Source: an uncultured Alphaproteobacteria bacterium
GTDB taxonomy: Bacteria > Pseudomonadota > Alphaproteobacteria > Rhizobiales > Aestuariivirgaceae
DNA length: 64,000 nucleotides
Direction of reading: 5' to 3'
Assembly: GCA_963754675.1 (NCBI GenBank)
Contig: CAVWHD010000026.1
Location: 199,298-263,297, forward strand
Within the stretch, counting starts at the first letter, position 1. Every line of letters begins with the position of its first letter. Positions 1 to 64,000 of this stretch are shown piece by piece. The notes below the pieces were generated by a model that saw only the letters and a list, made by a program, of their open reading frames with translations, did no database searches and was not told the origin of the DNA. The translations under genes and the position numbers were made by a program.

Positions 1-368
1 TCGGCCCACCTTGCGTAAATCCTGCTCCGCGCCATCTGTTCCGGCGTCGGCGTCCACTTCGGCCACTTGGCCTTGCGCCCGATCACTGCCTCGCCCGACC
101 ACGCGAACCCCGCCCGCCCGACGCCCACCCCATAGCGGATGGCCCGCGAACCCTCGAGCACGAGATAGAGATATTTCTTGCGCGGATCGACCACGATGGT
201 CCCCACCGCTTCGCCGCCATCATAGTCAACCTCGCGCCGCCGGAACCGGTAGGCCACCTGCTGGGCATCGGAAACAAATATCGGAAACGGCTCCGAGGAT
301 GCCTCGCCGCGCGAGGCAAAACAGGCCGCTGGAAACGCCGCGAGAAACTGCCGCCGGTTGACTGTCAT
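1..368 (-). CDS. L,D-transpeptidase (ErfK/YbiS/YkuD family), 5' part; runs off the window start
   Basis: Manual translation from ATG at 368: MTVNRRQFLAAFPAA (Tat-like) ... GTIVVDPRKKYLYLVLEGSRAIRYGVGVGRAGFAWSGEAVIGRKAKWPKWTPTPEQM. Absent from the ORF track because there is no stop in the window. Confidence 0.9.
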   Translation of the reverse strand, partial: MTVNRRQFLAAFPAACFASRGEASSEPFPIFVSDAQQVAYRFRRREVDYDGGEAVGTIVVDPRKKYLYLVLEGSRAIRYGVGVGRAGFAWSGEAVIGRKAKWPKWTPTPEQMARSRIYARWA

Positions 369-550
369 GGTGCCAGAACTACACCATCGATTGCGGCGGA
401 TTTGTGAGATGAAAGCGGCACCGTTTGCCATTCACCCCCCTTCTCCCCGTCGCAGCCGCCGAGACGGCCATCCAGCCGCGCCGCCAGACGATAGACATCC
501 CCAATTGGCGTCCACTTCCTTGATCTAACTCCCTCCGCGGCAAATACGGG

Positions 551-598
551 CTTGACAAAGTGCATGTCCGTTTATATGTGTATTTGTGTATTTGTTTT
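551..598 (+). promoter_or_regulatory. Probable promoter of the low-GC gene pair
   Basis: CTTGAC(A) at 551-557, AT-rich TTATAT at 572-577 (spacing shorter than typical), and a tandem TGTGTATTT repeat just upstream of ATG 614. Confidence 0.4.
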
Positions 599-613
599 GA
601 GAATGGATAAAGG

Positions 614-1339
614 ATGGCACTCAAAGACCTGGTTGCATCGAAGGCATCATTGGATGAAGAGACGATTGAAGAAATCGTTGCGAGTTACGTTCGATACGAC
701 ATTGAAAACCAGACGATATTTCTTACCCCAGAATCCAATAAGCTTTCCAGCAAAGACAAAGTGCTAATCTACCTAGTCGCACTGCAGGGCTGGCCGTTTG
801 TTCAAGATGCTTCGATTTCAGTTGATGCCAAGCCTGCTGAAATTGAGGAGCACACAGGTATTGCAGGTGGCACGCTACGACCCGTTTTGAAGGAATTGAA
901 GGATCGCAACATCATTGTCGAGAAAGGCGGGAGATATTCTGTGAGAGCGGTTGCCATGGGGTCCATTAAGACAGAACTTGGCCAGGGTAACACCAAGCGA
1001 GGATCTGCTGTCTCCGCAAGACCAAATGCCAAAGCAAGGCCCTCCGGCAAGCCAAAACTAACGGGGACAAACGAGCAAAAATCAGCAAAAAAAACCGCGC
1101 GCCCAAGTGCGGGCGGAGGAATTAATGATCGCTTCAAGGCATGGATTCAAGAAGGTTACTTCAATCAGCCCAAGACGCTGTCTGACGTTCAGCAGCGCTT
1201 CCACAGAGAAGCGATAATCATCCCTCAAACAAGTCTCCCCACATACTTGTTAGGCGGCGTGCGATCGGGTGATCTAGTCAGAGAAAAACAAGAGATCGCT
1301 GGGAAGTCAGTATGGACATACACTCAAAAAGGCAAATAA
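614..1339 (+). CDS. Hypothetical protein with two predicted winged-helix domains joined by a K/R/G/A-rich linker
   Basis: 241-aa ORF. N-domain ...PAEIEEHTGIAGGTLRPVLKELKDRNIIVEKGGRYSV; C-domain GYFNQPKTLSDVQQRF...LLGGVRSGDLVREK...WTY. Low GC; TAATG overlap with the next gene. Confidence 0.75.
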   Translation: MALKDLVASKASLDEETIEEIVASYVRYDIENQTIFLTPESNKLSSKDKVLIYLVALQGWPFVQDASISVDAKPAEIEEHTGIAGGTLRPVLKELKDRNIIVEKGGRYSVRAVAMGSIKTELGQGNTKRGSAVSARPNAKARPSGKPKLTGTNEQKSAKKTARPSAGGGINDRFKAWIQEGYFNQPKTLSDVQQRFHREAIIIPQTSLPTYLLGGVRSGDLVREKQEIAGKSVWTYTQKGK

Positions 1340-2100
1340 TGCAGGCCGCACAGTACTTCTATGCCAACGCAAAGGACAAGATTTCAGCTAAGGGTGATTT
1401 GCCAGACTTCTTTGTGTACTTTCTGACAGTCGAATGCGGCGATGATTTCGCGACAACCGTTTCGATTAAGAAGTGTTATCATGCTTGCGATCTAAGTTCA
1501 CCTAGCTGGCTGGCTTCACATCTGTCAAACGGTCTAAAGTCAAAGCCAAAGCGTTTTGTTAGGCGTGATGGGGGTTATCGTTTGGAACACCATCGTAGGT
1601 CGGAAATTGAAGGTCTACTGGGATGCGAATTAAGTAGCTTACAAACAAGTGCAACTCTGAACGGATTAGAGTCGAAATTACCAGTCGGAAACGAAAGGGA
1701 CTTCCTGCAAGAAACCACTAAATGCTTCGCAGCGGGAGCCTTCAGGGCCGCGGTTGTTATGTGTTGGAACTTGGTTCTGCACCACATGCAGACTTATATC
1801 TTGCAAGATTTTGTCCGGTTGGCGTCATTCAACGCAACGCTGTCAAGAAACACAGACACAAGAGTAAAAGTCAAATCCGTTCACAAACAGGACGACTTCA
1901 CTGAAATGCCAGAGAACAAATTCCTGCTATTCTGTAGAGAGTCCAAATTGATTTCAACGCCAATCTTCAAAAAGCTCGATCGAAGCCTAGACGATCGAAA
2001 TAACGCTGCCCATCCATCCGGTGTGCGAGTGACGCCAAAGTTTGCTGAGGCGTATATCGAAGACTTGGTTCAAAACACAATCCTGAAGTATCAACTATAG
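1339..2100 (+). CDS. Putative HEPN-domain RNase (DUF4145/Swt1-like) with an N-terminal wHTH-like domain
   Basis: ATG overlaps the upstream stop (TAATG). C-terminal helical domain CFAAGAFRAAVVMCWNLV...LDDRNNAAHPSG carries the HEPN Rx4H motif (RNNAAH). Confidence 0.75.
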   Translation: MQAAQYFYANAKDKISAKGDLPDFFVYFLTVECGDDFATTVSIKKCYHACDLSSPSWLASHLSNGLKSKPKRFVRRDGGYRLEHHRRSEIEGLLGCELSSLQTSATLNGLESKLPVGNERDFLQETTKCFAAGAFRAAVVMCWNLVLHHMQTYILQDFVRLASFNATLSRNTDTRVKVKSVHKQDDFTEMPENKFLLFCRESKLISTPIFKKLDRSLDDRNNAAHPSGVRVTPKFAEAYIEDLVQNTILKYQL

Positions 2101-2122
2101 CCCGCCTCACCGCGCAAACTGC

Positions 2123-3773
2123 TTATACTTGCTTGTACTTGATCCTCCTCGGCATCACGCTGTCCTCGCCCAGCCGCCGCTTCTTATCTTCCTCGTAATC
2201 CTGGAAGTTCCCCTCGAACCATTCCACATGGCTGTCGCCTTCGAACGCCAGGATATGGGTGGCGAGCCGGTCGAGGAACATGCGGTCATGCGAAATAATC
2301 ACGGCGCAGCCGGCGAAATCTTCCAGCGCCTCTTCCAGCGCCGCGAGTGTTTCGGTGTCGAGGTCGTTGGTGGGCTCGTCCAGCAGCAAGACATTGGCGC
2401 CGGACTTGAGCATCTTGGCCAAATGCACGCGGTTGCGCTGGCCGCCCGAAAGGGTTCCCACCTTCTGCTGCTGGTCGGCGCCCTTGAAGTTGAAGGTGCC
2501 CGTATAGGCGCGGGAGTTCATCTCGCGCTTGCCGAGATAGACGATGTCGTTGCCGCCGGTGATTTCCTGCCACACGGTCTTATCGGGATCGAGCGAATCG
2601 CGGCTCTGGTCGACATAGCCGAGCGTGACACTTTCGCCGATCGCGATCTTGCCCGAGTCCGGCTTCTCCTGACCCGTCAGCATACGGAACAATGTCGTCT
2701 TGCCGGCGCCGTTGGGCCCGATGATGCCGACGATGCCGCCGGGCGGCAGTTTGAAGGACAGGTCCTCGATTAAGAGCCGCTCGCCATAAGCCTTGTTGAG
2801 GCCTTCGACCGTGATGACATTGCCGCCGAGCCGCTCGCCCGGCGGAATGATGATCTGCGCCGTGGTTGATTTGAGGCGGTTCTCGTTGGCGGTGATCAGC
2901 TCGTCATAGGCCTTGAAGCGCGCCTTGGACTTGGCCTGGCGGGCCTTGGGCGAGGACGAAATCCATTCCTGCTCGCGCTCGATCACCTTCTGGCGCGCCT
3001 GGTCCTCGCGGCTCTCCTGGGCGAAGCGGCGGGCCTTCTGGCCGAGATAGGCGGAGTAATTGCCTTCATAGGGAATGCCGCGGCCGCGGTCGAGCTCGAG
3101 AATCCAGCCTGTGACATTGTCGAGGAAATAGCGGTCATGGGTGACGATCAGGATCGAGCCGGGATAATCGCGCAAATGATGCTCGAGCCAGTTCACCGAT
3201 CTCGGCATCGAGATGGTTGGTGGGCTCGTCGAGCAGCAGGAGATCGGGCTTGCGCAGGAGGAGTTGGGTGAGCCCCACCCGGCGCTTCTCGCCGCCCGAG
3301 AGATTGTCGATCGATGAGTCACCGGGAGGACACCGCATGGCGTCCATCGCCTGCTCCACCTGGGCCTCGAGGTCCCACAGGTTCTGCGCGTCGATCACGT
3401 CCTGCAGCTTGCCCGCCTTCTCGGCGTTCTCGTCGCTGTAGTCCGCCATCAGCGCGTTGTATTGATCGAGGACCGCCTTCTTGGCCGCCACCCCCTCCAT
3501 CACATTGCCCATCACATTAAGCGCCGGATCGAGCTCCGGCTCCTGCTGGAGATAGCCGCAAGTCGCCCCATCGGCCAGCCACGCCTCGCCGTTCCACTCG
3601 CTGTCGAGCCCCGCCATGATGCGTAAGAGCGTCGACTTGCCCGACCCATTGGGACCCAGCACGCCGATCTTGGCGTCCGGGTAGAACGACAGGTGAATAT
3701 TATCGAGAACCTTCTTGCCGCCGGCATAGGTCTTCGACAGGCCCTGCATATGATAAATGAACTGACGCGCCAT
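2123..3773 (-). CDS. ettA: Energy-dependent translational throttle ABC-F ATPase EttA/ChvD (one apparent +1 frameshift at ~3200)
   Basis: MARQFIYHMQGLSKTYAGGKKVLDNIHLSFYPDAKIGVLGPNGSGKST, two ABC domains, C-terminal FEGNFQDYEEDKKRRLG. ORFs 3135..3773 and 2123..3322 join if t3200 is removed. Confidence 0.95.
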
Positions 3774-3859
3774 GGTGTAAAAATCCGCTGAAATGCGATG
3801 GAGATGGCGCGGGTTCTAGGGCCGAACCGACACTCTGTAAACCGTCTGCTCGCAGGAGA

Positions 3860-3900
3860 TTGCAAATTCGCAAACCTGGTGCCATATTGTCTGCATGGCA
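3860..3900 (+). promoter_or_regulatory. Probable promoter and operator of the xre-res operon
   Basis: TTGCAA(3860-65)-N17-CATATT(3883-88). Inverted repeat TGCCAT(3880-85)-N9-ATGGCA(3895-3900) overlaps the start codon. No SD sequence visible. Confidence 0.5.
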
Positions 3901-4383
3901 AACAAACTGGCGCATTCAAAGACCCGGACGGTGCAGACGCCACGTTCAGCGAAGACGGCTTCACCCGTTCTGACGGCTTTGCAACTTACAAAAAAGCTGC
4001 AACGAAAATGGTCTCAAGCAACGCTGGAGGCCGCTAACGGCATCTCGAAACCACTGACAATCAAGGACTTTAAGGCGATCTGGGGTAAACAGTTCAAGTC
4101 CGAGGAACTCGAAGATCTGGTCGTGGCGAGGCGGACGCTGGCGCGCCGGAAGTTGCTATCAGGCAAGCTTTCGCGAGAGGAAACCGACCGTGCGATGCGT
4201 CTTGCCCGAATTGCCTCCGAAGCCAGCAAAGTCTTCGGCAACGCCGAAAAGGCATCACGCTGGTTGCGCGGCCCGCAGGCCAAATTGTCGGGCCGCACGC
4301 CGCTTTCGCTGCTGGAAAGCGAAGCTGGGACTGCCGTTGTCGAGAATCTGCTGGGGCAGATCGAACACGGCATGTTCGCCTAG
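3895..4383 (+). CDS. Type II antitoxin, Xre/MbcA/ParS family (DUF2384)
   Basis: RRTLARRK...LSREETDRAMRLARIASEASKVFGNAEKASRWLRGPQAKLSGRTPLSLL...LGQIEHGMFA; 1-nt overlap with the RES gene. Confidence 0.9.
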   Translation: MANKLAHSKTRTVQTPRSAKTASPVLTALQLTKKLQRKWSQATLEAANGISKPLTIKDFKAIWGKQFKSEELEDLVVARRTLARRKLLSGKLSREETDRAMRLARIASEASKVFGNAEKASRWLRGPQAKLSGRTPLSLLESEAGTAVVENLLGQIEHGMFA

Positions 4384-4814
4384 TGATCCTCTGGCGCATT
4401 TCCGTCTTTGCCAATTTGGACGGTCTCGGAGGCCTCAAATATTCCGCGCGTTGGCATTCCGCCGGCCGGCCCATCGTCTATGCCGCAGACCATCCGGCGG
4501 GCGCGTTGTGCGAAATGCTTGTTCACGTGGACAGTGACGACCTGCCGGACACGTTTCAGCTTCTGAAAGTAGTTGTTCCGGCCGCTGTCGATGCCCGCGA
4601 ACCCGTCCTCCCGGGTAACTGGTTAGAAGACCCGGCCGTAACCAGGGCAATAGGCGATACTTGGCTTATCCAGTCCACGGCACTTTTGCTTCGCGTCCCG
4701 TCGGCGATCGTGCCTGACGCATGGAACTTCCTGATTAACCCTTTGCATCCCCAAGCCACGGCGCTACGGATCGAAAGTGCGCGGCATGTTCCGCTGGACC
4801 GGCGTCTGAAATAG
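4383..4814 (+). CDS. RES-domain toxin (NAD+-consuming family)
   Basis: WRIS...RWHSAGRPIVYAADHPAGALCEMLVH...LRVPSAIVPDAWNFLINPLHP with conserved R, E, S, Y and N residues. Confidence 0.9.
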   Translation: MILWRISVFANLDGLGGLKYSARWHSAGRPIVYAADHPAGALCEMLVHVDSDDLPDTFQLLKVVVPAAVDAREPVLPGNWLEDPAVTRAIGDTWLIQSTALLLRVPSAIVPDAWNFLINPLHPQATALRIESARHVPLDRRLK

Positions 4815-4820
4815 GGCCCG

Positions 4821-5618
4821 TCAGCCCCCATCAGCCCGTTTTGCCGTGGATTCGACCTGGAGCTTCTTCTGATACCTGCCCTGGATGATATCGACGATCA
4901 CCAGCGCCGCCACCACGAAATAGAAGGTTGATTTCTCCAGCGGGTGGATTTCATAGCCGAAGAGATCGAGATGCGCGATATGGGCTCCGTCCGAAAGCAG
5001 CATGACGCCCACCAGCAGCAGCACGAAAAGCCCCAGCACTTCATAGAGCCGGTTCTTCTCGAGAAACCTGGCCACATGGCCGGAAAGCAGCACCATCAGG
5101 GCCCCCGACACAATGATGGCCAGCGTCATGATCAGGAAATGATCGGTGAGTGCCACCGCCGAAAGCACCGTATCGAAAGAGAAGACGATGTTCATCACCA
5201 TCATCCAAAACAGCGCCTTGGCCACGCTGTTATGGCGCGGCCCCTCGCCTTCTTCATGTTCGAGATCCTCGATTGACATCATGTGGCGGATTTCGGTGAG
5301 CGCCGTATGAATGAGGAACAGCCCGCCCAGCATGACGATCAGGCTGTGGCCGCTGACATTGGCATGGATGACCGGGAAATTGACGCTGAACCACGGCGCC
5401 TGGAACATGGCGATCAGTTGCAGCACCACGAACAGCAGCACGATGCGTAGCGCAATGGCCAGCACCATGCCGATCTGCCGCACCCGCTGTTGGCTTTCGG
5501 GCGGAACCCGCTTGGCCTCGATGGCGATGTAGAGCAGGTTGTCGAACCCCAGCACCGTTTCCAGTGCCGTGAGAATAAGAAGGGTGAAAAGGTTCTCGAC
5601 GGTGAAAAGATCGGCCAT
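4821..5618 (-). CDS. TerC family integral membrane protein
   Basis: LETVLGFDNLLYIAI and IVFSFDTVLSAVAL TerC signatures; multiple TM helices. Confidence 0.9.
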   Translation of the reverse strand: MADLFTVENLFTLLILTALETVLGFDNLLYIAIEAKRVPPESQQRVRQIGMVLAIALRIVLLFVVLQLIAMFQAPWFSVNFPVIHANVSGHSLIVMLGGLFLIHTALTEIRHMMSIEDLEHEEGEGPRHNSVAKALFWMMVMNIVFSFDTVLSAVALTDHFLIMTLAIIVSGALMVLLSGHVARFLEKNRLYEVLGLFVLLLVGVMLLSDGAHIAHLDLFGYEIHPLEKSTFYFVVAALVIVDIIQGRYQKKLQVESTAKRADGG

Positions 5619-5646
5619 GCCCTGCCCCGGAAGGATTCGTGATTTC

Positions 5647-5748
5647 CAATTCTGTCATTGCCGGGCTTGTCCCGGCAACCCATCGTTTGGCAATACCGGT
5701 GCCCGGCGAAACATGGGTCGCCGGAATAAATCCGGCGATGACAATTGA
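5647..5748. repeat. REPIN-like inverted pair of GTCA-tagged palindromic repeats
   Basis: TGTCATTGCCGGGCTTGTCCCGGCAACCCA (5653-5682) and inverted TGGGTCGCCGGAATAAATCCGGCGATGACA (5714-5743). Confidence 0.8.
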
Positions 5749-5753
5749 GGGGA

Positions 5754-6062
5754 CTACACTTTCTTGCGCCGCATGGCCAGCCACCAGACGAGAAGGCCCA
5801 CAAGCAATGGCGGGCCGCCCAGCGTGGCGATCGCTTCCCAGGTCACATACTGCTCGCCCGTGGGCCTCATGCTCAAGGCAAACAGCAACGAACACCCGCC
5901 GGCGAACAGGAACGTCAGCAACCCCGCTGCCGCAAAGATCAGCCGCAACCCGGAATGCCGCGACAGGCCGGAGGCTGCCCGCCGTTTCTCATGGCGGTCG
6001 AGCAGCAGCCACAAGACGAGGCCCAGCACCAGCGGACCCACAATGAGTAAGGTTGCCGACAT
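5754..6062 (-). CDS. Small membrane protein A with FLFAGGC motif (102 aa)
   Basis: ATG at 6062 overlaps the upstream TGA. Three hydrophobic segments; Cys57 follows a basic stretch and a hydrophobic helix. Confidence 0.7.
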   Translation of the reverse strand: MSATLLIVGPLVLGLVLWLLLDRHEKRRAASGLSRHSGLRLIFAAAGLLTFLFAGGCSLLFALSMRPTGEQYVTWEAIATLGGPPLLVGLLVWWLAMRRKKV

Positions 6063-6298
6063 CACTCGCCCTCTTTCGCCTTCTGGCGCTTCTGCCGGTC
6101 GATCTTCAGGCCCTGGCGGAACAGGAAATAACCGCCAACCATCGGCGCCAGCCCGAACGGCAGCCAGATCGACAGGATGGTCTCCATGTCGCGGGCGAAG
6201 TTCTGGGGTTCCCAGACGATCAGCCCAAGTCCGATCAGCGTGCATCCCCCACCAAACAGGAGGAGCAGAAGACCGAATACGATCAGCAAAACATGCAC
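6062..6298 (-). CDS. Small membrane protein B with LLFGGGC motif (78 aa from GTG 6298)
   Basis: GTG 4 nt after the previous stop; MHVLLIVFGLLLLLFGGGC places Cys at position 19; second TM segment and basic C-tail. The track start at 6319 is an alternative. Confidence 0.7.
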   Translation of the reverse strand: MHVLLIVFGLLLLLFGGGCTLIGLGLIVWEPQNFARDMETILSIWLPFGLAPMVGGYFLFRQGLKIDRQKRQKAKEGE

Positions 6299-6302
6299 GG
6301 CA

Positions 6303-6641
6303 CTATACTCTCTTTGCAACGGCGACGCTGAGTCCCGCCTTCACCAGAAATGCAACGGCGGCGAGCAAGCCCCATTGCAGCATTTGCCTGTCGTTACCGG
6401 AATAGGCCAGAGTCAACCCTCCCAGGATGAGAGCCACTGCCACATCGGCGCTGGCCATGACATAGAACAGCGGCCGCAATGGTCCGGACATCCCCCACAT
6501 AACCGCGATCATCAAGGCATTGAGTGCCACGATGCCCCAGCAGACGATGGCAAGCAGGCCGCCGCTGCTCCCAAGCGTAATGACGCAACCGCCCACGAAA
6601 AGGATAATCGTGCCACAGAGGATGCTGAGCAGAACTTTCAT
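6303..6641 (-). CDS. Small membrane protein C with ILFVGGC motif (112 aa)
   Basis: ATGA overlap with the radical SAM stop; MKVLLSILCGTIILFVGGC places the motif Cys at position 19; about four hydrophobic segments. Confidence 0.75.
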   Translation of the reverse strand: MKVLLSILCGTIILFVGGCVITLGSSGGLLAIVCWGIVALNALMIAVMWGMSGPLRPLFYVMASADVAVALILGGLTLAYSGNDRQMLQWGLLAAVAFLVKAGLSVAVAKRV

Positions 6642-8050
6642 GGCAACCCCCTCGACATTGCCAGCCGCTTCCGCGCCGCCTCGTCGCGGTAGAACATGTT
6701 GTAGGTTTCGAACGGAATGATCTGGCCAGCGGGCGTGACGAAATGGATGCAGCTGCGTTTCACCCTTCCGATGCAGAAGTTGTGGGCATCCATGAATTCG
6801 ACAATCGCGATGCGGAAGATGTTTTCGTAAGCCAGGCCTTCGAGCGCCGGGATTTCCGGCAGGCAACAGAGCAGCGCGTTGAGCTTTTCCGGATTGTTGC
6901 ATTCCGCCGTGGCCAGCGAGAAGAAATTGAGCACCTGCTTGTGGAGATCGGGGAACTTCTCGAAGGTAATGGCATTGGGCAGCGCCTCCACCAGCATCTC
7001 GCGTGGGAAAAACGAGGTGATCGGCGCGATTTTATCGCCCTTGCGGAGTGCGTAGCCGATGGCGATCGATTCCGGATTGCACGGTAGCGGAATGATGTCG
7101 CCCTCGCCGAAGGCCGTGCCTGCCTCGATGATGGCGCGGCGGATGTCGGAGAGCACGAAGCGGTCGCGCTCCGGCTCGAAATTCTCATTGCGCCCGGCAT
7201 CCTGAATGGGCTGGAAGGTGATGCCGCGCACGCATTTCCATGTAAGCGCATGCTCGATGATCTCGCCCAGCTCATCGTCATTCACCCCGCGCTTCACCAC
7301 CACCACCAGCGTGGTCGAAATCGATTCCCTTTCAAGGGCTTCCAGCGCTTCCCTGCGAATCCGCGTGAGGTCGGCGCCGCGCAGAGTCTTGTGGGCCGAG
7401 GCCCTGAGCGAATCGAATTGCAGATAGACCTCGAAGCCCGGCTTGAATTGCGCCAGCTGTTTGACGAAGGAAGGCTCCTGGGCGATGCGGATGCCGTTGG
7501 TGTTGAGCATGATATGGCGGATCGGCCGTAGCTTCGCCGCCGCGATGATCTCGATGATCTGCGGATGGATGGTGGGCTCGCCGCCCGAGAGCTGCAACAG
7601 GTCGGGCTCGCCCTCGCTCGCCACCAGCGCATCCATCATCCGCTCGATCTCGGCCAGCGGCCGGTGCGCCGTTTTCGCCGTCGAGCTATCGGCGAAACAC
7701 ACGGGGCAGGTGAGGTTGCACGCCTCGTTGACGTCGATCAGGGCCAGGCACGAATGCTGCTCGTGATCCGGGCACAGCCCGCAATCATAGGGGCAGCCCA
7801 GCTCCGTCCGGGTCTGCACCTGCAAGGGCCGGTCGCCCGGCTTCAGGTAATCGTGGGCTAGCTTGTAATAGGCGGGGTCGGTGGAAATGAGCGACTTCTG
7901 CACCCCATGCGACTTGCAGCGCTTGAGATAGAAGACCTTGCCGTCCTCGATGATGATCTTGGCGGGAACCAGCGCCAGGCAGGTCTCGCACAGCGAAGTG
8001 GTCTGGCCATAGAACACATAAGGCGTGATCTTACGGGCGGGTGCGTTCAT
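6638..8050 (-). CDS. Radical SAM protein of the tetraether lipid synthase (Tes/GDGT-MAS, MJ0619)-like clade
   Basis: N-terminal CETC...CKSH metal site, auxiliary CPYDCGLCPDH, radical SAM CNLTCPVC, SGGEPT motif, C-terminal RVKRSCIHFVTPAGQIIPFETYN. SD GGAGGAG. Confidence 0.85.
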   Translation of the reverse strand: MNAPARKITPYVFYGQTTSLCETCLALVPAKIIIEDGKVFYLKRCKSHGVQKSLISTDPAYYKLAHDYLKPGDRPLQVQTRTELGCPYDCGLCPDHEQHSCLALIDVNEACNLTCPVCFADSSTAKTAHRPLAEIERMMDALVASEGEPDLLQLSGGEPTIHPQIIEIIAAAKLRPIRHIMLNTNGIRIAQEPSFVKQLAQFKPGFEVYLQFDSLRASAHKTLRGADLTRIRREALEALERESISTTLVVVVKRGVNDDELGEIIEHALTWKCVRGITFQPIQDAGRNENFEPERDRFVLSDIRRAIIEAGTAFGEGDIIPLPCNPESIAIGYALRKGDKIAPITSFFPREMLVEALPNAITFEKFPDLHKQVLNFFSLATAECNNPEKLNALLCCLPEIPALEGLAYENIFRIAIVEFMDAHNFCIGRVKRSCIHFVTPAGQIIPFETYNMFYRDEAARKRLAMSRGLP

Positions 8051-8762
8051 CTCTCCTCCCCATCATGACGGCCGAGTAGATCACGAGTCCGGCGCAAAGC
8101 AAATGAAAGAGATTGAACGGACCCGCCAGCGCCGCATAGGGCTTGAGGAACTCCCACAGGAAGCGCTGGCCGCCATAGAAGAGAACCAGGAGATAGAAGC
8201 CATTGGCCATGAAGAAGGGCTGGCGCCGCCCGATCAGAACCAGCGCCGCCAGCAGAAATCCGGTCATGGCAAAGGACTCGTAGAGCTGCACCGGATGGCG
8301 CAAAACGCCGTCGCCAAAATCATGGGCCCAGGGAACCGCCGTGGGTGAGCCATAGGTGTGATCCTCGACGCCGGAGAGAAAACAGCCCCACCGCCCCACC
8401 GCCACGCTGGTGGCAAAGGCCGGAACGAAGATGAGTCCGGTCGATCCCTTGAGCCCGCGCAGATACTTGAAGAGTTCAACCGCGGCTATGGCCCCGGCCA
8501 GCGCCCCCACAATCGACCGTCCGATGCCCGGAAGCCCGGTCAGCCACAGATTGAGGGTTCCCGCGCCATAGCCACCAGCCACCGCGCCCGCCACCAGTGC
8601 CAGGCCGTAGAGGGTCCCCGCCTGCTCGATCCGCAAGGCCGCCCCGGCAAGCCGCCAGCGATAGACGGCGAAGGTCATCGCCATGGCGGGAGGCGCAAGG
8701 CTCGGAGAATGTGGAAAATCATTTCGCCATGGCACAAAGATACTCGTGAATGCCTTCATCAT
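8031..8762 (-). CDS. Divergent prolipoprotein diacylglyceryl transferase (Lgt)-family membrane protein
   Basis: GRWGCFLSG, RHPVQLYES and FYGGQRFLWEFLK motifs. Start uncertain: ATG 8722 (MIFHIL) is out of frame and may be the true start with an indel. Confidence 0.8.
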   Translation of the reverse strand: MMKAFTSIFVPWRNDFPHSPSLAPPAMAMTFAVYRWRLAGAALRIEQAGTLYGLALVAGAVAGGYGAGTLNLWLTGLPGIGRSIVGALAGAIAAVELFKYLRGLKGSTGLIFVPAFATSVAVGRWGCFLSGVEDHTYGSPTAVPWAHDFGDGVLRHPVQLYESFAMTGFLLAALVLIGRRQPFFMANGFYLLVLFYGGQRFLWEFLKPYAALAGPFNLFHLLCAGLVIYSAVMMGRRDERTRP

Positions 8763-8805
8763 CCCCCTGCCCCTTGCGATCGGATGCACACAATTTCCCA
8801 AGTGC

Positions 8806-8953
8806 CGTCATTCCGGCAAAGGCGTGTTTTGCGAAGCAAAACAATAGCCCTTTATCCGGCAACCCAGCCTAGGGCGGTTGCCGCAATGACAGAAAGCTGG
8901 GTTCCAGATCGCTCGCTTCCGTTTGCTTCGCAAACAGTCGAGCTGGAATGACG
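8806..8953. repeat. CGTC-tagged REPIN-like inverted pair with nested hairpins
   Basis: CGTCATTCCGGC...CCGGCAACCCAGC and GCTGGGTTCCAG...CTGGAATGACG; internal GTTTTGCGAAGCAAAAC and GTTTGCTTCGCAAAC hairpins. Confidence 0.7.
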
Positions 8954-11202
8954 GCGAGGAGTTCGCTGTGCATGCGATAGCCCCCTTGGGGGGGAGATGC
9001 CAAAGCATGACGTAGGTTTGCCCCGACCCGCGCATCCGTCTTGCAATGCCCAGAGAAGATGCCGGGTCCAGCTTCCGGCCATGATGAGAGGGAGGTGTCG
9101 ATGCCGATGTCGGCTAAGCTACACTGATAGTCGAGCGCGTCCTTGATGATTTTTTGCAGTTCTTCGCGGCGGTAGGGCTTCATGATGATGAAGCCCTCGC
9201 GAAAGCGCGGCTCTTCCTGGTGCACCATGGCGCCCTTGGGATAGCCCGATGTGTGCACCACCTTGAGATCGGGGCGGATGCCGCGCGCGGCCTGGGCGAG
9301 GTCAAAGCCGTTGAGGCCGCCGGGCATCACCACGTCGGAGAACATCAGCTCGATATCGGGATTTTCCTGGAGCCTGGCCAGGGCCTGCAAGCCGTCTTCG
9401 GCTTCGACGATGTCGTAGCCGAAATCCTCGAGAAACCCGCACGCCACCGCCCGCACCGCCTCCTGGTCTTCGACAACCAGGATTTTGAACTTGCGTGGAG
9501 GTGCCGCGGCCACCGGCTCGCTTGTAACTTGTTCCGGCTCGGCGGCGGGCGGAGCATCGAGGCCGGCCACATCGGGGACCTCCTCGCCTTCCGCGAAACT
9601 GCGCGGCAGATACATCTTGATCGCGGTGCCGTGGCCCACTTCGCTGTAGACGTTGATGTGGCCGCCCGACTGCTTGATGAAGCCATAGACCATGGCGAGG
9701 CCTAGCCCTGAGCCCTTGCCCTGCTCCTTGGTGGTGAAGAACGGCTGGAAGACTTTTTCCAGGAGCTCCGGCGCCATGCCGGTGCCGGTGTCGGACACCG
9801 CCACCATCACGTAATGGCCGGGGAGCACTTCCGGATATTTTGCCGCGTAAGCCTGGTCGAGATAGACCGGCTGGGTCTCGATGGTCAGCAAGCCGCCCTT
9901 CGGCATGGCGTCGCGGGCGTTGATCGCCAAATTGAGGATCGAGGATTCAAGCTGCGATGGATCGATGACGGCCTTGGGCTCGCCCGCCATCGCATCGACC
10001 TTGAGCTGAATGGTCTCGCCGATCGACCGCGAGATCAAGGGTGCTATGCCCTTGACCATGTCGTTGACCAGGACCTCGCGCGGCTCGAGCACCTGCTTGC
10101 GGGCGAAGGCCAGCATCTGGCGGGTCAGGTCCGAACCCTTATTCGCCGCGTCGATCGCTTCGCCCAGGCGGCGCGCGCTGCGATCGTCGGTCACCAGTTT
10201 GCCTTCGAGCAGTTGCAGATTGCCGATGATGATGGTGAGCAGATTGTTGAAATCATGGGCAAGGCCGCCGGTCATCTGGCCGATCGCTTCCATCTTCTGG
10301 GCCTGCTGCAACTGCTTGGCCGCCTGCTTGCGCTCGCTGATATCGGCGACCTGCACGATCAGTTGCTCGATCTGGCCTTCGTCGTTGCGCACCAGCGCCA
10401 CGCTGGTGGAGCCGTCCTTGCTGCGCGAGGCCTCGTCGGTGAAGCGGAAATCCTGGCGGATCGAATTGACGTTTCCCTTGATCAGCTCGCTCATGCTGGC
10501 GAGGAACGGGCCGCGGTCCTCCGGGTGCAGAACTTCGTCGAGTGTGACGCCTTGCCTGGCATCACCGGCCTTGCCGAGAAAATCCCAGAATGCGCTGTTG
10601 GCCAGGGTGATCTCGCCCAGGGGAGAGACCAATGCCATGCCATGCGGCGCCGATTCGAAGGCGCCGCGGAAGCGCTGATCGTCGACTACCGTGACCGGCG
10701 AGGCCACATTGATCGAGATGGGCTCGTCCAGCATGCAGACCGAGCGCTCGATGCGGCCCTTGTCGCCGCGATAGGCGTTCATCGACAGCAGCACCTGCAT
10801 GGTCGATCCGTCGCGGCGCACGACAGTGACGATCTCGTCGCGGCAAACCCCGCTCTGCAGATAGGCGGGATAGACCTGCTGGACCAGCCGGGCCCGCGAT
10901 TCAGCCGTGAGAAAGTCGTTGAAGGCGCGGCCCTTCACGTCTTCGGCGGTGTAGCCCAGCGTCTCCGCCCAGCGCTTGTTGATCGAGGTGAGCCGCCCGC
11001 CGCCATCCATGCAATGCAGCATGACCGGCAGGTTGAGCAGCAGAAGTTCGTAGACCTTGCCGTTCTGATCGGGAAAGAACGGCACATAGTTGTCATGGGT
11101 GACCTGTGGCCGCTCGATCTTCCAGGCGGGTCCGCTCTGGCGGAGTTCGTCCCAGCCGGTGAACGGCTGATTGAGGCTGGAAGTATTGATCGAAGCGGTC
11201 AT
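8869..11202 (-). CDS. Cytoplasmic hybrid histidine kinase (PAS-PAS-HisKA-HATPase-REC), CckA-like H box
   Basis: [39 protein letters not shown], receiver KILVVED...FSDVVMPGG. The last ~80 codons run through repeats; the true stop is probably TAG at 9114 after one indel. Confidence 0.9.
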
Positions 11203-11324
11203 GCGGGTGGCCTTTTAGTCGAAACTTACCATCATGATTATCGGCACCGCGGTTAACGGAGCCTTGCCAGACCCGCCCAAATTGACAGCGGCCGCAAAAC
11301 TTAACCGCAACGATTGGCCTATGC

Positions 11325-11339
11325 TTAAGCAGGGGTTAA
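11325..11339. promoter_or_regulatory. CtrA-type binding site TTAA-N7-TTAA upstream of the hybrid kinase
   Basis: TTAAGCAGGGGTTAA, with extra half-sites GTTAAC (~11252) and TTAACC (11301). Confidence 0.65.
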
Positions 11340-11375
11340 TGGCGAAGCACCACAAATTCTGGCGGCTCGGAGTTC

Positions 11376-11543
11376 ATCGCCCTCCCCCGTCCCGGACTTG
11401 CTCCGGGATGGGAGAGGGTGCCCGACAGGGCGGGTGAGGGCCCTCTATCCGCCTGGCGGTCGCCGGCTCCATTGAAAGAAAGAGCCCTCATCCCCCTTAG
11501 GGACCTTCTCCCATCCCGGAAGTCCGGGACGGGAGAAGGCGCA
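11376..11543. repeat. Left REPIN-like unit flanking the DUF559 gene (CCCTC.CCC/GGGAGAGGG family)
   Basis: GCCCTCCCCCGTCCCGG...GGGAGAGGGTGCCCGACAGGGCGGGTGAGGGC plus the inverted GCCCTCATCC...CCTTCTCCCATCCCGGAAGTCCGGGACGGGAGAAGGC. Confidence 0.85.
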
Positions 11544-11590
11544 ATCGTTGGGGGCTTGTGTCCGGAGTTGCTGTCCATCATTCTGAGGCG

Positions 11591-11951
11591 ATGGCATATG
11601 TCGTTCCCAGGCGGCTGAAGCGTGCTCGTTCACTCCGCAGGAATGATATCAGCGGCCGAACAGCGATTATGGGAGTTGCTGCGCAACCGGAGACTCAATG
11701 GCTGGAAGTTTGTGCGGCAGCTGGCGATCGGGCGCTACGTCGCGGATTTCGTCTGCCGTGAGCGCAAGCTGGTTGTGGAAGTCGACGGCGCCACCCATTC
11801 GACGGATGCAGAATTGAAGCACGATATGGAGCGCACAGCGTTTCTTCAATCCAACGGTTTTCACGTCTTGCGGTTCTGGAACGAAGACGTCTTCACCAGC
11901 TTGAGCGATGTGCTCGACCGCATCCTGATGGAACTGGAAAGCGGGGTATGA
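11591..11951 (+). CDS. DUF559 / Vsr-like PD-(D/E)XK endonuclease (one +1 frameshift at ~11648)
   Basis: MAYVVPRRLKRARSLRRN | SAAEQRLWELLRNRRLNGWKFVRQ...YVADFVCRERKLVVEVDGATH...GFHVLRFWN. Confidence 0.85.
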
Positions 11952-11971
11952 AAGCGGGCGGAACAGAAATT

Positions 11972-12133
11972 ATCGCCCTCTCCCGTGCGGCACGCATGGG
12001 AGAGGGTGCCCGATAGGGCGGGTGAGGGCCCTCTCTCCGCGTGGCAGCCTCTGAGTTTGTTGCACGAAAGAGCCCTCATCCGGCCTATCGGCCACCTTCT
12101 CCCATCCCGGAAGGCCGGGACGGGAGAAGGCGC
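11972..12133. repeat. Right REPIN-like unit flanking the DUF559 gene (direct repeat of the left unit)
   Basis: ATCGCCCTCTCCCGTG...GGGAGAGGGTGCCCGATAGGGCGGGTGAGGGCCCTCT and GAAAGAGCCCTCATCC...CCTTCTCCCATCCCGGAAGGCCGGGACGGGAGAAGGCGC. Confidence 0.85.
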
Positions 12134-12218
12134 GTTGAGTAACGATCGCCGTGCAGGGGGGTGAGGCAGCGGCAGTTACGATGGCGAACAAGTGAGACTC
12201 ACTCACCGGCCATTCGCA

Positions 12219-14205
12219 TCACATATTCGGCCGCCCAAAGGCTTCCGCCCGGATTGTTGCTCCCAGCAGGCCGTTGTCGTCGGCGGCGCCGGGCAGCAGA
12301 TGTTTTTCCACCCGCAAGGTGACCTGCGGGGCCTCGGCACCCAGGGTTTCGACCGCTGCAAGTGCGCGCACTGCGCGCGGTTTCCTCGGCGGCGGCAAGT
12401 GCGGCGGCGGCACTGGTGTGCACACTCACTCCGGCAGGCCCATGGACGCGGAAGATGCCGCTGCCGTCGCCCTCGACGCTCACCATGACCGACTGTGCCA
12501 CCACCCCGGTGGCGGCTCCCACCGCATTGGCGACATCGAAGAATGGCGGGAAGATCGTTTCGCAGGAAAGCCGTGCGCCCACTTCGTTGTAGAAAACCTT
12601 GACCGGACCGCCAACCGCCACGATCGGCAGCAGGGGGGAAATACGGATGCCGGCAAGCCCGAACTTTGCCGCGCCCGAGCACACCGCATCGATCAGCGGA
12701 TTGGCGGGGAACGACTGGCCCAACGCCGTATCGACAACAACCCGGCAGCTCCGCGCAACCGTTTCGCTCCACACTTCGCGGCAGAAGGCCTCGACCCGGG
12801 CGTTGTCGCCTGCCCGCATGTCGCGGAACCGCACCATCAGGCGGGCGGCGAGCCGGGCGGCCTCGCCGGGCCAATTCGATTGCAGGCCCAGCACATGGGC
12901 GGCATCCGACGGCGTGAAGCCCCCGGTCTGCACCAGCCCCTTGCGCTTGAGGGAGGCTAGCGCCCGCTGGGCCGCCGACGACAGCGCGATCTTGGCGGTG
13001 GGCCGCGGCCGTTCGCCCACCTGGTCGAGAAGATCGCGTTCGCGCGCGCTGAGTTCGGAGGGAAGTGCGGTTGTGGCCGAGCCGAAAGGCCGCAGCACGA
13101 ATTTGCCGTGCATGGAGCCGCCTTCGGTGTCGGCGAGATCGGCCTCCAGCATGGCGATGACTTCCGGATAGCGCGAGGCCAGCAGCGAAATGGGTGCAAC
13201 CCGCTGCGGTCCCACGCTGAGCTTGCCGCCCACCCCGATGGCAATCTCGCTGTCGCCGCCAAGGCCTATGGTTTTCACATCGATCGCCTTCACCATGGTG
13301 CGCCAGCCGCCAACCTCCGCGCCCTCCTCGGCAATGCGTGGGCGGCCATCGGCGAGAACGCCCAGATCGGTGGTGGTGCCGCCCATGTCGGACATGATGA
13401 AGTCGCGCCGCCCGCACAGCCACGAAGCCCCCACCAGACTGGCGGCGGGACCCGAGAGCACAGTCTCGATGGGTCTGAGCGCCACCCGCTCCGCCAGCGC
13501 CAGGGTGCCGTCGCCCTTGACGATCATCAGCGGGCAGTGGATGCCGAGCTGCGCCATCGAGCGTTTGACCGCGTCGATCAGGGTTGAGACCCGCGAGATC
13601 AGCCTGGCATTGAGCACCGCCGTGAGCGCCCGCCGGGGTGCGTCGAGCGACGATGTGAGTTCGGTCGAAAGCGTTGCCGGTTTCCCCGTGAGGCGCACGA
13701 TCAGATCGCGCGCCGCCACCTCGTGAGCCGGATTGCGCACCGCGAAGGCCGAGGCGATGGCGAAGGCATCGACCGCCATGGTGGCCACGGCTGCTTGCAG
13801 CCCGTTGAGGTCGAGGGGCAGCAGCGCCTCGCCGCTGTGATCGTGGCCGCCCGCGATGATGGCGACCGGCATGCCGGGAAACGCCTTGGCGATGCCGGTG
13901 CGCGCCGCCATGGCTGCATCGAAGCCGATGAGGATGACGCCCACGGCACTTCCATGGCCTTCGACCACCGCATTGGTGGCGAGCGTCGTCGACACCGAGA
14001 CCAGCGAAATATCCTGGGGCCTGAGGCCCAGCGGCAGCGAGGCGATTGCCTCGGTGATAGCCCCGGTCACCCCGATCGCCAGATCGCCCTTGGTGGTGAT
14101 CGCCTTGGCCGAGGCGATGACCCTGTGACCGTCGGCCTCGATCACCGCCGCATCCGTATAGGTGCCGCCGGTATCGACGCCGATGAGATAGGCCGCTGCC
14201 GTCAT
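12219..14205 (-). CDS. Hydantoinase/oxoprolinase family protein (frameshift at ~12366)
   Basis: IGVDTGGTYTDA, SVSTTLATNAVVEG, SGPAAS, DMGGTTTD, IGLGGDS. The C-terminus continues in the 12219..12425 frame. Confidence 0.9.
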
Positions 14206-14274
14206 GCTGCCGCATGTACGACGAAAGATCGCCCGCCGTCTACGCGCTTGCGTTTCTCGCTCAGCTGCCGCCGC

Positions 14275-15255
14275 CTACCGGTTCAGCGAGACCATCGACG
14301 ACGCCTGATAGCGCTCTCCGGCTGCTGCTCCCGGCGGGAACATTTGCGAGAGCCGGTCGAGGTCGGCTTTCGTCAGCTTGATTTCGGCGGCGGCGGCATT
14401 GTCTTCCAGATGCTTGCGCTTCTTGGTGCCGGGGATTGCCACGATGTCATCGCCCTGCGCCATCACCCAGGCGAGCGCCAACTGCGCTGGCTTGACCTTT
14501 TTGTCGCTCGCGAGTTTTTCCAGCTCGCGCAAGAGCACCAGATTGCGATTGAGATTTTCGCCCTGAAAGCGCGGCGTGTTGCGGCGGTAGTCCTTCTCTT
14601 CAAGACTGCCGGTGTCCTTGATGGCGCCGGTGAGAAAACCCCGGCCCAACGGACTGTAGGGCACAAAGCCGATGCCGAGCTTGCGGATTGCCGGAAGAAT
14701 TTCGGCTTCCACGTCGCGCGTCCACAGCGAATACTCCGTCTGCAGCGCCGTGATCGCATGCACTTTATGGGCCCGCGCGACGGTCTTGGCCGATGCTTCC
14801 GAAAGACCGAGATAGCGGACTTTTCCCGCCTTCACCAGATCGGCCATGGCGCCGACCGTCTCCTCGATCGGCACATTGGCGTCGACGCGGTGCTGGTAGT
14901 AGAGATCGATCACTTCGATGCCGAGATTCGCGAGGCTTTCGTCGCAACACTTGCGCACGTAGTCCGGCTTGCCGTTGACGCCGAGAAATTCGCCGTTGGG
15001 TCCGCGCATGTTGCCGAACTTGGTGGCGACCACGAACTTTTCACGCTTGCCCTTGATGGCGCGGCCCACCAGCCTTTCGTTGACGCCCATCGCATACATG
15101 TCGGCGGTGTCGAGAAAATTGATGCCGAGCTCAAGGGCACGGTGAATGGTGGCGATCGATTCCGCATCGTCGCGCCCGCCATAGAACTCCGACATGCCCA
15201 TGCAGCCGAGCCCCAGCGCTGAGACTTCCAACGACCCAAGTTTGCGTGCGCGCAT
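14275..15255 (-). CDS. Aldo/keto reductase
   Basis: [45 protein letters not shown]. Confidence 0.95.
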
Positions 15256-15385
15256 GATGGTGCTCCCGTGTGAATGGCCTCAGAATAGAGCAAGGCAGAG
15301 TCCGTGTACACTCCCGCATGCAGTCTCGTTATCCGGCCAGGGATTCTATGAAGAAACGATGGCATCGCCGTTTTGGACCAATAGT

Positions 15386-15480
15386 AGCGGGATGCCAGCT
15401 TTCGCTGGCAAGACGGGATGAGGAGGTGCATTAATTTGACTCACACTTTTCGTCTCCCCAGCGAAAGCTGGGGTCCCGCT
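15386..15480. repeat. Solo CGTC-REP doublet (GIY-YIG-associated family)
   Basis: AGCGGGATGCCAGCTTTCGCTGGCAAGACG (15386-15415) and CGTCTCCCCAGCGAAAGCTGGGGTCCCGCT (15451-15480). Confidence 0.9.
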
Positions 15481-15554
15481 TTTTTCCGCAATTTCGTTTT
15501 GGCTGGCCCCTAAGCCGATCTTTTCACAACCTCTTTTCCAGAGTGACGGAACTC

Positions 15555-15716
15555 TTGTATTATTTAGTTGTCGCCGCTTCGGCTACGGCGATGGTGGCGA
15601 TTGCCGTGGCCGACATGCGTACCATGGTGCTGGCCGAATCCGGTGTCACCCCGCGCCGGCCGGCCGATCAGGATGGGAATGATAAACCAGTGCTCCGGAT
15701 TTCAGGTCGCTGGTGA
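15555..15716 (+). CDS. Possible 53-aa small protein with a hydrophobic N-terminus
   Basis: TTG start after GACGGA; MYYLVVAASATAMVAIAVADMRTMVLAESG...RISGRW. Below the track length cutoff. Confidence 0.35.
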   Translation: MYYLVVAASATAMVAIAVADMRTMVLAESGVTPRRPADQDGNDKPVLRISGRW

Positions 15717-15882
15717 TGGACTGCGAAGACATGTGAAGCTCCCGTGGCAGGCTTTGCCCCTGAGGGTAATTCGGGCGGGAAAGCAATATGGATTGTGCGC
15801 CAACACGGGTTCACATGTCTCCACTTGGGTGAGCCCGCTTCCTCTGTTATCGTCAGGCGCGACCAACAGGATGGAGAATAGA

Positions 15883-16815
15883 ATGTTTTACGGCGAACCC
15901 GAGGGAACCGGATTTGAGGTTCTGGAACAGAAGTTCACCGCCTGCCTGATCGGCCATGCCCGGGTTGAGCGCCTGTGGACCGGCGGGCGCTGGCTCGAGG
16001 GGCCTGCCTGGTTTCCGGCCGGGCGCTATCTCGTCTGCTCCGACATCCCCAACAACCGCATGCTGCGCTACGATGAATGCGGTGGCTCGGTTTCGGTGTT
16101 CCGTCAGCCCAGCAACTATTCCAACGGCAACAGCGTCGATGGCCAGTACCGCTTGGTCACCTGCGAGCATGGCGCACGCCGGGTGAGCCGCACCGAGCAT
16201 GATGGCTCCGTCACGGTGATCGCCGATAAATACCAGGGCAAACGCCTCAATTCCCCCAACGACCTGGTGGTGAAGTCGGATGGTTCGATCTGGTTCACCG
16301 ATCCCCCTTACGGCATTCTCGCCGACTATGAAGGCGGCAAGGCCGAAGCGGAGATCGGCGCCAACAATGTCTACCGCGTCGATCCCGTCAGCGGCGCCAT
16401 CGAAGTTGTCGCCGGCGATTTCGACAAGCCCAATGGTCTCGCCTTTTCATTGGACGAGAAGTTCCTCTATGTCGCCGATACCGGCGCCAGCCACAAACCG
16501 GGCGGCAACAAGCATATCCGCCGTCTGGCCGTGGCCGCCGATGGCAAGTCGCTGGGGGCATCGAAAGTCTTCGCCGATTGCACCGCCGGTCTCTTCGACG
16601 GCTTCCGCCTCGACAGCGATGGCCGCATCTGGACCAGCGCCGCCGACGGCGTGCACTGCTATGACCCAGGTGGCACACTGATCGGCAAGATCAAAATCCC
16701 CGAACTGGTCTCCAACGTCTGCTTTGGCGGCCCGAAGCTGAACCGCCTCTTCATCTGCGGCACCACCTCGCTCTATTCCGCCTACCTCGCCATCAACGGG
16801 GTCAAGGGGAGGTAG
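15883..16815 (+). CDS. SMP-30/gluconolactonase/LRE family protein
   Basis: WLEGPAW, SDIPNNR, SNGN, LNSPNDL, PNGLAFS, DGFRLDSDGRIW, VSNVCFGG. SD GGAG before ATG 15883. Confidence 0.92.
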   Translation: MFYGEPEGTGFEVLEQKFTACLIGHARVERLWTGGRWLEGPAWFPAGRYLVCSDIPNNRMLRYDECGGSVSVFRQPSNYSNGNSVDGQYRLVTCEHGARRVSRTEHDGSVTVIADKYQGKRLNSPNDLVVKSDGSIWFTDPPYGILADYEGGKAEAEIGANNVYRVDPVSGAIEVVAGDFDKPNGLAFSLDEKFLYVADTGASHKPGGNKHIRRLAVAADGKSLGASKVFADCTAGLFDGFRLDSDGRIWTSAADGVHCYDPGGTLIGKIKIPELVSNVCFGGPKLNRLFICGTTSLYSAYLAINGVKGR

Positions 16816-16846
16816 GTAAGTCGATCGAAGTGCCAACCCTAACTAC

Positions 16847-16929
16847 CGTCCTGCCAGCGAAAGCTGGCACCCCGCTTTTTGCTTGAAATAGCGCAAGAAA
16901 GCGGGACCCCAGCGGGCGCTGGGGTGACG
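16847..16929. repeat. Solo CGTC-REP doublet, convergent orientation
   Basis: CGTCCTGCCAGCGAAAGCTGGCACCCCGCT (16847-16876) and AGCGGGACCCCAGCGGGCGCTGGGGTGACG (16900-16929). Confidence 0.85.
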
Positions 16930-17137
16930 GGTGGTTGAATGAGATAAGCCAACCTCGAAGTTCACGCCTTCGGCTAAATCCGATCCTGAATTCGCCGTAA
17001 TGCGGCGTCAGCAATGAGTGGTCCGTGAGGAGAATCCTTGTGGTGACGGCAGACCCCTTCCTTTCCACGACCTTGACTTATCGGCCCGCCACGGCATTCA
17101 TATGCTGGCGGGGGCGCACTTCCACGGCAGGAGAATC

Positions 17138-20100
17138 ATGATGGCTTCAGGCTACGCCCGGCTGGCAAAATCCCGTTTCGGCGAAATCCACCCGGTCTGG
17201 ACCTTGCTGTTGGGACTTATGGCGCTGGCCCTGATGCCGGTGGCGGCCCACGCCGCCAAGAACTTCCCCGCTTCGTCATTCACCTATTACATCTCCGACT
17301 ATGAATTGGAACTCAAGAAGATCGCCAAGGCGGTCGACAAGCCGCTGCCGGCGCTCCAGGCCGAGCTTGACGCGGCCGAGAAGGCGGGTGACGCACGGCT
17401 CGCCGCAGTCGCCAGTGAAAAGATTCTGAGTCTCTCGCCGCGCGATGCGGGTCTCTGGCTGAAACTTGCAAACCAGCTCGCCGCCGCCAAGCCGATCAAC
17501 GACCAGGATGGCTACCAGCTTCCCACCAAGCTGATCGGTGCTGGCCTCAAGGCCTATTTGCTTGCCGGCAAGGCGCCGGAAGAAGCCATGGGATTGGCGC
17601 TCGCCGCCCAGGGCTTCGCCAAGCGCGAGGATTGGCGCCCGGCGCTGCAAGCCTACAAGGAGAGCCTGCGGCTGGTTGAAAATCCGGCCAACCGTCAGAC
17701 CTATGAGGGGATGCGCCTGGAGCACGGTTTCCGCATCACCGACTACCGGATCGAGAACGATGCCACCCCACCGCGCGCCTGTTTCGAAGTCTCCGAGCCG
17801 CTGGCCCGCACGGTTTCCGATTTCGCGCCCTATTTCCGTCAGGACCCCGGCCCCGTATCCGCCGTTTCGGTGGAAGGCAACAGGCTTTGCGTCGAGGGCC
17901 TGAAGCATGGCGAGCGCTACAAGATCACCGCCCGCAAGGGCCTGCCCTCGGCCGTCGATGAAGGCCTCGTCAAGGACTATGAATATGATTTCTATGTCCG
18001 CGACCGCGCTCCCGCCCTGCGGTTTTCCGGCAAGGGCTTCGTGCTGCCGCGCACCGGCCAGAATGGCATCCCGGTCATTTCGGTCAACACCGCCAGCGCC
18101 AGCCTGGCGCTTTACCGCATAAGCGACCGCAACCTCATCGACAACGTGCTGGGCTCCAACTTCCTCACCCAGATCAGCGGCTACACCGCCGAGGAGATTT
18201 CCAACAGCGAAGGCTCCAAGGTGTGGCAAGGAACCCTTGAAACGCCGTCCCCGCTCAACGAGGAAGTAACCACCGCGTTCCCGGTCGACGAAGCCCTGGG
18301 CTCGCTCGAGCCGGGCCTCTATGTGATGACCGCCACGCCCGCGGCCAATCCGCCAACCAACGGCTGGGACTATGTCGCGACCCAGTGGTTCGTGGTCTCC
18401 GACCTGGGCCTCTCCACCATGGACGGCAAGGACGGACTCCACGTCTTCGTCCGCTCGATCGCCTCGGCGGCATCGCTGAAAGATGTCGAAGTCCGCCTCA
18501 TCGCCCGCAACAATGAAATCCTTGCAACGGCCAAATCCGCCGAGGATGGCGCGGTGCTTTTCGCTCCCGGCCTCGCCAATGGCGAAGGCGGCCATCAGCC
18601 GGCCCTCGTAGTGGCGATGAACGCCGCTGGCGATTACGGCTTCATCAATCTCACCCAGCCCGCCTTTGATCTCACCGACCGCGGCGTTGCCGGGCGCGAA
18701 CCCTCGGGCGCCATCGATGCCTTCGTCTACGCCGAACGCGGCGTCTACCGCCGTGGCGAGACGGTGCATGCCGCCGTGCTGCTGCGCGACGAGAAGGCCA
18801 ATGCCATGCCGGGCCTGCCCGTGGCACTGGTGGTCGAGCGTCCCGACGGCGTTGAATACAGCCGCACCATGCTGAACGATCAGGGCGCCGGTGGCCGCAG
18901 CCTCGATATCCCGATCAATGCGGCAGCCGCCGGCGGCACCTGGCGGATCAAGGCCTATACCGATATCAAGTCCAACCCCGTCGGCGAAACCTCGTTTCTG
19001 GTCGAGGATTATATCCCCTACCGCATCGAGTTCGATCTCAAGGCCAAGAGCGAGAAGGCAACCGCCGGCGAAGGTGCGCAGTTCACCGTCGATGGCCGCT
19101 ATCTCTTTGGCGCACCAGGTGCGGGCCTCGATCTCGAAGCCAATATTTCGGTAAGCGCCGATGCCGAACCCTTCCCGCAATGGAAAGGCTATAGTTTCGG
19201 CCTGACCGACGAGCGCGTCGATAGCGTGCAGAATACCGCCGAAGGCCTGCCCCAGACCGACATCAACGGCCATGCAGACCTCACTTTGCGCCTGCCAGCA
19301 CTTCCCACCACCACCCAGCCGCTCAAAGCCGACATTTCGGTGAGAATGCGCGAGCCCGGCGGCCGCGCGGTGGAAAACACCGCAACCCTTCCGATCGTCG
19401 CCCAGCAGCCGCTCCTTGGAATCAAACCCAACTTCGACGCGGGCGGAGCGCCCGAAGGCGAACCTTCAACCTTCGACGTCATTGCCATCGACAAGGACGG
19501 CAAGCCCGTGCCCGTCAAGAGCGCCGCCTGGACCATCAAGCGCCTGACCACCGACTACCAGTGGTTCAAGGTCGACAACGAATGGCGCTACGAGGCCATC
19601 ACCCGCGCCGCCAAGATTGCCGGCGACATCGCCAGCATTGGAGCCGAAAAGCCACTCCGCCTGTCACGAACCCTGTCGTGGGGCTTCTACCGTGTTGAGA
19701 TAGCCGCCGCCGGTTTCTCACCCGCCAGCATCGATTTCTCCGCTGGATATTACTACAACGACACCTCCAAGTCCGACACGCCCGACACGCTGGCGGTGGC
19801 TCTCGATCGCACCGAAGTGAAATCGGGCGAAGTTCTCAAAGTCAAGATCAACTCGCGTTTCGCGGGCAAGGCCAGTCTGCAAGTGGTTGGCGACCGGCTT
19901 CTGGCAACCCAGACTGTCGACGTGCCGAAAGGCGGAACCACCGTTCCCGTGACCGTGGGCGAAGGCTGGGGCACCGGCGCCTATGTCGTGGCTACTCTCT
20001 TCCGTCCGATGGATGTCGAAGCCAAGCGCATGCCGGCCCGCGCCGTGGGTGTTGCCTGGTTCGCCATCGACCGCGCCGCCCGCCAGCTCGATGTGAAGCT

Positions 20101-22399
20101 CGCTCCCGTCGACCTGATGCGGCCCCGGCAGAACCTCAAGGTGCCGGTGAAGATCGGCGGCCTTGCCCCCGGCGAGGAGGCCTATGTCACCATCGCCGCC
20201 GTCGATGTGGGCATTCTCAACCTCACCCGCTATCAGCCCCCGGCTCCGGAAAACTATTACTACGATCAGAAGCGCCTGACCGCCGAACTGCGCGATCTCT
20301 ATGGCTCGCTCATCGACGGCATGCAGGGTGCGAGGGGCCGCATCCGCTCGGGCGGCGATGCTGGCTCATCGTTCACAGCGCCACCGCCAACCCAGCCGCC
20401 GCTCAGCCTGTTCTCCGGCCTGGTGCGGGTGAGCGCCGACGGCACAGCCGAAGTGAGCTTCGACATTCCGGGCTTCAACGGCACCGTGCGCGTGATGGCG
20501 GTGGCCTGGTCGGCAACCAAGGTGGGCCACGCCGTCTCCGATGTGATCGTCCGCGATGCCGTGGTGGTGGCCGGAACCCTGCCGCGCTTCTTAGCCGTGG
20601 GCGACGCCTCGCGCTTCCGCCTCGACCTTATCAACACCGAGGCACCCGCCGGCGACTACACCCTCGGTATCACCATCGATGGGCCGCTCGCATCGAGCAG
20701 CACGGCACTCACCCAGAAAGTGAATCTGGCGGCGGCCGGCGCCCGCGTGCCGGTGATCATCCCGATCACCGCCAAGGCCGTGGGCGAGGCCAATCTGACC
20801 GCCAGGCTGATCGGCCCCGGCAATGTGGTGATCGAGCAGACCTACGCCCTCCACATCGTGCCAGCCAACCCGCTGGTCACCCGGCGCACCACCATGGAGC
20901 TGGCCGCCCGCGGTGGCTCGCTCACCCTCAGCAAGGACCTGGTGGCGGAAATGCTGCCCGGCACCACCGCCATATCGATGTCGGTGGGACCGCTGCCCGA
21001 ACTCGATGCGGCAGGCATCATCCGCGATCTCGACCGCTATCCCTATGGCTGCTCGGAACAGACCGTTAGCCGCGCCTTGCCGCTGCTCTATTTGAGCGAT
21101 CTGGGCGCCGGCGAAGGCGTGGCCGACGCCGATCTCAAGGGGAGGCTGCAGGAGGCGGTTGCCCGCCTGGTGAACCGCCAGAGCTCCAATGGCTCCTTCG
21201 GCCTGTGGCAGGCGGGCGACGGCGACTCAGGGCTCTGGCTCTCGTCCTTCGTCACCGACTTCCTGCTCCGCGCCCGCGAAAAGGGTTTCGAAGTGCCCGA
21301 GGACAACCTCGTCTTCGCCATCGATTACCTGCGCAACTCCATCGGCAACTCGCCCGACATCGAGGATAACAGCGGCCAGGATACCGCCTATGCCCTCTAT
21401 GTGCTGGCGAGGGCCGGCAAGGCGCCGGTGGGCGATCTCAAGTACTTGACCGACACCAAGATCGCGGCCTTCGGCTCGCCGTTGGCCCGCGCCCAACTGG
21501 GCGCGGCTCTTGCCATCCTCGGCGACACCGAGCGATCCTCGGTAGCCTTTGCCAGCGCCGTCGAAGCGCTGTTCGAGGCGCAAGAGACTGATGACCGCTC
21601 CTATCGCAGTGACTATGGCAGCGTTCTCCGCGATGCCTCGGCGATTCTGGCGCTGGCAACCGAAGCCAAGGCCAGCCCCAAGGTGATCAAGGCGGCGATC
21701 GGCGCAATTGCCGGCGAGCGCGGCAAGTCGAGCTATGCCTCGACCCAGGAAATGTCATGGATGGTGCTCGCCGCCCGCGCCATTGCCGCCGACGCCAAGT
21801 CGATCAAGCTCAATGTCAACGGCGCCGAGGAGAAGGGAGCCTACTACAAGCTCTTTGCCGATGGCGAACTAGGCGGCGACTACAAGGTCTCCAACAAGGG
21901 CGAGCGTCCCTTGCGTGCGGTGGTTGCCGTTTCGGGTTCGCCGTTGGTGGCGGAACCCGCCTCCGCCAATGGCCTTACCATCAGCCGCAGTTATTTCACC
22001 CTTGATGGCACCGCGGCCGATCCGGCATCGGTGAAGCAGAACACCAGGCTCGTCGTGGTGCTGCAGGTCAGCGCAGCCGATAACAGCCAGCAGAGCGGGA
22101 CGTTCATTCTCTCCGACCCGCTGCCCGCCGGGCTCGAGATCGAAAACCCCAACCTGGTCGATTCGGCCAGCACCTCGAGCCTGTCATGGCTGCAGGAAAC
22201 CACCTGGACCACTCACACCGAATTCCGCGACGACCGCTTTGTTGCCTCGTTCAACAACTCGCTCGCCAAGCTGGCCTACATGGTGCGCGCCGTGGCGCCT
22301 GGAACCTACGCCCACCCCGGCGCCAGCGTCGAGGACATGTACCGCCCCGAACTCAATGCGCGAACCGCAGCATCGAAGGTGGTGGTGACGGAACCGTGA
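17138..22399 (+). CDS. Bacterial alpha-2-macroglobulin (YfhM-like)
   Basis: ~1750 aa; MG domains (YAERGVYRRGETVH, DLGLS), thioester motif YPYGCSEQ, C-terminal VEDMYRP; directly upstream of pbpC. Confidence 0.95.
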   Translation: MMASGYARLAKSRFGEIHPVWTLLLGLMALALMPVAAHAAKNFPASSFTYYISDYELELKKIAKAVDKPLPALQAELDAAEKAGDARLAAVASEKILSLSPRDAGLWLKLANQLAAAKPINDQDGYQLPTKLIGAGLKAYLLAGKAPEEAMGLALAAQGFAKREDWRPALQAYKESLRLVENPANRQTYEGMRLEHGFRITDYRIENDATPPRACFEVSEPLARTVSDFAPYFRQDPGPVSAVSVEGNRLCVEGLKHGERYKITARKGLPSAVDEGLVKDYEYDFYVRDRAPALRFSGKGFVLPRTGQNGIPVISVNTASASLALYRISDRNLIDNVLGSNFLTQISGYTAEEISNSEGSKVWQGTLETPSPLNEEVTTAFPVDEALGSLEPGLYVMTATPAANPPTNGWDYVATQWFVVSDLGLSTMDGKDGLHVFVRSIASAASLKDVEVRLIARNNEILATAKSAEDGAVLFAPGLANGEGGHQPALVVAMNAAGDYGFINLTQPAFDLTDRGVAGREPSGAIDAFVYAERGVYRRGETVHAAVLLRDEKANAMPGLPVALVVERPDGVEYSRTMLNDQGAGGRSLDIPINAAAAGGTWRIKAYTDIKSNPVGETSFLVEDYIPYRIEFDLKAKSEKATAGEGAQFTVDGRYLFGAPGAGLDLEANISVSADAEPFPQWKGYSFGLTDERVDSVQNTAEGLPQTDINGHADLTLRLPALPTTTQPLKADISVRMREPGGRAVENTATLPIVAQQPLLGIKPNFDAGGAPEGEPSTFDVIAIDKDGKPVPVKSAAWTIKRLTTDYQWFKVDNEWRYEAITRAAKIAGDIASIGAEKPLRLSRTLSWGFYRVEIAAAGFSPASIDFSAGYYYNDTSKSDTPDTLAVALDRTEVKSGEVLKVKINSRFAGKASLQVVGDRLLATQTVDVPKGGTTVPVTVGEGWGTGAYVVATLFRPMDVEAKRMPARAVGVAWFAIDRAARQLDVKLAPVDLMRPRQNLKVPVKIGGLAPGEEAYVTIAAVDVGILNLTRYQPPAPENYYYDQKRLTAELRDLYGSLIDGMQGARGRIRSGGDAGSSFTAPPPTQPPLSLFSGLVRVSADGTAEVSFDIPGFNGTVRVMAVAWSATKVGHAVSDVIVRDAVVVAGTLPRFLAVGDASRFRLDLINTEAPAGDYTLGITIDGPLASSSTALTQKVNLAAAGARVPVIIPITAKAVGEANLTARLIGPGNVVIEQTYALHIVPANPLVTRRTTMELAARGGSLTLSKDLVAEMLPGTTAISMSVGPLPELDAAGIIRDLDRYPYGCSEQTVSRALPLLYLSDLGAGEGVADADLKGRLQEAVARLVNRQSSNGSFGLWQAGDGDSGLWLSSFVTDFLLRAREKGFEVPEDNLVFAIDYLRNSIGNSPDIEDNSGQDTAYALYVLARAGKAPVGDLKYLTDTKIAAFGSPLARAQLGAALAILGDTERSSVAFASAVEALFEAQETDDRSYRSDYGSVLRDASAILALATEAKASPKVIKAAIGAIAGERGKSSYASTQEMSWMVLAARAIAADAKSIKLNVNGAEEKGAYYKLFADGELGGDYKVSNKGERPLRAVVAVSGSPLVAEPASANGLTISRSYFTLDGTAADPASVKQNTRLVVVLQVSAADNSQQSGTFILSDPLPAGLEIENPNLVDSASTSSLSWLQETTWTTHTEFRDDRFVASFNNSLAKLAYMVRAVAPGTYAHPGASVEDMYRPELNARTAASKVVVTEP

Positions 22400-22400
22400 G

Positions 22401-24538
22401 ATGCGACATGTCAATTCCCTGAATCATCCCCTTCCCCCGCGAGGGGGAAGGACAAATTACGCGCATATCTTCTATGCAGGCTTCCTCGCCCTCTTGCTCG
22501 CAATCAACGCGGTTGGCTTCGAACTCACCGAACTTCTGCGCCGGCTTGGGCCGCCGCCGACCGGCCGGGAGCTTACCTACTCCGCCCTCGTCGTTGACCG
22601 CGACGGAAAACTTCTGCGGCCGTTCACCACCAGGGATGGCTTCTGGCGCCTGCCGGTGACCGCCAAGGACCTCGATCCGCGCTACCTCGCCATGTTGCTC
22701 GCTTACGAGGACAAGCGTTTCTACAACCACGGTGGTGTCGATCCCCAAGCGCTGCTTCGCGCCGGCAGCCAGGCCCTGTGGAACGGCCACATCGTATCCG
22801 GCGGTTCAACCCTCACCATGCAGGTGGCGCGCCTTCTCGAGCCGCGGCCCGAACGCCGCCTCGCGGACAAGCTCGCCGAAATGATCCGCGCCATCCAGAT
22901 CGAACAGCGGATGAGCAAGGACGAGATTTTGAATCTCTATCTCTCGCTTGCCCCCTATGGCGGCAACATCGAGGGCATCCGCGCCGCATCGCTCGCCTAT
23001 TTCGGCAAGGAGCCGAAACACCTGTCAACCGCCGAGGCGGCCCTTCTGGTGGCCCTGCCCCAGGCGCCGGAACTGCGCCGCCCCGACCGCTGGCCTGCGA
23101 TCGCCAGGAAGGCCCGCGACCGCGTGGTCGCACGCCTTGCCGCCAGCGGCATCATCAACACCGATCAGGCCGAGGCCGCGCGCATCGAAGAGGCCCCGGC
23201 GGCGCGCAAGGCCTTCCCGCTGTTTGCCGCCCACCTCGCCGAGCGCCTCGCAAAGAAGGCGAACGACGGCAGCGTGATCGCCACGACGCTATCGCGGCCC
23301 TTGCAGGCCTCCCTCGAAACCCTGGCCCGCGCCCATGCCATTGCCATCGGCTCCGATGTCTCGGCCGCCATCGTCGCCGTCGATAATGCCAGCGGCGAAG
23401 TGCTGGCCCATGTGGGCGGCGTTGGGTTTCTTCGATGCCGCCCGCGCCGGTCAGGTCGATTTGGCCCAAGCCATCCGTTCTCCCGGTTCGACGTTGAAAC
23501 CCTTCATCTATGGCCTGGCCTTCGAGGATGGCCTCGTTCATCCCGAAACCCTGATCGATGACCGCGCCGTGCGCTATGGCGCCTATGCGCCGGAAAATTT
23601 CGACGACAGTTTCCACGGCACCGTCACCGTGCGCGAGGCATTGCAGCAATCGCTCAACGTGCCCGCCCTGCAGGTGCTCGAGGCGGTAGGCCCCGACCGC
23701 CTGTTGGCGCGCCTGCGCAATGCCGGTGTGGATCTTGTGTTGCCGCGCAATGCGGCACCGGGTCTCGCTGTCGGACTGGGCGGCGCCGGAACCCGCCTCG
23801 TCGATCTGGCAACGCTCTATGCGGCACTGGCCCGTGGCGGCGAAACCGTCAAGCTGAGTCTGGCAGCCCGATGATGGCCAGGCCCAGCCAAGACTGCGGC
23901 GGTTGCTCGAACCCCAGGCCGCCTGGATGGCCGGCAATGTGCTGGTGGGATCTCCAGCACCTGAAAATGCCTTGAGCGGAACCATCGCCTACAAGACCGG
24001 CACGTCCTACGGCTACCGCGATGCCTGGGCGGTGGGATTTGATGGCGCCACGACGATTGCCGTATGGGTGGGACGGCCCGACGGCGCAGCCGTGCCGGGC
24101 CTGATCGGCCGCATCGCCGCCGCACCCATCCTGTTCGAAGCCTTCCAGCGCGTTGGCCCGCGCCGCGCTCCCTTGGCGCTGCCCCCGCCCGGCGTGGTTT
24201 TCACCCGCACCTCGGAACTCCCCGCCGCACTGCAGCGCTTCCGCCCCCATGGCCTCCCGCAAATTGCCGCGGCCGGCCCCGGCGATGCGCCACTCGAAAT
24301 CGCCTTCCCCCCCGATGGCGCCCGCATCGACTTGGGCGGCGGCGGCGAAATGGCGGCCCTTGCCCTCAAGGCCCTGGGCGGTGTGCCGCCCTTTACCTGG
24401 CTGGTTGACGGCGTGCCCGTGGTGAACCAGGACGCCCGCCGCGAATCCCTGTGGGAAAACCCCGGCCCAGGCTTTGCCAGGCTGTCGGTAATCGACGCCA
24501 ACGGTGCCACCGCCACTACAATGGTGCGGGTGGAGTAG
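22401..24538 (+). CDS. pbpC: Penicillin-binding protein 1C (frameshifts at ~23430 and ~23870)
   Basis: Transglycosylase EDKRF, SGGSTLTMQVARLL; transpeptidase SPGSTLKPF, SLN, KTGTSYGYRDAW; BiPBP_C tail; adjacent to A2M. Confidence 0.92.
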
Positions 24539-24613
24539 AGCTTATCCTTCTTAACCGCAAAGCCGTCGGGAAGGATAAGAAAGAATGCGTGTTTCGATTT
24601 GGAGAAAGCGAGC

Positions 24614-25183
24614 TTAATCGCTGGAAGGCTCCGCCAGCGCTTCCGCGAGCAGCCGCGCGAGGCGGGAATCGAGTTCCAGCTTGCCTGCTTCCACAAGTCC
24701 TCGTGCCGACATTTTTTTGGCTGTCTTGGCAAGGATATCGCGGACCTTGCCGTCGTCGTGGGCGGCGATGAACTCGGCCGCCTCATACTTCAAGAAGACC
24801 AGGCAGATGACATCTTCGAGGGCCTGCGTGAGGGGATCGTGCTTGAGCCTTTCCTTGCGGAGCAGCGCCGTGGCCTTTGCGATATCGTCTTCATCGTAAC
24901 CGTTGCTCCCCATGATCTCGGCCGCCCGCTTCGCGTGGTGCTGCTGCAGGTCTTTGCGCCATTTGAGATAGGAGGTGCGGCCTTCCCCATAGCTAGCGCG
25001 CGGGATGACCCAGCGCTCGATGTGCTGGGCCCTGGCCGCGATCTTCAGCACTTCGGGCGCATCCGGCATGAACTGGCCGAGAACCTCCGACATCCGTTGC
25101 CCATACAGCACCGCCCTCGACGCAGGATCGCGGGCGTTGGCCGCATCGAATTCCGCGAGCGTCTTTTCCAGCCGGTCAGTCAT
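24614..25183 (-). CDS. DUF4202 family protein
   Basis: DAANARDP...YGQRMSEVL...AARAQHIERWVIPRASY..GR.SYLKWR...LEDVICLVFL...KMS. Confidence 0.8.
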   Translation of the reverse strand: MTDRLEKTLAEFDAANARDPASRAVLYGQRMSEVLGQFMPDAPEVLKIAARAQHIERWVIPRASYGEGRTSYLKWRKDLQQHHAKRAAEIMGSNGYDEDDIAKATALLRKERLKHDPLTQALEDVICLVFLKYEAAEFIAAHDDGKVRDILAKTAKKMSARGLVEAGKLELDSRLARLLAEALAEPSSD

Positions 25184-25930
25184 TTGACGACAGCTTCGGC
25201 CGGTACTCGATCTCGCGCAAGAGCTTCCGCCGCATCGCCTCGGCAAAATCCGTATAGTCCAAAGCCGAGACCACGAAGCTCCCCGGCCCCAGCCGCACAT
25301 TGTCGCGGTAATAGGCAAGAAGGCCCGGGTCCTCGTTGACAATGGCAAGACCATTGATCGTCACGCCGCTGGCATTGGCCATGGCGCGCGCCTGCGGCAG
25401 CAGCACGACAAACTCCCGCGCCGGCGTTTCCTTGCCATCGCCGGAAACATCGATGACTTGCCTGAGACTGCTAGTAGCTGCTGCCGGCGAAGGCCCGGAT
25501 CGCCGCGGCAATCCCCTCGCCCAAGGCCGGTTCCGCCATTCTGGCTGCGCGGCAGCGCCTCCACCAGATCGGCAAAGCGCTCGGCATCGCCATCTCCGGC
25601 AATGACATGCCAGCCGGTTGAATCCTTCGGCACCTGATGATCTGCCCAGGTCAACAAATTGACGGCGATCCGGCCTTCGGAGCCCTGGCGAATGGCCCGG
25701 CGCACCTCCGGATCGCGGAACCCTTGCGCGATACCGCCGAGCTGCAAGGCATATTCGCGATCATCGACGCTGCCCGAGGCATCGACCGCCAGAACCAGCT
25801 CCAGATCCACCGTCTGGGCCCGGGCTGGCCCTCCGGCGGACAGGAGCACGGCCAGTGCCGCGGCCAGCGCAATGTGGTGATAAAATCTCACGAATGGTGT
25901 GACATCAATTCTGTATTGAAACCGGCCCAT
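25176..25930 (-). CDS. DUF1194 (vWA-like) protein with signal peptide; two +1 frameshifts at ~25475-25525
   Basis: VDLELVLAVDASGSVDDREYALQLGG...RQVIDVSGDG...GVTINGLAI...GPGSFV...AMRRKLLREI. Confidence 0.8.
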
Positions 25931-26016
25931 TAGATGATAGTCTTGCCATCAGCCAGAGCAAGGACCGAGTTCCCTTGCCCCATGCGGCTAATGAAAATCC
26001 AGGGAGAGAAACACCA

Positions 26017-27694
26017 ATGTCCGACAAAGAACACAAACTGATCGGTTCGCTGAAGCAACAGCTCGCCGACAAGGTCATGGATCGCCGCGAGTTCGTCCGT
26101 TACGCAACCCTTCTCGGCATGGCCGCCCCCACCGCCTATATGTGGGCGGGCAAGATTACCGGCGAGGATTTCGTGTCCGCCAGCCCGCGCCGCCGAAATG
26201 CCGATGGGCGGCGCAATCAAGATCGCCCAGCGCGTGCCGAAGATCGACAACCCGCACACCTTCTCGTGGGTCTATGATTCCAACATCGTGCGCCAGGTCT
26301 GCGGCTATCTCACCCGCACCGGTTCCGACAACGTCACCCGCCCGCATCTGGTTTCGAAGTGGGAAGCCTCCGAGGATCTCAAGACCTGGACCCTCACCAT
26401 GGCGGACGATAACTGGCAGAAGGGCCGCGGCGGCGCTTTCACCGCCGAGCACGCCGCCTGGAACATCAGGCATTGCCTCGATCCGAAGGTCGGTTCCTCG
26501 GTCATCGGCCTGATGAAGGGCTATATGCTGAAGGATGTCGACACCGGCACCAAGGACGACAAGGGCGTTGCGGTGATGACCACCGCCTTGTGGGACGGCA
26601 ACGCCATCGAGGTGAAGGACGCCAAGACCCTGGTGCTCAATCTCGCCCAGCCCCAGGTCGCGGTGCCCGAGCATCTCTTCCACTATCCCTTCCTGATGCT
26701 CGATCCGGGCGAGAAGGGCGTCTTCGGCGTCGGCTCGAACGGCACCGGCTCCTTCGAACTCACCGAGCTTGAAGTCGGCCGCAAGGCGGTTCTCAAGCGC
26801 ATCAAGGACAAGCCGGGCTATGTCGATGAAATCCACTTCATCGATCTGGGCGACAATCCCTCGGCGGTGGCCGCGGCACTCGCCTCGAAACAGGTCGACG
26901 GCGTCTACCAGGGCAACATCGAACAGTTCGAAATCTACAAGGCCATGGATCATGTGAACATCCACCAGGTGGTCACCGCCCAGACCGGCGTCGCCCGCAT
27001 GCGCCTCGACCAGAAGCCTTTCGACAATCCATTGGTGCGCAAGGCGTTGCGGCTCGCCACCGATCCCGAGAAGACACTGCAGATTGCTCATAAAGGCGTG
27101 GGCGCCGCGGCCGAGCATCACCATGTGTGCCAGGTCCATCCCGACTACAAGAAACTGGCACCCATGGGCTACAATCCAGACGCGGCCAAGAAGCTTCTCG
27201 CCGAAGCGGGCTTCCCCGACGGGCTTGAGGTCGAAATCGTGTGCAAGCCCGACCCGTCGTGGGAACAGGCGGCGGTCGAAGCCATGGCCGAACAGTGGAA
27301 GGCCGGCGGCTTCAAGCCCAAGATCAACGTGATGCCGTCCAACAAGTTCTGGGAAGTCTGGGACAAGGTGCCCTTCGGCTTCACCGAATGGACCCACCGT
27401 CCCTTGGGCTTCATGGTGCTGGCGCTGGCCTACCGCACCGGCGTGCCGTGGAACGAGAGCGCCTATTCGAACGCCAAGTTCGACGAGCTTCTCTCCAAGG
27501 CCGAAGGCACCATCGATATCGCGGTCCGCACCGAAATCCTCGGCGAACTCGAGGCGATCATGCAGGAAGACGGGCCGATCGCCCAGCCGCTGTGGCGCTC
27601 GATTTATACGGCCTACGACAAGCGCGTCTCCGGCTTCGAAATCCATCCGACGCTTTATATCTTCGGAGAAAACCTGGCCATCGCCGCGGCGTAA
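26017..27694 (+). CDS. Family-5 ABC transporter substrate-binding protein, Tat-type leader (frameshift at ~26180)
   Basis: MSDKEHK...DRREFVRYATLLG; SBP_bac_5 features (GTGSFEL, VRKALRLATD, QEDGPIAQPL). Confidence 0.9.
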
Positions 27695-27707
27695 GTTAGG
27701 CAAATCA

Positions 27708-27839
27708 TCCCTCCTCGCGAAGCGGGGAGGGTGGACGCGGAACGCGGACGGGTGGGGTCTATCCATGTGGGGGGACCCCCTCCGTCACGCGCCAAAGGTG
27801 GCGCGCGCCACCTCCCCCGCACTGCGTGCGAGGGAGGAG
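27708..27839. repeat. Solo REPIN-like unit of the DUF559-associated repeat family
   Basis: TCCCTCCTCGCGAAGCGGGGAGGGTGGACGCG...GGTGGGG and inverted ACCCCCTCCGTCACGCG...CCACCTCCCCCGCACTGCGTGCGAGGGAGGA. Confidence 0.7.
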
Positions 27840-27847
27840 GAAGTTCG

Positions 27848-27882
27848 AAGCCCCGGAAGGCGAGAGTCTTCCGGGGTTTTTT
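27848..27882 (+). terminator. Rho-independent terminator downstream of the SBP gene
   Basis: CCCCGGAAG-loop-CTTCCGGGG followed by TTTTTT. Confidence 0.75.
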
Positions 27883-27976
27883 GTTTGGGTCGAGAAAGGA
27901 ATCAACTCCTGATGCAACCGGGGGCATACTTGACCCAGAGGCCGAACCGGAATCCACTCCATTTTGGAGGTGAGAC

Positions 27977-30298
27977 ATGCATGTCTCTTTGCGCACAACC
28001 GTCTCTGCCTTGGCTTTGGCAGCCACAATTGCAATTGCACCACCGGCGAAGGCAAACGAATTTCCCCCCGCCATCGATCTCTCAACCCTCAACGGCTTGA
28101 CCGGCTTCCGCCTTGACGGCATCGATATCAGTGACTACAGCGGCATTTCCGCCGCCGCGGCGGGCGATGTCAACGGCGACGGCTTCGGCGACCTCGTCAT
28201 CGGCGCCAGTGGCGGCGATCCAAACGGGGATCTCTCCGCTGGAGAGAGCTATGTGGTGTTCGGCAAGGGCCCGTCTTCGGGCGGCTTCGCCTCGGCCATC
28301 GATCTAGGCGGCCTGAACGGCACCACCGGCTTCCGCCTCGATGGCATCGATGCCGGCGACTTGAGCGGCATTTCCGCCGCCGCGGCGGGCGATGTCAACG
28401 GCGACGGCTTCGACGACCTCGTCATCGGCGCCAGTAGCGGCGATCCAAACGGGGATCTCTCCGCTGGAGAGAGCTATGTGGTGTTCGGCAAGGGCCCGTC
28501 TTCGGGCGGCTTTGCCCAGGCCATTGATCTAGGTAGCCTGAACGGCTCGACTGGCTTCCGCCTCGATGGCATCGATGCCGGCGACTTTAGCGGCCGTTCC
28601 GTCGCTTCGGCGGGCGATGTCAACGGCGACGGCTTCGGCGATATCGTCATCGGCGCCTGGGGCGGCGATCCGAACGGCGATTCCTATGCCGGCGAGAGCT
28701 ATGTGGTGTTCGGCAAGGCTTCGGGCTTCGCCTCGGCCATCGATCTAGGCTCCCTCAATGGCTCGACCGGCTTCCGCCTCGACGGCATCGATGTCAACGA
28801 CGAGAGCGGCCGTTCCGCCGCCGCGGCGGGTGATGTCAACGGCGACGGCTTCGGCGACCTCGTCATCGGCGCCTGGGGCGGCGATCCGAACGGCGATTCC
28901 TATGCCGGGGAGAGCTATGTGGTGTTCGGCAAGGCTTCGGGCTTCGCCTCGGCCATCGATCTAGGCAGCCTGAACGGCTCGACCGGCTTCCGCCTTGACG
29001 GCATCGATGCCGACGACCGCAGCGGCCGTTCCGTCGCATCGGCGGGCGATGTCAACGGCGACGGCTTCGGCGATATCGTCATCGGCGCCAGGGGCGGCGA
29101 TCCGAACGGCGATTCCTCTGCCGGGGAGAGCTATGTGGTGTTCGGCAAGGGCCCGTCTTCGGGCGGCTTTGCCTCGGCCATCGATCTCGCCAGCCTGAAC
29201 GGCACCACCGGCTTCCGCCTCGATGGCATCGATGCCACTGACTACAGCGGCCGTTCCGTCGCATCGGCGGGCGATGTCAACGGCGACGGCTTCGGCGACC
29301 TCGTCATCGGCGCCTGGGGCGGCGATCCGAACGGCGATTCCTCTGCCGGGGAGAGCTATGTGGTGTTCGGCAAGGGCCCGTCTTCGGGTGGCTTCACCTC
29401 GGCCATCGATCTCGCCAGCCTGAACGGCACCACCGGCTTCCGCCTCGACGGCATCGATATCCGTGACTACAGCGGCCTTTCCGTCGCTTCGGCGGGCGAT
29501 GTCAACGGCGACGGCTTCGGCGATATCGTCATCGGCGCCGAGGGCGGTGATCCAAACGGCGATTCCAATGCTGGCGAGAGCTATGTGGTGTTCGGCCGCG
29601 CTCCCGATGCTGCCGTGACTCGGTCCGGCTCAGCGGCCGCGCAATACATCAGCGGCGGCGCCTTTGCCGACACACTGTCGGGATTAGACGGTAAAGATCG
29701 CCTGGAAGGCCGCGCCGGACCTGACAAGCTCGACGGCGGCGATGGCAGCGATACCGCGAGCTACGCCCATGCTCCAACCGCTGTTCGGGCCAGCCTCGCC
29801 TCACCGGGAGCCAATACCGGCGATGCCGCAGGCGATAAGTATCTTTCGATCGAAAATCTCGAAGGCTCCCGCTTCGGAGACAAACTGGTCGGCAATGATT
29901 CCGCTAACCGCTTCATCGGCGGCAAGGGCCGCGACGCTCAAACCGGCGGCGGCGGAACAGACGTATTCCAGCTCTTGAGGCCAAGCGACAGCAAGCCCGG
30001 CACGCAGCACGACATCATAACGGATTTCAACGCTGGAGATGCTGGCACCAGCTTCGACAAAATCGATCTCTCGGCCATCGACGCCAAGACAGGCGTGGGC
30101 GGCAACCAGGCCTTCACCTTCATCGGAACCGCCCCCTTCAGCGGCGCCAAGGGCCAGCTCCGGACTTCACTCAATACAGCCGGAACCTCAACCATCGTTC
30201 AAGGCGACGTCAACGGCGACAAGAGTCCCGATTTCGAAATCCTCCTCCAAGGCCTCACCGCGCTTGCGAACCTCACGAGCATCGACTTTGTGAGGTAA
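27977..30298 (+). CDS. Secreted FG-GAP (integrin-alpha-like) beta-propeller protein with RTX Ca-binding repeats and a serralysin-like C-terminal domain
   Basis: Signal peptide ...PAKA|NEF; 7 x AGDVNGDGFxDxxIGA repeats; GGxGxD nonamers; DKIDLSAIDA...QAFTFIG...VQGDVNGD..PDFEI tail. Confidence 0.9.
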   Translation: MHVSLRTTVSALALAATIAIAPPAKANEFPPAIDLSTLNGLTGFRLDGIDISDYSGISAAAAGDVNGDGFGDLVIGASGGDPNGDLSAGESYVVFGKGPSSGGFASAIDLGGLNGTTGFRLDGIDAGDLSGISAAAAGDVNGDGFDDLVIGASSGDPNGDLSAGESYVVFGKGPSSGGFAQAIDLGSLNGSTGFRLDGIDAGDFSGRSVASAGDVNGDGFGDIVIGAWGGDPNGDSYAGESYVVFGKASGFASAIDLGSLNGSTGFRLDGIDVNDESGRSAAAAGDVNGDGFGDLVIGAWGGDPNGDSYAGESYVVFGKASGFASAIDLGSLNGSTGFRLDGIDADDRSGRSVASAGDVNGDGFGDIVIGARGGDPNGDSSAGESYVVFGKGPSSGGFASAIDLASLNGTTGFRLDGIDATDYSGRSVASAGDVNGDGFGDLVIGAWGGDPNGDSSAGESYVVFGKGPSSGGFTSAIDLASLNGTTGFRLDGIDIRDYSGLSVASAGDVNGDGFGDIVIGAEGGDPNGDSNAGESYVVFGRAPDAAVTRSGSAAAQYISGGAFADTLSGLDGKDRLEGRAGPDKLDGGDGSDTASYAHAPTAVRASLASPGANTGDAAGDKYLSIENLEGSRFGDKLVGNDSANRFIGGKGRDAQTGGGGTDVFQLLRPSDSKPGTQHDIITDFNAGDAGTSFDKIDLSAIDAKTGVGGNQAFTFIGTAPFSGAKGQLRTSLNTAGTSTIVQGDVNGDKSPDFEILLQGLTALANLTSIDFVR
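28070..29600 (+). repeat. Seven intragenic tandem repeats of 225 or 216 nt
   Basis: Units start at 28070, 28295, 28520, 28736, 28952, 29177 and 29402; near-identical at the DNA level. Confidence 0.95.
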
Positions 30299-30301
30299 CG
30301 G

Positions 30302-32270
30302 CTACAGCCCCATCGCCAGCTTGCGGCCTTCATAGATCGCCATGGCCGCATTGCGTGCTGCCGTGGCATCGCCGATTGAGGGTGCGCCTAGCTCATCGGC
30401 GAGCCCGTGCTCGGAGACGTTGGTTGAGGCCGTCACCAGCGAATCGCCTTCGATCCGCTCCGGCTTGCCGCCGAAACTCTGAACCGTCGCTCCATCGCCA
30501 TGCCATTCGAGCATCATGGTCTCAGGCCTGAGCGCAACACCCAGCTCGCGCAGCCGCGACCTGAGCTGAAGATCGGCGTTGGTCCGCGCCATCTCTGCCA
30601 TGATGGCCGGAGCCCCGGTGACAACCGTCACCGCATGACCAGCCTCAGCCAAATGAAGCGCCGTGCCCGCGCCCTTCCAATTTGCCGTTTCATCGAGAAT
30701 GATCACTCTCTTGCCGAGCCTGGCCGAACGCCCCATCACCTCTTCCGCACTCCACGCATTGCCGCGCTCGATCCCCGGCAACGAATCAAAATGCGGCAGC
30801 GCCCGCTGGAACGCCTTGCCGTCCGGCAGCGATCCCGTGGCGATGATGATTTGATCGGCGCCGAAAGCCTTGGCCTCTTCCGCATCGAGCGGCGTATTGA
30901 GCAGGACTTTCACTTGCAGTTTGCCAAGCTGCCGCTCGAACCAGTCGAGATAATCGATGATCTGTTGCCGCCGAGGCGCCAGCCCGGCCAGGCGGAACTG
31001 CCCGCCCAGCTTGTCCGAAGCCTCGGCCAGCGTCACCTGATGGCCGCGCTCCGCCGCCACCCGCGCCGCTTCCAGCCCGGCAACGCCGCCGCCGATGACC
31101 AGAATCTTCTTCGGTTTCGCCGCCGCCGTGAACCGGTCCCCGCCCCATTCGAACTCGCGGCCGGCGCTGGGATTGATCAGGCATGAAATCCAATAGTCGC
31201 GGTAGCGCCTTCCCCAGCACATCTGGTTGCAGGAAAGGCAGGGGCGGATATCCTCCGGCCTCCCCTCCTTCGCCTTGTTGGCGAGATGCGGATCGGCGAT
31301 CTGTCCACGCACGATCGACACCATGTCGGCCTGGCCCGAGGCCACCACGTAATTGGCATTCTCCGGCGTGCGCACATGGGCCTCGCACTGCACCTTGGCG
31401 TGCTTCACCACTCTGCTTGAGCGCCTCCGCATGGGGAGCCCCCAGCTTGTCGGCAAAGAACACATTGGGAATGATGCCGCCGAAGGAAAAATAGCTTCCC
31501 GTGCCGCAGGTGACATAATCCATGAGCTGGCGCTCGTCGTGCCAGGCAATGATCTCCTGCAGCTGCTCGATGGTTTGCGACACCTTCACGTCCGGGTCCA
31601 TGTTGACGGCGATGCCGATGATGAAATCCTCGCCCGCCATCTTGCGGATGCGTTCCATGATGGTGCGCGAAAAGCGCATGCGATTCTCGAAACTGCCGCC
31701 CCACTTGTCCGAACGCCGGTTGTTGAACGGCAGCCAGAACTGGTCGATGATGGCGTTATAAGCGGCGAACAGCTCGATGCCGTCGAAGCCCGACTCCTTG
31801 GCCCGCCGCGCCGCCTCAACGAACCCCTCGATGATCTCTTCGATTTCGCTTTCATTCATCGCATGGCTGCCGTCGGAATCATGGAACGACGGCAGGCCCG
31901 AGGGTGACCAGGAGGGCTCATAGGAATTGTCGAAATCGCCATGCTGGCCCACATGGTAGAGCTGGTGACAGATGACCGTCCCGTGAGCGTGCACCGCATC
32001 GGTGATCTTGCGGAAATGCGGGATGATTTCATCGGTGGAGTGGCGGAAATTGCCGCGTGTGAGCACCGCCGTGCGGTGCACCGGCACCGGCTCGACCACG
32101 ATCATCGCCGCCCCGCCCCGGGCCCGCTCCTCGTAATAGCCGCGGTGCCGTTCTCCCGGCAGGCCCATGTCCGACATGTTGGCGGTATGCGAGCCGAACA
32201 CGATGCGGTTGCGCAGCGTCTTGTGGCGGAGCTGCAGGGGTTTGAACAGGGCGGGAAATTGACTGGCCAT
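30302..32270 (-). CDS. OYE-family NADH:flavin oxidoreductase with Fe-S and FAD/NAD domains (StcD/DgcA-like N-demethylase); frameshift at ~31415
   Basis: RNRIVFGSHTANM, ERARGGAAMI, GFDGIE, RSDKWGGSFENRMRF, CLSCNQMC...CLINP, GGGVAGLEAA. Confidence 0.85.
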
Positions 32271-32277
32271 TTGATCC

Positions 32278-33799
32278 TCAATCGATGGGCGACCCGCCCT
32301 CCTCCCGGCGCTTCGCCACGAAGGCCAGAAGCGCCTCGCGAATACCGGGATCGAGGTGGGGTTGTTCATAGGTCTTGAGCGCCTCCTGCCAGATGCCGGT
32401 GGCGCGCTCGGTGGCGCTCTTGCCGCCCGCCTCCATCCACGCGCCATAATTCTGCGTGGTGGAAACCAGCGGACGATAGAAGGCCGTCTCGAAAGTGGCG
32501 ATGGTGCGCTCGGTGCCGAAGAAATGCCCGCCGGGCCCGACCGTTGCAATCTCTTCGAGCCCCAGCGTCTCGGCATTGATTTCAACCGGCTCGAGCATCT
32601 GCATCATGGTTTGCACGATTTCGCAATCGAGCACGAATTTCTCGTAGGATGTGCACAGCCCGCCCTCCACCCAGCCCGCCGCATGCATGAGAAGATTGGC
32701 TCCCGCCGAGGCCGCGGCGAAGACCGATGCGGTCGAACTCGATGCCCGAGGCGAAATCCGCGATGTTGGACGCGCTGAAATTGGACGACCGCATCGGCAT
32801 GTTATAACGCCGCGCCAGCTGCCCGCCGATGATGGTGCAGCGGTGCATGTCGGCAAGCCCATAGGCGGGAGCTCCCGTCTTCATGTCGACATTCATCGCG
32901 GCGCAACCATAGAGCACCGGAGCGCCCGGCCGCACCAGTTGGGCAAGCGCCGTGCCGAACAGGATCTCGGCCGTGTTGAGCGCCATGGCGCCGGCGATGG
33001 TGGCGGGCGTCGATGCCCCGGCCATGACAAAGGGCGTGAGCAGCGTGGGCTGGCCGTATTTCGCCATATCCATGACGCCCACGGTCATCGGCACATCATA
33101 TTGCAGCGGCGTGTTGGTGTTGATGATCGAAAAGACGCCCGGGCTTTGCGCGAACTGTTCCAGCGTTTCGCCGCGCGCCATGGCGCACATGGTGAGAACA
33201 TCTGCGATGCGCTGGCGGCTCTGGCAGAAAACGTAAGGCACCTTGTCGGTGAGCGTCAGCATGGCTAGTGCCGCTTCAAGATGGCGGTGGCGCACTTCGA
33301 TGTCGAGCGGCTCCACCGGCCAGCCATTCATTTGCACGGCGTTGAAGAATTGCGTGAGCTTCAGCAACTCACTTAGATCGGCCAGCGTGCCGGAGCGCCG
33401 GCCGCGCATGAGATCGGTGCAGTTTGGCGGTCCCAGCACCGCGGCGGTAGTAAGGTAGTCGCCACCGAGCTTCACGGCGTGGGCCGGGTTGCGCGGGCTC
33501 AGCGTGATCGCCGCGGGTACTGTTTTGAGAGCAGTCAAGACAATCTCCCGCCCCACCCGCACCCGGCCATCGCTCTCGTCGATCGTAGCCCCTGCCCTGG
33601 CAAAGATGTCGCGCGCTTCCTTCACCTGACAGCGCACCCCGATGCGTTCGAGAATTTCGAGCGCCGCCAGATGCAGCGATTCGACTTCATCATCGGAAAT
33701 CAGCCGCGCCCGCGGCAGCGGATTGACGAGCTGCGTCCACGGCTTCTGGACGATGTCCTGAACCCTGCGCCGCCTCGCCGTTCCCGCCCGCATGTTCAT
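32278..33799 (-). CDS. MttB-family (trimethylamine/betaine) methyltransferase, non-pyrrolysine; frameshift at ~32736
   Basis: IINTNTPLQYD, TPFVMAGASTPATIAGA, RPGAPVLYG, VDMKTGAPAYG, HAAGWVEGGL..SYEKF, GPGGHFFG. Confidence 0.9.
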
Positions 33800-34806
33800 T
33801 CCGCAAAGCTCTTGAGGCGGTCGTAAAGAGCCCGCTCGATTGGCAGGCCCTCGCGCTTCAACCGATTCTGGTTGGCCTCGCGCCGCGCATTGGGCATGCG
33901 CGCGCCTGGCTGAGAAACGATGGATTTGATCAGCGCCTTGATCTGCTTGTCGAACAGGCCGCCGGAAAATATCTTGGGTTCTAGTGCAATGAAGAACTGC
34001 CCGTTGCCCACCGGTTTGCCGTCATCATCCACGACCGAGCCCATCTCAGGCCCGAGCCTAGCGCCTGCCAGTGCCGCCGACATGACCTCTACGATCAGGC
34101 CCTGGCCAAAGCCCTTGTAGCCACCGGAGGGAGCCATCGAACCGTCAAGGCCCTCATGCGGATTGGTGGTGGGCGTCCCCAATTTATCCAGCGCCCAGCC
34201 AAGTGGAATTTCACGGCTCTCTTCCGCCGCCCGCTTCACCGCCGTCCACGCCACCGCCGACGACGATTGATCGACGAGAAAAGCGATCTTGCCCCGAGGA
34301 CCCGGCACCGCGAAGGACAGAGGATTGGTGCCGATCACCGGCTTGCTGCCGCCCACCGGCGCAATGGTGGGCGGCGCATTGGTGAAGCCGAAGGCCACCA
34401 GCCCGCGCTTGGCCAGATAGCCCGTATGATACCCCAGCGTTGCGCAGTTATAGGAATTGTAGACGGCCATGCCGGCGATGCCATGCTTGAGTGCCGCCGG
34501 AATGAGTTTGGCGAAACCCTGCTCGATAGCCGGATGAGCGAAGCCCTGGCGCGCATCAACCCGCAACGCCACCGGCGTGAGGCGCTTGACCATCGCTCTC
34601 GCTCGCCCGTCAACTTTGCCGCTCTTCGCATGTTGGCAATAGAACTGCAGCCAGTAGAACCCGTGGCCAGCCAGCCCAGAAAGCTCCGTATCGAGAATGG
34701 CATCGCTGAAATACCCTGCATTCCCCGCCGAGGTGCCCGCCCCCGTCAAGGCGTCGAAAATCAGCTTCCGTGCCTTCGCTGGACTGAGCGTCAATGCTTC
34801 CGACAT
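33796..34806 (-). CDS. Ldh_2 family oxidoreductase (AllD/ComC/DpkA-like)
   Basis: GLAGHG, GTNPLSFAVP, DQSSS, GWALDKLG, GGYKGFG, GQFFIALEP. Confidence 0.9.
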   Translation of the reverse strand: MSEALTLSPAKARKLIFDALTGAGTSAGNAGYFSDAILDTELSGLAGHGFYWLQFYCQHAKSGKVDGRARAMVKRLTPVALRVDARQGFAHPAIEQGFAKLIPAALKHGIAGMAVYNSYNCATLGYHTGYLAKRGLVAFGFTNAPPTIAPVGGSKPVIGTNPLSFAVPGPRGKIAFLVDQSSSAVAWTAVKRAAEESREIPLGWALDKLGTPTTNPHEGLDGSMAPSGGYKGFGQGLIVEVMSAALAGARLGPEMGSVVDDDGKPVGNGQFFIALEPKIFSGGLFDKQIKALIKSIVSQPGARMPNARREANQNRLKREGLPIERALYDRLKSFAE

Positions 34807-34889
34807 TGCTAACTCCGCTTCCTAACCACTACCTTCAACAGACATCGCCGGCTCTGCGCCGTCAAGCGATAGAATAATTCGATGCCCAA

Positions 34890-34987
34890 AGCGGGATGCC
34901 AGCTGGAGTTTACCCCCGGACTCGATCCGGGGGCTGGCAAGACGGTATTAAAAAGTCCGTCACCCCAACGAAAGTTGGGGTCCCGCT
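34890..34987. repeat. Two CGTC-REPs at the 3' side of the GIY-YIG gene
   Basis: 34890-34944 (REP with a CCCCCGGACTCGATCCGGGGG hairpin in its loop) and CGTCACCCCAACGAAAGTTGGGGTCCCGCT at 34958-34987, abutting the stop codon. Confidence 0.9.
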
Positions 34988-35308
34988 TTAGTCTTCAACC
35001 AGCGTCGCCACGGTATCAATACTGTCATGAAGGTCATGCCACTCCGGATTCATTCTTTCGACCAACTCAATCTTCCAGGCACGCCTCCATGCTTTGATCT
35101 GCTTCTCGCGCTTAATTGCCCCTTCCATGGACTGCCTGTGCTCATACCAAACCAGCAGCTTCACTTCGTACTTCGATGTGAAACCGGGCGTCGTGCCGTT
35201 CTTGTGATCGCACACCCGCGACCAGAGAGCGCTGGTTACACCAACATAAAGCGTACCGCGATACCGGCTTGCCATGATGTAATCGGCAGGGTGCTTCTCA
35301 AGAGCCAT
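34988..35308 (-). CDS. Stand-alone GIY-YIG nuclease
   Basis: YIMASRYRGTLYVGVT...RV.DH...FTSKY.V..LVWYE...AIKREKQIKAWRRAWKIELVE..NP.W.DL. Confidence 0.9.
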   Translation of the reverse strand: MALEKHPADYIMASRYRGTLYVGVTSALWSRVCDHKNGTTPGFTSKYEVKLLVWYEHRQSMEGAIKREKQIKAWRRAWKIELVERMNPEWHDLHDSIDTVATLVED

Positions 35309-35340
35309 GACCAGCAGGCAATACCATGTATTTCAGCCAA

Positions 35341-35461
35341 AGCGGGATGCCAGCTTTCGCTGGCAAGACGGTACTAAAAGAAGGTCCGTCCCCCCAACGA
35401 AAGTTGGGGTCCCGCTTTACCCTTTGACCAAAGCGGGATGCCAGCTTTCGCTGGCAAGACG
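35341..35461. repeat. Three alternating CGTC-REPs at the 5' side of the GIY-YIG gene
   Basis: 35341-35370, 35387-35416 and 35432-35461; the first and third are identical (AGCGGGATGCCAGCTTTCGCTGGCAAGACG). Confidence 0.9.
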
Positions 35462-35562
35462 GGCTGAGTAAGGGTAGGAATTTAGACGGCATCATTTTCA
35501 CGTTGCGCCGGTTGCGGGCTTACCTCATTATCCCCGGCAATGGTCCAACAGAGGCCGTAGGG

Positions 35563-36503
35563 ATGGGTATGCTGATACTTGCCGCGCGGCGTCTGGCGTC
35601 GATGATCCTGATCATGCTGGTGATCTCGGTCCTGCTGTTCGTCTTTTTCGAAGGCGACAAGCTCAACCTCGCCATGCGGGTGCTTGGCCCGTACTCCACC
35701 ATGGAAGGCAGGCTCCAGTGGCTTGAGGACAATGGCTACAATCGCAACATCCTGACCCGCTATTTCTCCTGGCTCTATGGATTTCTGACCGGCGACTGGA
35801 AGGAATCGGCCCAGTTCAGCGCGCCGGTCTTCGATTTCCTTCTGCCACGGCTGAAGAACACCGCCATTCTCGGCCTCTGCGTTTTCCTGCTCACCGTCGG
35901 CATTTCGCTGGTGCTGGGCGTCCTCTCCGGCATCGCCGAGGCGTCGTCTGCGCGACCGCACCATCACCGTGCTGTCGGTGCTCACCACGTCGGTTCCGGA
36001 ATTTGCCTCCGCCACATTCCTCGTCGCCATCTTCGTCTATCTGGCTCGATTGGCTGCCGGGATCGTCATCATTCTCCAACGGCTTTGCCTGGAACGAACT
36101 GGTGCTGCCGGTGGCGGCCCTGGTGATCTACAATTTCGGCTACTACACCCGCATGACCAGGGCTTCCATGGCGGAGGTCATGGGCTCGCAATATGTCCGC
36201 ACCGCCGTTCTCAAGGGCCTGCCCTATGGCCGCGTCATCATGCGCCACGCTCTCCGCAATGCCCTGATCGCGCCCTTCACCGTGATGATCCTGCAGCTCA
36301 ACTATCTGCTCTCCGGCGTGGTGGTGACCGAGGTGTTCTTCGCCTATGACGGCTACGGCAAGGCGCTCTACCAGGCCGCCATGTTCGGCGACGTCTATCT
36401 GATCCTCGCCGGCGCCATGATCGCCGTTGTCGTCGCCGTGCTGTCGCAGTTCATCTCCGACATCGGCTACACCTTTCTCAACCCCCGCATCCGCTTCGCA
36501 TAG
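35563..36503 (+). CDS. Dpp/Opp-type ABC permease B (frameshifts at ~35948 and ~36040)
   Basis: TRMTRASMAEVMGSQYVRTAVLKGL (EAA loop), VVTEVFFAYDGYG, LNPRIRFA. Confidence 0.88.
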
Positions 36504-36514
36504 GGAAGCAGCCG

Positions 36515-37456
36515 ATGACCGATGTTGCCGCCTCCCCGCCCCGCGCCAGCCGCCTCTCCAAGTTCCTGCGCGCCTTGGGGCTCTGCGCGAATCGCCGCAT
36601 CGGCATGCTGGGCGCATTCCTGGTGCTGTTCTGGATCCTCGTCGCCATCTTCGCCGACCTGCTGCCGCTCTATGATCCGCTCGCCCAGTCGGCGCCCGAT
36701 CTGTTGAAGCCCGCCTTGTCGCCCGCCCCCGATGGCGGCACCTACTGGCTGGGCACCGACGACAAGGGCCGCGATATCCTCTCGCGCCTGTTCTTCGGCT
36801 CGCGCCTGGTGCTGTTCTGGTCGGGTTTCGCAACCGTCGTGGCCTATGCCGTCGGCATGCTGATGGGCGTGGCGGCCGGCTATCGCGGCGGCTGGTGGGA
36901 CGAGATCATTTCCTTCATCGGCAACGTCTTTTTGGCCTTCCCCCAGATGGTGCTCTACATCGTCATCCTCTCCCAGCTGGGGTCCGATTCCCCCGTCGGC
37001 CAATGGCTGGGCGCCGCGGGCTTCACCACCGTCTGGGTCAAGGGCCTGACCATCGTGCTGGCCGTCATGTTTGCAACCGCCCCCCAGGTTGCCCGCATCG
37101 TCCGCGGCATCGTCCTCGACCTCAAGACCCGCGATTATGTCGCCGCCGCCGAGGTGCGCGGCGAAAGCCCGCTCTACATCATGATCGTCGAACTCCTGCC
37201 CAATGCCAGGGGGCCGCTGATCGTCGATGCCTGCCTCCGCCTCGGCTACGTCACCATCGCCATCGCCGCCCTGGGCTTCCTCGGGCTGGGCCTGCCGCCG
37301 CCCGATCCCGACTGGGGCAAGATGATCTCCGAAGTGAGAGGCTTCGGCGCCATGGCCGCCAACGCCATGATCTGGCCGGCGCTGGCAATCTCCACTCTGG
37401 TTCTCGGCCTCAACCTGCTGGCCGATGGCCTCCGCGAAATTTCCCTGAGGGACTGA
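36515..37456 (+). CDS. Dpp/Opp-type ABC permease C
   Basis: LGTDDKGRDILSRL, RDYVAAAEVRGE, LGFLGLG.PPP.PDWG. Confidence 0.92.
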   Translation: MTDVAASPPRASRLSKFLRALGLCANRRIGMLGAFLVLFWILVAIFADLLPLYDPLAQSAPDLLKPALSPAPDGGTYWLGTDDKGRDILSRLFFGSRLVLFWSGFATVVAYAVGMLMGVAAGYRGGWWDEIISFIGNVFLAFPQMVLYIVILSQLGSDSPVGQWLGAAGFTTVWVKGLTIVLAVMFATAPQVARIVRGIVLDLKTRDYVAAAEVRGESPLYIMIVELLPNARGPLIVDACLRLGYVTIAIAALGFLGLGLPPPDPDWGKMISEVRGFGAMAANAMIWPALAISTLVLGLNLLADGLREISLRD

Positions 37457-37459
37457 GCC

Positions 37460-39543
37460 ATGGTGACGCCGGTTCTCGAATGCAAAAACCTCTCGATCTC
37501 CTATTACACCCGTGCCGGTGAAGTGCCCGCCGTCTATGACTTCAATCTGACGGTGGATCCTGGCGAAGCCGTCGGCATTGTCGGCGAATCGGGCTGCGGC
37601 AAGTCCACCGTGGCGCTCGCCATCATGCAGTATATGGGCAAGAACGGCGCCATTACCGGCGGGGCCATCAACTTCCTCGGCCGCGACATGCGCGCCATGT
37701 CCGAGGAAGAGCTCCGCCAGATCCGCGGCTCGCAGATCGCCATGGTCTACCAGGAGCCCATGGCCTCGCTCAACCCGTCCATGCTGATCCGCGACCAGCT
37801 GATCGAAGTGCCGATGGTCCATGAAGGCATCGATGCGGCGGCGGCGGAAAAGCGCGCCGTCGAGCTGCTCGAAGCCGTCCGCCTGCCCGACCCCACGCGC
37901 ATTCTCAATTCCTACCCGCACCAGCTCTCCGGCGGCCAGCAGCAGCGCGCCGTCATCGCCATGGCGCTGCTGTCCAACCCCAAGCTGCTCCTGCTCGATG
38001 AGCCCACCACGGCGCTCGATGTGACGGTGGAAGCAGGCGTCGTCGAATTGATCAAGGACATCGCCAAGCGCTTCGGCACTTCGATGATCTACATCTCCCA
38101 CAATCTAGGCCTCATCCTCGAGACCTGCGACCGCATCTGCGTCATGTATTCCGGCCAGTCGGTGGAACTGGGCTCGGTCAAGCAGGTCTTCGACCACATG
38201 CGCCACCCCTATACTCGCGGGCTGTTTTCCTCGATCCCGCTGCCGGGGACCGACCGCTTCGCCCACCCCCTGGTGCCGATCCGCGGGCAATTGCCCCTGC
38301 CGCGCGACCGGCCGAAGGGCTGCACCTTCGGGCCGCGCTGCGATTTCTTCAGGGAAGGCGCAATGCGATCCGCCCCAGCACATGGCGCCCATCAAGGGCG
38401 ATGCCGGCCACCAGGTCCGCTGCGCCCGCTACGCCGAGATCGACTGGAGCAAGCACAGGCCGAAAGGCATCGAGAGCGAGCCCATGCAGCCCGGCAAGGT
38501 GGTGCTGCAAGTCAGGGACATGAAGAAATATTACGAAATTCGCGACAGCTCGCTCGCCGCGCTGTTTTCCGGCAAGGGCTCGCGCTTCGTGAAGGCCAAT
38601 GAAAAGCTCGATTTCGAAGCCCGCGAGGCCGAGACCGTGGCCATCGTCGGCGAATCCGGTTGCGGCAAGTCGACCTTCGCCAAGGTGCTGATGGGGCTTG
38701 AAACCACAACCGGCGGCGAAGTGCTGGTGAACGGCCTCGACGTGGGCTCGCTGCCGGTTAAGAAACGCCCGGCGGGATTGATTTCGAGCTTGCAGATCGT
38801 TTTCCAGAATCCCTTCGAAACCCTCAATCCCAGCCATTCGGTGGGTGCCCAGATCGGCCGTGTACTGAAGAAATTCGGCGTCGCCAAGACGCCGCGACGA
38901 GATTGAACGAAAAACCTACGAACTCCTCGATCTGGTGAAACTGCCGCGCGAGTTCGCCGCCCGCAAGCCGCGCCAGCTCTCCGGCGGCCAGAAGCAGCGG
39001 ATCGGCATCGCCCGCGCTTTCGGCGGTAATGCCACCCTCGTCGTTGCCGACGAACCTGTCTCGGCCCTCGATGTCTCGGTGCAGGCCGCCGTCACCGGAT
39101 TGTTGACCGACATCCAGCGCAAGAAACGCACCACCATGGTGTTCATCAGCCATGATCTCTCGGTGGTGCGTTATCTCGCCGACCGCATCGTCGTCATGTA
39201 TCTGGGCCGCATCATGGAACAGGGCACCACCGATCAGGTCTTCGCCCCGCCCTATCACCCCTATACGGAAGCACTGCTCTCGGCCGTGCCGATCGCCGAT
39301 ACCTCGGTCAAGAAGAAGCACATCGTGCTCAAGGGCGAACTGCCCTCGCCGATGAACCCGCCTCCTGGCTGCCCGTTCCAGACCCGTTGCCCGCGCAAGA
39401 TCGGCGCCATCTGCGAAACCGAACTTCCCCCGGTTCAGGAATTGGCGCCCGGCCACAAGATCATGTGCCACATCCCGGAAAAAGAATTGCGCAAGATGGA
39501 GCCGGTGATCACTTTTCAAAAAGCCGCGAAGGCCAAAGCCTGA
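37460..39543 (+). CDS. Dpp/Opp-type ABC ATPase with two fused ATPase domains (frameshifts at ~38370 and ~38895)
   Basis: Two GESGCGKST Walker A motifs, LSGGQ signatures, HPYT and GC.F..RC tails. Removing single bases joins three ORFs. Confidence 0.85.
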
Positions 39544-39551
39544 GTCCCGGC

Positions 39552-41561
39552 ATGCGCGTGATCGAGGACTTTCCGTTCAAGATCGAAACGCACGACGGCG
39601 TCCGCATACCCGTGGCCGGCGGCATCCACATCGTTGCCCGCATCTGGCGGCCCGCGGGCTCCGACAAGGCGCCCGTGCCGGCCATCCTGGAATTCCTGCC
39701 CTACCGCCGCCGTGACGGCACCGCCGAGCGCGACGCCCTCATCCACCCCTATTTCGCCGGTCACGGCTATGCCTGCCTGCGGGTCGACATCCGCGGCTCG
39801 GGCGACTCGGAAGGCGTGCTCAAGGGCGAATATCTGAAGCAGGAGCAGGATGACGCGATTGCCATTCTCGAATGGCTGGAGCATCAGCCCTGGTGCACCG
39901 GTGCGGTGGGCATGATCGGCATTTCCTGGGGCGGCTTCAATGGTCTGCAAGTGGCGGCAAGGCAGCCGAAGCAGTTGAAAGCCGTCATCTCGATCTGTTC
40001 GACCGACGACCGCTATGCCGACGATGTCCACTTCATGGGCGGCGCCCTGCTGCTCGACCAGTTCACCTGGTATTCGGTGATGTTCTCGCTCAACGCCGCC
40101 CCTCCCGACCCGGCAGTCGCCGGCGCGAATTGGCGCGGAATGTGGAAACAGCGCCTCGATGAAAGCGGCTTCTGGCTGAAGGACTGGCTGGGCCACCAGC
40201 GCCGCGATGAGTTCTACAAGCACGGCTCGGTGTGCGAAAACTATGACGCCATTCAAACTCCGGTCCTGCTGGTGGGCGGCTGGGCCGATGGCTACACCAA
40301 TGCGATCTTCCGCCTGCTGAGCAATCTGAAAGCGCCATGCCGCGCGCTCGTCGGCCCCTGGGCTCACAAATGGCCGCACTTCGCCAAGCCCGGCCCGCAG
40401 ATCGGCTTCCTCCAGGAATGCCTGCGCTGGTGGGACAAGTGGCTGAAGGGCATCGAGACCGGCGTCCTGGACGACCCCAAGCTGCGCGCCTGGATGGAAG
40501 ACCCGATACGGCCCGCACCCTATAATGGCGAAAAGCCCGGCCGCTGGGTCGCTGAAGCCAAATGGCCGCCGCTTAAGCAGAAGCTCAAGACCCTACCAAT
40601 GTCGCGCGGGAGACTGGGCAAGAACGGCGCCGATGTGCTGAGCGTTTCTTCGCCACAGGATACCGGCGTGGCCGGCGGAAAATGGTGCGCCTATGGCGCC
40701 TGGGAGGATCAGCCGCTTGATCAGCGCGCCGAAATGGGCGGCCAGTTGATCTTCGACACCGATCCGTTGGCGGACGATCTTTCCGTGCTCGGTGCTCCCG
40801 TGGCCAATCTGGCGGTCTCCAGCGGCAAACCGCAGAGCCTGATCGCCGTCACCCTCTGCGAAGTGTTCCCCGATGGCGCCGCCACCCGCGTGAGCTACGG
40901 CATTCTCAATCTCACCCACCGCAAGTGCCACGAAGAACCGCAACCGTTGCAGCCGGGCCAAATCTACGATGTCCGCGTCCAACTCTGCGACATCGGCCAT
41001 CGCTTCGGCAAGGGCAATCGCATTCGCTTGAGTATCTCCAATGCCTATTGGCCCATTGTCTGGCCCTCGCCGGAAGCCAATCTGCTCAGCATTCATTGCA
41101 GCGATAGCGCCCTCTCGCTTCCCCTCCGCCAAGCAAACTCCATGGATGCGAATGTGACGGTAGCAGCCGAACCACAGGGCTCGCGGCCCCTGGCGCAGAC
41201 CCAGATCGAAGCGGGCCATAACAGCTGGACCACCACTTTTAGCGCCATGACCGGCGAGACCATCCTCATCCGCGCCAATAGCGACGGCTGGCGCCGCATC
41301 GACGGCATCGATCTCGAACTTGGCCTGCAGAGCGAACACAAATACACCATCAAACCCGCTGACCCGCTTTCGGCGCGGCTCGACACCCATTATTTGCGCC
41401 GCTATCGCCGGGGCCCTTGGTCGATTGCCGCCGAGACCAAACTCACCGTGCGCGCGACGCTTACCGAATTCCTGGTCGACGCCTCGCTTGAGGCCCGCGA
41501 AGGCGCGACAATCGTGAAGACGCAAAAGTGGTCGCTGAAATTTCCACGAGACCATGTGTAG
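39552..41561 (+). CDS. CocE/NonD family serine hydrolase (paralog 1)
   Basis: PYRRRDGT, GISWGG nucleophile, DDRYADDVH, GPWAH, PepX_C-like C-domain. Confidence 0.92.
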   Translation: MRVIEDFPFKIETHDGVRIPVAGGIHIVARIWRPAGSDKAPVPAILEFLPYRRRDGTAERDALIHPYFAGHGYACLRVDIRGSGDSEGVLKGEYLKQEQDDAIAILEWLEHQPWCTGAVGMIGISWGGFNGLQVAARQPKQLKAVISICSTDDRYADDVHFMGGALLLDQFTWYSVMFSLNAAPPDPAVAGANWRGMWKQRLDESGFWLKDWLGHQRRDEFYKHGSVCENYDAIQTPVLLVGGWADGYTNAIFRLLSNLKAPCRALVGPWAHKWPHFAKPGPQIGFLQECLRWWDKWLKGIETGVLDDPKLRAWMEDPIRPAPYNGEKPGRWVAEAKWPPLKQKLKTLPMSRGRLGKNGADVLSVSSPQDTGVAGGKWCAYGAWEDQPLDQRAEMGGQLIFDTDPLADDLSVLGAPVANLAVSSGKPQSLIAVTLCEVFPDGAATRVSYGILNLTHRKCHEEPQPLQPGQIYDVRVQLCDIGHRFGKGNRIRLSISNAYWPIVWPSPEANLLSIHCSDSALSLPLRQANSMDANVTVAAEPQGSRPLAQTQIEAGHNSWTTTFSAMTGETILIRANSDGWRRIDGIDLELGLQSEHKYTIKPADPLSARLDTHYLRRYRRGPWSIAAETKLTVRATLTEFLVDASLEAREGATIVKTQKWSLKFPRDHV

Positions 41562-41594
41562 AACCAACGGCCGGAACTCTTGACCTGCCTCATC

Positions 41595-41710
41595 CCCCAT
41601 TTCCGTCATTCCGGCGAAAGCCGGAACCCATGGCGGGGAAGCGCAAAACGCCGATGTTGTAAATATATGGACGATGGGTTCCGGCTTTCGCCGGAATGAC
41701 GGAAATGGGG
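41595..41710. repeat. CGTC-REPIN long inverted repeat between convergent genes
   Basis: CCCCATTTCCGTCATTCCGGCGAAAGCCGGAACCCA ... TGGGTTCCGGCTTTCGCCGGAATGACGGAAATGGGG (perfect arms). Confidence 0.9.
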
Positions 41711-41777
41711 TAGTCCGCGAGTCTCTTATGGCCGTTGGTGTAATACGCCGCCTTCGGCGCGTGACGGATGAAGGGCC

Positions 41778-42936
41778 CTACCCCGCCGCTTCCAGGATCG
41801 ACACCAACGACGCCACATCGAGCTTGCGCGGATTGCAGCCGGCATTGAAATCCGGCAGCGCCATCACCGCCAGGCGCTGAAAATCCTGCCGCGCCACGCC
41901 GATATCGGTGATCTTGGCGGGAATTCCGATGCGCCGCGAGAGCTTCGAGACTTCGGCAAAATAGGCATCGAAGCTGGGCTCAAGTCCCATATGGGCCGCA
42001 AGTGCTGCAACCGGCTTTTCGATGGCCGGGCGGTTAAACTGCAGCACATGGGGCATCAGCACCGCATTGGTGAGCCCGTGCTGGGTTCCAACAAGCGCGC
42101 CGATCGCATGGCTCAACGCATGCATTGCGCCGAGACCCTTGACGAACGAAGTGGCCCCCATGATCGCCGCCGCCATCATGTAACTCCGCGCCACGATGTC
42201 ATCGCCTTGTTCGACGGCACGAGGTAAAAAGTCATGACACATCTTGACGCCTACCGCCCCGATGGCATCGGCCATCGGATGGAACTGCCGCACCACCAGC
42301 GCTTCGAGATTGTGCGACAGCGCATCCATGCCGGTCCACGCCGTCAAATTGCGCGGCAGCGACAGCGTCAGCTCCGGATCGGCGATGACAACGCGAGGCA
42401 TCATCGAAAGATTGACGATCCCGGCCTTCACCGGTTTCGAGGGGTCGGTAATGATGCCGCTCGCCTCTACCTCCGCGCCGGTGCCCGCCGTCGTCGGAAT
42501 GGCGATGATCGGCACCTTGCTGCGTTCGGCCTGCACTTCAATGCTGCGCGGGTAGGCAAAGCGCCATAGATCGCCGCCCAGCCCCGCCACCAGCGCCACC
42601 GACTTGCCGCAGTCGAGCCCACTGCCGCCGCCCAGCGCAATAACGCAATCGGCCTTGGCGATCATGAAAGGCAGCGACTCCCGCCATGACCTGATCGCCA
42701 GTGGGATTCTGGTCGCAGCCGTCCCACATCGTGCTGCCGCGTGCGAGCGAGGCAACGCGCCGCGGAATCCCCGTTGCCGCGAGCCCCCGGTCGGTAACGA
42801 TCAGCGGCCGCTTGCTGCCAAGCAGATCGAGAATGCCCGGCAATTCCGCGATGCGGCCAGCGCCAAAGCGCGTTTCGGTCGGGAAAAGCCAGTCGCCGCG
42901 AAGGTCCTCCGCCGAGCTGAATTGCCAGAACGTCAT
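41778..42936 (-). CDS. Iron-containing alcohol dehydrogenase (frameshift at ~42660)
   Basis: GGGSGLD, IPTTAGTGAE, DPELT, GMDALSHNLE, GAMHALSH...HGLTNA. Confidence 0.9.
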
Positions 42937-43005
42937 GGGTCCTCGCGTTGACAGAAAAATCGAAACCGCCTTAGCTCAGCATCAATACAGCTGGGAGGCA
43001 AGGCA

Positions 43006-45037
43006 ATGGCAAAAGCGCCGATAGTGCATAACTACCGTGGCCAGGTCGAAAATGTCGAAATCGCCTGGATCCCAATGAAGGACGGCCGCAAGCTCGCGGC
43101 CCGGCTGTTGCTGCCGAAGAAACTGGAGGACCGCCCGGTTCCCTGCATCTTCGAATATATTCCCTACCGCCGCCGCGACGGCACCCGCGTTCGCGATGAC
43201 GAAGTCCATTATTGGTTTGCCGCCCACGGCTATGGCGCGGCACGCGTCGATATTTCCGGCTCCGGCGACAGCGATGGCCTCATCCAGGACGAGTATCACA
43301 AGCGCGAACAGGACGACGCGCTGGAGATTATCGCCTGGCTGGCAAGCCAGGACTGGTGCACCGGTGCGGTCGGCATGATCGGCATTTCCTGGGGCGGCTT
43401 CAACGGCCTGCAGGTCGCCGCGCGCCGGCCCCCCGCCCTCAAGGCCGTCGTGTCGATCTGCCTCCACCGTCGACCGCTATGCCGATGACGTGCATTACAT
43501 GGGTGGCTGCCTGCTCAACGACACGCTCGACTGGGGCGGCTATTTCTTCACCTGCGGCTCCCTGCCGCCCGATCCCGAAATCGCCGGCCACAACCGCTGG
43601 AAGGAAATCTGGAAACACCGCCTCGACAATCTCGACTGCTATCCCATGATCTGGATGGAGCACCAGCGCCGCGATGCCTTCTGGAAGCATGGCTCCGTGT
43701 GCGAGGATTACAGCAAAATCCAGATCCCCGTGCTCAATGTCAGCGGCTGGGCCGATGGCTATACCGCCGCCGTGTTCCGCTGTGTGGAGAACCTGCCGGG
43801 CGCCAAGGGCATCGCCGGACCCTGGGGCCACAAATATCCCCAGTCTGGCATTCCAGGCCCCGCCATCGGCTTTCTTCAGGAGTGCGATCGCTGGTTCGGC
43901 CGCTGGCTGAAAGGCAAGCAGACGGGTGTCGAGAACGATCCGCCGCTGCGGCTTTTCTTGCAGGAAAGCGAGTCTCCCAGGCCGCATTTCGATGAGCGCA
44001 AGGGCAAGTGGATCGGCCTGCCGTCCTGGCCATGGAAGAACATCAAAACCGGGAAACTCTATCTGGGCAAGGGCACCCTGCTCGCCAAGCGGGCCAAGGC
44101 CAAGCCCATGACCGTCAAGTCGAGCCAGTCGACCGGCCTTGCCTCGGGAGAATGGTGCGCCTATGGCCTCGGCAAGATTGCTCCAGAACTGCCCACCGAC
44201 CAGCGCGAGGACGACGCCCAGTCCCTCTGCTTCGACGGCGAGGTCTTGAAGAAGCCCATGTCGATTGTCGGTCGAAGCCTTGTGCGGCTGCGCATCGCCG
44301 CCGATAAGCCCCAGGCCCAGGTGGCCGTCAGGCTCAACGCCATTCACCCCGACGGCGTCGTTGAACGCATCACCTATGGCTTGCTCAACCTCGCCCACCG
44401 CGACAGCCACGAGAAGCCGCAGGCCCTGAAGCCCGGGAGGTTCTACGATGTGACGGTGGAGTTGAACGAGGTCGCCGCGGCTATTCCGGCCGGCCACCGT
44501 CTCCGCCTTGCCATTTCTTCGAGCTACTGGCCCATTGCCTGGCCGTCACCGGAACCTGCAACCCTGACAATCGACCCTTCGCGGTCTGTTGTCGAGTTGC
44601 CGCGACTGGTCTCCGAAGCAGGTCTTGCCAAGGTGAAATTCGCGCCCGTCGAGAAAGCAACGATTGCTCCCACCACCGTCAAGGACCCCGGCGCCGAGAC
44701 CCGCCAGGTCATTCTCGATATCGACAAGCAGCGGGTGAACTTCACCATCAAGCGCAACGACGGAAGCTATGTCATCGATGACATCGGCACCGAAGTGAGC
44801 CTGACCAAGCTCAAGGATTTCGCCGTGAGCCGCGACGGCGTCGAGCCGCCGCGCTCGCTGGTGGCCACCACCGTTCACTATCGCCGTGGCGATTGGGATG
44901 CGCGGACCGAAACCGATGTGTCGATGACCTCGGACAAGACCCATTTTCACATGGAAGGCCATGTGCGGACTTTTGACAACGGCAAGCCCTTCATCGACAA
45001 AACCTTCAAGCGTTCATTCAAGCGCGACGGCGTGTAG
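43006..45037 (+). CDS. CocE/NonD family serine hydrolase (paralog 2; frameshift at ~43461)
   Basis: PYRRRDGT, GISWGG, DRYADDVHY, GPWGH. Confidence 0.9.
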
Positions 45038-45183
45038 CGGCGGACGGCGGTGTTTCCACGCCGCCGCTTCCTCCAGCAACACCACATTTGACAGAAGCGC
45101 CTGCCGGGTACAGTCTAGGCCGAAGCGCGTGGCCGGTGCTTTTCGCCGGCTCAATCCGCGCAACAGTGCTCAGGGAGGAGCCT

Positions 45184-46734
45184 ATGATGAATCGCCGTGA
45201 ACTGCTTCGTAACAGCGCCTTTCTTTCCGCCATCGCGGCCCTGGGCATCAAGCCAGGCCAGGTGCTTGCCGCCGATGGCGATCTGCTCAAGGTCCGCATG
45301 GAAGCCGATATCCAGGTTCTCGACCCCGGCTACATGATCGGCGGCGCCGAGACCAGCATTCAATACGCCTGCCTGCCCCGCCTTGCCGTCCCCGTAAAGG
45401 ACGCGAGCGGCAACTGGGGCTGGGCGGCATCCGACTATGTGGAAAAGATCGTCCAGGACGATCCCGACCCACATTTCGTTCACCTTGAAGCCCGGCTTCA
45501 TGTGGAGTGGCGATCTCGGCGAAGTCACCACCGAGGATGTCAAGTACTCCTTCGAGCGGATGCTGAAATCCGACTGGGCGGCGCGCTGGCCAACGCTGGA
45601 AAAAGTCGACGTAAAGGACAAATACAGCGGTGTGATCGTTCTGAAGTCGCCGTTCGCCGCGACATTCCTGATGGGCATTGCCTCCGAGTCCGGCTCGGTG
45701 CTGCCGAAGGCCGCCGTCGAGAAATTGACCGACCAGAAGTTCACCACCGAACTGCCGGGGCAATGTGGCCCCTACACCATGGCCGAATGGACGCCGAAGC
45801 AGAAGGTCGTGGTGAAGGCCAATCCCGATTGGAAGGGAACCAAGCCGGTTTTCGGTGAAGTTCATTTCATCAACATCGAGGATACCAATGCCGCCGAACT
45901 TGCCTTTGAGGCCGGCGAAGTGGCGATCACCGGTGTCCTGCCGGCGACGGCGGCGCGCTACCTCAAGCAGATGCCGGCCAATTCCAAACTTTCCAGCCAG
46001 CCGGGCCCCTACTACACCTGGATCGGCATGAATACCCAGCATGAGAAGCTCAAGGATATTCGCGTCCGCAAGGCGATCCAGCGCGCCATCGATGTGAATT
46101 CCATTCTGGAAGCGGCCTATGGCGGCACCGCACCCCTCGCCCATGGGGTGGTGGCGCTGGGTGTTGTCGGAAATCGCAGCGTCTCCAAATACTCTTACAA
46201 TCCTGGCGAGGCCAAGGCCCTCCTCGCCGAGGCCGGCGTCAGCGATCTCACGCTCGAATTCAAGACATTGAATGAGGCCTACCGGGTGACTGCCGCCCAG
46301 ATCGTCCAGGCCAACCTCGCCGATGTCGGCATCAAGTGCGAAATCATCCCGCTCGATTCCGGCCCGTTCTGGAACCTTGGGCTTGAATCCAAGGGTGAAG
46401 ATTGGAAGACCCTGCAGCTCTGGTGGATGCGTTACCGGATGTCTCCCGATCCGTCCGACGGCATCCAATGGTTCATCAAGAGCCAGGTCGGCGTGTGGAA
46501 TTGGGAGCGCTGGTCCGATCCGGAATATGAGGAACTGTGGCTCAAGGGCCTCGCCGAGACCGACAATGCCAAGCGCGCCGTAGATGTATCATGCGCATGC
46601 AGGAGATCATGGAGGATACTGGCTCCTATGTGTGGATCACCCATGATCCGCTCAACTATGTGCACAGCGACAAGATCGTGCCGGATTACGATACCGGTGG
46701 TGAAATCCTCGTTGAGAAGTTCAAGAGTGCCTAG
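45184..46734 (+). CDS. Family-5 ABC substrate-binding protein, Tat leader (frameshifts at ~45467 and ~46580)
   Basis: MMNRRELL, DVKYSFER, GPYTMAEW, RVRKAIQRAID. Confidence 0.88.
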
Positions 46735-46792
46735 GAACCCAGCGGGCCGGAGCAATCCGGCCCGCACCGCATTCTGGGGCGCAATCGCATAA

Positions 46793-47737
46793 ATGATACT
46801 TTACGCCATTCAGCGCATCGGGCTGTCGGTCCTGATCCTCATCACCTCAATGGTGATGCTGTTCACCGCATTGAAACTGGTGCCCGGCGACCCCGCCACC
46901 ATCATGATCGGCTCGCGCGCCAGCGCTGAAATGCGCGCCCGCATCACCGAGCAGCTGGGCTTGAACGACCCCGTCATTGTCCAGCTCGGCACATTTTTCG
47001 GCCGCATCCTGCAAGGCAATCTCGGCACCGACCTGTGGAGCCAGCGCCCGGTCAGCCAGATGATTCTCGAGAACCTGCCCTATACGCTGATGCTGATTGC
47101 CGTGGGACTGGGCTGGGCCGCCTTGATCGGCATCCCGCTCGGCTGTTACTCGGCAGTAAGGCGCAATTCATTCATCGACAAGTTCACCGGCGTCATCTCG
47201 GTTGGCACCATTTCGATTCCCTCCTTCGTCGTGGCGATCTATCTCATCTTGCTGTTTGCCATAGCCCTCGATTGGCTGCCGGTGATCGGCGCCGGCGAAA
47301 AGGGCGACTGGCACGATCAGTTCATGCATTTGATCATGCCGGGCTTTGCCATGGGGCTAGGCTGGGTGGGCTATCTGTCGCGCATCGTGCGCGCTTCAAT
47401 GCTGGAGGTGATGGGCGAGAATCATATCCGCACCGCCCGCGCCTTTGGCCTGCCTGAATTCCGCATCATCAAGTCCTACGCGCTCCGCATCGCCATCCTG
47501 CCGACCATCACCTTGCTGGCCCTGGCGATTGGCGGTCTGTTGTCGAATGCCGTCTTCGTCGAGTTCATCTTTGCCAGACCCGGCATCGGCAAACTGATCG
47601 TCGATGCCGCCCTGGTGCGCAACTTTCCGGTTGTCCAGGGCGGCGTTCTCGTCACTGTTGCCCTTTTCGCACTGACCATGCCGCTTGCCGATCTTCTCGT
47701 TGCCTGGCTGGATCCCCGTGTCAGAGCAACTCTCTAA
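46793..47737 (+). CDS. Dpp/Opp-type ABC permease B
   Basis: LVPGDPA, SRIVRASMLEVMGENHIRTARAFGL, LDPRVR. Confidence 0.92.
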   Translation: MILYAIQRIGLSVLILITSMVMLFTALKLVPGDPATIMIGSRASAEMRARITEQLGLNDPVIVQLGTFFGRILQGNLGTDLWSQRPVSQMILENLPYTLMLIAVGLGWAALIGIPLGCYSAVRRNSFIDKFTGVISVGTISIPSFVVAIYLILLFAIALDWLPVIGAGEKGDWHDQFMHLIMPGFAMGLGWVGYLSRIVRASMLEVMGENHIRTARAFGLPEFRIIKSYALRIAILPTITLLALAIGGLLSNAVFVEFIFARPGIGKLIVDAALVRNFPVVQGGVLVTVALFALTMPLADLLVAWLDPRVRATL

Positions 47738-48602
47738 GGCTGTTCCCATCGCCGCACCGGGTCAGGCCACCTTGTTCTGGCGGCGGCTCTGGCAGGACCG
47801 TCTTGGCTTTGCCGGGTTGATCCTGGTCGCCATCGTCGTCTTCTGCGGCATCTTCGGCCCCTACATCACGCCATTCGATCCCTACAAGATCACTGTGCCG
47901 GAGAAATTCCTGGTCCCGTCACTGACCCACATATTTGGCACCGACAATCTCGGCCGCGATGTGTTTTCACGAGTCATCGCCGGCAGCCGCATTGCACTTT
48001 CGGTCGGCATAACGTCGATCGCCGTGGCGTTGACAATTGGCCTCGTGCTGGGCCTCCTCGCCGGTTACGGTCCGCGCTGGCTCGACAATTTCCTCATGCT
48101 GGTGTTCGATTCGATCTATTCGGTTCCAACCGTGATCCTCGGTCTGACTGTCGGCACCCTGCTGGGCGCCAGCATCACGACGTTGATGCTGGTTGTCATC
48201 GTGATCTTTATCCCCGGCTATGCGAGGTTAACGCGAACCGCCACTCTGTCGATCAAGACGTCGGAATATATCCAGGCCGTCGAGTCGCTCGGCGCCTCCA
48301 AGTTTCGTATTATTTTCATCCATCTTCTCCCTAACATCGTCGGTCCGCTGCTCATCATCGCCAGCATGGACATTCCGTCGGTGGTGGCCCTCGAAGCCGG
48401 CCTCACCTATCTCGGCATGGGCATCCCGCCGCCGGCGCCGAGCTGGGGCAGGATTATTCAGGAGGGTTATAGCGTGATCCGCGTGGCGCCATGGATGGTG
48501 GTTGCCGGCGGCATTCCGTTGATTATCACCACGCTTGGCTTCACTTTCCTCGGTGAATCCCTGCGCGACAATCTCGATCCTAAGCTGCGGCGCGTTGTAT
48601 GA
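47718..48602 (+). CDS. Dpp/Opp-type ABC permease C
   Basis: FGTDNLGRDVFSRV, EYIQAVESLGAS, PPPAPSWG, LRDNLDPK. Confidence 0.92.
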   Translation: MSEQLSKAVPIAAPGQATLFWRRLWQDRLGFAGLILVAIVVFCGIFGPYITPFDPYKITVPEKFLVPSLTHIFGTDNLGRDVFSRVIAGSRIALSVGITSIAVALTIGLVLGLLAGYGPRWLDNFLMLVFDSIYSVPTVILGLTVGTLLGASITTLMLVVIVIFIPGYARLTRTATLSIKTSEYIQAVESLGASKFRIIFIHLLPNIVGPLLIIASMDIPSVVALEAGLTYLGMGIPPPAPSWGRIIQEGYSVIRVAPWMVVAGGIPLIITTLGFTFLGESLRDNLDPKLRRVV

Positions 48603-49581
48603 CCGCCAGCGTCCTCGACATTCGTGGGTTATCCTTGAATTTTGATACCCAGGCCGGGCCCGTCCATGCCTTGCGCGACATTTCCATGGCGATACCACGG
48701 GGCGAAATCGTCGGTGTCGCCGGTGAAAGCGGGTCGGGAAAATCGACCCTCGCCCTCGCCATCCTGCGCCTGATGGCGCACAATGCAGTGATCACCGCCG
48801 GAAGCGTCGACTTTCACGGCACCGACCTTCTCAAACTATCCGAAGACGAGATGCGCGCCATTCGCGGCACCCGCATCGCCATGGTCTTTCAGGACCCGAT
48901 GACCTCGCTCAACCCGGTGCGCAGCATCGGCCAGCACATGCTGGATATTCAGTACCGTGAGCAATCGCTGTCGGAAGCGCAGAAGCGGGCCAAGGCTGTC
49001 GATGCCTTGAACCGCGTCGGCATTCCCGACGCCGCGAGCCAGCTCGACCGCTATCCGTTTCAGTTCTCCGGCGGCATGCGCCAGCGCATTGCAATCGCCA
49101 TGGGCCTGTTGCCCAAGCCAGATTTGCTCATCGCCGACGAGGTGACCACCGCCCTTGATGTGACGCTGGAAGCGCAAATCCTGCATCTGCTGCGCGAACT
49201 CAGAACCGCGATCAACGGATCGATCCTGTTCATCTCGCACAATCTTGGCGCCATTGCCGAGATCTGCGACCGCGTCGTCATTCTCTATGCCGGCGAAGTG
49301 GTGGAACAGGGACCGATAGCCGAGATTTTCGACCGGCCCCAGCACCCCTATACCAGGGCGCTGATCGATTGCGACCCGGCCCGCATCGCCTCGACAACCC
49401 GGGAGCTTCCCGTCATTCCCGGCGATGTGCCCAATCTGCGCGCGCCACCACTAGGATGTATTTTTTCCCCCCGTTGCGCCATCGCCATCGACCGCTGCCA
49501 CGACCGCGACGGCCGATTGATGTGGCAGTCGGTCTCGAGCACACCGCGCGCTGCCACCTCGCCCGAGGCCCCGGCAAATGA
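48599..49581 (+). CDS. Dpp/Opp-type ABC ATPase D (frameshift near 49510)
   Basis: GESGSGKST, FSGGMRQR, DEVTTALD, HPYT, GCIFSPRC; the tail ARCHLARGPGK is in another frame. Confidence 0.88.
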
Positions 49582-50555
49582 ACCTGCTCAGCGTTCGCAA
49601 TCTGCACGTCCAATACGCCATAGCCGGAGCCCTCAAGGCGAAGATTGCCGGCTTGGCCAACCGCTTCATCGATGCGGTGATCGATGTGTCTTTCGACGTC
49701 GAGCAGGGAACCACGCTTGCCGTGGTCGGCGAAAGCGGTTCGGGAAAATCGACGCTTGCCCGCGCCATCGTCGGCCTCACGCCCTTTGTTTCGGGAAAGG
49801 TCGCATTCAACGGCGCCAATCCCTTCGCGCAAGGAATTCATCCCGATCGCGCCTATCACCGCGAAGTCGCCATGATGTTCCAGGATCCGGTGTCGAGCCT
49901 GTCGCCCCGCCGCACCGTCGAGTCGCTCATCGCCGAGCCCTTTGTCGTTCACGCCATCAAGGACAAGAACCTTGGCCTGGAAGTCCGCCGCCTGCTTTCT
50001 CTGGTGGGCCTGCCGGAGGATTTTTGCAGCCGCTATCCCCACCAGCTCTCCGGCGGCCAGGCACGGCGCGTCGGCGTGGCCCGCGCCATCGCCCTCAATC
50101 CCAAGCTCATCATTGCCGATGAACCGACCGCCGGCCTTGACGTTTCGGTCCAGGGAGAAATTCTCAATCTCCTCACCCGGCTGCAGGCCGAACTCGGTCT
50201 CACCTACATCATCATTACCCACAACCTCGCCGTCGTCCGCCATGTCAGCGACCGTACCGCCATCATGTATATGGGCCGCCTTGCCGAGGTAGGTCCCACG
50301 GCCGAAATCTTTCAGAACGCCGCCCACCCCTATACGGCCGCCCTGATTGCCGCCCAGCCCAATCCCGATCCCGCCAAGCGCCGCGCTGGAGCGGTTCTCA
50401 TGGGCGAAGTGACCAGCCTGCGCAACCGCCCCGCGGGCTGTGAGTTCCATCCCCGTTGTGGCTATGCGCAGGAACTCTGCCGGCGCCAAGTGCCGCGGCC
50501 CACCGAGCCAGGCCCCGCCCGCACGGTGCGCTGTCACTTCCCGCTTGGAAACTAG
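49578..50555 (+). CDS. Dpp/Opp-type ABC ATPase F
   Basis: GESGSGKST, LSGGQARR, DEPTAGLD, HPYT, GCEFHPRC. Confidence 0.92.
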   Translation: MNLLSVRNLHVQYAIAGALKAKIAGLANRFIDAVIDVSFDVEQGTTLAVVGESGSGKSTLARAIVGLTPFVSGKVAFNGANPFAQGIHPDRAYHREVAMMFQDPVSSLSPRRTVESLIAEPFVVHAIKDKNLGLEVRRLLSLVGLPEDFCSRYPHQLSGGQARRVGVARAIALNPKLIIADEPTAGLDVSVQGEILNLLTRLQAELGLTYIIITHNLAVVRHVSDRTAIMYMGRLAEVGPTAEIFQNAAHPYTAALIAAQPNPDPAKRRAGAVLMGEVTSLRNRPAGCEFHPRCGYAQELCRRQVPRPTEPGPARTVRCHFPLGN

Positions 50556-50581
50556 CAGCCGCCGATTGCGGCGGAGCATTT

Positions 50582-50605
50582 CTTGTTGTACGTTCGTTCA
50601 GCAAG
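50582..50605 (+). promoter_or_regulatory. Candidate TetR/BetI-like operator 1
   Basis: CTTGTTGTACGTTCGTTCAGCAAG, an imperfect palindrome 20/24 identical to the site at 56800-56823. Confidence 0.65.
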
Positions 50606-50625
50606 AAAACCGGGGAGACCGCCTG

Positions 50626-52638
50626 TTGCCGGCTATTCGCACCGACTACCCCTATGAAGTGGAAGCCCGCGATCCCGTGTGGATCGTTCTCTCCGATGGC
50701 GCCCGCATCGCAACCACGGTATGGCGGCCGCTGACCGCCAACAAGGTTCCGGTCGTCGTCGAAATGATTCCCTACCGCCGCCGCGACGGAACGGTGTTTC
50801 GCGATCTCGAATTGCACCCTTATATCGCCGGTCACGGCATCGCCTATGTCCGCGTTGACATACGCGGCAGCGGCGATTCCGATGGCATTTTGCGCGACGA
50901 GTATCTGCCGCGGGAACAGGCCGATGCTTGCGAGATCATCGCCTGGCTGGCGGCCCAGGAGTGGTGCAACGGCAATGTCGGCATGACCGGCATCAGCTGG
51001 GGCGGCTTCAACTCCCTCCAGGTTGCGGCCCTCAAGCCCCCTGCCCTTAGGGCCATCATCACGCTGTGTTCAACCGATGACCGCTACGACGACGATGTCC
51101 ACTACATGGGTGGGGCGCTCATCACCGAAAACGAGATGTGGTCGAACTTCATGCTCGCCCTCAACTCCATGCCGCCCGATCCGCAAATCGTCGGAGACCG
51201 CTGGCGCGAGATGTGGTTCGAACGGCTGGAGGCCAATCATTCATGGTCGGAACACTGGCTTAACCATCAGCGCCGCGACGCCTACTGGAAACAAGGTTCT
51301 GTCTGCGAGGATTTCGCCAGCATCGATTGCGCCGTCCTCGCCGTTTGCGGCTGGGAGGACTCCTACTCAAACTCGGTTCCACGCCTGCTCGAAAAACTTG
51401 ATTGCCCGAAGCTTGCGATCATCGGCCCATGGACCCATACCTATCCCTGCCGCACCGATCCCGGCCCTCACATCGGCTATCTCCAGGAAGCCCTGCGCTG
51501 GTGGAAGCACTGGCTTGCCGGGGAAGAAACCGCAATCATGGATGAACCGCTATACCGGGTGTGGATCACCGGTGAGGAGCGGCCCCGCCCCTGGTACAAG
51601 GATCATGCCGGCCATTGGGCCGCCGAAGAAGCCTGGCCCAGCCCGCGCATCGAGTGGCAAACCAGATATCTTAATGAAGAAGGCTTGGGTAAATCGCCAG
51701 TCACCGGCGGCACACGCTCGATGTCATGTCCCGCAACGGCGGGCACTGATTATGGGCGTTGGGGTGGCAATGGCGGAGAGTGTCCCGATCTCGCCATCGA
51801 TCAGCGCCGCGAAGATGGTCAGTCGCTGTGCTTCGATTCTGAAATGCTAAGCCACGACCTCACGCTTCTCGGCGCCGTGGAAGTGATCCTTGAACTGATC
51901 GTAAATAAGCCCCTCGTCAATATCGCCGTACGCCTGTGCGACGTCTATCCCGACGGGACTTCGGCGGTAATGACCTATGGTGTCCTCAACCTTTCCCATC
52001 GCAAGTCGCACGAAACGCCGGAGCCCTGCCCGGTTGGTCAGCCGTTCAAGGTGACGGTGAAATTGAATGACTTCGGCCGCACCATCCCCAAAGGGCACCG
52101 TCTGAGGATTGCTATTCAGAATCAATTCTGGTTCGTGCTGTGGCCGCAGCCGGAAATGTCTACACTCAGCGTATTGACTGGCCTTTCCCAGGTTAGGCTT
52201 CCAGTGCGCCCAGCTTCAGACTTGGACAAGCATGTGAGTTTCGCGCCGCCGGAAATTTCCCCGCCTGCAAACGCCACCATGCTGCGTGAAGAAAAACATG
52301 CCAAGACGGTGACGGACGATCTGGTAACGCGCTTGCGCACCATCACTCTCCATTCGGATTTCGGCGCATGGCACATCGAAGACCGCCACATCGAAGGATC
52401 GGCCAAGGCAACCGACCGTTTCATGATTCATCCTGATGACCCGCTCACCGCAAGGCTGCACAGTGAATATGCCTGGTCGATGAAAAGTGGGCCAGCCAAC
52501 GTATCGGGCATTGCCCAGACCGAGCTCACCGCCGATGCGACACATTTCCATTTGTCATGGAAATTTGAAGTGAGCGAGGCTGGCAAAATCGTCTTTACCC
52601 GCCAGCAAACCCGCGCCATTGCGCGCGACTATTGTTGA
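50626..52638 (+). CDS. CocE/NonD family serine hydrolase (paralog 3)
   Basis: TTG start after GGGGAG; PYRRRDGT, GISWGG, DDRYDDDVH, GPWTH. Confidence 0.9.
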   Translation: MPAIRTDYPYEVEARDPVWIVLSDGARIATTVWRPLTANKVPVVVEMIPYRRRDGTVFRDLELHPYIAGHGIAYVRVDIRGSGDSDGILRDEYLPREQADACEIIAWLAAQEWCNGNVGMTGISWGGFNSLQVAALKPPALRAIITLCSTDDRYDDDVHYMGGALITENEMWSNFMLALNSMPPDPQIVGDRWREMWFERLEANHSWSEHWLNHQRRDAYWKQGSVCEDFASIDCAVLAVCGWEDSYSNSVPRLLEKLDCPKLAIIGPWTHTYPCRTDPGPHIGYLQEALRWWKHWLAGEETAIMDEPLYRVWITGEERPRPWYKDHAGHWAAEEAWPSPRIEWQTRYLNEEGLGKSPVTGGTRSMSCPATAGTDYGRWGGNGGECPDLAIDQRREDGQSLCFDSEMLSHDLTLLGAVEVILELIVNKPLVNIAVRLCDVYPDGTSAVMTYGVLNLSHRKSHETPEPCPVGQPFKVTVKLNDFGRTIPKGHRLRIAIQNQFWFVLWPQPEMSTLSVLTGLSQVRLPVRPASDLDKHVSFAPPEISPPANATMLREEKHAKTVTDDLVTRLRTITLHSDFGAWHIEDRHIEGSAKATDRFMIHPDDPLTARLHSEYAWSMKSGPANVSGIAQTELTADATHFHLSWKFEVSEAGKIVFTRQQTRAIARDYC

Positions 52639-52646
52639 GAGCGGCC

Positions 52647-53270
52647 ATGGGCAAGGCAACCACGGGCCCACGCTTTCATCGCAAGACCGCCGATGCCCGC
52701 CGCGATTCGCTGATTGAAGCAGCCCTCCGCTGTATCGCCCGCGACGGGATTGCAGGCTTTACAGTCGACAACATTTCCCAGGAAGCCGGTATTTCCAGAG
52801 GGCTTATCAATCACCATTTCGATGGCATCGAAGGCCTGCTGGTGGCTGTCTACAGCGCCATGACCTCATCGATGGAGGCCGCCGGGCGCACCGCGCTCCT
52901 GATTGACGGCGGCGCCGAGGAGCGGCTTTCGGCCGTCGTCAACACCATGTTTGCACCACCCATGTTTACCAAGGCGAGTCTCCGCGCCTGGTTGGCCCTG
53001 TGGGGCGAGGTCGCGGTCAATCCAAAGCTCAGGAGCGCCCATCGCAAATCCTACAGCCAATACCGCCAGGCCATGACCGCGGCGATTGGCGAGTTGGCAA
53101 CCGCGCGCCAGATCAAACTCGACGAGGTGGCCCTCGCCACCACCATCATTGCGCTGATCGACGGACTGTGGATCGAGTGGTGCCTCGACCCTTCCATCGT
53201 CACGCCGCAGCGCGCCAAGGACAATGTCTACGGCGTCCTCGAAGCGAGACTAGGCATGCTTCACAGGTAA
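52647..53270 (+). CDS. TetR family regulator, BetI-like
   Basis: RRDSLIEAALRCIARDGIAGFTVDNISQEAGISRGLINHHF; C-domain WLALW...ALIDGLW. Confidence 0.88.
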   Translation: MGKATTGPRFHRKTADARRDSLIEAALRCIARDGIAGFTVDNISQEAGISRGLINHHFDGIEGLLVAVYSAMTSSMEAAGRTALLIDGGAEERLSAVVNTMFAPPMFTKASLRAWLALWGEVAVNPKLRSAHRKSYSQYRQAMTAAIGELATARQIKLDEVALATTIIALIDGLWIEWCLDPSIVTPQRAKDNVYGVLEARLGMLHR

Positions 53271-54769
53271 TCCAGCTTTCGCCGCGCAATGAAATCCTTG
53301 AGTGCTTCATCAATGCCGGGATCGATTGGCGGCTGCTCGTAATCCGAGAGGATTTGCTTCCACAGCCGGTTCGCCTTGATTGGAGCGGTTTCGCTGCCGC
53401 GCTCCTGCCAGCTGCCATAATTGTCCCAGTTGGATATCATCGGCTGGTAGAACGCCGTCTCATAGCGATCGAGCGTATGTTGCGTGCCAAAGAAATGGCC
53501 GGCGGGCCCCACATCACGTACCGCCGCCAGCGCCAGCGTTTCCTGATTGACCTCGAACGGCCGGCTATAGGCCGCCATCATCTGCAGCATGTCGGCATCG
53601 ATGATCAGTTTTTCGAACGACGCCGTGAGCCCGCCATTGAGCCACCCCGCCGCGTGCAACACCATATTGGCGCCGCCCATGATCGAGCCCCACAGCGCCA
53701 TCATGCTTTCATAAGCGGCCTGCGCATCGACATCATTGGCGGCCGTCACATTGCTCGAGCGGAACGGCACCTTGAGAAGCCGCGCCAGTTGGCCCGAGGC
53801 TTGTGCCGCCTGCGCGTATTCCGGCGTGCCGAAAGCAGGAGCACCCGACTTCATGTCGACATTGGAGGTAAAGCCGCCATACATGACCGGGGCGCCGGTC
53901 CTGACGCTTTGCGTGAGCACGATTCCAGCCATCGCTTCCGCGTGCTGCTGCGCCAGGGCGCCCGCGATCGTCACCGGACTCATGGCGCCAGCTAGCGTGA
54001 AGGGCGTAATGACATTGCACTGGCCATGCTCAGCCATGGCAATCAATCCCTCCGCCATCGGGATATCGAGTTGCAGCGGCGAGTTCGTGTTGATGATGGC
54101 GGTAAAGACGCAAGTGTCGATGAGATCCTCGCGCTTTCGTCCAAGCGAGATGGCAGCCACATCCAGTGCGTCGATTGCCAAATCGCGGCCAAGCCCCTGC
54201 GGCTGCCAATTCTTGTCGAGGAGCGTTGCCTGGGCATAGTAGAGATCGAGATGCCGGGTGCGCGGATTGAGATCGAGCGCCTCGAACGGACCGCCCCCCT
54301 CCTGATGGAGGATGTTGAGGCTCTGAATGATCTTGATGAAATCGCACTGCTCGGCGAACGTCCCCTGCCGCCGTCCGCGATCGAGATCGCAGACATAGGC
54401 GGGGCCGCCGACCGATGAGAAAATGAAGTTGGGACCGCCGACCTTGACGGACTTGGCGGGATCGCGAGCCGTGAGGGTGAACGCCGATGGCGCCTTTGCA
54501 ACCCACTCTATCACCATGTCACGGCCAAAGCGCACGCGGTCGCCACCATCGGCGACTTCAGCACCGGCCTTGATGTAGAGCGTCCGCGCCTTCTCCGACA
54601 ACACCTTCATGCCAATCTCTTCGAGGATGGTGAGTGCGGTGTTGTGGATTGCCATTACCTGATCCGTCGAGAGTATCTCGACGGGCTTGTAGCGCAGGCT
54701 CAGCTGCCGGAACGGCGGTTGGGCAACCGACGGCGAGTGGCGCGAACTTCTGTCACGGCGGCGGGTCAT
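53261..54769 (-). CDS. MttB-family methyltransferase, non-pyrrolysine (paralog 2)
   Basis: IINTNSPLQLD, TPFTLAGAMSPVTIAGA, YGGFTSNVDMKSGAPAFGTPE, HAAGWLNGGL.ASFEK, GPAGHFFG. Confidence 0.92.
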   Translation of the reverse strand: MTRRRDRSSRHSPSVAQPPFRQLSLRYKPVEILSTDQVMAIHNTALTILEEIGMKVLSEKARTLYIKAGAEVADGGDRVRFGRDMVIEWVAKAPSAFTLTARDPAKSVKVGGPNFIFSSVGGPAYVCDLDRGRRQGTFAEQCDFIKIIQSLNILHQEGGGPFEALDLNPRTRHLDLYYAQATLLDKNWQPQGLGRDLAIDALDVAAISLGRKREDLIDTCVFTAIINTNSPLQLDIPMAEGLIAMAEHGQCNVITPFTLAGAMSPVTIAGALAQQHAEAMAGIVLTQSVRTGAPVMYGGFTSNVDMKSGAPAFGTPEYAQAAQASGQLARLLKVPFRSSNVTAANDVDAQAAYESMMALWGSIMGGANMVLHAAGWLNGGLTASFEKLIIDADMLQMMAAYSRPFEVNQETLALAAVRDVGPAGHFFGTQHTLDRYETAFYQPMISNWDNYGSWQERGSETAPIKANRLWKQILSDYEQPPIDPGIDEALKDFIARRKLDYL

Positions 54770-56790
54770 GCCGAGGGCCTTTCCCGGCGCACCGGTTCGT
54801 TTGATAGCGCTTCACCAAATTCGCGCGCCAAGCGGTGGCCGCCAAACACTGCGTCCGCGATGCTTGATGGCGCAAGACAATCGCCAACGCGGGTGACTGA
54901 CTTGATGGATTTCATCTGCTTCACCGGTTCATAGAGTGTGTCAATGGGGCTGCGGCCGGTGACCAGGATGAGCGTCCCAAGCTCGATCCGAACCGGCTCC
55001 GCCAATAGCGCATGGTTGAATTCAGTTCCGTGGCGATCGACCCGTGTCAGCACATGTGAGACCAGAAGCCGAATTCCGAGATCGCGGAGCCGCTCCTCGA
55101 TCAGATACTGCTCGTCCGTCATCTGGGTCCATGACGAGACGATCGGCGCGCTCGTGACATAGGTGACATCGTGTCCTTGGCCTCTCAGCTTCTCGGCAAG
55201 CGCACTGGCCATGGAATAGTGATCGTCGTCATAGATCACCACGCGTCCTTTCAGCTCCGGCAAAGCATCTGGTGTTGCAATCGGGGCATCATCGCTGATC
55301 AGAGCCGGCCTATCGCCAACAACGCCGATGCCGTCGCGGCGCCACTGGCTGCCGGTGGCCAACACCACATGATCAACGTCAAGCCCCAGGATATCTTCGG
55401 CCGTCAGATTGCTCTCGCGGAAGATTTCCACATTTGCGAGTTTTGTCAGCATGTGTACCCGATGATCGCGCACCCTGATCCAGGTGCCAAGGCCCGGCAA
55501 CGACGATTCAAACTTCAGTCTGCCACCCAACTCGCGCGACGCTTCCGCCAGCATGACCTCATGGCCGCGGCGGCCAAGTGAGAGTGCCGCTTCAAGCCCC
55601 GCAGGCCCGGCGCCAACTACCAATATGCGTCCTTCGACCGACTTGGCCGGAATTTTCTCCGGATGCCAGCCGCGCCGCCATTCCTCGCCCATGGCCGGAT
55701 TCTGCGTGCAGCGGATCGGCGCCGCCTCATTGTTGGCAGCCCTACAGATATTGCAGCCAATGCACTCGCGAATCTCGTCCTCACGGCCATCGCGAATCTT
55801 GTTGGGCAGGAACGGATCGGCAATCGACGGCCGCGCCGCTCCGATAAGATCGAGGACACCACCGCGGATTTGACCGGCCATCATGTCAGGCGATGTGAAG
55901 CGGCCGACGCCAACCACGGGTTTCGTCGTAAGCTGCTTCACGAATGCCACGTAGTCCTGCTGAAACGCTTCGCTGGAAAACCGCGCGCTGCGCGAATCAT
56001 TGCCAAGCGCGCCGGCGAGATTGACGTCCCACAGATCCGGCAGCTCCGCCAGTAACGAAACAATCTCCCGAGCCTCGCCATCATGAGTGATCCCGGATGG
56101 TCCATGCAACTCATCGACCGCCATGCGAAGCGCCACGGCGCATTGGCCTTTGACCGCCTCGCGTGTCGTCTCGATCATTTCGCGAATGAGGCGCGTCCGA
56201 TTCTCGACATTGCCGCCATACTCATCATTCCGCCGATTGCTGCGCGGCGACAGAAATTGGAACGGCAGATAGTCGTGACCCGCATAGACATAGACAATGT
56301 CGGCGCCGGCCCGCCTGGCGCGCACAGCCGCATCATGCTGCCAGCCCAGAAACGCGGCGATGTCGGACTTGTCCATGGCCCGCGCCGAACCGGGACCGCC
56401 CAGCTTCAATCGTTGGTAAGACGGCGCCAATACTGGTTCGCGCGTTAGGCGGTTGCTGGTGTGAAAGCCGCCATGCCAGAGCTCGACGCCCATGAGGCTG
56501 CCATGCTGGTGAATGGCATCGCCGATGGCCGCCAGCGCCCGAACATCGTCTTCGTCCCACAGCGACAGATAGGCAAAGGGAAAATCGTCCGATGAGGGGT
56601 GAATCGAGCAGTATTCCGTGCACACTACTCCCCAGCCCCCTTCCGCCTTGATGCCGCGCAGCGCCGCCGACGCCTTCGGCGCCCGCCAGCCCATGCCGGT
56701 GGCGTGCGGCGTCTGATAGAACCGGTTGGGCGACGTAACCGGCCCGATCTTCACCGGTTCAAATAGAATATCGTAGGCGGGGTTTCGCAA
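54766..56790 (-). CDS. Trimethylamine/dimethylamine/histamine dehydrogenase-like Fe-S flavoprotein
   Basis: NRFYQTPH, KAEGGWGVVCTEYCSIHP, VYAGHDY, CIGCNIC...CTQNP, GAGPAGLEAA; TTG start with AGGAG. Confidence 0.85.
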   Translation of the reverse strand: MRNPAYDILFEPVKIGPVTSPNRFYQTPHATGMGWRAPKASAALRGIKAEGGWGVVCTEYCSIHPSSDDFPFAYLSLWDEDDVRALAAIGDAIHQHGSLMGVELWHGGFHTSNRLTREPVLAPSYQRLKLGGPGSARAMDKSDIAAFLGWQHDAAVRARRAGADIVYVYAGHDYLPFQFLSPRSNRRNDEYGGNVENRTRLIREMIETTREAVKGQCAVALRMAVDELHGPSGITHDGEAREIVSLLAELPDLWDVNLAGALGNDSRSARFSSEAFQQDYVAFVKQLTTKPVVGVGRFTSPDMMAGQIRGGVLDLIGAARPSIADPFLPNKIRDGREDEIRECIGCNICRAANNEAAPIRCTQNPAMGEEWRRGWHPEKIPAKSVEGRILVVGAGPAGLEAALSLGRRGHEVMLAEASRELGGRLKFESSLPGLGTWIRVRDHRVHMLTKLANVEIFRESNLTAEDILGLDVDHVVLATGSQWRRDGIGVVGDRPALISDDAPIATPDALPELKGRVVIYDDDHYSMASALAEKLRGQGHDVTYVTSAPIVSSWTQMTDEQYLIEERLRDLGIRLLVSHVLTRVDRHGTEFNHALLAEPVRIELGTLILVTGRSPIDTLYEPVKQMKSIKSVTRVGDCLAPSSIADAVFGGHRLAREFGEALSNEPVRRERPSA

Positions 56791-56799
56791 GGTTATCTC

Positions 56800-56823
56800 C
56801 TTATTGAACGATTGTACAACAAG
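56800..56823 (-). promoter_or_regulatory. Candidate TetR/BetI-like operator 2
   Basis: Minus strand CTTGTTGTACAATCGTTCAATAAG, directly upstream of the SD of the dehydrogenase gene. Confidence 0.65.
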
Positions 56824-56826
56824 AGA

Positions 56827-57759
56827 TCACCCCGCCGCAAGCGCTGGTCTTCCCCCGCCTGGAGCTTCGGTCAGCCACTCGATAAGCGCCCTCATTCCGG
56901 CCTTGCGCGCCTTGCTGCGCGGATGCACCAGGCAGTAGGGATGGCCGAGCGCGATGGCCTCCGTTGCAAGCGCAACAAGGCGTCCGGCGGCAATATCGTC
57001 AGCCGCCATCATCCGCTGCCCCAACGCCACACCGACACCGTCGCGGGCCAGATCGAGCGTGAGGCTCGACATGCCCACGCGGTAGCCCTTGGCCTCGCTC
57101 GGCCGCTCGGCGCCGGCAATGGCAAACCACGCATGCCAAGTGGGATGCGACACGAAGCTCGGCCCCCAATTGGTGTGGATGAGATCGTCATCGGGCACCG
57201 CGTCCATGCCCTGCTCCTTCACCAACGGATTGCGCGCCAAATAGGCCGGACTGCATAGAGGCAGAACCTCGTCCTGCAGCAGGTGGATGGTGTTCAATTC
57301 GGGATAGAGATTGGTGCCGTAGCAAATGCGAAGATCGATGTCCTGGCGGGCGAAATCCACCGGATCGTCCTCGACCCGCAAATCGATCCGCAATGCTCGT
57401 TGGTGCAAGGCGAATGCCGCAAGCCTGGGTTCCAGCCAGCGATGGGAAACCGACGGCAAGACGCTGACCACCAGGCGGGAATTGGTACGACCCGACATCA
57501 GCTGTTCGGTCAGCTGCGAAATCGACTGGAGCGACTCCGAGGCACCCGAGTAGATCGCCTGCCCCGCGTCGGTAAGAACAATTCGGTTGTTGAATCGCAT
57601 GAACAGTTGTTTGCCCAGAAACTCCTCAAGGTTACGGACCTGCTGGCTGACCGCCGCGGGCGAAACTCCTAGCTCTTCAGCCGCCGCCACATAGCTTCCC
57701 GTCCGGGCGGCCGCCTCGAAGGCCCGCAACGCGTTGAGTGGAGGTAAGGAAAGTGGCAT
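56827..57759 (-). CDS. LysR family regulator, GcvA-like
   Basis: LPPLNALRAFEAAARTGSYVAAAEELGVSPAAVSQQVRNLE..LG..LF.R. Confidence 0.93.
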   Translation of the reverse strand: MPLSLPPLNALRAFEAAARTGSYVAAAEELGVSPAAVSQQVRNLEEFLGKQLFMRFNNRIVLTDAGQAIYSGASESLQSISQLTEQLMSGRTNSRLVVSVLPSVSHRWLEPRLAAFALHQRALRIDLRVEDDPVDFARQDIDLRICYGTNLYPELNTIHLLQDEVLPLCSPAYLARNPLVKEQGMDAVPDDDLIHTNWGPSFVSHPTWHAWFAIAGAERPSEAKGYRVGMSSLTLDLARDGVGVALGQRMMAADDIAAGRLVALATEAIALGHPYCLVHPRSKARKAGMRALIEWLTEAPGGGRPALAAG

Positions 57760-57765
57760 GGCAGG

Positions 57766-57788
57766 CTGACCTAGTTTTTCTAAGTCAG
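57766..57788. promoter_or_regulatory. Candidate LysR binding palindrome in the divergent promoter
   Basis: CTGACCTAG-TTTTT-CTAAGTCAG near-perfect inverted repeat containing T-N11-A. Confidence 0.55.
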
Positions 57789-57864
57789 AATAACATTTTC
57801 CCACCTTGAGAAAAGAAAATACTTGGTCAAACTCAGGTTGTTATATCCGCGGGGGACATTCGTC

Positions 57865-58653
57865 ATGCGCGACATTCTCGATCTCGACCGCTACCCGCTC
57901 GACAAGCCGGGCTCCCCACCATGGCACGACCTCGTCGCCCAGTGCCGCAACGCCCTCATGCGCGACGGCATGTTCAACCTCGAAGGACTGGTGAAACCGG
58001 CGGCCCTCGCCCGCGCCATGGCCGAGATCAGGCCGGTGATGGAGACCTTGTCCTTCGTCCACAAGCGCTCCCACAACATCTACTTCAAGAAGGAAGTTCC
58101 GGGCCTCGCCCCAGATCATCCCGCCCTTCGCATGGTCGATACCGTCAACCACACGGTCTGCGGCGATCAGATACCCCAGAGCGTGCCCGTCTGGATCTAC
58201 GAGTGGCCGCAATTCGCGGTCTTCCTCGCCGCCACCATGGAGAAGGATACGCTGTTTGTCATGCGTGATCCGCTCGCCCGGGTAAATGTCATGTCCTACC
58301 GCGACGGCGAAGCCCTCAACTGGCATTTCGACCGCTCGGAATTCACCACCACTCTTCTACTGCAGGAACCGGGCGGCGGCGGCGAATTCCAATACCGCTC
58401 CGATCTCCGCAGCGATAGCGATCCTAACTATGATGGCATCGCACGGTTGCTTGCGGACAAGGACAATGAAGTGAAGACTTTGAAGCTCTCGGCCGGCACG
58501 CTGAATGTCTTCAAGGGCAAGAACACCCTGCACCGGGTAACGCCCTGCAAGGGGCCACGGGAGCGCTACATCGCGGTCTTCTCCTATTACGAGAGACCGG
58601 GCGTCATATTCTCGAAGGAAGAGCAGATCGGTTTCTACGGCCGCGCCGCCTGA
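57865..58653 (+). CDS. Fe(II)/2-oxoglutarate-dependent oxygenase (HalD/BesD-like fold, hydroxylase-type HxD)
   Basis: LNWHFDRSEF (HxD), LHRVTP (H), RYIAVFSY (2OG-binding R). Confidence 0.8.
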   Translation: MRDILDLDRYPLDKPGSPPWHDLVAQCRNALMRDGMFNLEGLVKPAALARAMAEIRPVMETLSFVHKRSHNIYFKKEVPGLAPDHPALRMVDTVNHTVCGDQIPQSVPVWIYEWPQFAVFLAATMEKDTLFVMRDPLARVNVMSYRDGEALNWHFDRSEFTTTLLLQEPGGGGEFQYRSDLRSDSDPNYDGIARLLADKDNEVKTLKLSAGTLNVFKGKNTLHRVTPCKGPRERYIAVFSYYERPGVIFSKEEQIGFYGRAA

Positions 58654-58688
58654 CAGCGGTCCACATTTCCATCACGGGGGAAACAACC

Positions 58689-59829
58689 ATGACCCACGGC
58701 ACGCTTGCTGAACTTGGACAGGCTCTCAAGCAAAGCGAGAAGCTGGGATACGACCAGGCGTGGTCTATGCCGAAATCCTACTACACCAACCCGGATGTTC
58801 TGGCGATTGAACGCCAACACCTGTTCGGCAATGAATGGATATGTATCGGCCGCACAGACGAGATTGCCAAATCAGGCGACTACATGACGTTCCAGCTATG
58901 CGATGAACCGCTCATTGCGGTGCGCGGCGAAGACGGCAAGATCCGCGTCCTGTCAAACGTCTGCCGCCACCGCGGCGCGCTTCTCGCCGACGGGCGGGGC
59001 AACACCCACCGTCTCGTCTGCCCCTATCATCACTGGTCCTACGATCTCGAGGGAAAATTGGCGGGCGCCCCGCGTATGGATGTCCACAAGACATTCGACA
59101 AGGCGGCTTGCCGCTTGCCGAAATTCGCCGCGGAGGAATGGCATGGATTTCTCTTTGCCAATCTGAGCACTAACCCGCCGCCGCTGGCGCCGCGCCTGGC
59201 TGGATTGGCAAGCCTCATCCGCAACTATCACATGGAAGAGATGAAGCTCCGATATGTCGCCGACGAAATCTGGCACACCAATTGGAAGTGCCTGATCGAG
59301 AATTTCATGGAAGGCTACCACCTATCGCCTCTGCACAAGACCACGCTGCACCCCGTCAACCCCACCAAGCTCTGCACGCCATTTCCCGGCGGGAGACGCC
59401 TATTTCGGCTACAACGCCGGTTATTCGCCGGACCTGCCGCGCTCCCAGAAGGGCCATCCCGACCTCACCAACGCCGAGGCCGATAACTGTGTGATGTTCG
59501 CCATTCCACCCGGCCTCGTCTCCGGCTGCGGTGGCGACTACAGTTCATTCATCTGTGTTCAACCGGAATCGACCAATCGGGTACGCGCCAAGATGGGGCT
59601 TATCTTCTATGGCGAGGGCTGGCCGCAAAGTGCCGTGGACCACGCGGTCAAACTGTTCAACGCTACCATGGCCGAGGACAAGACGGTGCTCGTCGATCTG
59701 ATGCGCGGCATGGCCTCGAAACACCACGCGCGCGGACCATTGGCTCCGGCAGATTTTGAGGGTCCCGTTCTCGACTTCTACCGGTATTACAGCTGCCGGC
59801 TGAGCAGCGCGCTCACAACTCGCGGTTAG
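58689..59829 (+). CDS. Rieske non-heme iron oxygenase alpha subunit (quaternary-amine GbcA/CntA/Stc2-like); frameshift at ~59378
   Basis: CRHRG...CPYHHW Rieske motif, ENFMEGYHLSPLH mononuclear Fe site, MAED. Confidence 0.88.
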
Positions 59830-59837
59830 TTTGGGAG

Positions 59838-61082
59838 ATGGTGTTCAAAGACCAGCGCAAGCTGACCTACCTCAATGCCGATGGGGCCGATAAACCGTTG
59901 AAAAGCCCGGTGCCACGCGATACTCTGCTGAAGGCACGCGCCTATCGCCTGTCGCGCATCCGCCAGGGTCTGATCGCACAAGATTGCGCTGCCGCGCTCC
60001 TCTATGATCCGGTGAACATCCGCTACGCCTTCGACTGCGCCAACATGCAGGTGTGGGCCATGCACAATCCGGTTCGCTACGCCCTGATTCTTACCGAAGG
60101 CCCGGGCATCATGTTTGAGTTTAAGGGCAGTGAACACGTCTGCCGCGGACTTGAAACCATCGATGAGCTACGAATTGCCACTGGCTGGATGTATATGACG
60201 ACGGGCGACCGTGTTCCGGAGAAGCTCGCCCGTTGGGCCGATGAAATTGCCGGTCTCGTTCGCGAACATGGCGGTGGAAATCGCCGGATTGCAATCGATC
60301 GTCTCGATCTGGAGGGTGTGCGGGCCCTGGAAAAGCGTGGCCTCACAGTGCTCGATGGCGCACCACTGACCGAACATGCACGGTCCATCAAGTCAGCCGA
60401 CGAAATCGACTTGATGCGTTGGACCATAAGGGTCTGCGAAGCCGGCATGGCGCGCATCTACGAGTACTCCGTGCCCGGTGCCACCGAGCAGGAACTCTGG
60501 GCCCATCTGCATTTCGAGAATGCCAGATCCGGCGGCGAATGGCTGGAAACTCGCTTGCTGACGTGCGGCGCCCACACCAATCCTTGGTACAGCGAGTGCA
60601 GCGATCGCGTGTGCGAGGCGGGTGAAATGATCTCTTTCGATACCGACATGATCGGGCCCTATGGCTATTGCGCCGATCTCTCGCGCTCGTGGACCTGTGG
60701 ATACACGCCCATGTCCAACAAGCAGCGCGAACTTTATTCCGCAGCCATTGATCAGATCGACCATAATCTCTCCCTCATTCGCGCCGGGCTGTCCTTCGCC
60801 GACTTCAACCACAGGTCATGGCGGATACCCGAGCGTTTTCTGCCTTACCGGTACTCATTGGCCGTGCATGGAGTTGGCATGGCCGACGAATGGCCTGTTG
60901 TCTTGCTGCACCCCGATTTCGAGCACAGCCACGGTGGGCACTTCGAAGAAAACATGGTGGTCTGCGTCGAGAGCCTGATTGCCGAAGAAGGATCGGAAAG
61001 CATAAAACTGGAAACACAGGTGCTTGTTACCGCGACGGGAGCCGAGCGCCTCGACAGTTTTCCCCGGGAGGAATTCCCGTAA
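59838..61082 (+). CDS. M24 metallopeptidase-fold protein, DddP-like
   Basis: DPVNIRYA...NMQVWAMHNP, GGEWLETRLL..G..TNPW..EC, DTDMIGPYGYCADLSR, HGVGMADEWP, CVES, IKLE.QV. Confidence 0.8.
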   Translation: MVFKDQRKLTYLNADGADKPLKSPVPRDTLLKARAYRLSRIRQGLIAQDCAAALLYDPVNIRYAFDCANMQVWAMHNPVRYALILTEGPGIMFEFKGSEHVCRGLETIDELRIATGWMYMTTGDRVPEKLARWADEIAGLVREHGGGNRRIAIDRLDLEGVRALEKRGLTVLDGAPLTEHARSIKSADEIDLMRWTIRVCEAGMARIYEYSVPGATEQELWAHLHFENARSGGEWLETRLLTCGAHTNPWYSECSDRVCEAGEMISFDTDMIGPYGYCADLSRSWTCGYTPMSNKQRELYSAAIDQIDHNLSLIRAGLSFADFNHRSWRIPERFLPYRYSLAVHGVGMADEWPVVLLHPDFEHSHGGHFEENMVVCVESLIAEEGSESIKLETQVLVTATGAERLDSFPREEFP

Positions 61083-61194
61083 AGCTGGCCTGCGGAGCCG
61101 CACTTGACAGGAGCGCTTCAATCGCGCCTCATGACATAAAACCGGGGCGGAGCTTCACACCAATCACAAGCCCCATGGCAACAGGAGAGGGAAC

Positions 61195-62853
61195 ATGGCT
61201 ATCAACTACCGGCTTCTCGACATTCTGCGGCGCGGCCGCAGCGCGCATCAAAATCACCTGATCGACGGGCTGGTGCGAGGCACCGTCAGCCGCCGCGAAT
61301 TCATGCGCTATGGCTCGGTTCTGGGACTTTCGGCGCCCTTCCTCGGCGGCGTCGCCGGCGCCATTGGCTATTCGGTGGCGCCCCGCCCGGCCCGCGCCGC
61401 CATGGCGGGCGGCACCATCCGCGTGGGCCAAATCGTTCCGGCAGCGGCCATCGACCCGGTCAAGATCGCCGATGGTGGCGGCATCACCGTGCTGTCGCAG
61501 GTGGCGGAGACTCTTGTCCTCTCCGGCAAGGACCTCACGGCCGTTCCTGTGCTGGCCGAGAGCTGGTCAACCAACGCCGACGGAACCGTGTGGACCTTCA
61601 AGCTGCGCCAAGGCGTCAAGTTCCACAACGGCAAGGAAATGAAGGCCGGCGACGTCGTCGCCACCTTCGACCGCTTGGCCAATCCCGACAATGGCTCCAA
61701 CGCCCTCTCGGTATTCACTGGCCTCCTGTCCAAGGGCGGCACCCGCAAGGTCGATGACTATACGGTCGAATTCCATCTCGACGCGGCCAACGGCAACTTC
61801 CCCTATGCGGTCTCAACCGACAACTACAATGCGGTCATCCTCCCCGCCGATTTTGCCGGCGACTTCGAAAAGGAAATGATCGGCACCGGGCCCTACAAGC
61901 TGGAAAAATTTACGCCCAAGGTTGGCGCCTCCTTTGTGCGCAATCCCGACTATTGGGGCGGGCCGGCGGGCGCCGACCGCATCGAGCTGAACTTTTATGA
62001 CGACTATCAGCCGGAGATACTGGCGCTTCAGGGCGGACAGATCGACATCATCCAGCAGATCCCGGTGCTGCAGGGCGTCGGTCTTCTCAACGATCCCAAC
62101 TTCGACATCATCAGCACGCCGTCCACCGCCCACCAGCAGGTGCACATGCGCACCGATGTCGACCCATTCAAGGACAAGCGCGTGCGCCGCGCCTTAGCCC
62201 TCTGCCTCGACCGGCCGAAGATCGTTCAGGGCTTGATGAAAGGCCGTGCTCAAGTGGGCAACGACAGCCCGTTTGCGGCGGCCTATCCTTCAACCGACGC
62301 CAGCGTTCCCCAACGTGCCCAAAATATCGCCGAAGCCAAGCAGCTGATGGAAGCCGCAGGCATGGGCAGCGGTTTCAAGACGACGCTGACCACCGAAAAA
62401 TATCTGGAGATACCCGACTTCGCCGTGTTGATCCAGAATGCGGTGAAGGAAATCGGCGGCGCCATCGAGCTGAACATTCTCGATCAGGGCGCCTATTACG
62501 GCGATGCGGTCTATGGCAAGTCGCCATGGCTCGATTCCGACATGGGCATCACCGATTATGGCCATCGCGGCGTGCCCAACGTCTTCCTTGCAGCACCGCT
62601 CGCCAGCACCGGCACATGGAATTCGGCCCACTTTGCCAATGCCGAGTATGATACCTTGGTGAAGGGCTACATCGCCTCGCTTGATCTGGAATCGCAGCGC
62701 GCCGCCGCCAGCAAGATTCAGACTCTGCTGCTCGACGAGACGCCGCTGATGTTCGTCTATTTTTACGACTTCCTGACAGCAACCAAGAAGGGAGCAACCG
62801 GTGTCCAGCCCACCGCCATGGGCCATCTGCTGCTCAATCAGGCGAGTCTTTAG
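61195..62853 (+). CDS. Family-5 ABC substrate-binding protein, Tat-type leader
   Basis: SRREFMRYG, LAESWS...WTFKLRQGVKFHNG, GTGPYKL, RVRRALAL. Confidence 0.92.
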   Translation: MAINYRLLDILRRGRSAHQNHLIDGLVRGTVSRREFMRYGSVLGLSAPFLGGVAGAIGYSVAPRPARAAMAGGTIRVGQIVPAAAIDPVKIADGGGITVLSQVAETLVLSGKDLTAVPVLAESWSTNADGTVWTFKLRQGVKFHNGKEMKAGDVVATFDRLANPDNGSNALSVFTGLLSKGGTRKVDDYTVEFHLDAANGNFPYAVSTDNYNAVILPADFAGDFEKEMIGTGPYKLEKFTPKVGASFVRNPDYWGGPAGADRIELNFYDDYQPEILALQGGQIDIIQQIPVLQGVGLLNDPNFDIISTPSTAHQQVHMRTDVDPFKDKRVRRALALCLDRPKIVQGLMKGRAQVGNDSPFAAAYPSTDASVPQRAQNIAEAKQLMEAAGMGSGFKTTLTTEKYLEIPDFAVLIQNAVKEIGGAIELNILDQGAYYGDAVYGKSPWLDSDMGITDYGHRGVPNVFLAAPLASTGTWNSAHFANAEYDTLVKGYIASLDLESQRAAASKIQTLLLDETPLMFVYFYDFLTATKKGATGVQPTAMGHLLLNQASL

Positions 62854-62907
62854 GCGGCTTGCAGTTGAGAACCGCCGCTCAAATCAGGAAGATGTTGTGG
62901 AAAGAGC

Positions 62908-63003
62908 AGCGGGATGCCAGCTTTCGCTGGCATGACGGGTGAGGGGATATAATTTGATTTACCTCACTTTTTCCGTCGCCCCAGCGAAAGCTGGGGTCCC
63001 GCT
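62908..63003. repeat. Solo CGTC-REP doublet between the SBP and permease genes
   Basis: AGCGGGATGCCAGCTTTCGCTGGCATGACG (62908-62937) and CGTCGCCCCAGCGAAAGCTGGGGTCCCGCT (62974-63003); the spacer resembles that of 15386-15480. Confidence 0.9.
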
Positions 63004-63115
63004 TCTCCCCGCCAGTTCGCAGATGTGGCCATTAGCCGAATTCTTCACAACCCCGAAAGCCGGAATCCAGCTTGCGCCGGGGTGACGGGTCCGGTGTCAA
63101 ATCGGGGGACAATCC

Positions 63116-64000
63116 ATCCTAGGATTCTTGCTGAAGCGCGTTCTGCTGTCGCTGGCAACACTTTGGCTGCTCAGCCTTCTGGTGTTTGCCGGCGGCAGAA
63201 TGCTGCCGGGAAATGTTGGCCGCGCCATGCTTGGTCCGTTCGCCGATCAGCGTGCCGTTGATGTGCTCAATCATGAAATGGGCACCGACCGGCCGCTCGT
63301 CGTCCAGTATGGCGATTGGATCTCGGGCTTTGTCGTGGGCGACCTCGGCAAGTCCTACGCCTACCGGGCGCCGGTCGCCCCGTTTCTTGCAACCGCGCTG
63401 ATCAATTCGTCCAAACTGTCGCTGGTGGCGTTTCTGCTTGTCGTTCCGCTCGGAATTCTGGGCGGTGTCCTGGCCGCCCTCTACCGCGGGCGAGCTGCCG
63501 ACCGCATCATCTCGGTGGCCGGTCTCTCTGCAACCATCGTTCCGGAATTCGTCTCCGGCATCGTGCTTATTCTGGTGTTCGGCGTCTGGCTGCGCTGGTT
63601 TCCGATTTCGGCCACCTGGCCAGCCGGCGCCGGTGCGCTGACCCAACTCTATTATCTGATCCTTCCGGCCCTGCCCCTCGTCCTCATCCTCTTCGGCTAC
63701 ATCGCCCGCATGGCCAGGGCCGGAATGATCGAAGCGCTCGATGCCGAATATACCCGCACCGCCATCCTCAAGGGCCTGTCCTATCCCAAGGTGATCTGGC
63801 GGCATGTGTCTGCGCAACGCCCTCCTGCCGACGATCAGCGTGATCGCCACCCAGACTGTCTATCTGATAGGCGGTCTCGTGGTGATCGAAATCCTGTTTC
63901 ACTATCAGGGCATCGGCAGCCTGATCTTCACCGCGGCGAACAAGAAGGATTTCCCCATGCTGCAGGCCGGCGTCATGGTGGTGGGGGCCCTCTTCGCCGT
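63116..64000 (+). CDS. Dpp/Opp-type ABC permease B, truncated by the window end (frameshift at ~63810)
   Basis: (I/M)LGFLLKRVLLSLATLWLLSLLVF...LPGNVGRAMLG...ARMARAGMIEALDAEYTRTAILKGL. The start codon appears as ATC. Confidence 0.85.
   Translation, partial: MLGFLLKRVLLSLATLWLLSLLVFAGGRMLPGNVGRAMLGPFADQRAVDVLNHEMGTDRPLVVQYGDWISGFVVGDLGKSYAYRAPVAPFLATALINSSKLSLVAFLLVVPLGILGGVLAALYRGRAADRIISVAGLSATIVPEFVSGIVLILVFGVWLRWFPISATWPAGAGALTQLYYLILPALPLVLILFGYIARMARAGMIEALDAEYTRTAILKGLSYPKVIWRHVSAQRPPADDQRDRHPDCLSDRRSRGDRNPVSLSGHRQPDLHRGEQEGFPHAAGRRHGGGGPLRR

Follow-up and report, generated by a model that had tools for sequence, protein, structure and literature searches.

Lgt-mediated S-lipidation of proteins is regarded as a single pathway, universal and essential, whose substrates carry cleavable lipobox signal peptides. 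The 64-kb stretch of DNA that we analyzed (hereafter the window) encodes three small membrane proteins, A, B and C, each with a cysteine in an FxGGC motif, directly beside a divergent member of the Lgt family and a radical SAM enzyme related to Tes, the archaeal enzyme that welds lipid tails (Table 1). The locus thus raises the question of what the three small proteins are and what, if anything, the two enzymes do to their cysteines. According to the original prediction, made from the letters of the window, these proteins would be non-canonical substrates of the adjacent Lgt homolog.

Table 1. Genes of the locus, listed in the order in which they are read on the minus strand (positions refer to the window).
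Feature	Position	Strand	Length (aa)	Remarks
Divergent Lgt-family membrane enzyme	8031..8762	(-)		Start uncertain: ATG 8762 or upstream TTG 8801; 20-nt overlap with radical SAM start
Radical SAM enzyme, Tes / TrsS / HMPTM group	6638..8050	(-)	470	N-terminal Zn-ribbon
Small protein A	6303..6641	(-)	112	About 4 TM helices by hydropathy; helix 1 with ILFVGGC; Cys19, codon 6587-6585
Small protein B	6062..6298	(-)	78	GTG start at 6298; 2-TM hairpin; LLFGGGC; Cys19, codon 6244-6242
Small protein C	5754..6062	(-)	102	FLFAGGC; Cys57, codon 5894-5892

Three small genes next to a radical SAM gene and a divergent Lgt gene

The presence of three small membrane proteins with an FxGGC motif was confirmed, in that all three minus-strand open reading frames and their motifs were found where they had been placed. 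The start codon of A overlaps the stop codon of the radical SAM gene (ATGA) and the start codon of C overlaps the stop codon of B (TGATG), overlaps that indicate that A, B and C are translationally coupled. Use of the GTG at 6298 as the start of B is backed by orthologs at two other loci (L004 and L010), which have an equivalent codon and begin MHILLIV... or MYIVAIA.... Protein B ends in a basic C-terminal tail, RQGLKIDRQKRQKAKEGE, while C contains an additional N-terminal transmembrane (TM) helix followed by a basic cytoplasmic loop, DRHEKRRAASGLSRHSGLR, a two-TM hairpin and the tail RRKKV. An AF2 model of residues 36-102 of C (pLDDT 75) consists of a helix (3-29), a loop and a second helix (40-66), with the cysteine 7 residues ahead of the end of helix 1; the model supports a helix-loop-helix shape for this hairpin. 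A search of positions 5400-9100 against Rfam returned no match. Metatranscriptome contigs span parts of A, B and C as well as the junction between A and the radical SAM gene, at low depth; they come from relatives and may represent contaminating DNA.

The small proteins fall into a very divergent family with a conserved cysteine

Using a hidden Markov model (HMM) of the family, we obtained matches to B (E=1.8e-14), C (E=4.4e-14) and A (E=0.007). Alignment of A with the family by hhalign (93.8%, E 1.8e-7) covers 27 columns and is confined to helix 1, where the motif is in register. In B and C, about 19 uncharged residues of helix 1 precede the G-x-C, and the C-terminal tail is basic; A matches over helix 1 alone. 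On the strength of these alignments, B and C are assigned as two-TM hairpins of one very divergent family, with A having the same motif-bearing first helix, and the three are best explained as members of a single, rapidly evolving family of small proteins in the inner membrane. The earlier description of the three proteins as otherwise dissimilar therefore needs amending: divergence is indeed extreme, and A is alike over helix 1 only, but B and C each match one family HMM (~1e-14) and A shares their first helix.

The extent of this divergence is evident from the mean column identity of the family, which is 22%. The cysteine is the sole invariant column, and the glycine at -2 is present in more than 90% of members. 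We found the cysteine in 147 of 149 local HMM matches and in 151 of 155 domains from independent 50%-identity representatives; the four Cys-less domains are extra repeats, and their parent proteins retain a Cys-bearing repeat. Cys-less paralogs were recorded at L016 (6825), L040 (6419), L052 (2781) and L045 (7193). Protein A contains a second cysteine, C9, and orthologs of the A type (9 loci) share invariant M1, K2, C9, G17, G18 and C19. Comparison of A, B and C, and of 83 family members, with Pfam and NCBIfam produced only scattered sub-threshold noise (e.g. DUF308) and no covering model. A literature search likewise recovered no paper on the hairpin family, and none in which small Cys proteins are connected with both an Lgt paralog and a Tes-like enzyme.

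The cysteine is predicted to lie at the outer-leaflet end of helix 1

The motif at the end of helix 1 reads hh-[LF]-[PSCAGT]-G-x-C-[ASTG] across the family. Although the distance of the cysteine from the N terminus varies widely (residues 10-115, median 31.5), the number of uncharged residues between the last charge on the N-terminal side and the cysteine is nearly constant (quartiles 18/19/20, median 19). Behind the cysteine come a median of 10 uncharged residues and, after a short loop, a second TM helix; the proteins then end in a basic tail and lack a soluble mature domain. Lysine plus arginine reach a density of 0.32 in the C-terminal tail and 0.14 in the N-terminal tail, against 0.04 in the loop. 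From this charge distribution an N-in/C-in topology is predicted, which would place the cysteine where helix 1 reaches the outer leaflet, on the periplasmic side. Moreover, since the Cys-bearing helix forms the first half of a two-TM hairpin with no mature domain behind it, these helices do not appear to be signal peptides.

Two of these results bear on observations that had been named beforehand as capable of refuting the original prediction, namely a cysteine not conserved in homologs and a cysteine on the cytoplasmic side. The residue is conserved, and the charge distribution predicts a periplasmic rather than a cytoplasmic location. The part of the prediction that did not hold is the lipobox-like motif with its cysteine at position 19, both of which are local features of this window. 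Family-wide, the residue at -3 is P, S, C, A, T or G and not L, and the residue at -1 is G, A or S in only 68 of 149 local matches and 51 of 155 representative domains, L, V, I or T accounting for 46-67%. Proteins A, B and C have G at -1, but the combination of a small residue at -1 with L, V or I at -3 does not characterize the family.

The hairpin genes occur only beside the two enzyme genes

At E<=1e-3 the family HMM has 149 matching segments, spread over 78-79 of the 80 loci, with weak or truncated matches in the remainder, and every match directly adjoins the radical SAM gene on the same strand. No match was found elsewhere among 12,838 six-frame segments, including those of the rest of the window. 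In the reverse direction, all ten of the ten contigs fetched through the small proteins alone carry LGT and Zn_ribbon_HMPTM/Radical_SAM immediately upstream. The trio persists while gene order varies: the Lgt-like gene lies downstream in Planctomycetes loci (L011-L013), and the hairpin genes sit between both enzyme genes at L047, L052 and L053. Where the flanking sequence is long enough, the Lgt-like gene adjoins the radical SAM gene at essentially every locus. Whereas each enzyme gene is present in a single copy per locus, hairpins number from one to six in tandem, and fused proteins of two or three repeats also occur. The hairpin family is thus encoded only beside a single-copy pair of genes for a divergent Lgt-family protein and a Tes/TrsS-like radical SAM enzyme. 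No other gene family conserved across the loci was found, including any protease, exporter or RRE-containing gene. These findings bear out the suggestion of a small variable cassette tied to the neighboring divergent Lgt, and the HMM co-occurrence check proposed with that suggestion shows that the hairpins accompany the Tes-like radical SAM gene as well.

Partner enzymes related to Lgt and Tes

The Lgt-like protein matches PF01790 at 64.5 bits (gathering threshold 24.9, E 1.2e-17) but scores 28.9 against NCBIfam TIGR00544, far below the cut-off of 118.9. A profile search of the PDB with this protein returned 5AZB as the top match (E=1.1e-3), while phmmer against the PDB gave no match. Its AF2 model is of high confidence (pLDDT 88.7, pTM 0.86); Foldseek comparison of the model with the PDB gave matches no better than E=1, and 5AZB did not appear among them. 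Since 5AZB does emerge from the profile search, we do not count this null result against an Lgt fold.

In E. coli Lgt, the essential and catalytic residues are Y26, H103, R143, N146, G154, R239 and E243, with R143, R239 and E243 binding phosphate. Those three are invariant in the Lgt paralog, and the position of N146 is occupied by cysteine in 71 of 71 loci. H103 is replaced by V, E, A or L, the region of Y26 is absent and that of G154 is gapped. The motifs GRxGxF and Y..xRF.xEF.K are retained. As aligned, the paralog is short of the full E. coli set, and it may catalyze something other than diacylglyceryl transfer, given that residues essential in E. coli Lgt are missing.

The radical SAM protein contains a Zn-ribbon (PF23545, 3e-17) and a radical SAM core (PF04055, 1e-20). 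It scores below the cut-offs of both NCBIfam models closest to it, with 304.7 bits against 490 for TrsS (NF045646) and 284.3 against 450 for Tes (NF045702), the latter model aligning with residues 16-309 (1.5e-84). Models of SPASM and RiPP maturases match the core only (1e-7 to 1e-10). Among species-representative genomes, at least 591 stretches contain an ortholog that is 62-91% identical. An N-terminal Zn-ribbon in front of the core is also the arrangement of archaeal Tes/GDGT-MAS (MJ0619; PMC8941075, PMC9433317). The enzyme forms a branch separate from Tes, one that is always paired with the Lgt paralog and the Cys hairpins. A further difference from the archaeal system is that the hosts of the hairpin loci are mostly aerobic or microaerobic Alphaproteobacteria, organisms that are not known for tetraether lipids. 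Bacterial homologs of Tes were noticed in 2022 (PMC8941075), and their function was still described as open in a 2026 review (PMC13459092).

A candidate protein-lipid modification system

Together, the gene context and sequences suggest that the hairpins are probably targets or partners of an undescribed protein-lipid modification. The reading we favor, to which we assign a probability of roughly 45%, is that they are dedicated acceptor substrates that become S-lipidated without signal-peptide cleavage; it is from gene context that we infer their status as substrates. In such a scheme, the hairpins would serve as acceptors of the Lgt-like/radical SAM pair, their cysteine being kept at a constant depth in the membrane, with about 19 uncharged residues between it and the cytoplasmic face. 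This depth would correspond to the outer-leaflet interface, where the active sites of Lgt-family enzymes work. The Lgt paralog would S-alkylate or S-acylate the cysteine with a lipid that is probably of the diacylglyceryl type and drawn from a phospholipid donor, and no cleavage would follow. More speculatively, the cytoplasmic Tes-like enzyme might use radical chemistry on the tail ends, for example tail-to-tail coupling, to remodel either that lipid or its donor, and the product would be a modified lipid anchored on a protein.

Some of the evidence favors acceptors and some does not. The hairpins are divergent, vary in copy number and form fused repeats, while the partner enzymes are conserved among loci (radical SAM 62-89% and Lgt-like 43-76% identity, against 22% for the hairpins), a pattern of substrate-like evolution. 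That the partner is an Lgt-family protein which keeps R143, R239 and E243 also counts in favor. Against it stand the replacement of N146 by cysteine and the loss of H103 and of the Y26 region in that same protein, the few Cys-less paralogs, and the location of the radical SAM enzyme in the cytoplasm while the cysteine is predicted near the opposite leaflet, which leaves the cooperation of the two enzymes unexplained. We consider it unlikely that the most elaborate version is correct, in which the Lgt paralog, itself with an active-site cysteine, lipidates the intramembrane cysteine of uncleaved hairpins and the Tes-like enzyme then couples the tails, for instance to a lipid of the opposite leaflet, to yield protein-anchored membrane-spanning lipids.

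The hairpins could instead be stoichiometric subunits or membrane carriers of an Lgt-like/radical SAM complex, with tails that dock the radical SAM enzyme and a cysteine that acts as a catalytic or carrier thiol. In that case the thiol might, for example, be joined transiently to the invariant cysteine of the Lgt paralog, as a thioether, thioester or mixed disulfide, and would not be the site of the end product. The placement of that invariant cysteine exactly at the N146 site invites such Cys-Cys chemistry, and strict adjacency, translational coupling and conserved helix-packing glycines (at -9/-10 and -2 in helix 1; G34 in helix 2, 116 of 149 matches) would suit a subunit. We nonetheless find this role somewhat improbable: hairpins are present in one to six copies against single-copy enzymes, a mean identity of 22% is unusual where obligate subunits must keep an interface, and members with G and members with L at -1 occur side by side in single loci (e.g. 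L014 and L035). A different role for the cysteine would follow if the radical SAM enzyme itself modified the hairpins, for example by joining a carbon radical of a lipid or peptide to the sulfur, with the Lgt-like protein as an accessory. Tandem, hypervariable small open reading frames in which mainly one cysteine is conserved, next to a radical SAM gene, do have the look of a precursor cassette, as in sactipeptides, ranthipeptides and SCIFF, and Tes chemistry itself passes through an intermediate in which a lipid carbon is bonded to a sulfur of an auxiliary cluster (PMC13459092). Such RiPP-like processing is quite unlikely, since the enzyme is best matched by Tes and TrsS, with maturase models reaching its core alone; the neighborhood has no conserved protease, exporter or RRE-containing gene; the hairpins are integral membrane proteins with basic cytoplasmic tails rather than leader-core peptides; and their cysteine is predicted near the leaflet opposite the enzyme. 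A RiPP system of the SPASM type was rejected, there being no SPASM/RRE-type maturase and no conserved protease or exporter nearby.

The remaining explanations would make the neighborhood incidental or the proteins spurious. A and B could be ordinary lipoprotein precursors, handled by housekeeping Lgt, LspA and Lnt, with helix 1 as a cleavable signal peptide. A does fit a PROSITE PS51257-style rule (K2, an uncharged h-region, F-V-G-G-C, Cys19), and B fits the pattern apart from having no K or R among its first 7 residues; C fails the rule, its Cys57 lying beyond the range of about residues 15-35 in which such a cysteine is expected. We rejected this very improbable explanation on the grounds of the family-wide motif (L, V, I or T so often at -1; P, S, C or A rather than L at -3), the spread of Cys positions, the uncharged residues and second TM helix behind the cysteine in place of a soluble mature domain, and the linkage to the enzyme pair (80/80 forward when weak or truncated matches are included, 10/10 in reverse), which is not what an incidental neighborhood would give. 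GC-rich genomes also yield many long spurious open reading frames, in which FxGGC could arise by chance among hydrophobic residues. This we regard as scarcely credible and as refuted by the comparative data: orthologs from 80 genomes, and from 1933 clusters at 50% identity, keep the reading frames, and the start/stop overlaps point to translational coupling. Moreover, F.GGC occurs four times across the six frames of the window, three of them within A, B and C, against a mean of 0.6 per window in mononucleotide shuffles. The coverage of the region by metatranscriptome contigs argues weakly in the same direction.

Acceptor hairpins of this kind would differ from known systems in several respects. 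They share with lipobox proteins and their lipidation by Lgt (E. coli Lgt, PDB 5AZB/5AZC; PF01790; PS51257) an N-in hydrophobic helix leading to a cysteine that small residues precede, as G-G-C in the window, and a neighboring enzyme of the Lgt family that keeps R143, R239 and E243. The hairpin motif is nevertheless L-[LF]-[PSC]-G-x-C, often with L, V or I at -1, and not L-[AS]-[GA]-C; the cysteine is embedded in an uncharged stretch of 30 residues belonging to a two-TM hairpin that lacks a mature domain; the enzyme falls far short of the lgt equivalog cut-off, has Cys for N146 and is without H103 and the Y26 region; and there is an obligatory third partner, the radical SAM enzyme. The MYXO-CTERM/myxosortase system offers another likeness, a short invariant-Cys motif (GCGC-like) beside a TM helix and a basic tail, and an Lgt-like acyltransferase has been proposed to lipidate that motif although it contains no canonical lipobox (PMC11980579). 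MYXO-CTERM, however, tags the C terminus of large secreted cargo proteins, with the opposite helix orientation and a CPBP-type intramembrane protease, whereas the hairpins have neither cargo nor a protease partner and are accompanied by the Lgt paralog and the radical SAM enzyme.

Seen against the single pathway outlined at the start, the locus encodes a second, dedicated Lgt-family enzyme with private membrane miniproteins, predicted to be uncleaved, and a radical SAM enzyme of a type that couples lipid tails. If the cysteine is the modification site, the hairpins would constitute a new class of lipidated membrane protein. Should lipid conjugation or tail coupling prove to be the activity involved, it would be the first function for the "orphan" bacterial Tes homologs of Proteobacteria. 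A small, taggable acceptor, again supposing that its cysteine is modified, would give experimental access to the role of a bacterial Tes homolog. The family comprises at least 1933 clusters at 50% identity and is present in culturable genera that include Bradyrhizobium, Rhodoplanes, Dongia and Reyranella.

The gene set in the window

Five minus-strand genes of the window, encoding an Lgt-family protein, a radical SAM enzyme and three small membrane proteins (A, B and C), are linked in a chain by overlaps (see table). Against NCBIfam models the radical SAM enzyme falls between TrsS (305 bits; cut-off 490) and Tes (284 bits; cut-off 450), and the Lgt-like protein scores far under the lgt equivalog cut-off (28.9 vs 118.9); Pfam and NCBIfam searches with A, B and C found no matching model. 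The FxGGC motifs reported in the original prediction are exactly as described there, including Cys19, Cys19 and Cys57, the last of which is preceded in C by an extra helix and a basic DRHEKRRAASGLSRHSGLR loop. The GTG start of B has support from its orthologs in two related loci, L004 (MHILLIV...) and L010 (MYIVAIA...), which begin at the equivalent position.

Features of the window discussed in the text
Feature	Coordinates	Strand	Remarks
Lgt-family gene	8762 (or 8801, alternative start)-8031	minus	Pfam LGT, 1.2e-17
Radical SAM gene (470 aa)	8050-6638	minus	Pfam Zn_ribbon_HMPTM and Radical_SAM; 20-nt overlap with Lgt-like gene
A	6641-6303	minus	ILFVGGC, Cys19; ATG overlaps radical SAM stop (ATGA)
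B	6298-6062	minus	LLFGGGC, Cys19 counting from GTG 6298
C	6062-5754	minus	FLFAGGC, Cys57; ATG overlaps B stop (TGATG)
Spacer	5614-5750		Between C stop and TerC-family gene
TerC-family gene	4821-5618	minus	

A three-part module in related loci

Close relatives of the radical SAM protein are very numerous, the top ones being annotated Aestuariivirga or Hyphomicrobiales. Their alignment was scanned against one genome per species, giving at least 599 matching stretches, and 80 loci (radical SAM identity 62-89%) were retained for comparison. These are mostly from Alphaproteobacteria (Bradyrhizobium, Rhodoplanes, Reyranella, Phenylobacterium, Dongia, Rhizomicrobium, Desertibaculum and Alitabrizicola), with some from MAGs labelled Planctomycetota, Binatia or Gammaproteobacteria. 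In essentially all loci having enough flank the Lgt-like gene adjoins the radical SAM gene, usually just upstream and, in the Planctomycetes loci L011-L013, downstream; we found no other larger gene conserved across the 80 loci.

Nearly all loci carry, beside the radical SAM gene, one to six small same-strand ORFs of a common design. A short N-tail, often Pro-rich and ending in K/R, leads into a long uncharged helix with L-[LF]-[PSCAGT]-G-x-C-[ASTG], followed by a short loop, either acidic or of Gly/Ser, then a second helix in which GG-x-P is frequent, and a basic C-tail. Motif variants are GGC in Aestuariivirga-like relatives, LLPG[LIV]C in Bradyrhizobium and allies, PSGLC in Rhizomicrobium and CG[GLTAS]C in Caulobacterales. 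At E<=1e-3 an HMM built from these proteins had 149 matching segments, spread over 78-79 of the 80 loci and including six loci that supplied no training sequence; in the other two loci the motif recurs in matches that are weaker or cut off by the contig end. All 149 matches lie on the radical SAM strand and directly adjoin that gene. L047, L052 and L053 have them between the two enzyme genes, all other loci downstream of the radical SAM gene. Outside the cassettes nothing matched, the set searched comprising 12,838 six-frame segments that took in ~10 kb of flank for each locus and the rest of the window. Hairpin copies number one in 35 loci, two in 26, three in 13, four in two, five in one and six in one.

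The linkage also held when approached from the small proteins. The family alignment, run as a word-indexed search, retrieved 413 proteins, all 'hypothetical' or bearing arbitrary automatic names and essentially none with a Pfam domain. Ten of these were checked on their longest contigs, and each has LGT-family and Zn_ribbon_HMPTM/Radical_SAM genes immediately upstream (one LGT-position gene lacks a Pfam record), usually with more small ORFs between the enzyme genes and the query protein. Co-occurrence with Lgt-Tes operons, suggested as a check in the original prediction, was thus seen both forward (78-79/80 loci) and in reverse (10/10 contigs). The loci share a three-part module: one Lgt paralog and one Tes-like radical SAM enzyme, each single-copy, together with a cassette of Cys hairpin proteins that varies between loci.

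In the window the family HMM matches B and C at ~1e-14, and A at no better than 0.007. The profile made from A-type orthologs matched a hairpin profile built without A-types (hhalign 93.8%, E 1.8e-7) over 27 columns, which correspond to helix 1, Cys on Cys. As the match is confined to that helix, A, predicted to be a four-TM protein, has only the motif helix in common with the hairpins. Four representative proteins (P0246, P0247, P0248 and P0274) have two or three hairpin repeats fused in one 160-238-aa polypeptide, and several of these have lost the Cys from an extra repeat.

The conserved cysteine

The original prediction would have failed had the Cys not been conserved in homologs, and the Cys is conserved. 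Across 83 aligned members of less than 50% mutual identity, mean column identity is 22%, yet the Cys is invariant, the sole such column, and Gly at -2 exceeds 90%. The Cys is present in 147/149 local matches, the other two being partial helix 2 matches. Because the local set had been selected by Cys, we also ran the profile against 1.84 billion 50%-identity representatives, obtaining 1933 matches at E<=1e-3, 103 of them at E<=1e-10. In the best 145 representative proteins the Cys is found in 151 of 155 domains, counts that are supportive and not fully independent since the profile rewards Cys; the other four domains are extra repeats of fused two-repeat proteins retaining a Cys-bearing repeat. 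Relaxing the search brought out four probable Cys-less paralogs, all of them from multi-copy loci (L016, 6825-7052; L040, 6419-; L052, 2781-; L045, 7193-), with A, V or I in place of Cys; these may be decayed copies or non-substrate partners.

Additional cysteines occur in some lineages. In Bradyrhizobium-type members (e.g. L075 6413-6661, L062, L066) a second Cys, within R-[SGN]-G-C-[LAV]-T-A, is conserved where helix 1 starts on the cytoplasmic side, ~17-18 residues N-terminal to the motif Cys. Instead of this Cys, those of Caulobacterales carry CxxC (LCGGC, LCGTC, FCGLC), and A-type proteins share an invariant C9.

Topology and the lipobox

Lys and Arg are concentrated in the N-tail (0.143 per residue) and C-tail (0.319) and sparse in the loop (0.038), so that the positive-inside rule predicts an N-in/C-in hairpin. 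The uncharged stretch from the last N-side charge to the Cys has a median length of 19 residues (quartiles 18-20), and ~10 more uncharged residues follow the Cys; at 1.5 Å per residue, the 19 would place the Cys near the outer-leaflet interface. The AF2 model of the C hairpin (pLDDT 75) has one helix at 3-29 and another at 40-66, joined by a loop; the Cys lies 7 residues short of the helix 1 end.

The proposed lipobox likeness nearly holds in the window, where A passes a PS51257-style rule, B fits the pattern without a basic n-region and C fails on position, but it breaks down family-wide. Residue -1 is L in 60, G in 57 and A in 11 of the 149 local matches, plus I/V/T, and L in 83, G in 39, V in 11 and A in 10 of the representative domains; -3 is P/S/C/A, not L; the Cys falls anywhere from residue 10 to 115; and in the family no soluble domain follows it. 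G and L at -1 occur side by side within single loci, and this residue is therefore not a specificity determinant. LspA-type cleavage requires a small residue at -1; as that residue is often not small, such cleavage, judged from these motifs, cannot be a conserved step of the family.

The Lgt paralog

When the paralogs of 71 loci were aligned to E. coli K-12 Lgt, S101, G104, G142, R143, G145, G150, Y201, E202, Y235, R239 and E243 (E. coli numbering) proved invariant. The position of Asn146, essential in the E. coli enzyme, is Cys in 71/71 paralogs (GR-x-G-C-[FYL]), that of His103 is V/E/A/L, and the N-terminal Y26 region is absent. A PDB search with the paralog profile gave 5AZB/5AZC as best sequence match, weak (E=1.1e-3) with both motif blocks in register; phmmer with the window protein found no PDB match, and Foldseek with its confident AF2 model (pLDDT 88.7) nothing significant. 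On the residue alignment and this weak profile match, we read the paralog as an Lgt superfamily member with the lipid-phosphate-binding arginines retained and catalytic residues altered, whose chemistry may differ from diacylglyceryl transfer. An active-site Cys opposite a substrate Cys would suggest covalent or disulfide chemistry.

Possible roles of the hairpin proteins

We tentatively regard the hairpins as acceptors, with a probability of about 0.45. They evolve as substrates might, retaining only G-x-C, membrane depth and overall topology while copy number floats; to our knowledge, Cys is the nucleophile of all Lgt-family reactions; and their Cys lies at the end of an N-in helix, as does the lipobox Cys. 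The main rival, that they serve as a subunit or carrier, would fit the invariant enzyme Cys of the paralog, and we consider it unlikely. At rather long odds, they could be substrates for the radical SAM enzyme. Ordinary lipoproteins are effectively excluded by the -1/-3 residues, the scattered Cys position and the missing soluble domain, as is a chance motif: three of the four F.GGC occurrences in six frames of the 64-kb window lie within A, B and C, against 0.6 per window in shuffled sequence. As for how acceptor hairpins and the two enzymes might cooperate, the obvious guess is that the cytoplasmic radical SAM enzyme would work like Tes at the bilayer mid-plane, on the ends of lipid tails, alongside an outer-leaflet modification.

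Our literature search found no paper on this trio. A 2022 paper pointed out bacterial Tes homologs among Proteobacteria, assigning them no function (PMC8941075), and a 2026 review still lists Mss as the sole characterised one (PMC13459092). The nearest conceptual precedent is MYXO-CTERM, in which an invariant Cys beside a TM helix, without a canonical lipobox, is proposed to undergo Lgt-like lipidation (PMC11980579); these tags are unlike the hairpins in topology, cargo and partners.

Neighbouring genes and the downstream spacer

Other neighbours of the module are lineage-specific. Among L085-L087 (Bradyrhizobium-type), L081 and L092, the Bradyrhizobium-type loci have a Crp/Fnr-type regulator (HTH_Crp_2) and a response regulator just upstream and typA/bipA downstream, and some loci have a B12-binding radical SAM gene (DUF4070) upstream in divergent orientation; the Crp/Fnr gene hints at low-oxygen control. 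In one lineage (L083, L089, L091) a GNAT acetyltransferase (Acetyltransf_3) gene follows the hairpin cassette and an unannotated ~180-199-aa protein is encoded before the Lgt-like gene.

Evidence for transcription of the window region is weak. The spacer beyond C, which had no Rfam match, reaches contig depths of 21x and 99x in two metatranscriptomes, far above its surroundings. It contains two GC-rich hairpins, TTGCCGGG-N5-CCCGGCAA and GTCGCCGGA-N5-TCCGGCGAT, and is probably a REP-like repeat common to many organisms.

Follow-up and report, generated by a model that had tools for sequence, protein, structure and literature searches.

An Ssn-like GIY-YIG nuclease gene between inverted CGTC-tagged hairpin repeats in an uncultured alphaproteobacterium: a probable RAYT/REPIN-like relationship

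Results

The nuclease gene and its flanking repeat units

The locus lies in a chromosomal intergenic region of an uncultured alphaproteobacterium, with an Ldh_2-like gene on one side and an ABC-transporter operon on the other. The whole stretch of DNA that was analysed, 64 kb in length, is called the window. The features at the locus are as follows.

34888-34946, minus strand: unit A, 3' of the gene, with a 29-nt segment instead of the GAAA loop (sequence; DNA fold -16.6 kcal/mol, z -3.4)
34958-34990, plus strand: unit B, directly 3' of the gene, tag outward (sequence; fold -9.0 kcal/mol, z -3.9)
34988-35308, minus strand: ssn-like gene encoding a 106-aa single-domain GIY-YIG nuclease (ORF, Pfam, BLASTP and 81-protein alignment)
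35339-35370, minus strand: unit A, 30 nt upstream of the start codon, tag outward (sequence; matches the published SRM string)
35387-35418, plus strand: unit B, forming a tail-to-tail doublet with unit 35430-35461 (sequence)
35430-35461, minus strand: unit A, outermost on the 5' side (sequence; matches the published SRM string)

Five units flank the ORF, two on its 3' side and three on its 5' side, and both the strand and the arm variant alternate along the array. Each unit is about 33 nt long and consists of C-CGTC, an 8-nt arm, GAAA, a second 8-nt arm and CCCGCT; the (C)CGTC tag is present in all units. Variant A is C-CGTC-(T/A)TGCCAGC-GAAA-GCTGGCA(T)-CCCGCT(TT), and variant B is C-CGTC-NCCCCA(A/G)C-GAAA-G(T/C)TGGGG(T)-CCCGCT(TT). 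A preliminary description of this DNA had reported five CGTC units in two alternating variants around a GIY-YIG nuclease gene. The sequence bore out the units and added the alternation of strands, and Pfam identified the nuclease domain (PF01541, E 2.5e-10, residues 10-80) as its sole family match in the 106-aa ORF.

The core CGAAAGYTGGSRTCCCGCT was found nine times in the window with up to 2 mismatches, against 0.01 matches expected from shuffles, at 15386(-), 15462(+), 16858(+), 34969(+), 35341(-), 35398(+), 35432(-), 62908(-) and 62985(+). This search missed unit A at 34888-34946 because its loop holds an extra 29-nt segment, which makes a hairpin of its own, CCCCGGA-tcgag-TCCGGGG. The tail of unit B at 34958-34990, CCCGCTTTA, overlaps the stop codon of the gene, the last three bases of the unit being the stop. 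This unit and unit A at 35339-35370 form the bounds of the cassette, and homology to four related genomes (L001-L004) stops there. The gene is the spacer of a tail-to-tail doublet whose tags point outward. The published degenerate SRM string matched near the gene at 35343-35370(-) and 35434-35461(-), both within the published distance of 500 bp, and nine times in the whole window compared with 0.5 in random sequence. It misses the 3' units, namely 34958-34990 with its CCCCAAC arm and the loop-expanded 34888-34946, but both sides of the gene carry units by the consensus of the locus itself and by the NTS layout (CGTC, 8, 4, 8, C).

The nuclease domain extends throughout the 106-aa protein, with no extra domain found by Pfam, and this is the only GIY-YIG gene within the 64-kb window. 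The protein has the residue set Y10, Y21, R31, H35, E68 and N87. Our alignment of 81 proteins showed at least 98% conservation of G18, Y21, G23, R31, H35, E68 and N87; among the 81 homologues, Y21 and E68 were conserved at 99-100% and Y10 at 70-90%. When 7.3 Gb was searched by tblastn, the window protein matched the N. gonorrhoeae chromosome with an E value of 1e-23. This match is a 94-aa ORF with Y6, Y17 and E64, embedded in a 3.2-kb stretch with 16 NTS copies. By BLASTP, the window protein and this gonococcal SsnA orthologue are identical at 47/88 positions (53%) without gaps (E 4e-34), with Y10/Y21/E68 of the former pairing with Y6/Y17/E64 of SsnA; the comparison was made with the gonococcal orthologue, not with the meningococcal protein. 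The Ssn paper used E < 1e-10 to Neisseria SsnA for homology, and the value of the window protein lies below it. These data demonstrate the homology to SsnA and an intact active site. The chromosome that holds the gonococcal gene is mislabelled as a plasmid in its record. NCBIfam and PDB sequence searches with the window protein gave no matches, and public assemblies had no exact entry for it. An AlphaFold2 model built on a 40-sequence alignment of homologues 69-86% identical was of too low a quality for a fold search (pLDDT 50, pTM 0.33).

Gene-free doublets and a second repeat family

Six gene-free units of the CGTC family are present in the window, at 15.4, 16.9 and 62.9 kb, and units of a second repeat family lie at three further sites.

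15384-15482: head-to-head doublet, A 15384-15415(-) and B 15451-15482(+), with a 35-nt spacer (fold -31.9 kcal/mol, z -7.5)
16847-16929: tail-to-tail doublet, A' 16847-16878(+) and B' 16897-16929(-), tags outward (fold -32.3 kcal/mol, z -5.8)
62905-63087: head-to-head doublet, A 62905-62937(-) and B 62974-63005(+), plus a third tagged unit 63059-63087(-) (sequence)
5653-5743: second-family tail-to-tail doublet with TGTC tags and CCCAT tails (sequence)
8806-8953: second-family units whose loops hold the extra hairpins TTTTGCGAAGCAAAA and GTTTGCGAAGCAAAC (sequence)
41604-41701: second-family tail-to-tail doublet, CGTCATTCCGGCGAAAGCCGGAACCCAT (both arms match the published SRM string)

The doublet at 15384-15482 is followed by a degenerate third tagged unit that ends at 15549, and the region 62905-63087 is paralogous to 15384-15549: the sequence that they have in common comprises the spacer and about 100 nt beyond on the right-hand side, where the third tagged unit lies. 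The doublet at 16847-16929 has the geometry of the cassette, with a spacer of about 20 nt between its tails where the cassette has the gene, and its predicted fold pairs the two tags. Nuclease-free doublets at these three sites, the first and last sharing their spacer, had already been noted in the preliminary description and were found so. It had also listed related REPINs at the other three sites; these exist and form a second family with the arm ATTCCGGC and a CCCAT or CCCAG tail. The second-family doublet at 41604-41701 is close to the Neisseria NTS consensus, and no cognate nuclease gene for it was found within the 64-kb window. A weak tblastn match beside it, at 41789-41863, was considered as a decayed nuclease gene; it falls within an intact 325-aa ORF, and the idea was therefore rejected.

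Every repeat in the window is intergenic. An Rfam scan of the whole window gave no family matches, and a promoter and terminator scan around the gene gave nothing informative. The single terminator-like match in 34700-35600, a weak 5-bp stem over the tag end of unit 35387-35418, is no excess over the 1.1 expected from shuffles.

Conservation of the gene-repeat pairing in other genomes

Tagged hairpins were found within 400 nt of the homologue upstream in 55/80 loci, downstream in 62/80 and on both sides in 47/80, and this adjacency recurs across several phyla. Across 182 genes, the nearest downstream unit was on the opposite strand by 103 to 20, and the flanking tags at homologue loci mostly point outward. 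The arm sequence co-varies with the protein lineage: the closest relatives (L002, L003) have TGCCAGC/CCCCAGC arms and the CCCGCT tail, as in the window, and other lineages have other arms with compensatory changes. A stem covariation test was positive, but its informative part is only that the arms vary while the tag and tail stay constant, since the percentage of paired positions is partly circular because the units were chosen as hairpins. Four genomes (L097, L122, L135, L173) have the gene directly beside a repeat of the window type, and at least 99 further stretches in related genomes contain the exact core. It is thus a specific and conserved link between gene and repeat, as had been proposed. 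A separate scan for NTS followed by the GTLY motif gave 120 loci in many phyla, and a homologue was present at 95 of these; its only Neisseriaceae match (Conchiformibius, L244) is an NTS doublet without the gene.

Adjacent repeat pairs (n=102) were tail-to-tail in 82 cases, head-to-head in 20 and direct in none, and some doublets have spacers and outer flanks in common between several genomes. The preliminary description had proposed to look for presence/absence differences and target sites in relatives. Doublets do differ between species at orthologous intergenic sites (L172 versus L090, L153 versus L086), but no target-site duplication was seen at these two sites, where the junctions are blurred by the between-species comparison.

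Position and mobility of the cassette

The gene neighbourhood of the cassette differs between the window and six related genomes (L001-L005, L173), and its contexts vary across genera. Homology of the cassette to its closest relatives ends at the flanking units, and its position is the point where synteny with relatives breaks. The G+C content of the cassette is 53% versus 62% in the window, which is among the lowest 3% of equal-sized windows. On the other hand, three genomes of one lineage (L097, L122, L135) are syntenic around the gene copy, and one homologue occupies a single fixed locus, and its neighbours are identical across 24 contigs that come from many samples.

An empty site of the cassette, sought in species genomes and metagenomes with the Ldh_2-like gene as the anchor, was not recovered, because synteny breaks exactly at the cassette and the best relatives are 74-78% identical, with synteny kept on the Ldh_2 side. 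Contigs from four metagenome runs gave only low-depth fragments on 33800-36600, and the repeats had raised depth and other flanks. No excision was seen in these four runs; the sole joint, 35371/35462 on opposite strands in one contig of X2, is not an excision because it connects one repeat unit with another rather than bypassing the element. There is some evidence, from the varied neighbourhoods, the homology ending at the units and the low G+C content, that the cassette has moved over long time scales. Its single-copy, syntenic and fixed pattern resembles a RAYT/REPIN pair more than an insertion sequence.

Discussion

In this study, we found a GIY-YIG nuclease gene enclosed by inverted CGTC-tagged hairpins. 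Judging from sequence comparison, we consider it quite probable that the locus consists of an Ssn-family nuclease and its cognate SRM hairpins in a RAYT/REPIN-like relationship. The association of such genes and repeats has already been published (Ssn/SRM, NTS-ssnA-NTS), and our locus is a further example of it. The most likely form of the relationship is a mostly resident, single-copy gene together with inverted-doublet repeats that are recognised by the nuclease. The candidate nuclease probably influences the gain and loss of the repeats, and any role that it may have in copying them is inferred from the association.

Chenal et al. (Nat Commun 2025; PMC11893778) described the Ssn/SRM system with SsnA of Neisseria meningitidis. 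They reported that the characterised Ssn enzymes are site-specific and cleave single-stranded DNA only, in one motif orientation; that four members bind and cut their own flanking motif in vitro; and that mutation of Y6, Y17 or E64 of SsnA abolishes cleavage. Our locus agrees with the Neisseria system in its single-domain protein of about 100 aa, 53% identical to the gonococcal SsnA orthologue with the Y/Y/E positions kept, and in the setting of the gene among scattered intergenic repeats with the order CGTC, 8-nt arm, 4-nt loop, 8-nt arm and C; moreover, the second repeat family of the window nearly matches the NTS consensus. It differs in its host, an uncultured, Aestuariivirga-like freshwater Hyphomicrobiales bacterium, in its arms, TGCCAGC and CCCCAAC, with two variants alternating, and in its tail, which is CCCGCT and not CYRG. 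As the tail also departs from the common CCAG, the specificity must therefore differ from that of Neisseria SsnA. The nearest units at the gonococcal locus have their tags inward, whereas those of the window point outward, as in most homologues.

RAYTs are REP-associated tyrosine transposases of the HUH/Y1 type, IS200/IS605-like, with GTAG-tagged repeats. As with these, the window has one copy of a gene between its own hairpin repeats, the repeats are mainly inverted doublets with family-specific spacers, and the gene is often at a fixed locus and inherited vertically. Recognition of a hairpin with a tetranucleotide tag on single-stranded DNA would be another likeness, if the window protein acts as its characterised relatives do. 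Unlike RAYTs, the enzyme is a hydrolytic GIY-YIG nuclease and not an HUH/Y1 transposase with a covalent intermediate, and the tag is CGTC, not GTAG. IS200/IS605 elements also have a small gene between subterminal hairpins recognised on single-stranded DNA, but they have same-strand hairpins, a Y1 HUH enzyme and many copies, whereas the window has inverted hairpins, a GIY-YIG protein and a single copy. The core catalytic residues (Y, Y, R, H, E, N) follow the pattern of I-TevI-type GIY-YIG homing endonucleases. In those enzymes the nuclease domain is joined to a separate DNA-binding domain, and their genes reside in introns or inteins or stand free in phages; the window protein lacks such a second domain, its gene lies outside any intron or intein in a chromosomal intergenic region, and nothing implies that it cuts both strands of an empty allelic site. 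Di Nocera et al. (2013; PMC3733652) described a superfamily of CGTC-tagged REPs, including the Rickettsia palindromic elements, and found no dedicated enzyme for them. The window units are likewise short stem-loops with CGTC at one end, occurring in Alphaproteobacteria as head-to-head or tail-to-tail dimers, but in the window, as in the Ssn paper, the repeats are adjoined by a gene for a dedicated nuclease. The available text of Chenal et al. (PMC11893778) does not cite the 2013 survey.

By analogy with the four characterised Ssn enzymes, the window protein would bind a site made up of the hairpin and the C-rich tail that follows its stem, on single-stranded DNA only, and its binding would be limited to the strand that reads CGTC-stem-loop-stem-CC. 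A nick would follow, placed a few nucleotides to the 5' side of the tag and made with Y10, Y21, R31, E68 and Mg2+. Because the tags point outward in a tail-to-tail doublet, the cassette would have one cleavage site just beyond each end, on opposite strands. Its geometry is shared by the scattered gene-free doublets.

The preliminary description regarded the locus as an autonomous master element. It is conceivable that the cassette is an IS-like transposon with the GIY-YIG protein as its transposase, and that the gene-free doublets, which look like the cassette minus the gene, are actively transposed MITE-like derivatives. The part of this proposal that stood is the evidence of past movement: inverted tagged units bound the cassette, homology to the closest relatives ends at them, the neighbourhoods differ between the window, L001-L005 and L173, and a cassette of lower G+C content (53% vs 62%) sits exactly at the synteny break. 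The autonomy did not fare as well, as there is one copy in the window, identical neighbours surround one homologue in 24 contigs, the surroundings of the copy are syntenic in L097, L122 and L135, and the two presence/absence sites show no target-site duplication. GIY-YIG nucleases cut hydrolytically, and no strand-transfer or rejoining activity is known to us among them, which is also against a transposase. Chenal et al. (PMC11893778) noted the IS-like architecture and raised an IS-like origin with domestication as a hypothesis; however, the enzymes they characterised cut single-stranded DNA in a single motif orientation, and therefore only one end of the cassette would be cleavable on any one strand. 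Taken together, we regard an autonomous transposon as unlikely.

Another possibility, to which we give some but clearly less credence than to the RAYT/REPIN-like relationship, is that the nuclease mainly controls incoming or exposed single-stranded DNA. It would cut beside the repeats during transformation, conjugation or repair and so limit recombination near them, with the repeats as selected host marks. This agrees with the report that SsnA lowers the transformation of N. meningitidis by NTS-containing DNA (PMC11893778), with the clear homology and intact active site of the window protein, and with the intergenic position of all window repeats. It leaves unexplained why the repeats are near-exclusively inverted doublets with family-specific spacers common to several genomes and why the gene nearly always lies between two units, and it is compatible with the RAYT/REPIN-like relationship and does not exclude it. 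Far less probable still is that the hairpins are ordinary cis elements, such as terminators, mRNA stabilisers or protein-binding sites, and adjoin the nuclease gene by coincidence. Such roles have been shown for REPs in other bacteria (PMC3733652), and the units fold stably and lie just past stop codons or in 5' leaders. Nevertheless, terminator-like matches did not exceed those of shuffles, no Rfam family matched, and four family members bind and cut their own flanking motif (PMC11893778). Coincidence is already contradicted by the conserved association, that is, by adjacency in 47-62 of 80 homologue loci in several phyla, where one geometry is preferred and the arms match the protein lineage.

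Returning to the RAYT/REPIN-like relationship, a wider reading may be put forward tentatively, although we think it rather doubtful: that Ssn nucleases are what has long been missing, the enzymes that mobilise the CGTC-tagged REP superfamily as a whole, and that the tail-to-tail doublet is what moves. The enzyme would cut 5' of every CGTC-first unit on single-stranded DNA, so that exactly one tail-to-tail doublet would be released whenever one strand of an alternating array is cut twice in succession. The tags of the released doublet would pair and bring its ends together, as in the fold computed for 16847-16929, and the doublet would be reinserted through ligation or replication by the host; the cassette would simply be a doublet with the gene as its spacer. 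We agree with the preliminary description that mobilisation by the enzyme is not established in the literature. If true, a hydrolytic GIY-YIG nuclease would be driving a process akin to transposition, and we know of no such process described so far.

To our knowledge, no nucleases before the Ssn enzymes were known to cleave single-stranded DNA site-specifically, and any further enzyme-motif pair is therefore a potential tool of new specificity; the pair in the window combines two arm variants, which alternate, with an unusual CCCGCT tail. For the CGTC-tagged REPs, which had no dedicated enzyme according to the 2013 survey, the Ssn association offers a candidate. With its strict inverted doublets, its composite elements common to several genomes and its presence/absence differences between species, this clade would be a reasonable one in which to ask whether the spread of repeats can be driven by a hydrolytic nuclease.

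Identity of the Nuclease Gene

The protein encoded between the repeats has the GIY-YIG catalytic domain as its sole Pfam match (PF01541, E 2.5e-10, residues 10–80). Chenal et al. (2025; PMC11893778) described the Ssn proteins as GIY-YIG nucleases with a single domain and a length of about 94 aa (CDD cd10448); on either side of their genes lie CGTC-tagged hairpin repeats, called Ssn-related motifs (SRMs) in general and NTS in the Neisseria version, CGTCATTCCCGCGMAVGCGGGAATCYRG. Four purified members bound their own motif, as ssDNA only and in one orientation only, and the purified enzymes cut a few nucleotides upstream of the motif; cutting was abolished by Y6A, Y17A, and E64A (PMC11893778). 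A tblastn search of a plasmid collection with the window protein gave a match (E 1e-23) in a record that was deposited as a plasmid but is an N. gonorrhoeae chromosome. The matching ORF encodes 94 aa, carries Y6, Y17, and E64, and is surrounded by 16 NTS copies inside 3.2 kb. BLASTP aligned the two proteins without gaps at 47/88 identities (E 4e-34), pairing Y10, Y21, and E68 with Y6, Y17, and E64. G18, Y21, G23, R31, H35, E68, and N87, and likewise a C-terminal block of W74/R76/W78/K79, were at least 98% conserved among 81 aligned homologues. This conservation, together with the alignment to the SsnA catalytic positions, indicates that the active site of the window protein is intact. Judged by its sequence, the locus adds a new member to the Ssn/SRM systems. 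Two 2.17-Mb N. gonorrhoeae records, L336 (NZ_CP119140.1) and NZ_CP119142.1, are chromosome-sized and yet filed as plasmids.

The preliminary description had linked CGTC-tagged REPs to a GIY-YIG gene. The link was correct, but it is not a new observation, since it was published in 2025 (PMC11893778). Di Nocera et al. (2013; PMC3733652) had concluded that no dedicated transposase belongs to CGTC REPs, a survey that the Ssn paper (PMC11893778), in the version consulted, does not cite. The locus is set apart by its own arm pair and its unusual CCCGCT tail, the common tail being CCAG.

Repeat Units around the Gene

The gene and its outermost 3' unit are located as follows:

35308..34988, minus strand: ssn-like ORF of 106 aa (ORF reading)
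34888-34946: outermost 3' unit, its GAAA loop swapped for a 29-nt segment with its own hairpin (folding)

Reading of the sequence bore out the earlier observation of five units around the gene, two 3' and three 5', in alternating variants. Each unit is about 33 nt long and runs, tag first, C-CGTC, an 8-nt arm, GAAA, the complementary arm, and CCCGCT(TT); the arm is (T/A)TGCCAGC in variant A and NCCCCA(A/G)C in variant B. In gene orientation the order is A> <B A> [gene>] <B A>, variant and strand both alternating, and the tags of the inner pair point outward. The ATG lies 30 nt past the end of the upstream unit, and the stop codon falls within the tail of the downstream unit. DNA folding predicted stable hairpins of -7.5 to -9 kcal/mol per unit. 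The degenerate SRM string of the Ssn paper matched nine sites in the window vs 0.5 in random sequence, including both units of variant A on the 5' side of the gene and the two arms of the doublet at 41.6 kb; the B units (arm CCCCAAC) were not matched in this window scan.

The 4-nt loop is replaced by a self-folding segment of 29-35 nt in three units of the window (34888-34946, 8806-8867, and 8896-8953), with the nested hairpins CCCCGGA-tcgag-TCCGGGG, TTTTGCGAAGCAAAA, and GTTTGCGAAGCAAAC. The loops of the repeat hairpins seem to be permissive for nested insertions or to attract them. Loop identity was reported to be dispensable for Ssn cleavage (PMC11893778).

Conservation of the Gene–Repeat Link

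Eighty homologue loci were taken from species-representative genomes (52–77% identical to the window protein), and the closest belong to Aestuariivirga and other Hyphomicrobiales. A tagged hairpin within 400 nt of the gene was found upstream in 55/80, downstream in 62/80, and on both sides in 47/80. A pattern scan added 95 homologues and brought the total to 182 genes. Downstream, the nearest unit was on the opposite strand in 103 vs 20; upstream, it was on the same strand in 109 vs 19, a figure partly ascertained by the scan pattern. In contrast to most homologues, whose tags point outward, the gonococcal ssnA orthologue has its nearest NTS units with tags inward. Arms vary by lineage, changes on the two sides of the stem compensating each other, whereas the tag and the C that follows the stem are invariant; the arms and CCCGCT tail of the window are present in both closest relatives, L002 and L003.

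Outside the genome of the window, an exact copy of the repeat core is present in at least 99 stretches, almost all of them from Aestuariivirga-like MAGs, and in four of these stretches a GIY-YIG homologue directly adjoins it. Among the matches listed, the nearest repeats likewise belong to MAGs of Aestuariivirga and related Hyphomicrobiales, and near-identical fragments were found in freshwater-sediment metagenomes. Many metagenome contigs (L330-L335, carrying the GIY-YIG homologue P0073) stop about 10-220 nt after the gene, as expected if flanking repeats break short-read assemblies; MAG-based surveys will therefore under-count these cassettes.

Repeats Elsewhere in the Window and Doublet Organisation

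The repeat core occurs nine times in the window vs 0.01 expected. The nuclease-free doublets noted previously were recovered, as were the related REPINs, which form a second family:

15384-15482: gene-free head-to-head doublet
16847-16929: gene-free tail-to-tail doublet
62905-63005: gene-free head-to-head doublet
5653-5743, 8806-8953, and 41604-41701: second SRM family, arm ATTCCGGC, tail CCCAT/CCCAG

The two head-to-head doublets share their spacer, as described before, and their similarity continues on the right for about 100 nt, a stretch that contains a third, degenerate unit; they are therefore copies of a larger composite. The 16.9-kb doublet folds at -32 kcal/mol with its two tags paired (DNA folding). 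The second family is close to the Neisseria NTS; no nuclease gene matching it was found in the window, and another Ssn paralogue would be expected elsewhere in the genome. A repeat of a different sort lies inside a 773-aa ORF (27977-30298): a 225-bp unit recurs 6.7 times at 89% identity (28100-29596), and its translation gives DGDGFGD...GA..GGD-type repeats of FG-GAP/VCBS-like appearance.

Repeat organisation was assessed in 748 kb of repeat-bearing loci and the window. Of the 230 units, 41 stood alone; the others made up 80 doublets and a few arrays of greater length. Adjacent pairs numbered 102: 82 tail-to-tail (tags outward), 20 head-to-head, and none direct. Tail-to-tail spacers measured 8-37 nt (mode 27), and two different arm types were usually joined in one such doublet; some from different genomes agree in the spacer and in 12 nt or more of the flank outside. 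The cassette has the same tail-to-tail geometry, the gene taking the place of the spacer. On the complete Aestuariivirga chromosome L177 (NZ_OZ245771.1, 264-272 kb), five tail-to-tail doublets with conserved outer flanks recur every ~140 nt at positions 960-1700 in a BIME-like array.

Doublets also differ between species at orthologous intergenic sites, a presence/absence comparison that the preliminary description had proposed. One such site is 96 nt in L172, holding a 68-nt doublet, vs 9 nt in L090; another is ~250 nt in L153, holding a head-to-head doublet, whereas L086 has none. No target-site duplication was visible at these sites, the comparison being between species with blurred junctions.

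Possible Mobility of the Cassette

The gene had been proposed as an autonomous master element, and several observations speak for a mobile cassette. Homology of the window to its closest relatives, L001-L005 and L173, is limited to the cassette, stopping at the flanking units, and the neighbouring genes differ in each. The G+C content of the gene is 53% vs 62% for the window, among the lowest 3% of equal-sized windows. Synteny with relatives is conserved from about 30.3 kb as far as the Ldh_2-like gene at 34806 and is lost right at the nuclease/repeat cluster (34807-35502). The cassette is followed by an ABC-transporter operon (35503-39400). Two relatives, L312 and L340, have this operon upstream of Ldh_2 and in the same orientation, which places the cassette at an inversion junction. 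The first permease of this operon is present as two overlapping ORFs in different frames (35503-36126, 36003-36503), which suggests a frameshift, due either to a pseudogene or to an assembly error.

Against self-copying, however, the cassette gene has only one copy within the window, L097, L122, and L135 are syntenic around their copies, with one tag-outward unit per side in each, and a 72%-identical homologue has identical genes beside it (soxA and soxG on one side, MTHFR-like on the other) in 24 contigs that stem from many samples. This pattern is unlike an insertion sequence. It resembles that of RAYTs, genes present in a single copy and inherited for the most part vertically, whose doublets are dispersed. 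Our literature search found no work after the Ssn paper that shows mobilisation of the repeats.

Proposed Mechanism

The cassette protein is homologous to SsnA with its catalytic residues intact, and the gene–repeat geometry is conserved. By analogy with the published biochemistry of the family, the protein would bind the hairpin and the following C on ssDNA and nick a few nucleotides 5' of the tag. The family showed no activity on duplex DNA, RNA, or the complementary orientation (PMC11893778). With tags outward, one cleavage site would lie just beyond each end of a cassette or doublet, on opposite strands, and in an alternating array two successive same-strand cuts would free one tail-to-tail doublet. 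We infer that Ssn-type cutting may release doublets in this way, which could account for the doublet being the repeating unit and for the lack of direct pairs.

GIY-YIG catalysis is hydrolytic, so rejoining would need host functions. Alternatively or additionally, and on an equal footing with doublet release, the nuclease may limit recombination of incoming ssDNA near the repeats, a role that has been shown in Neisseria.
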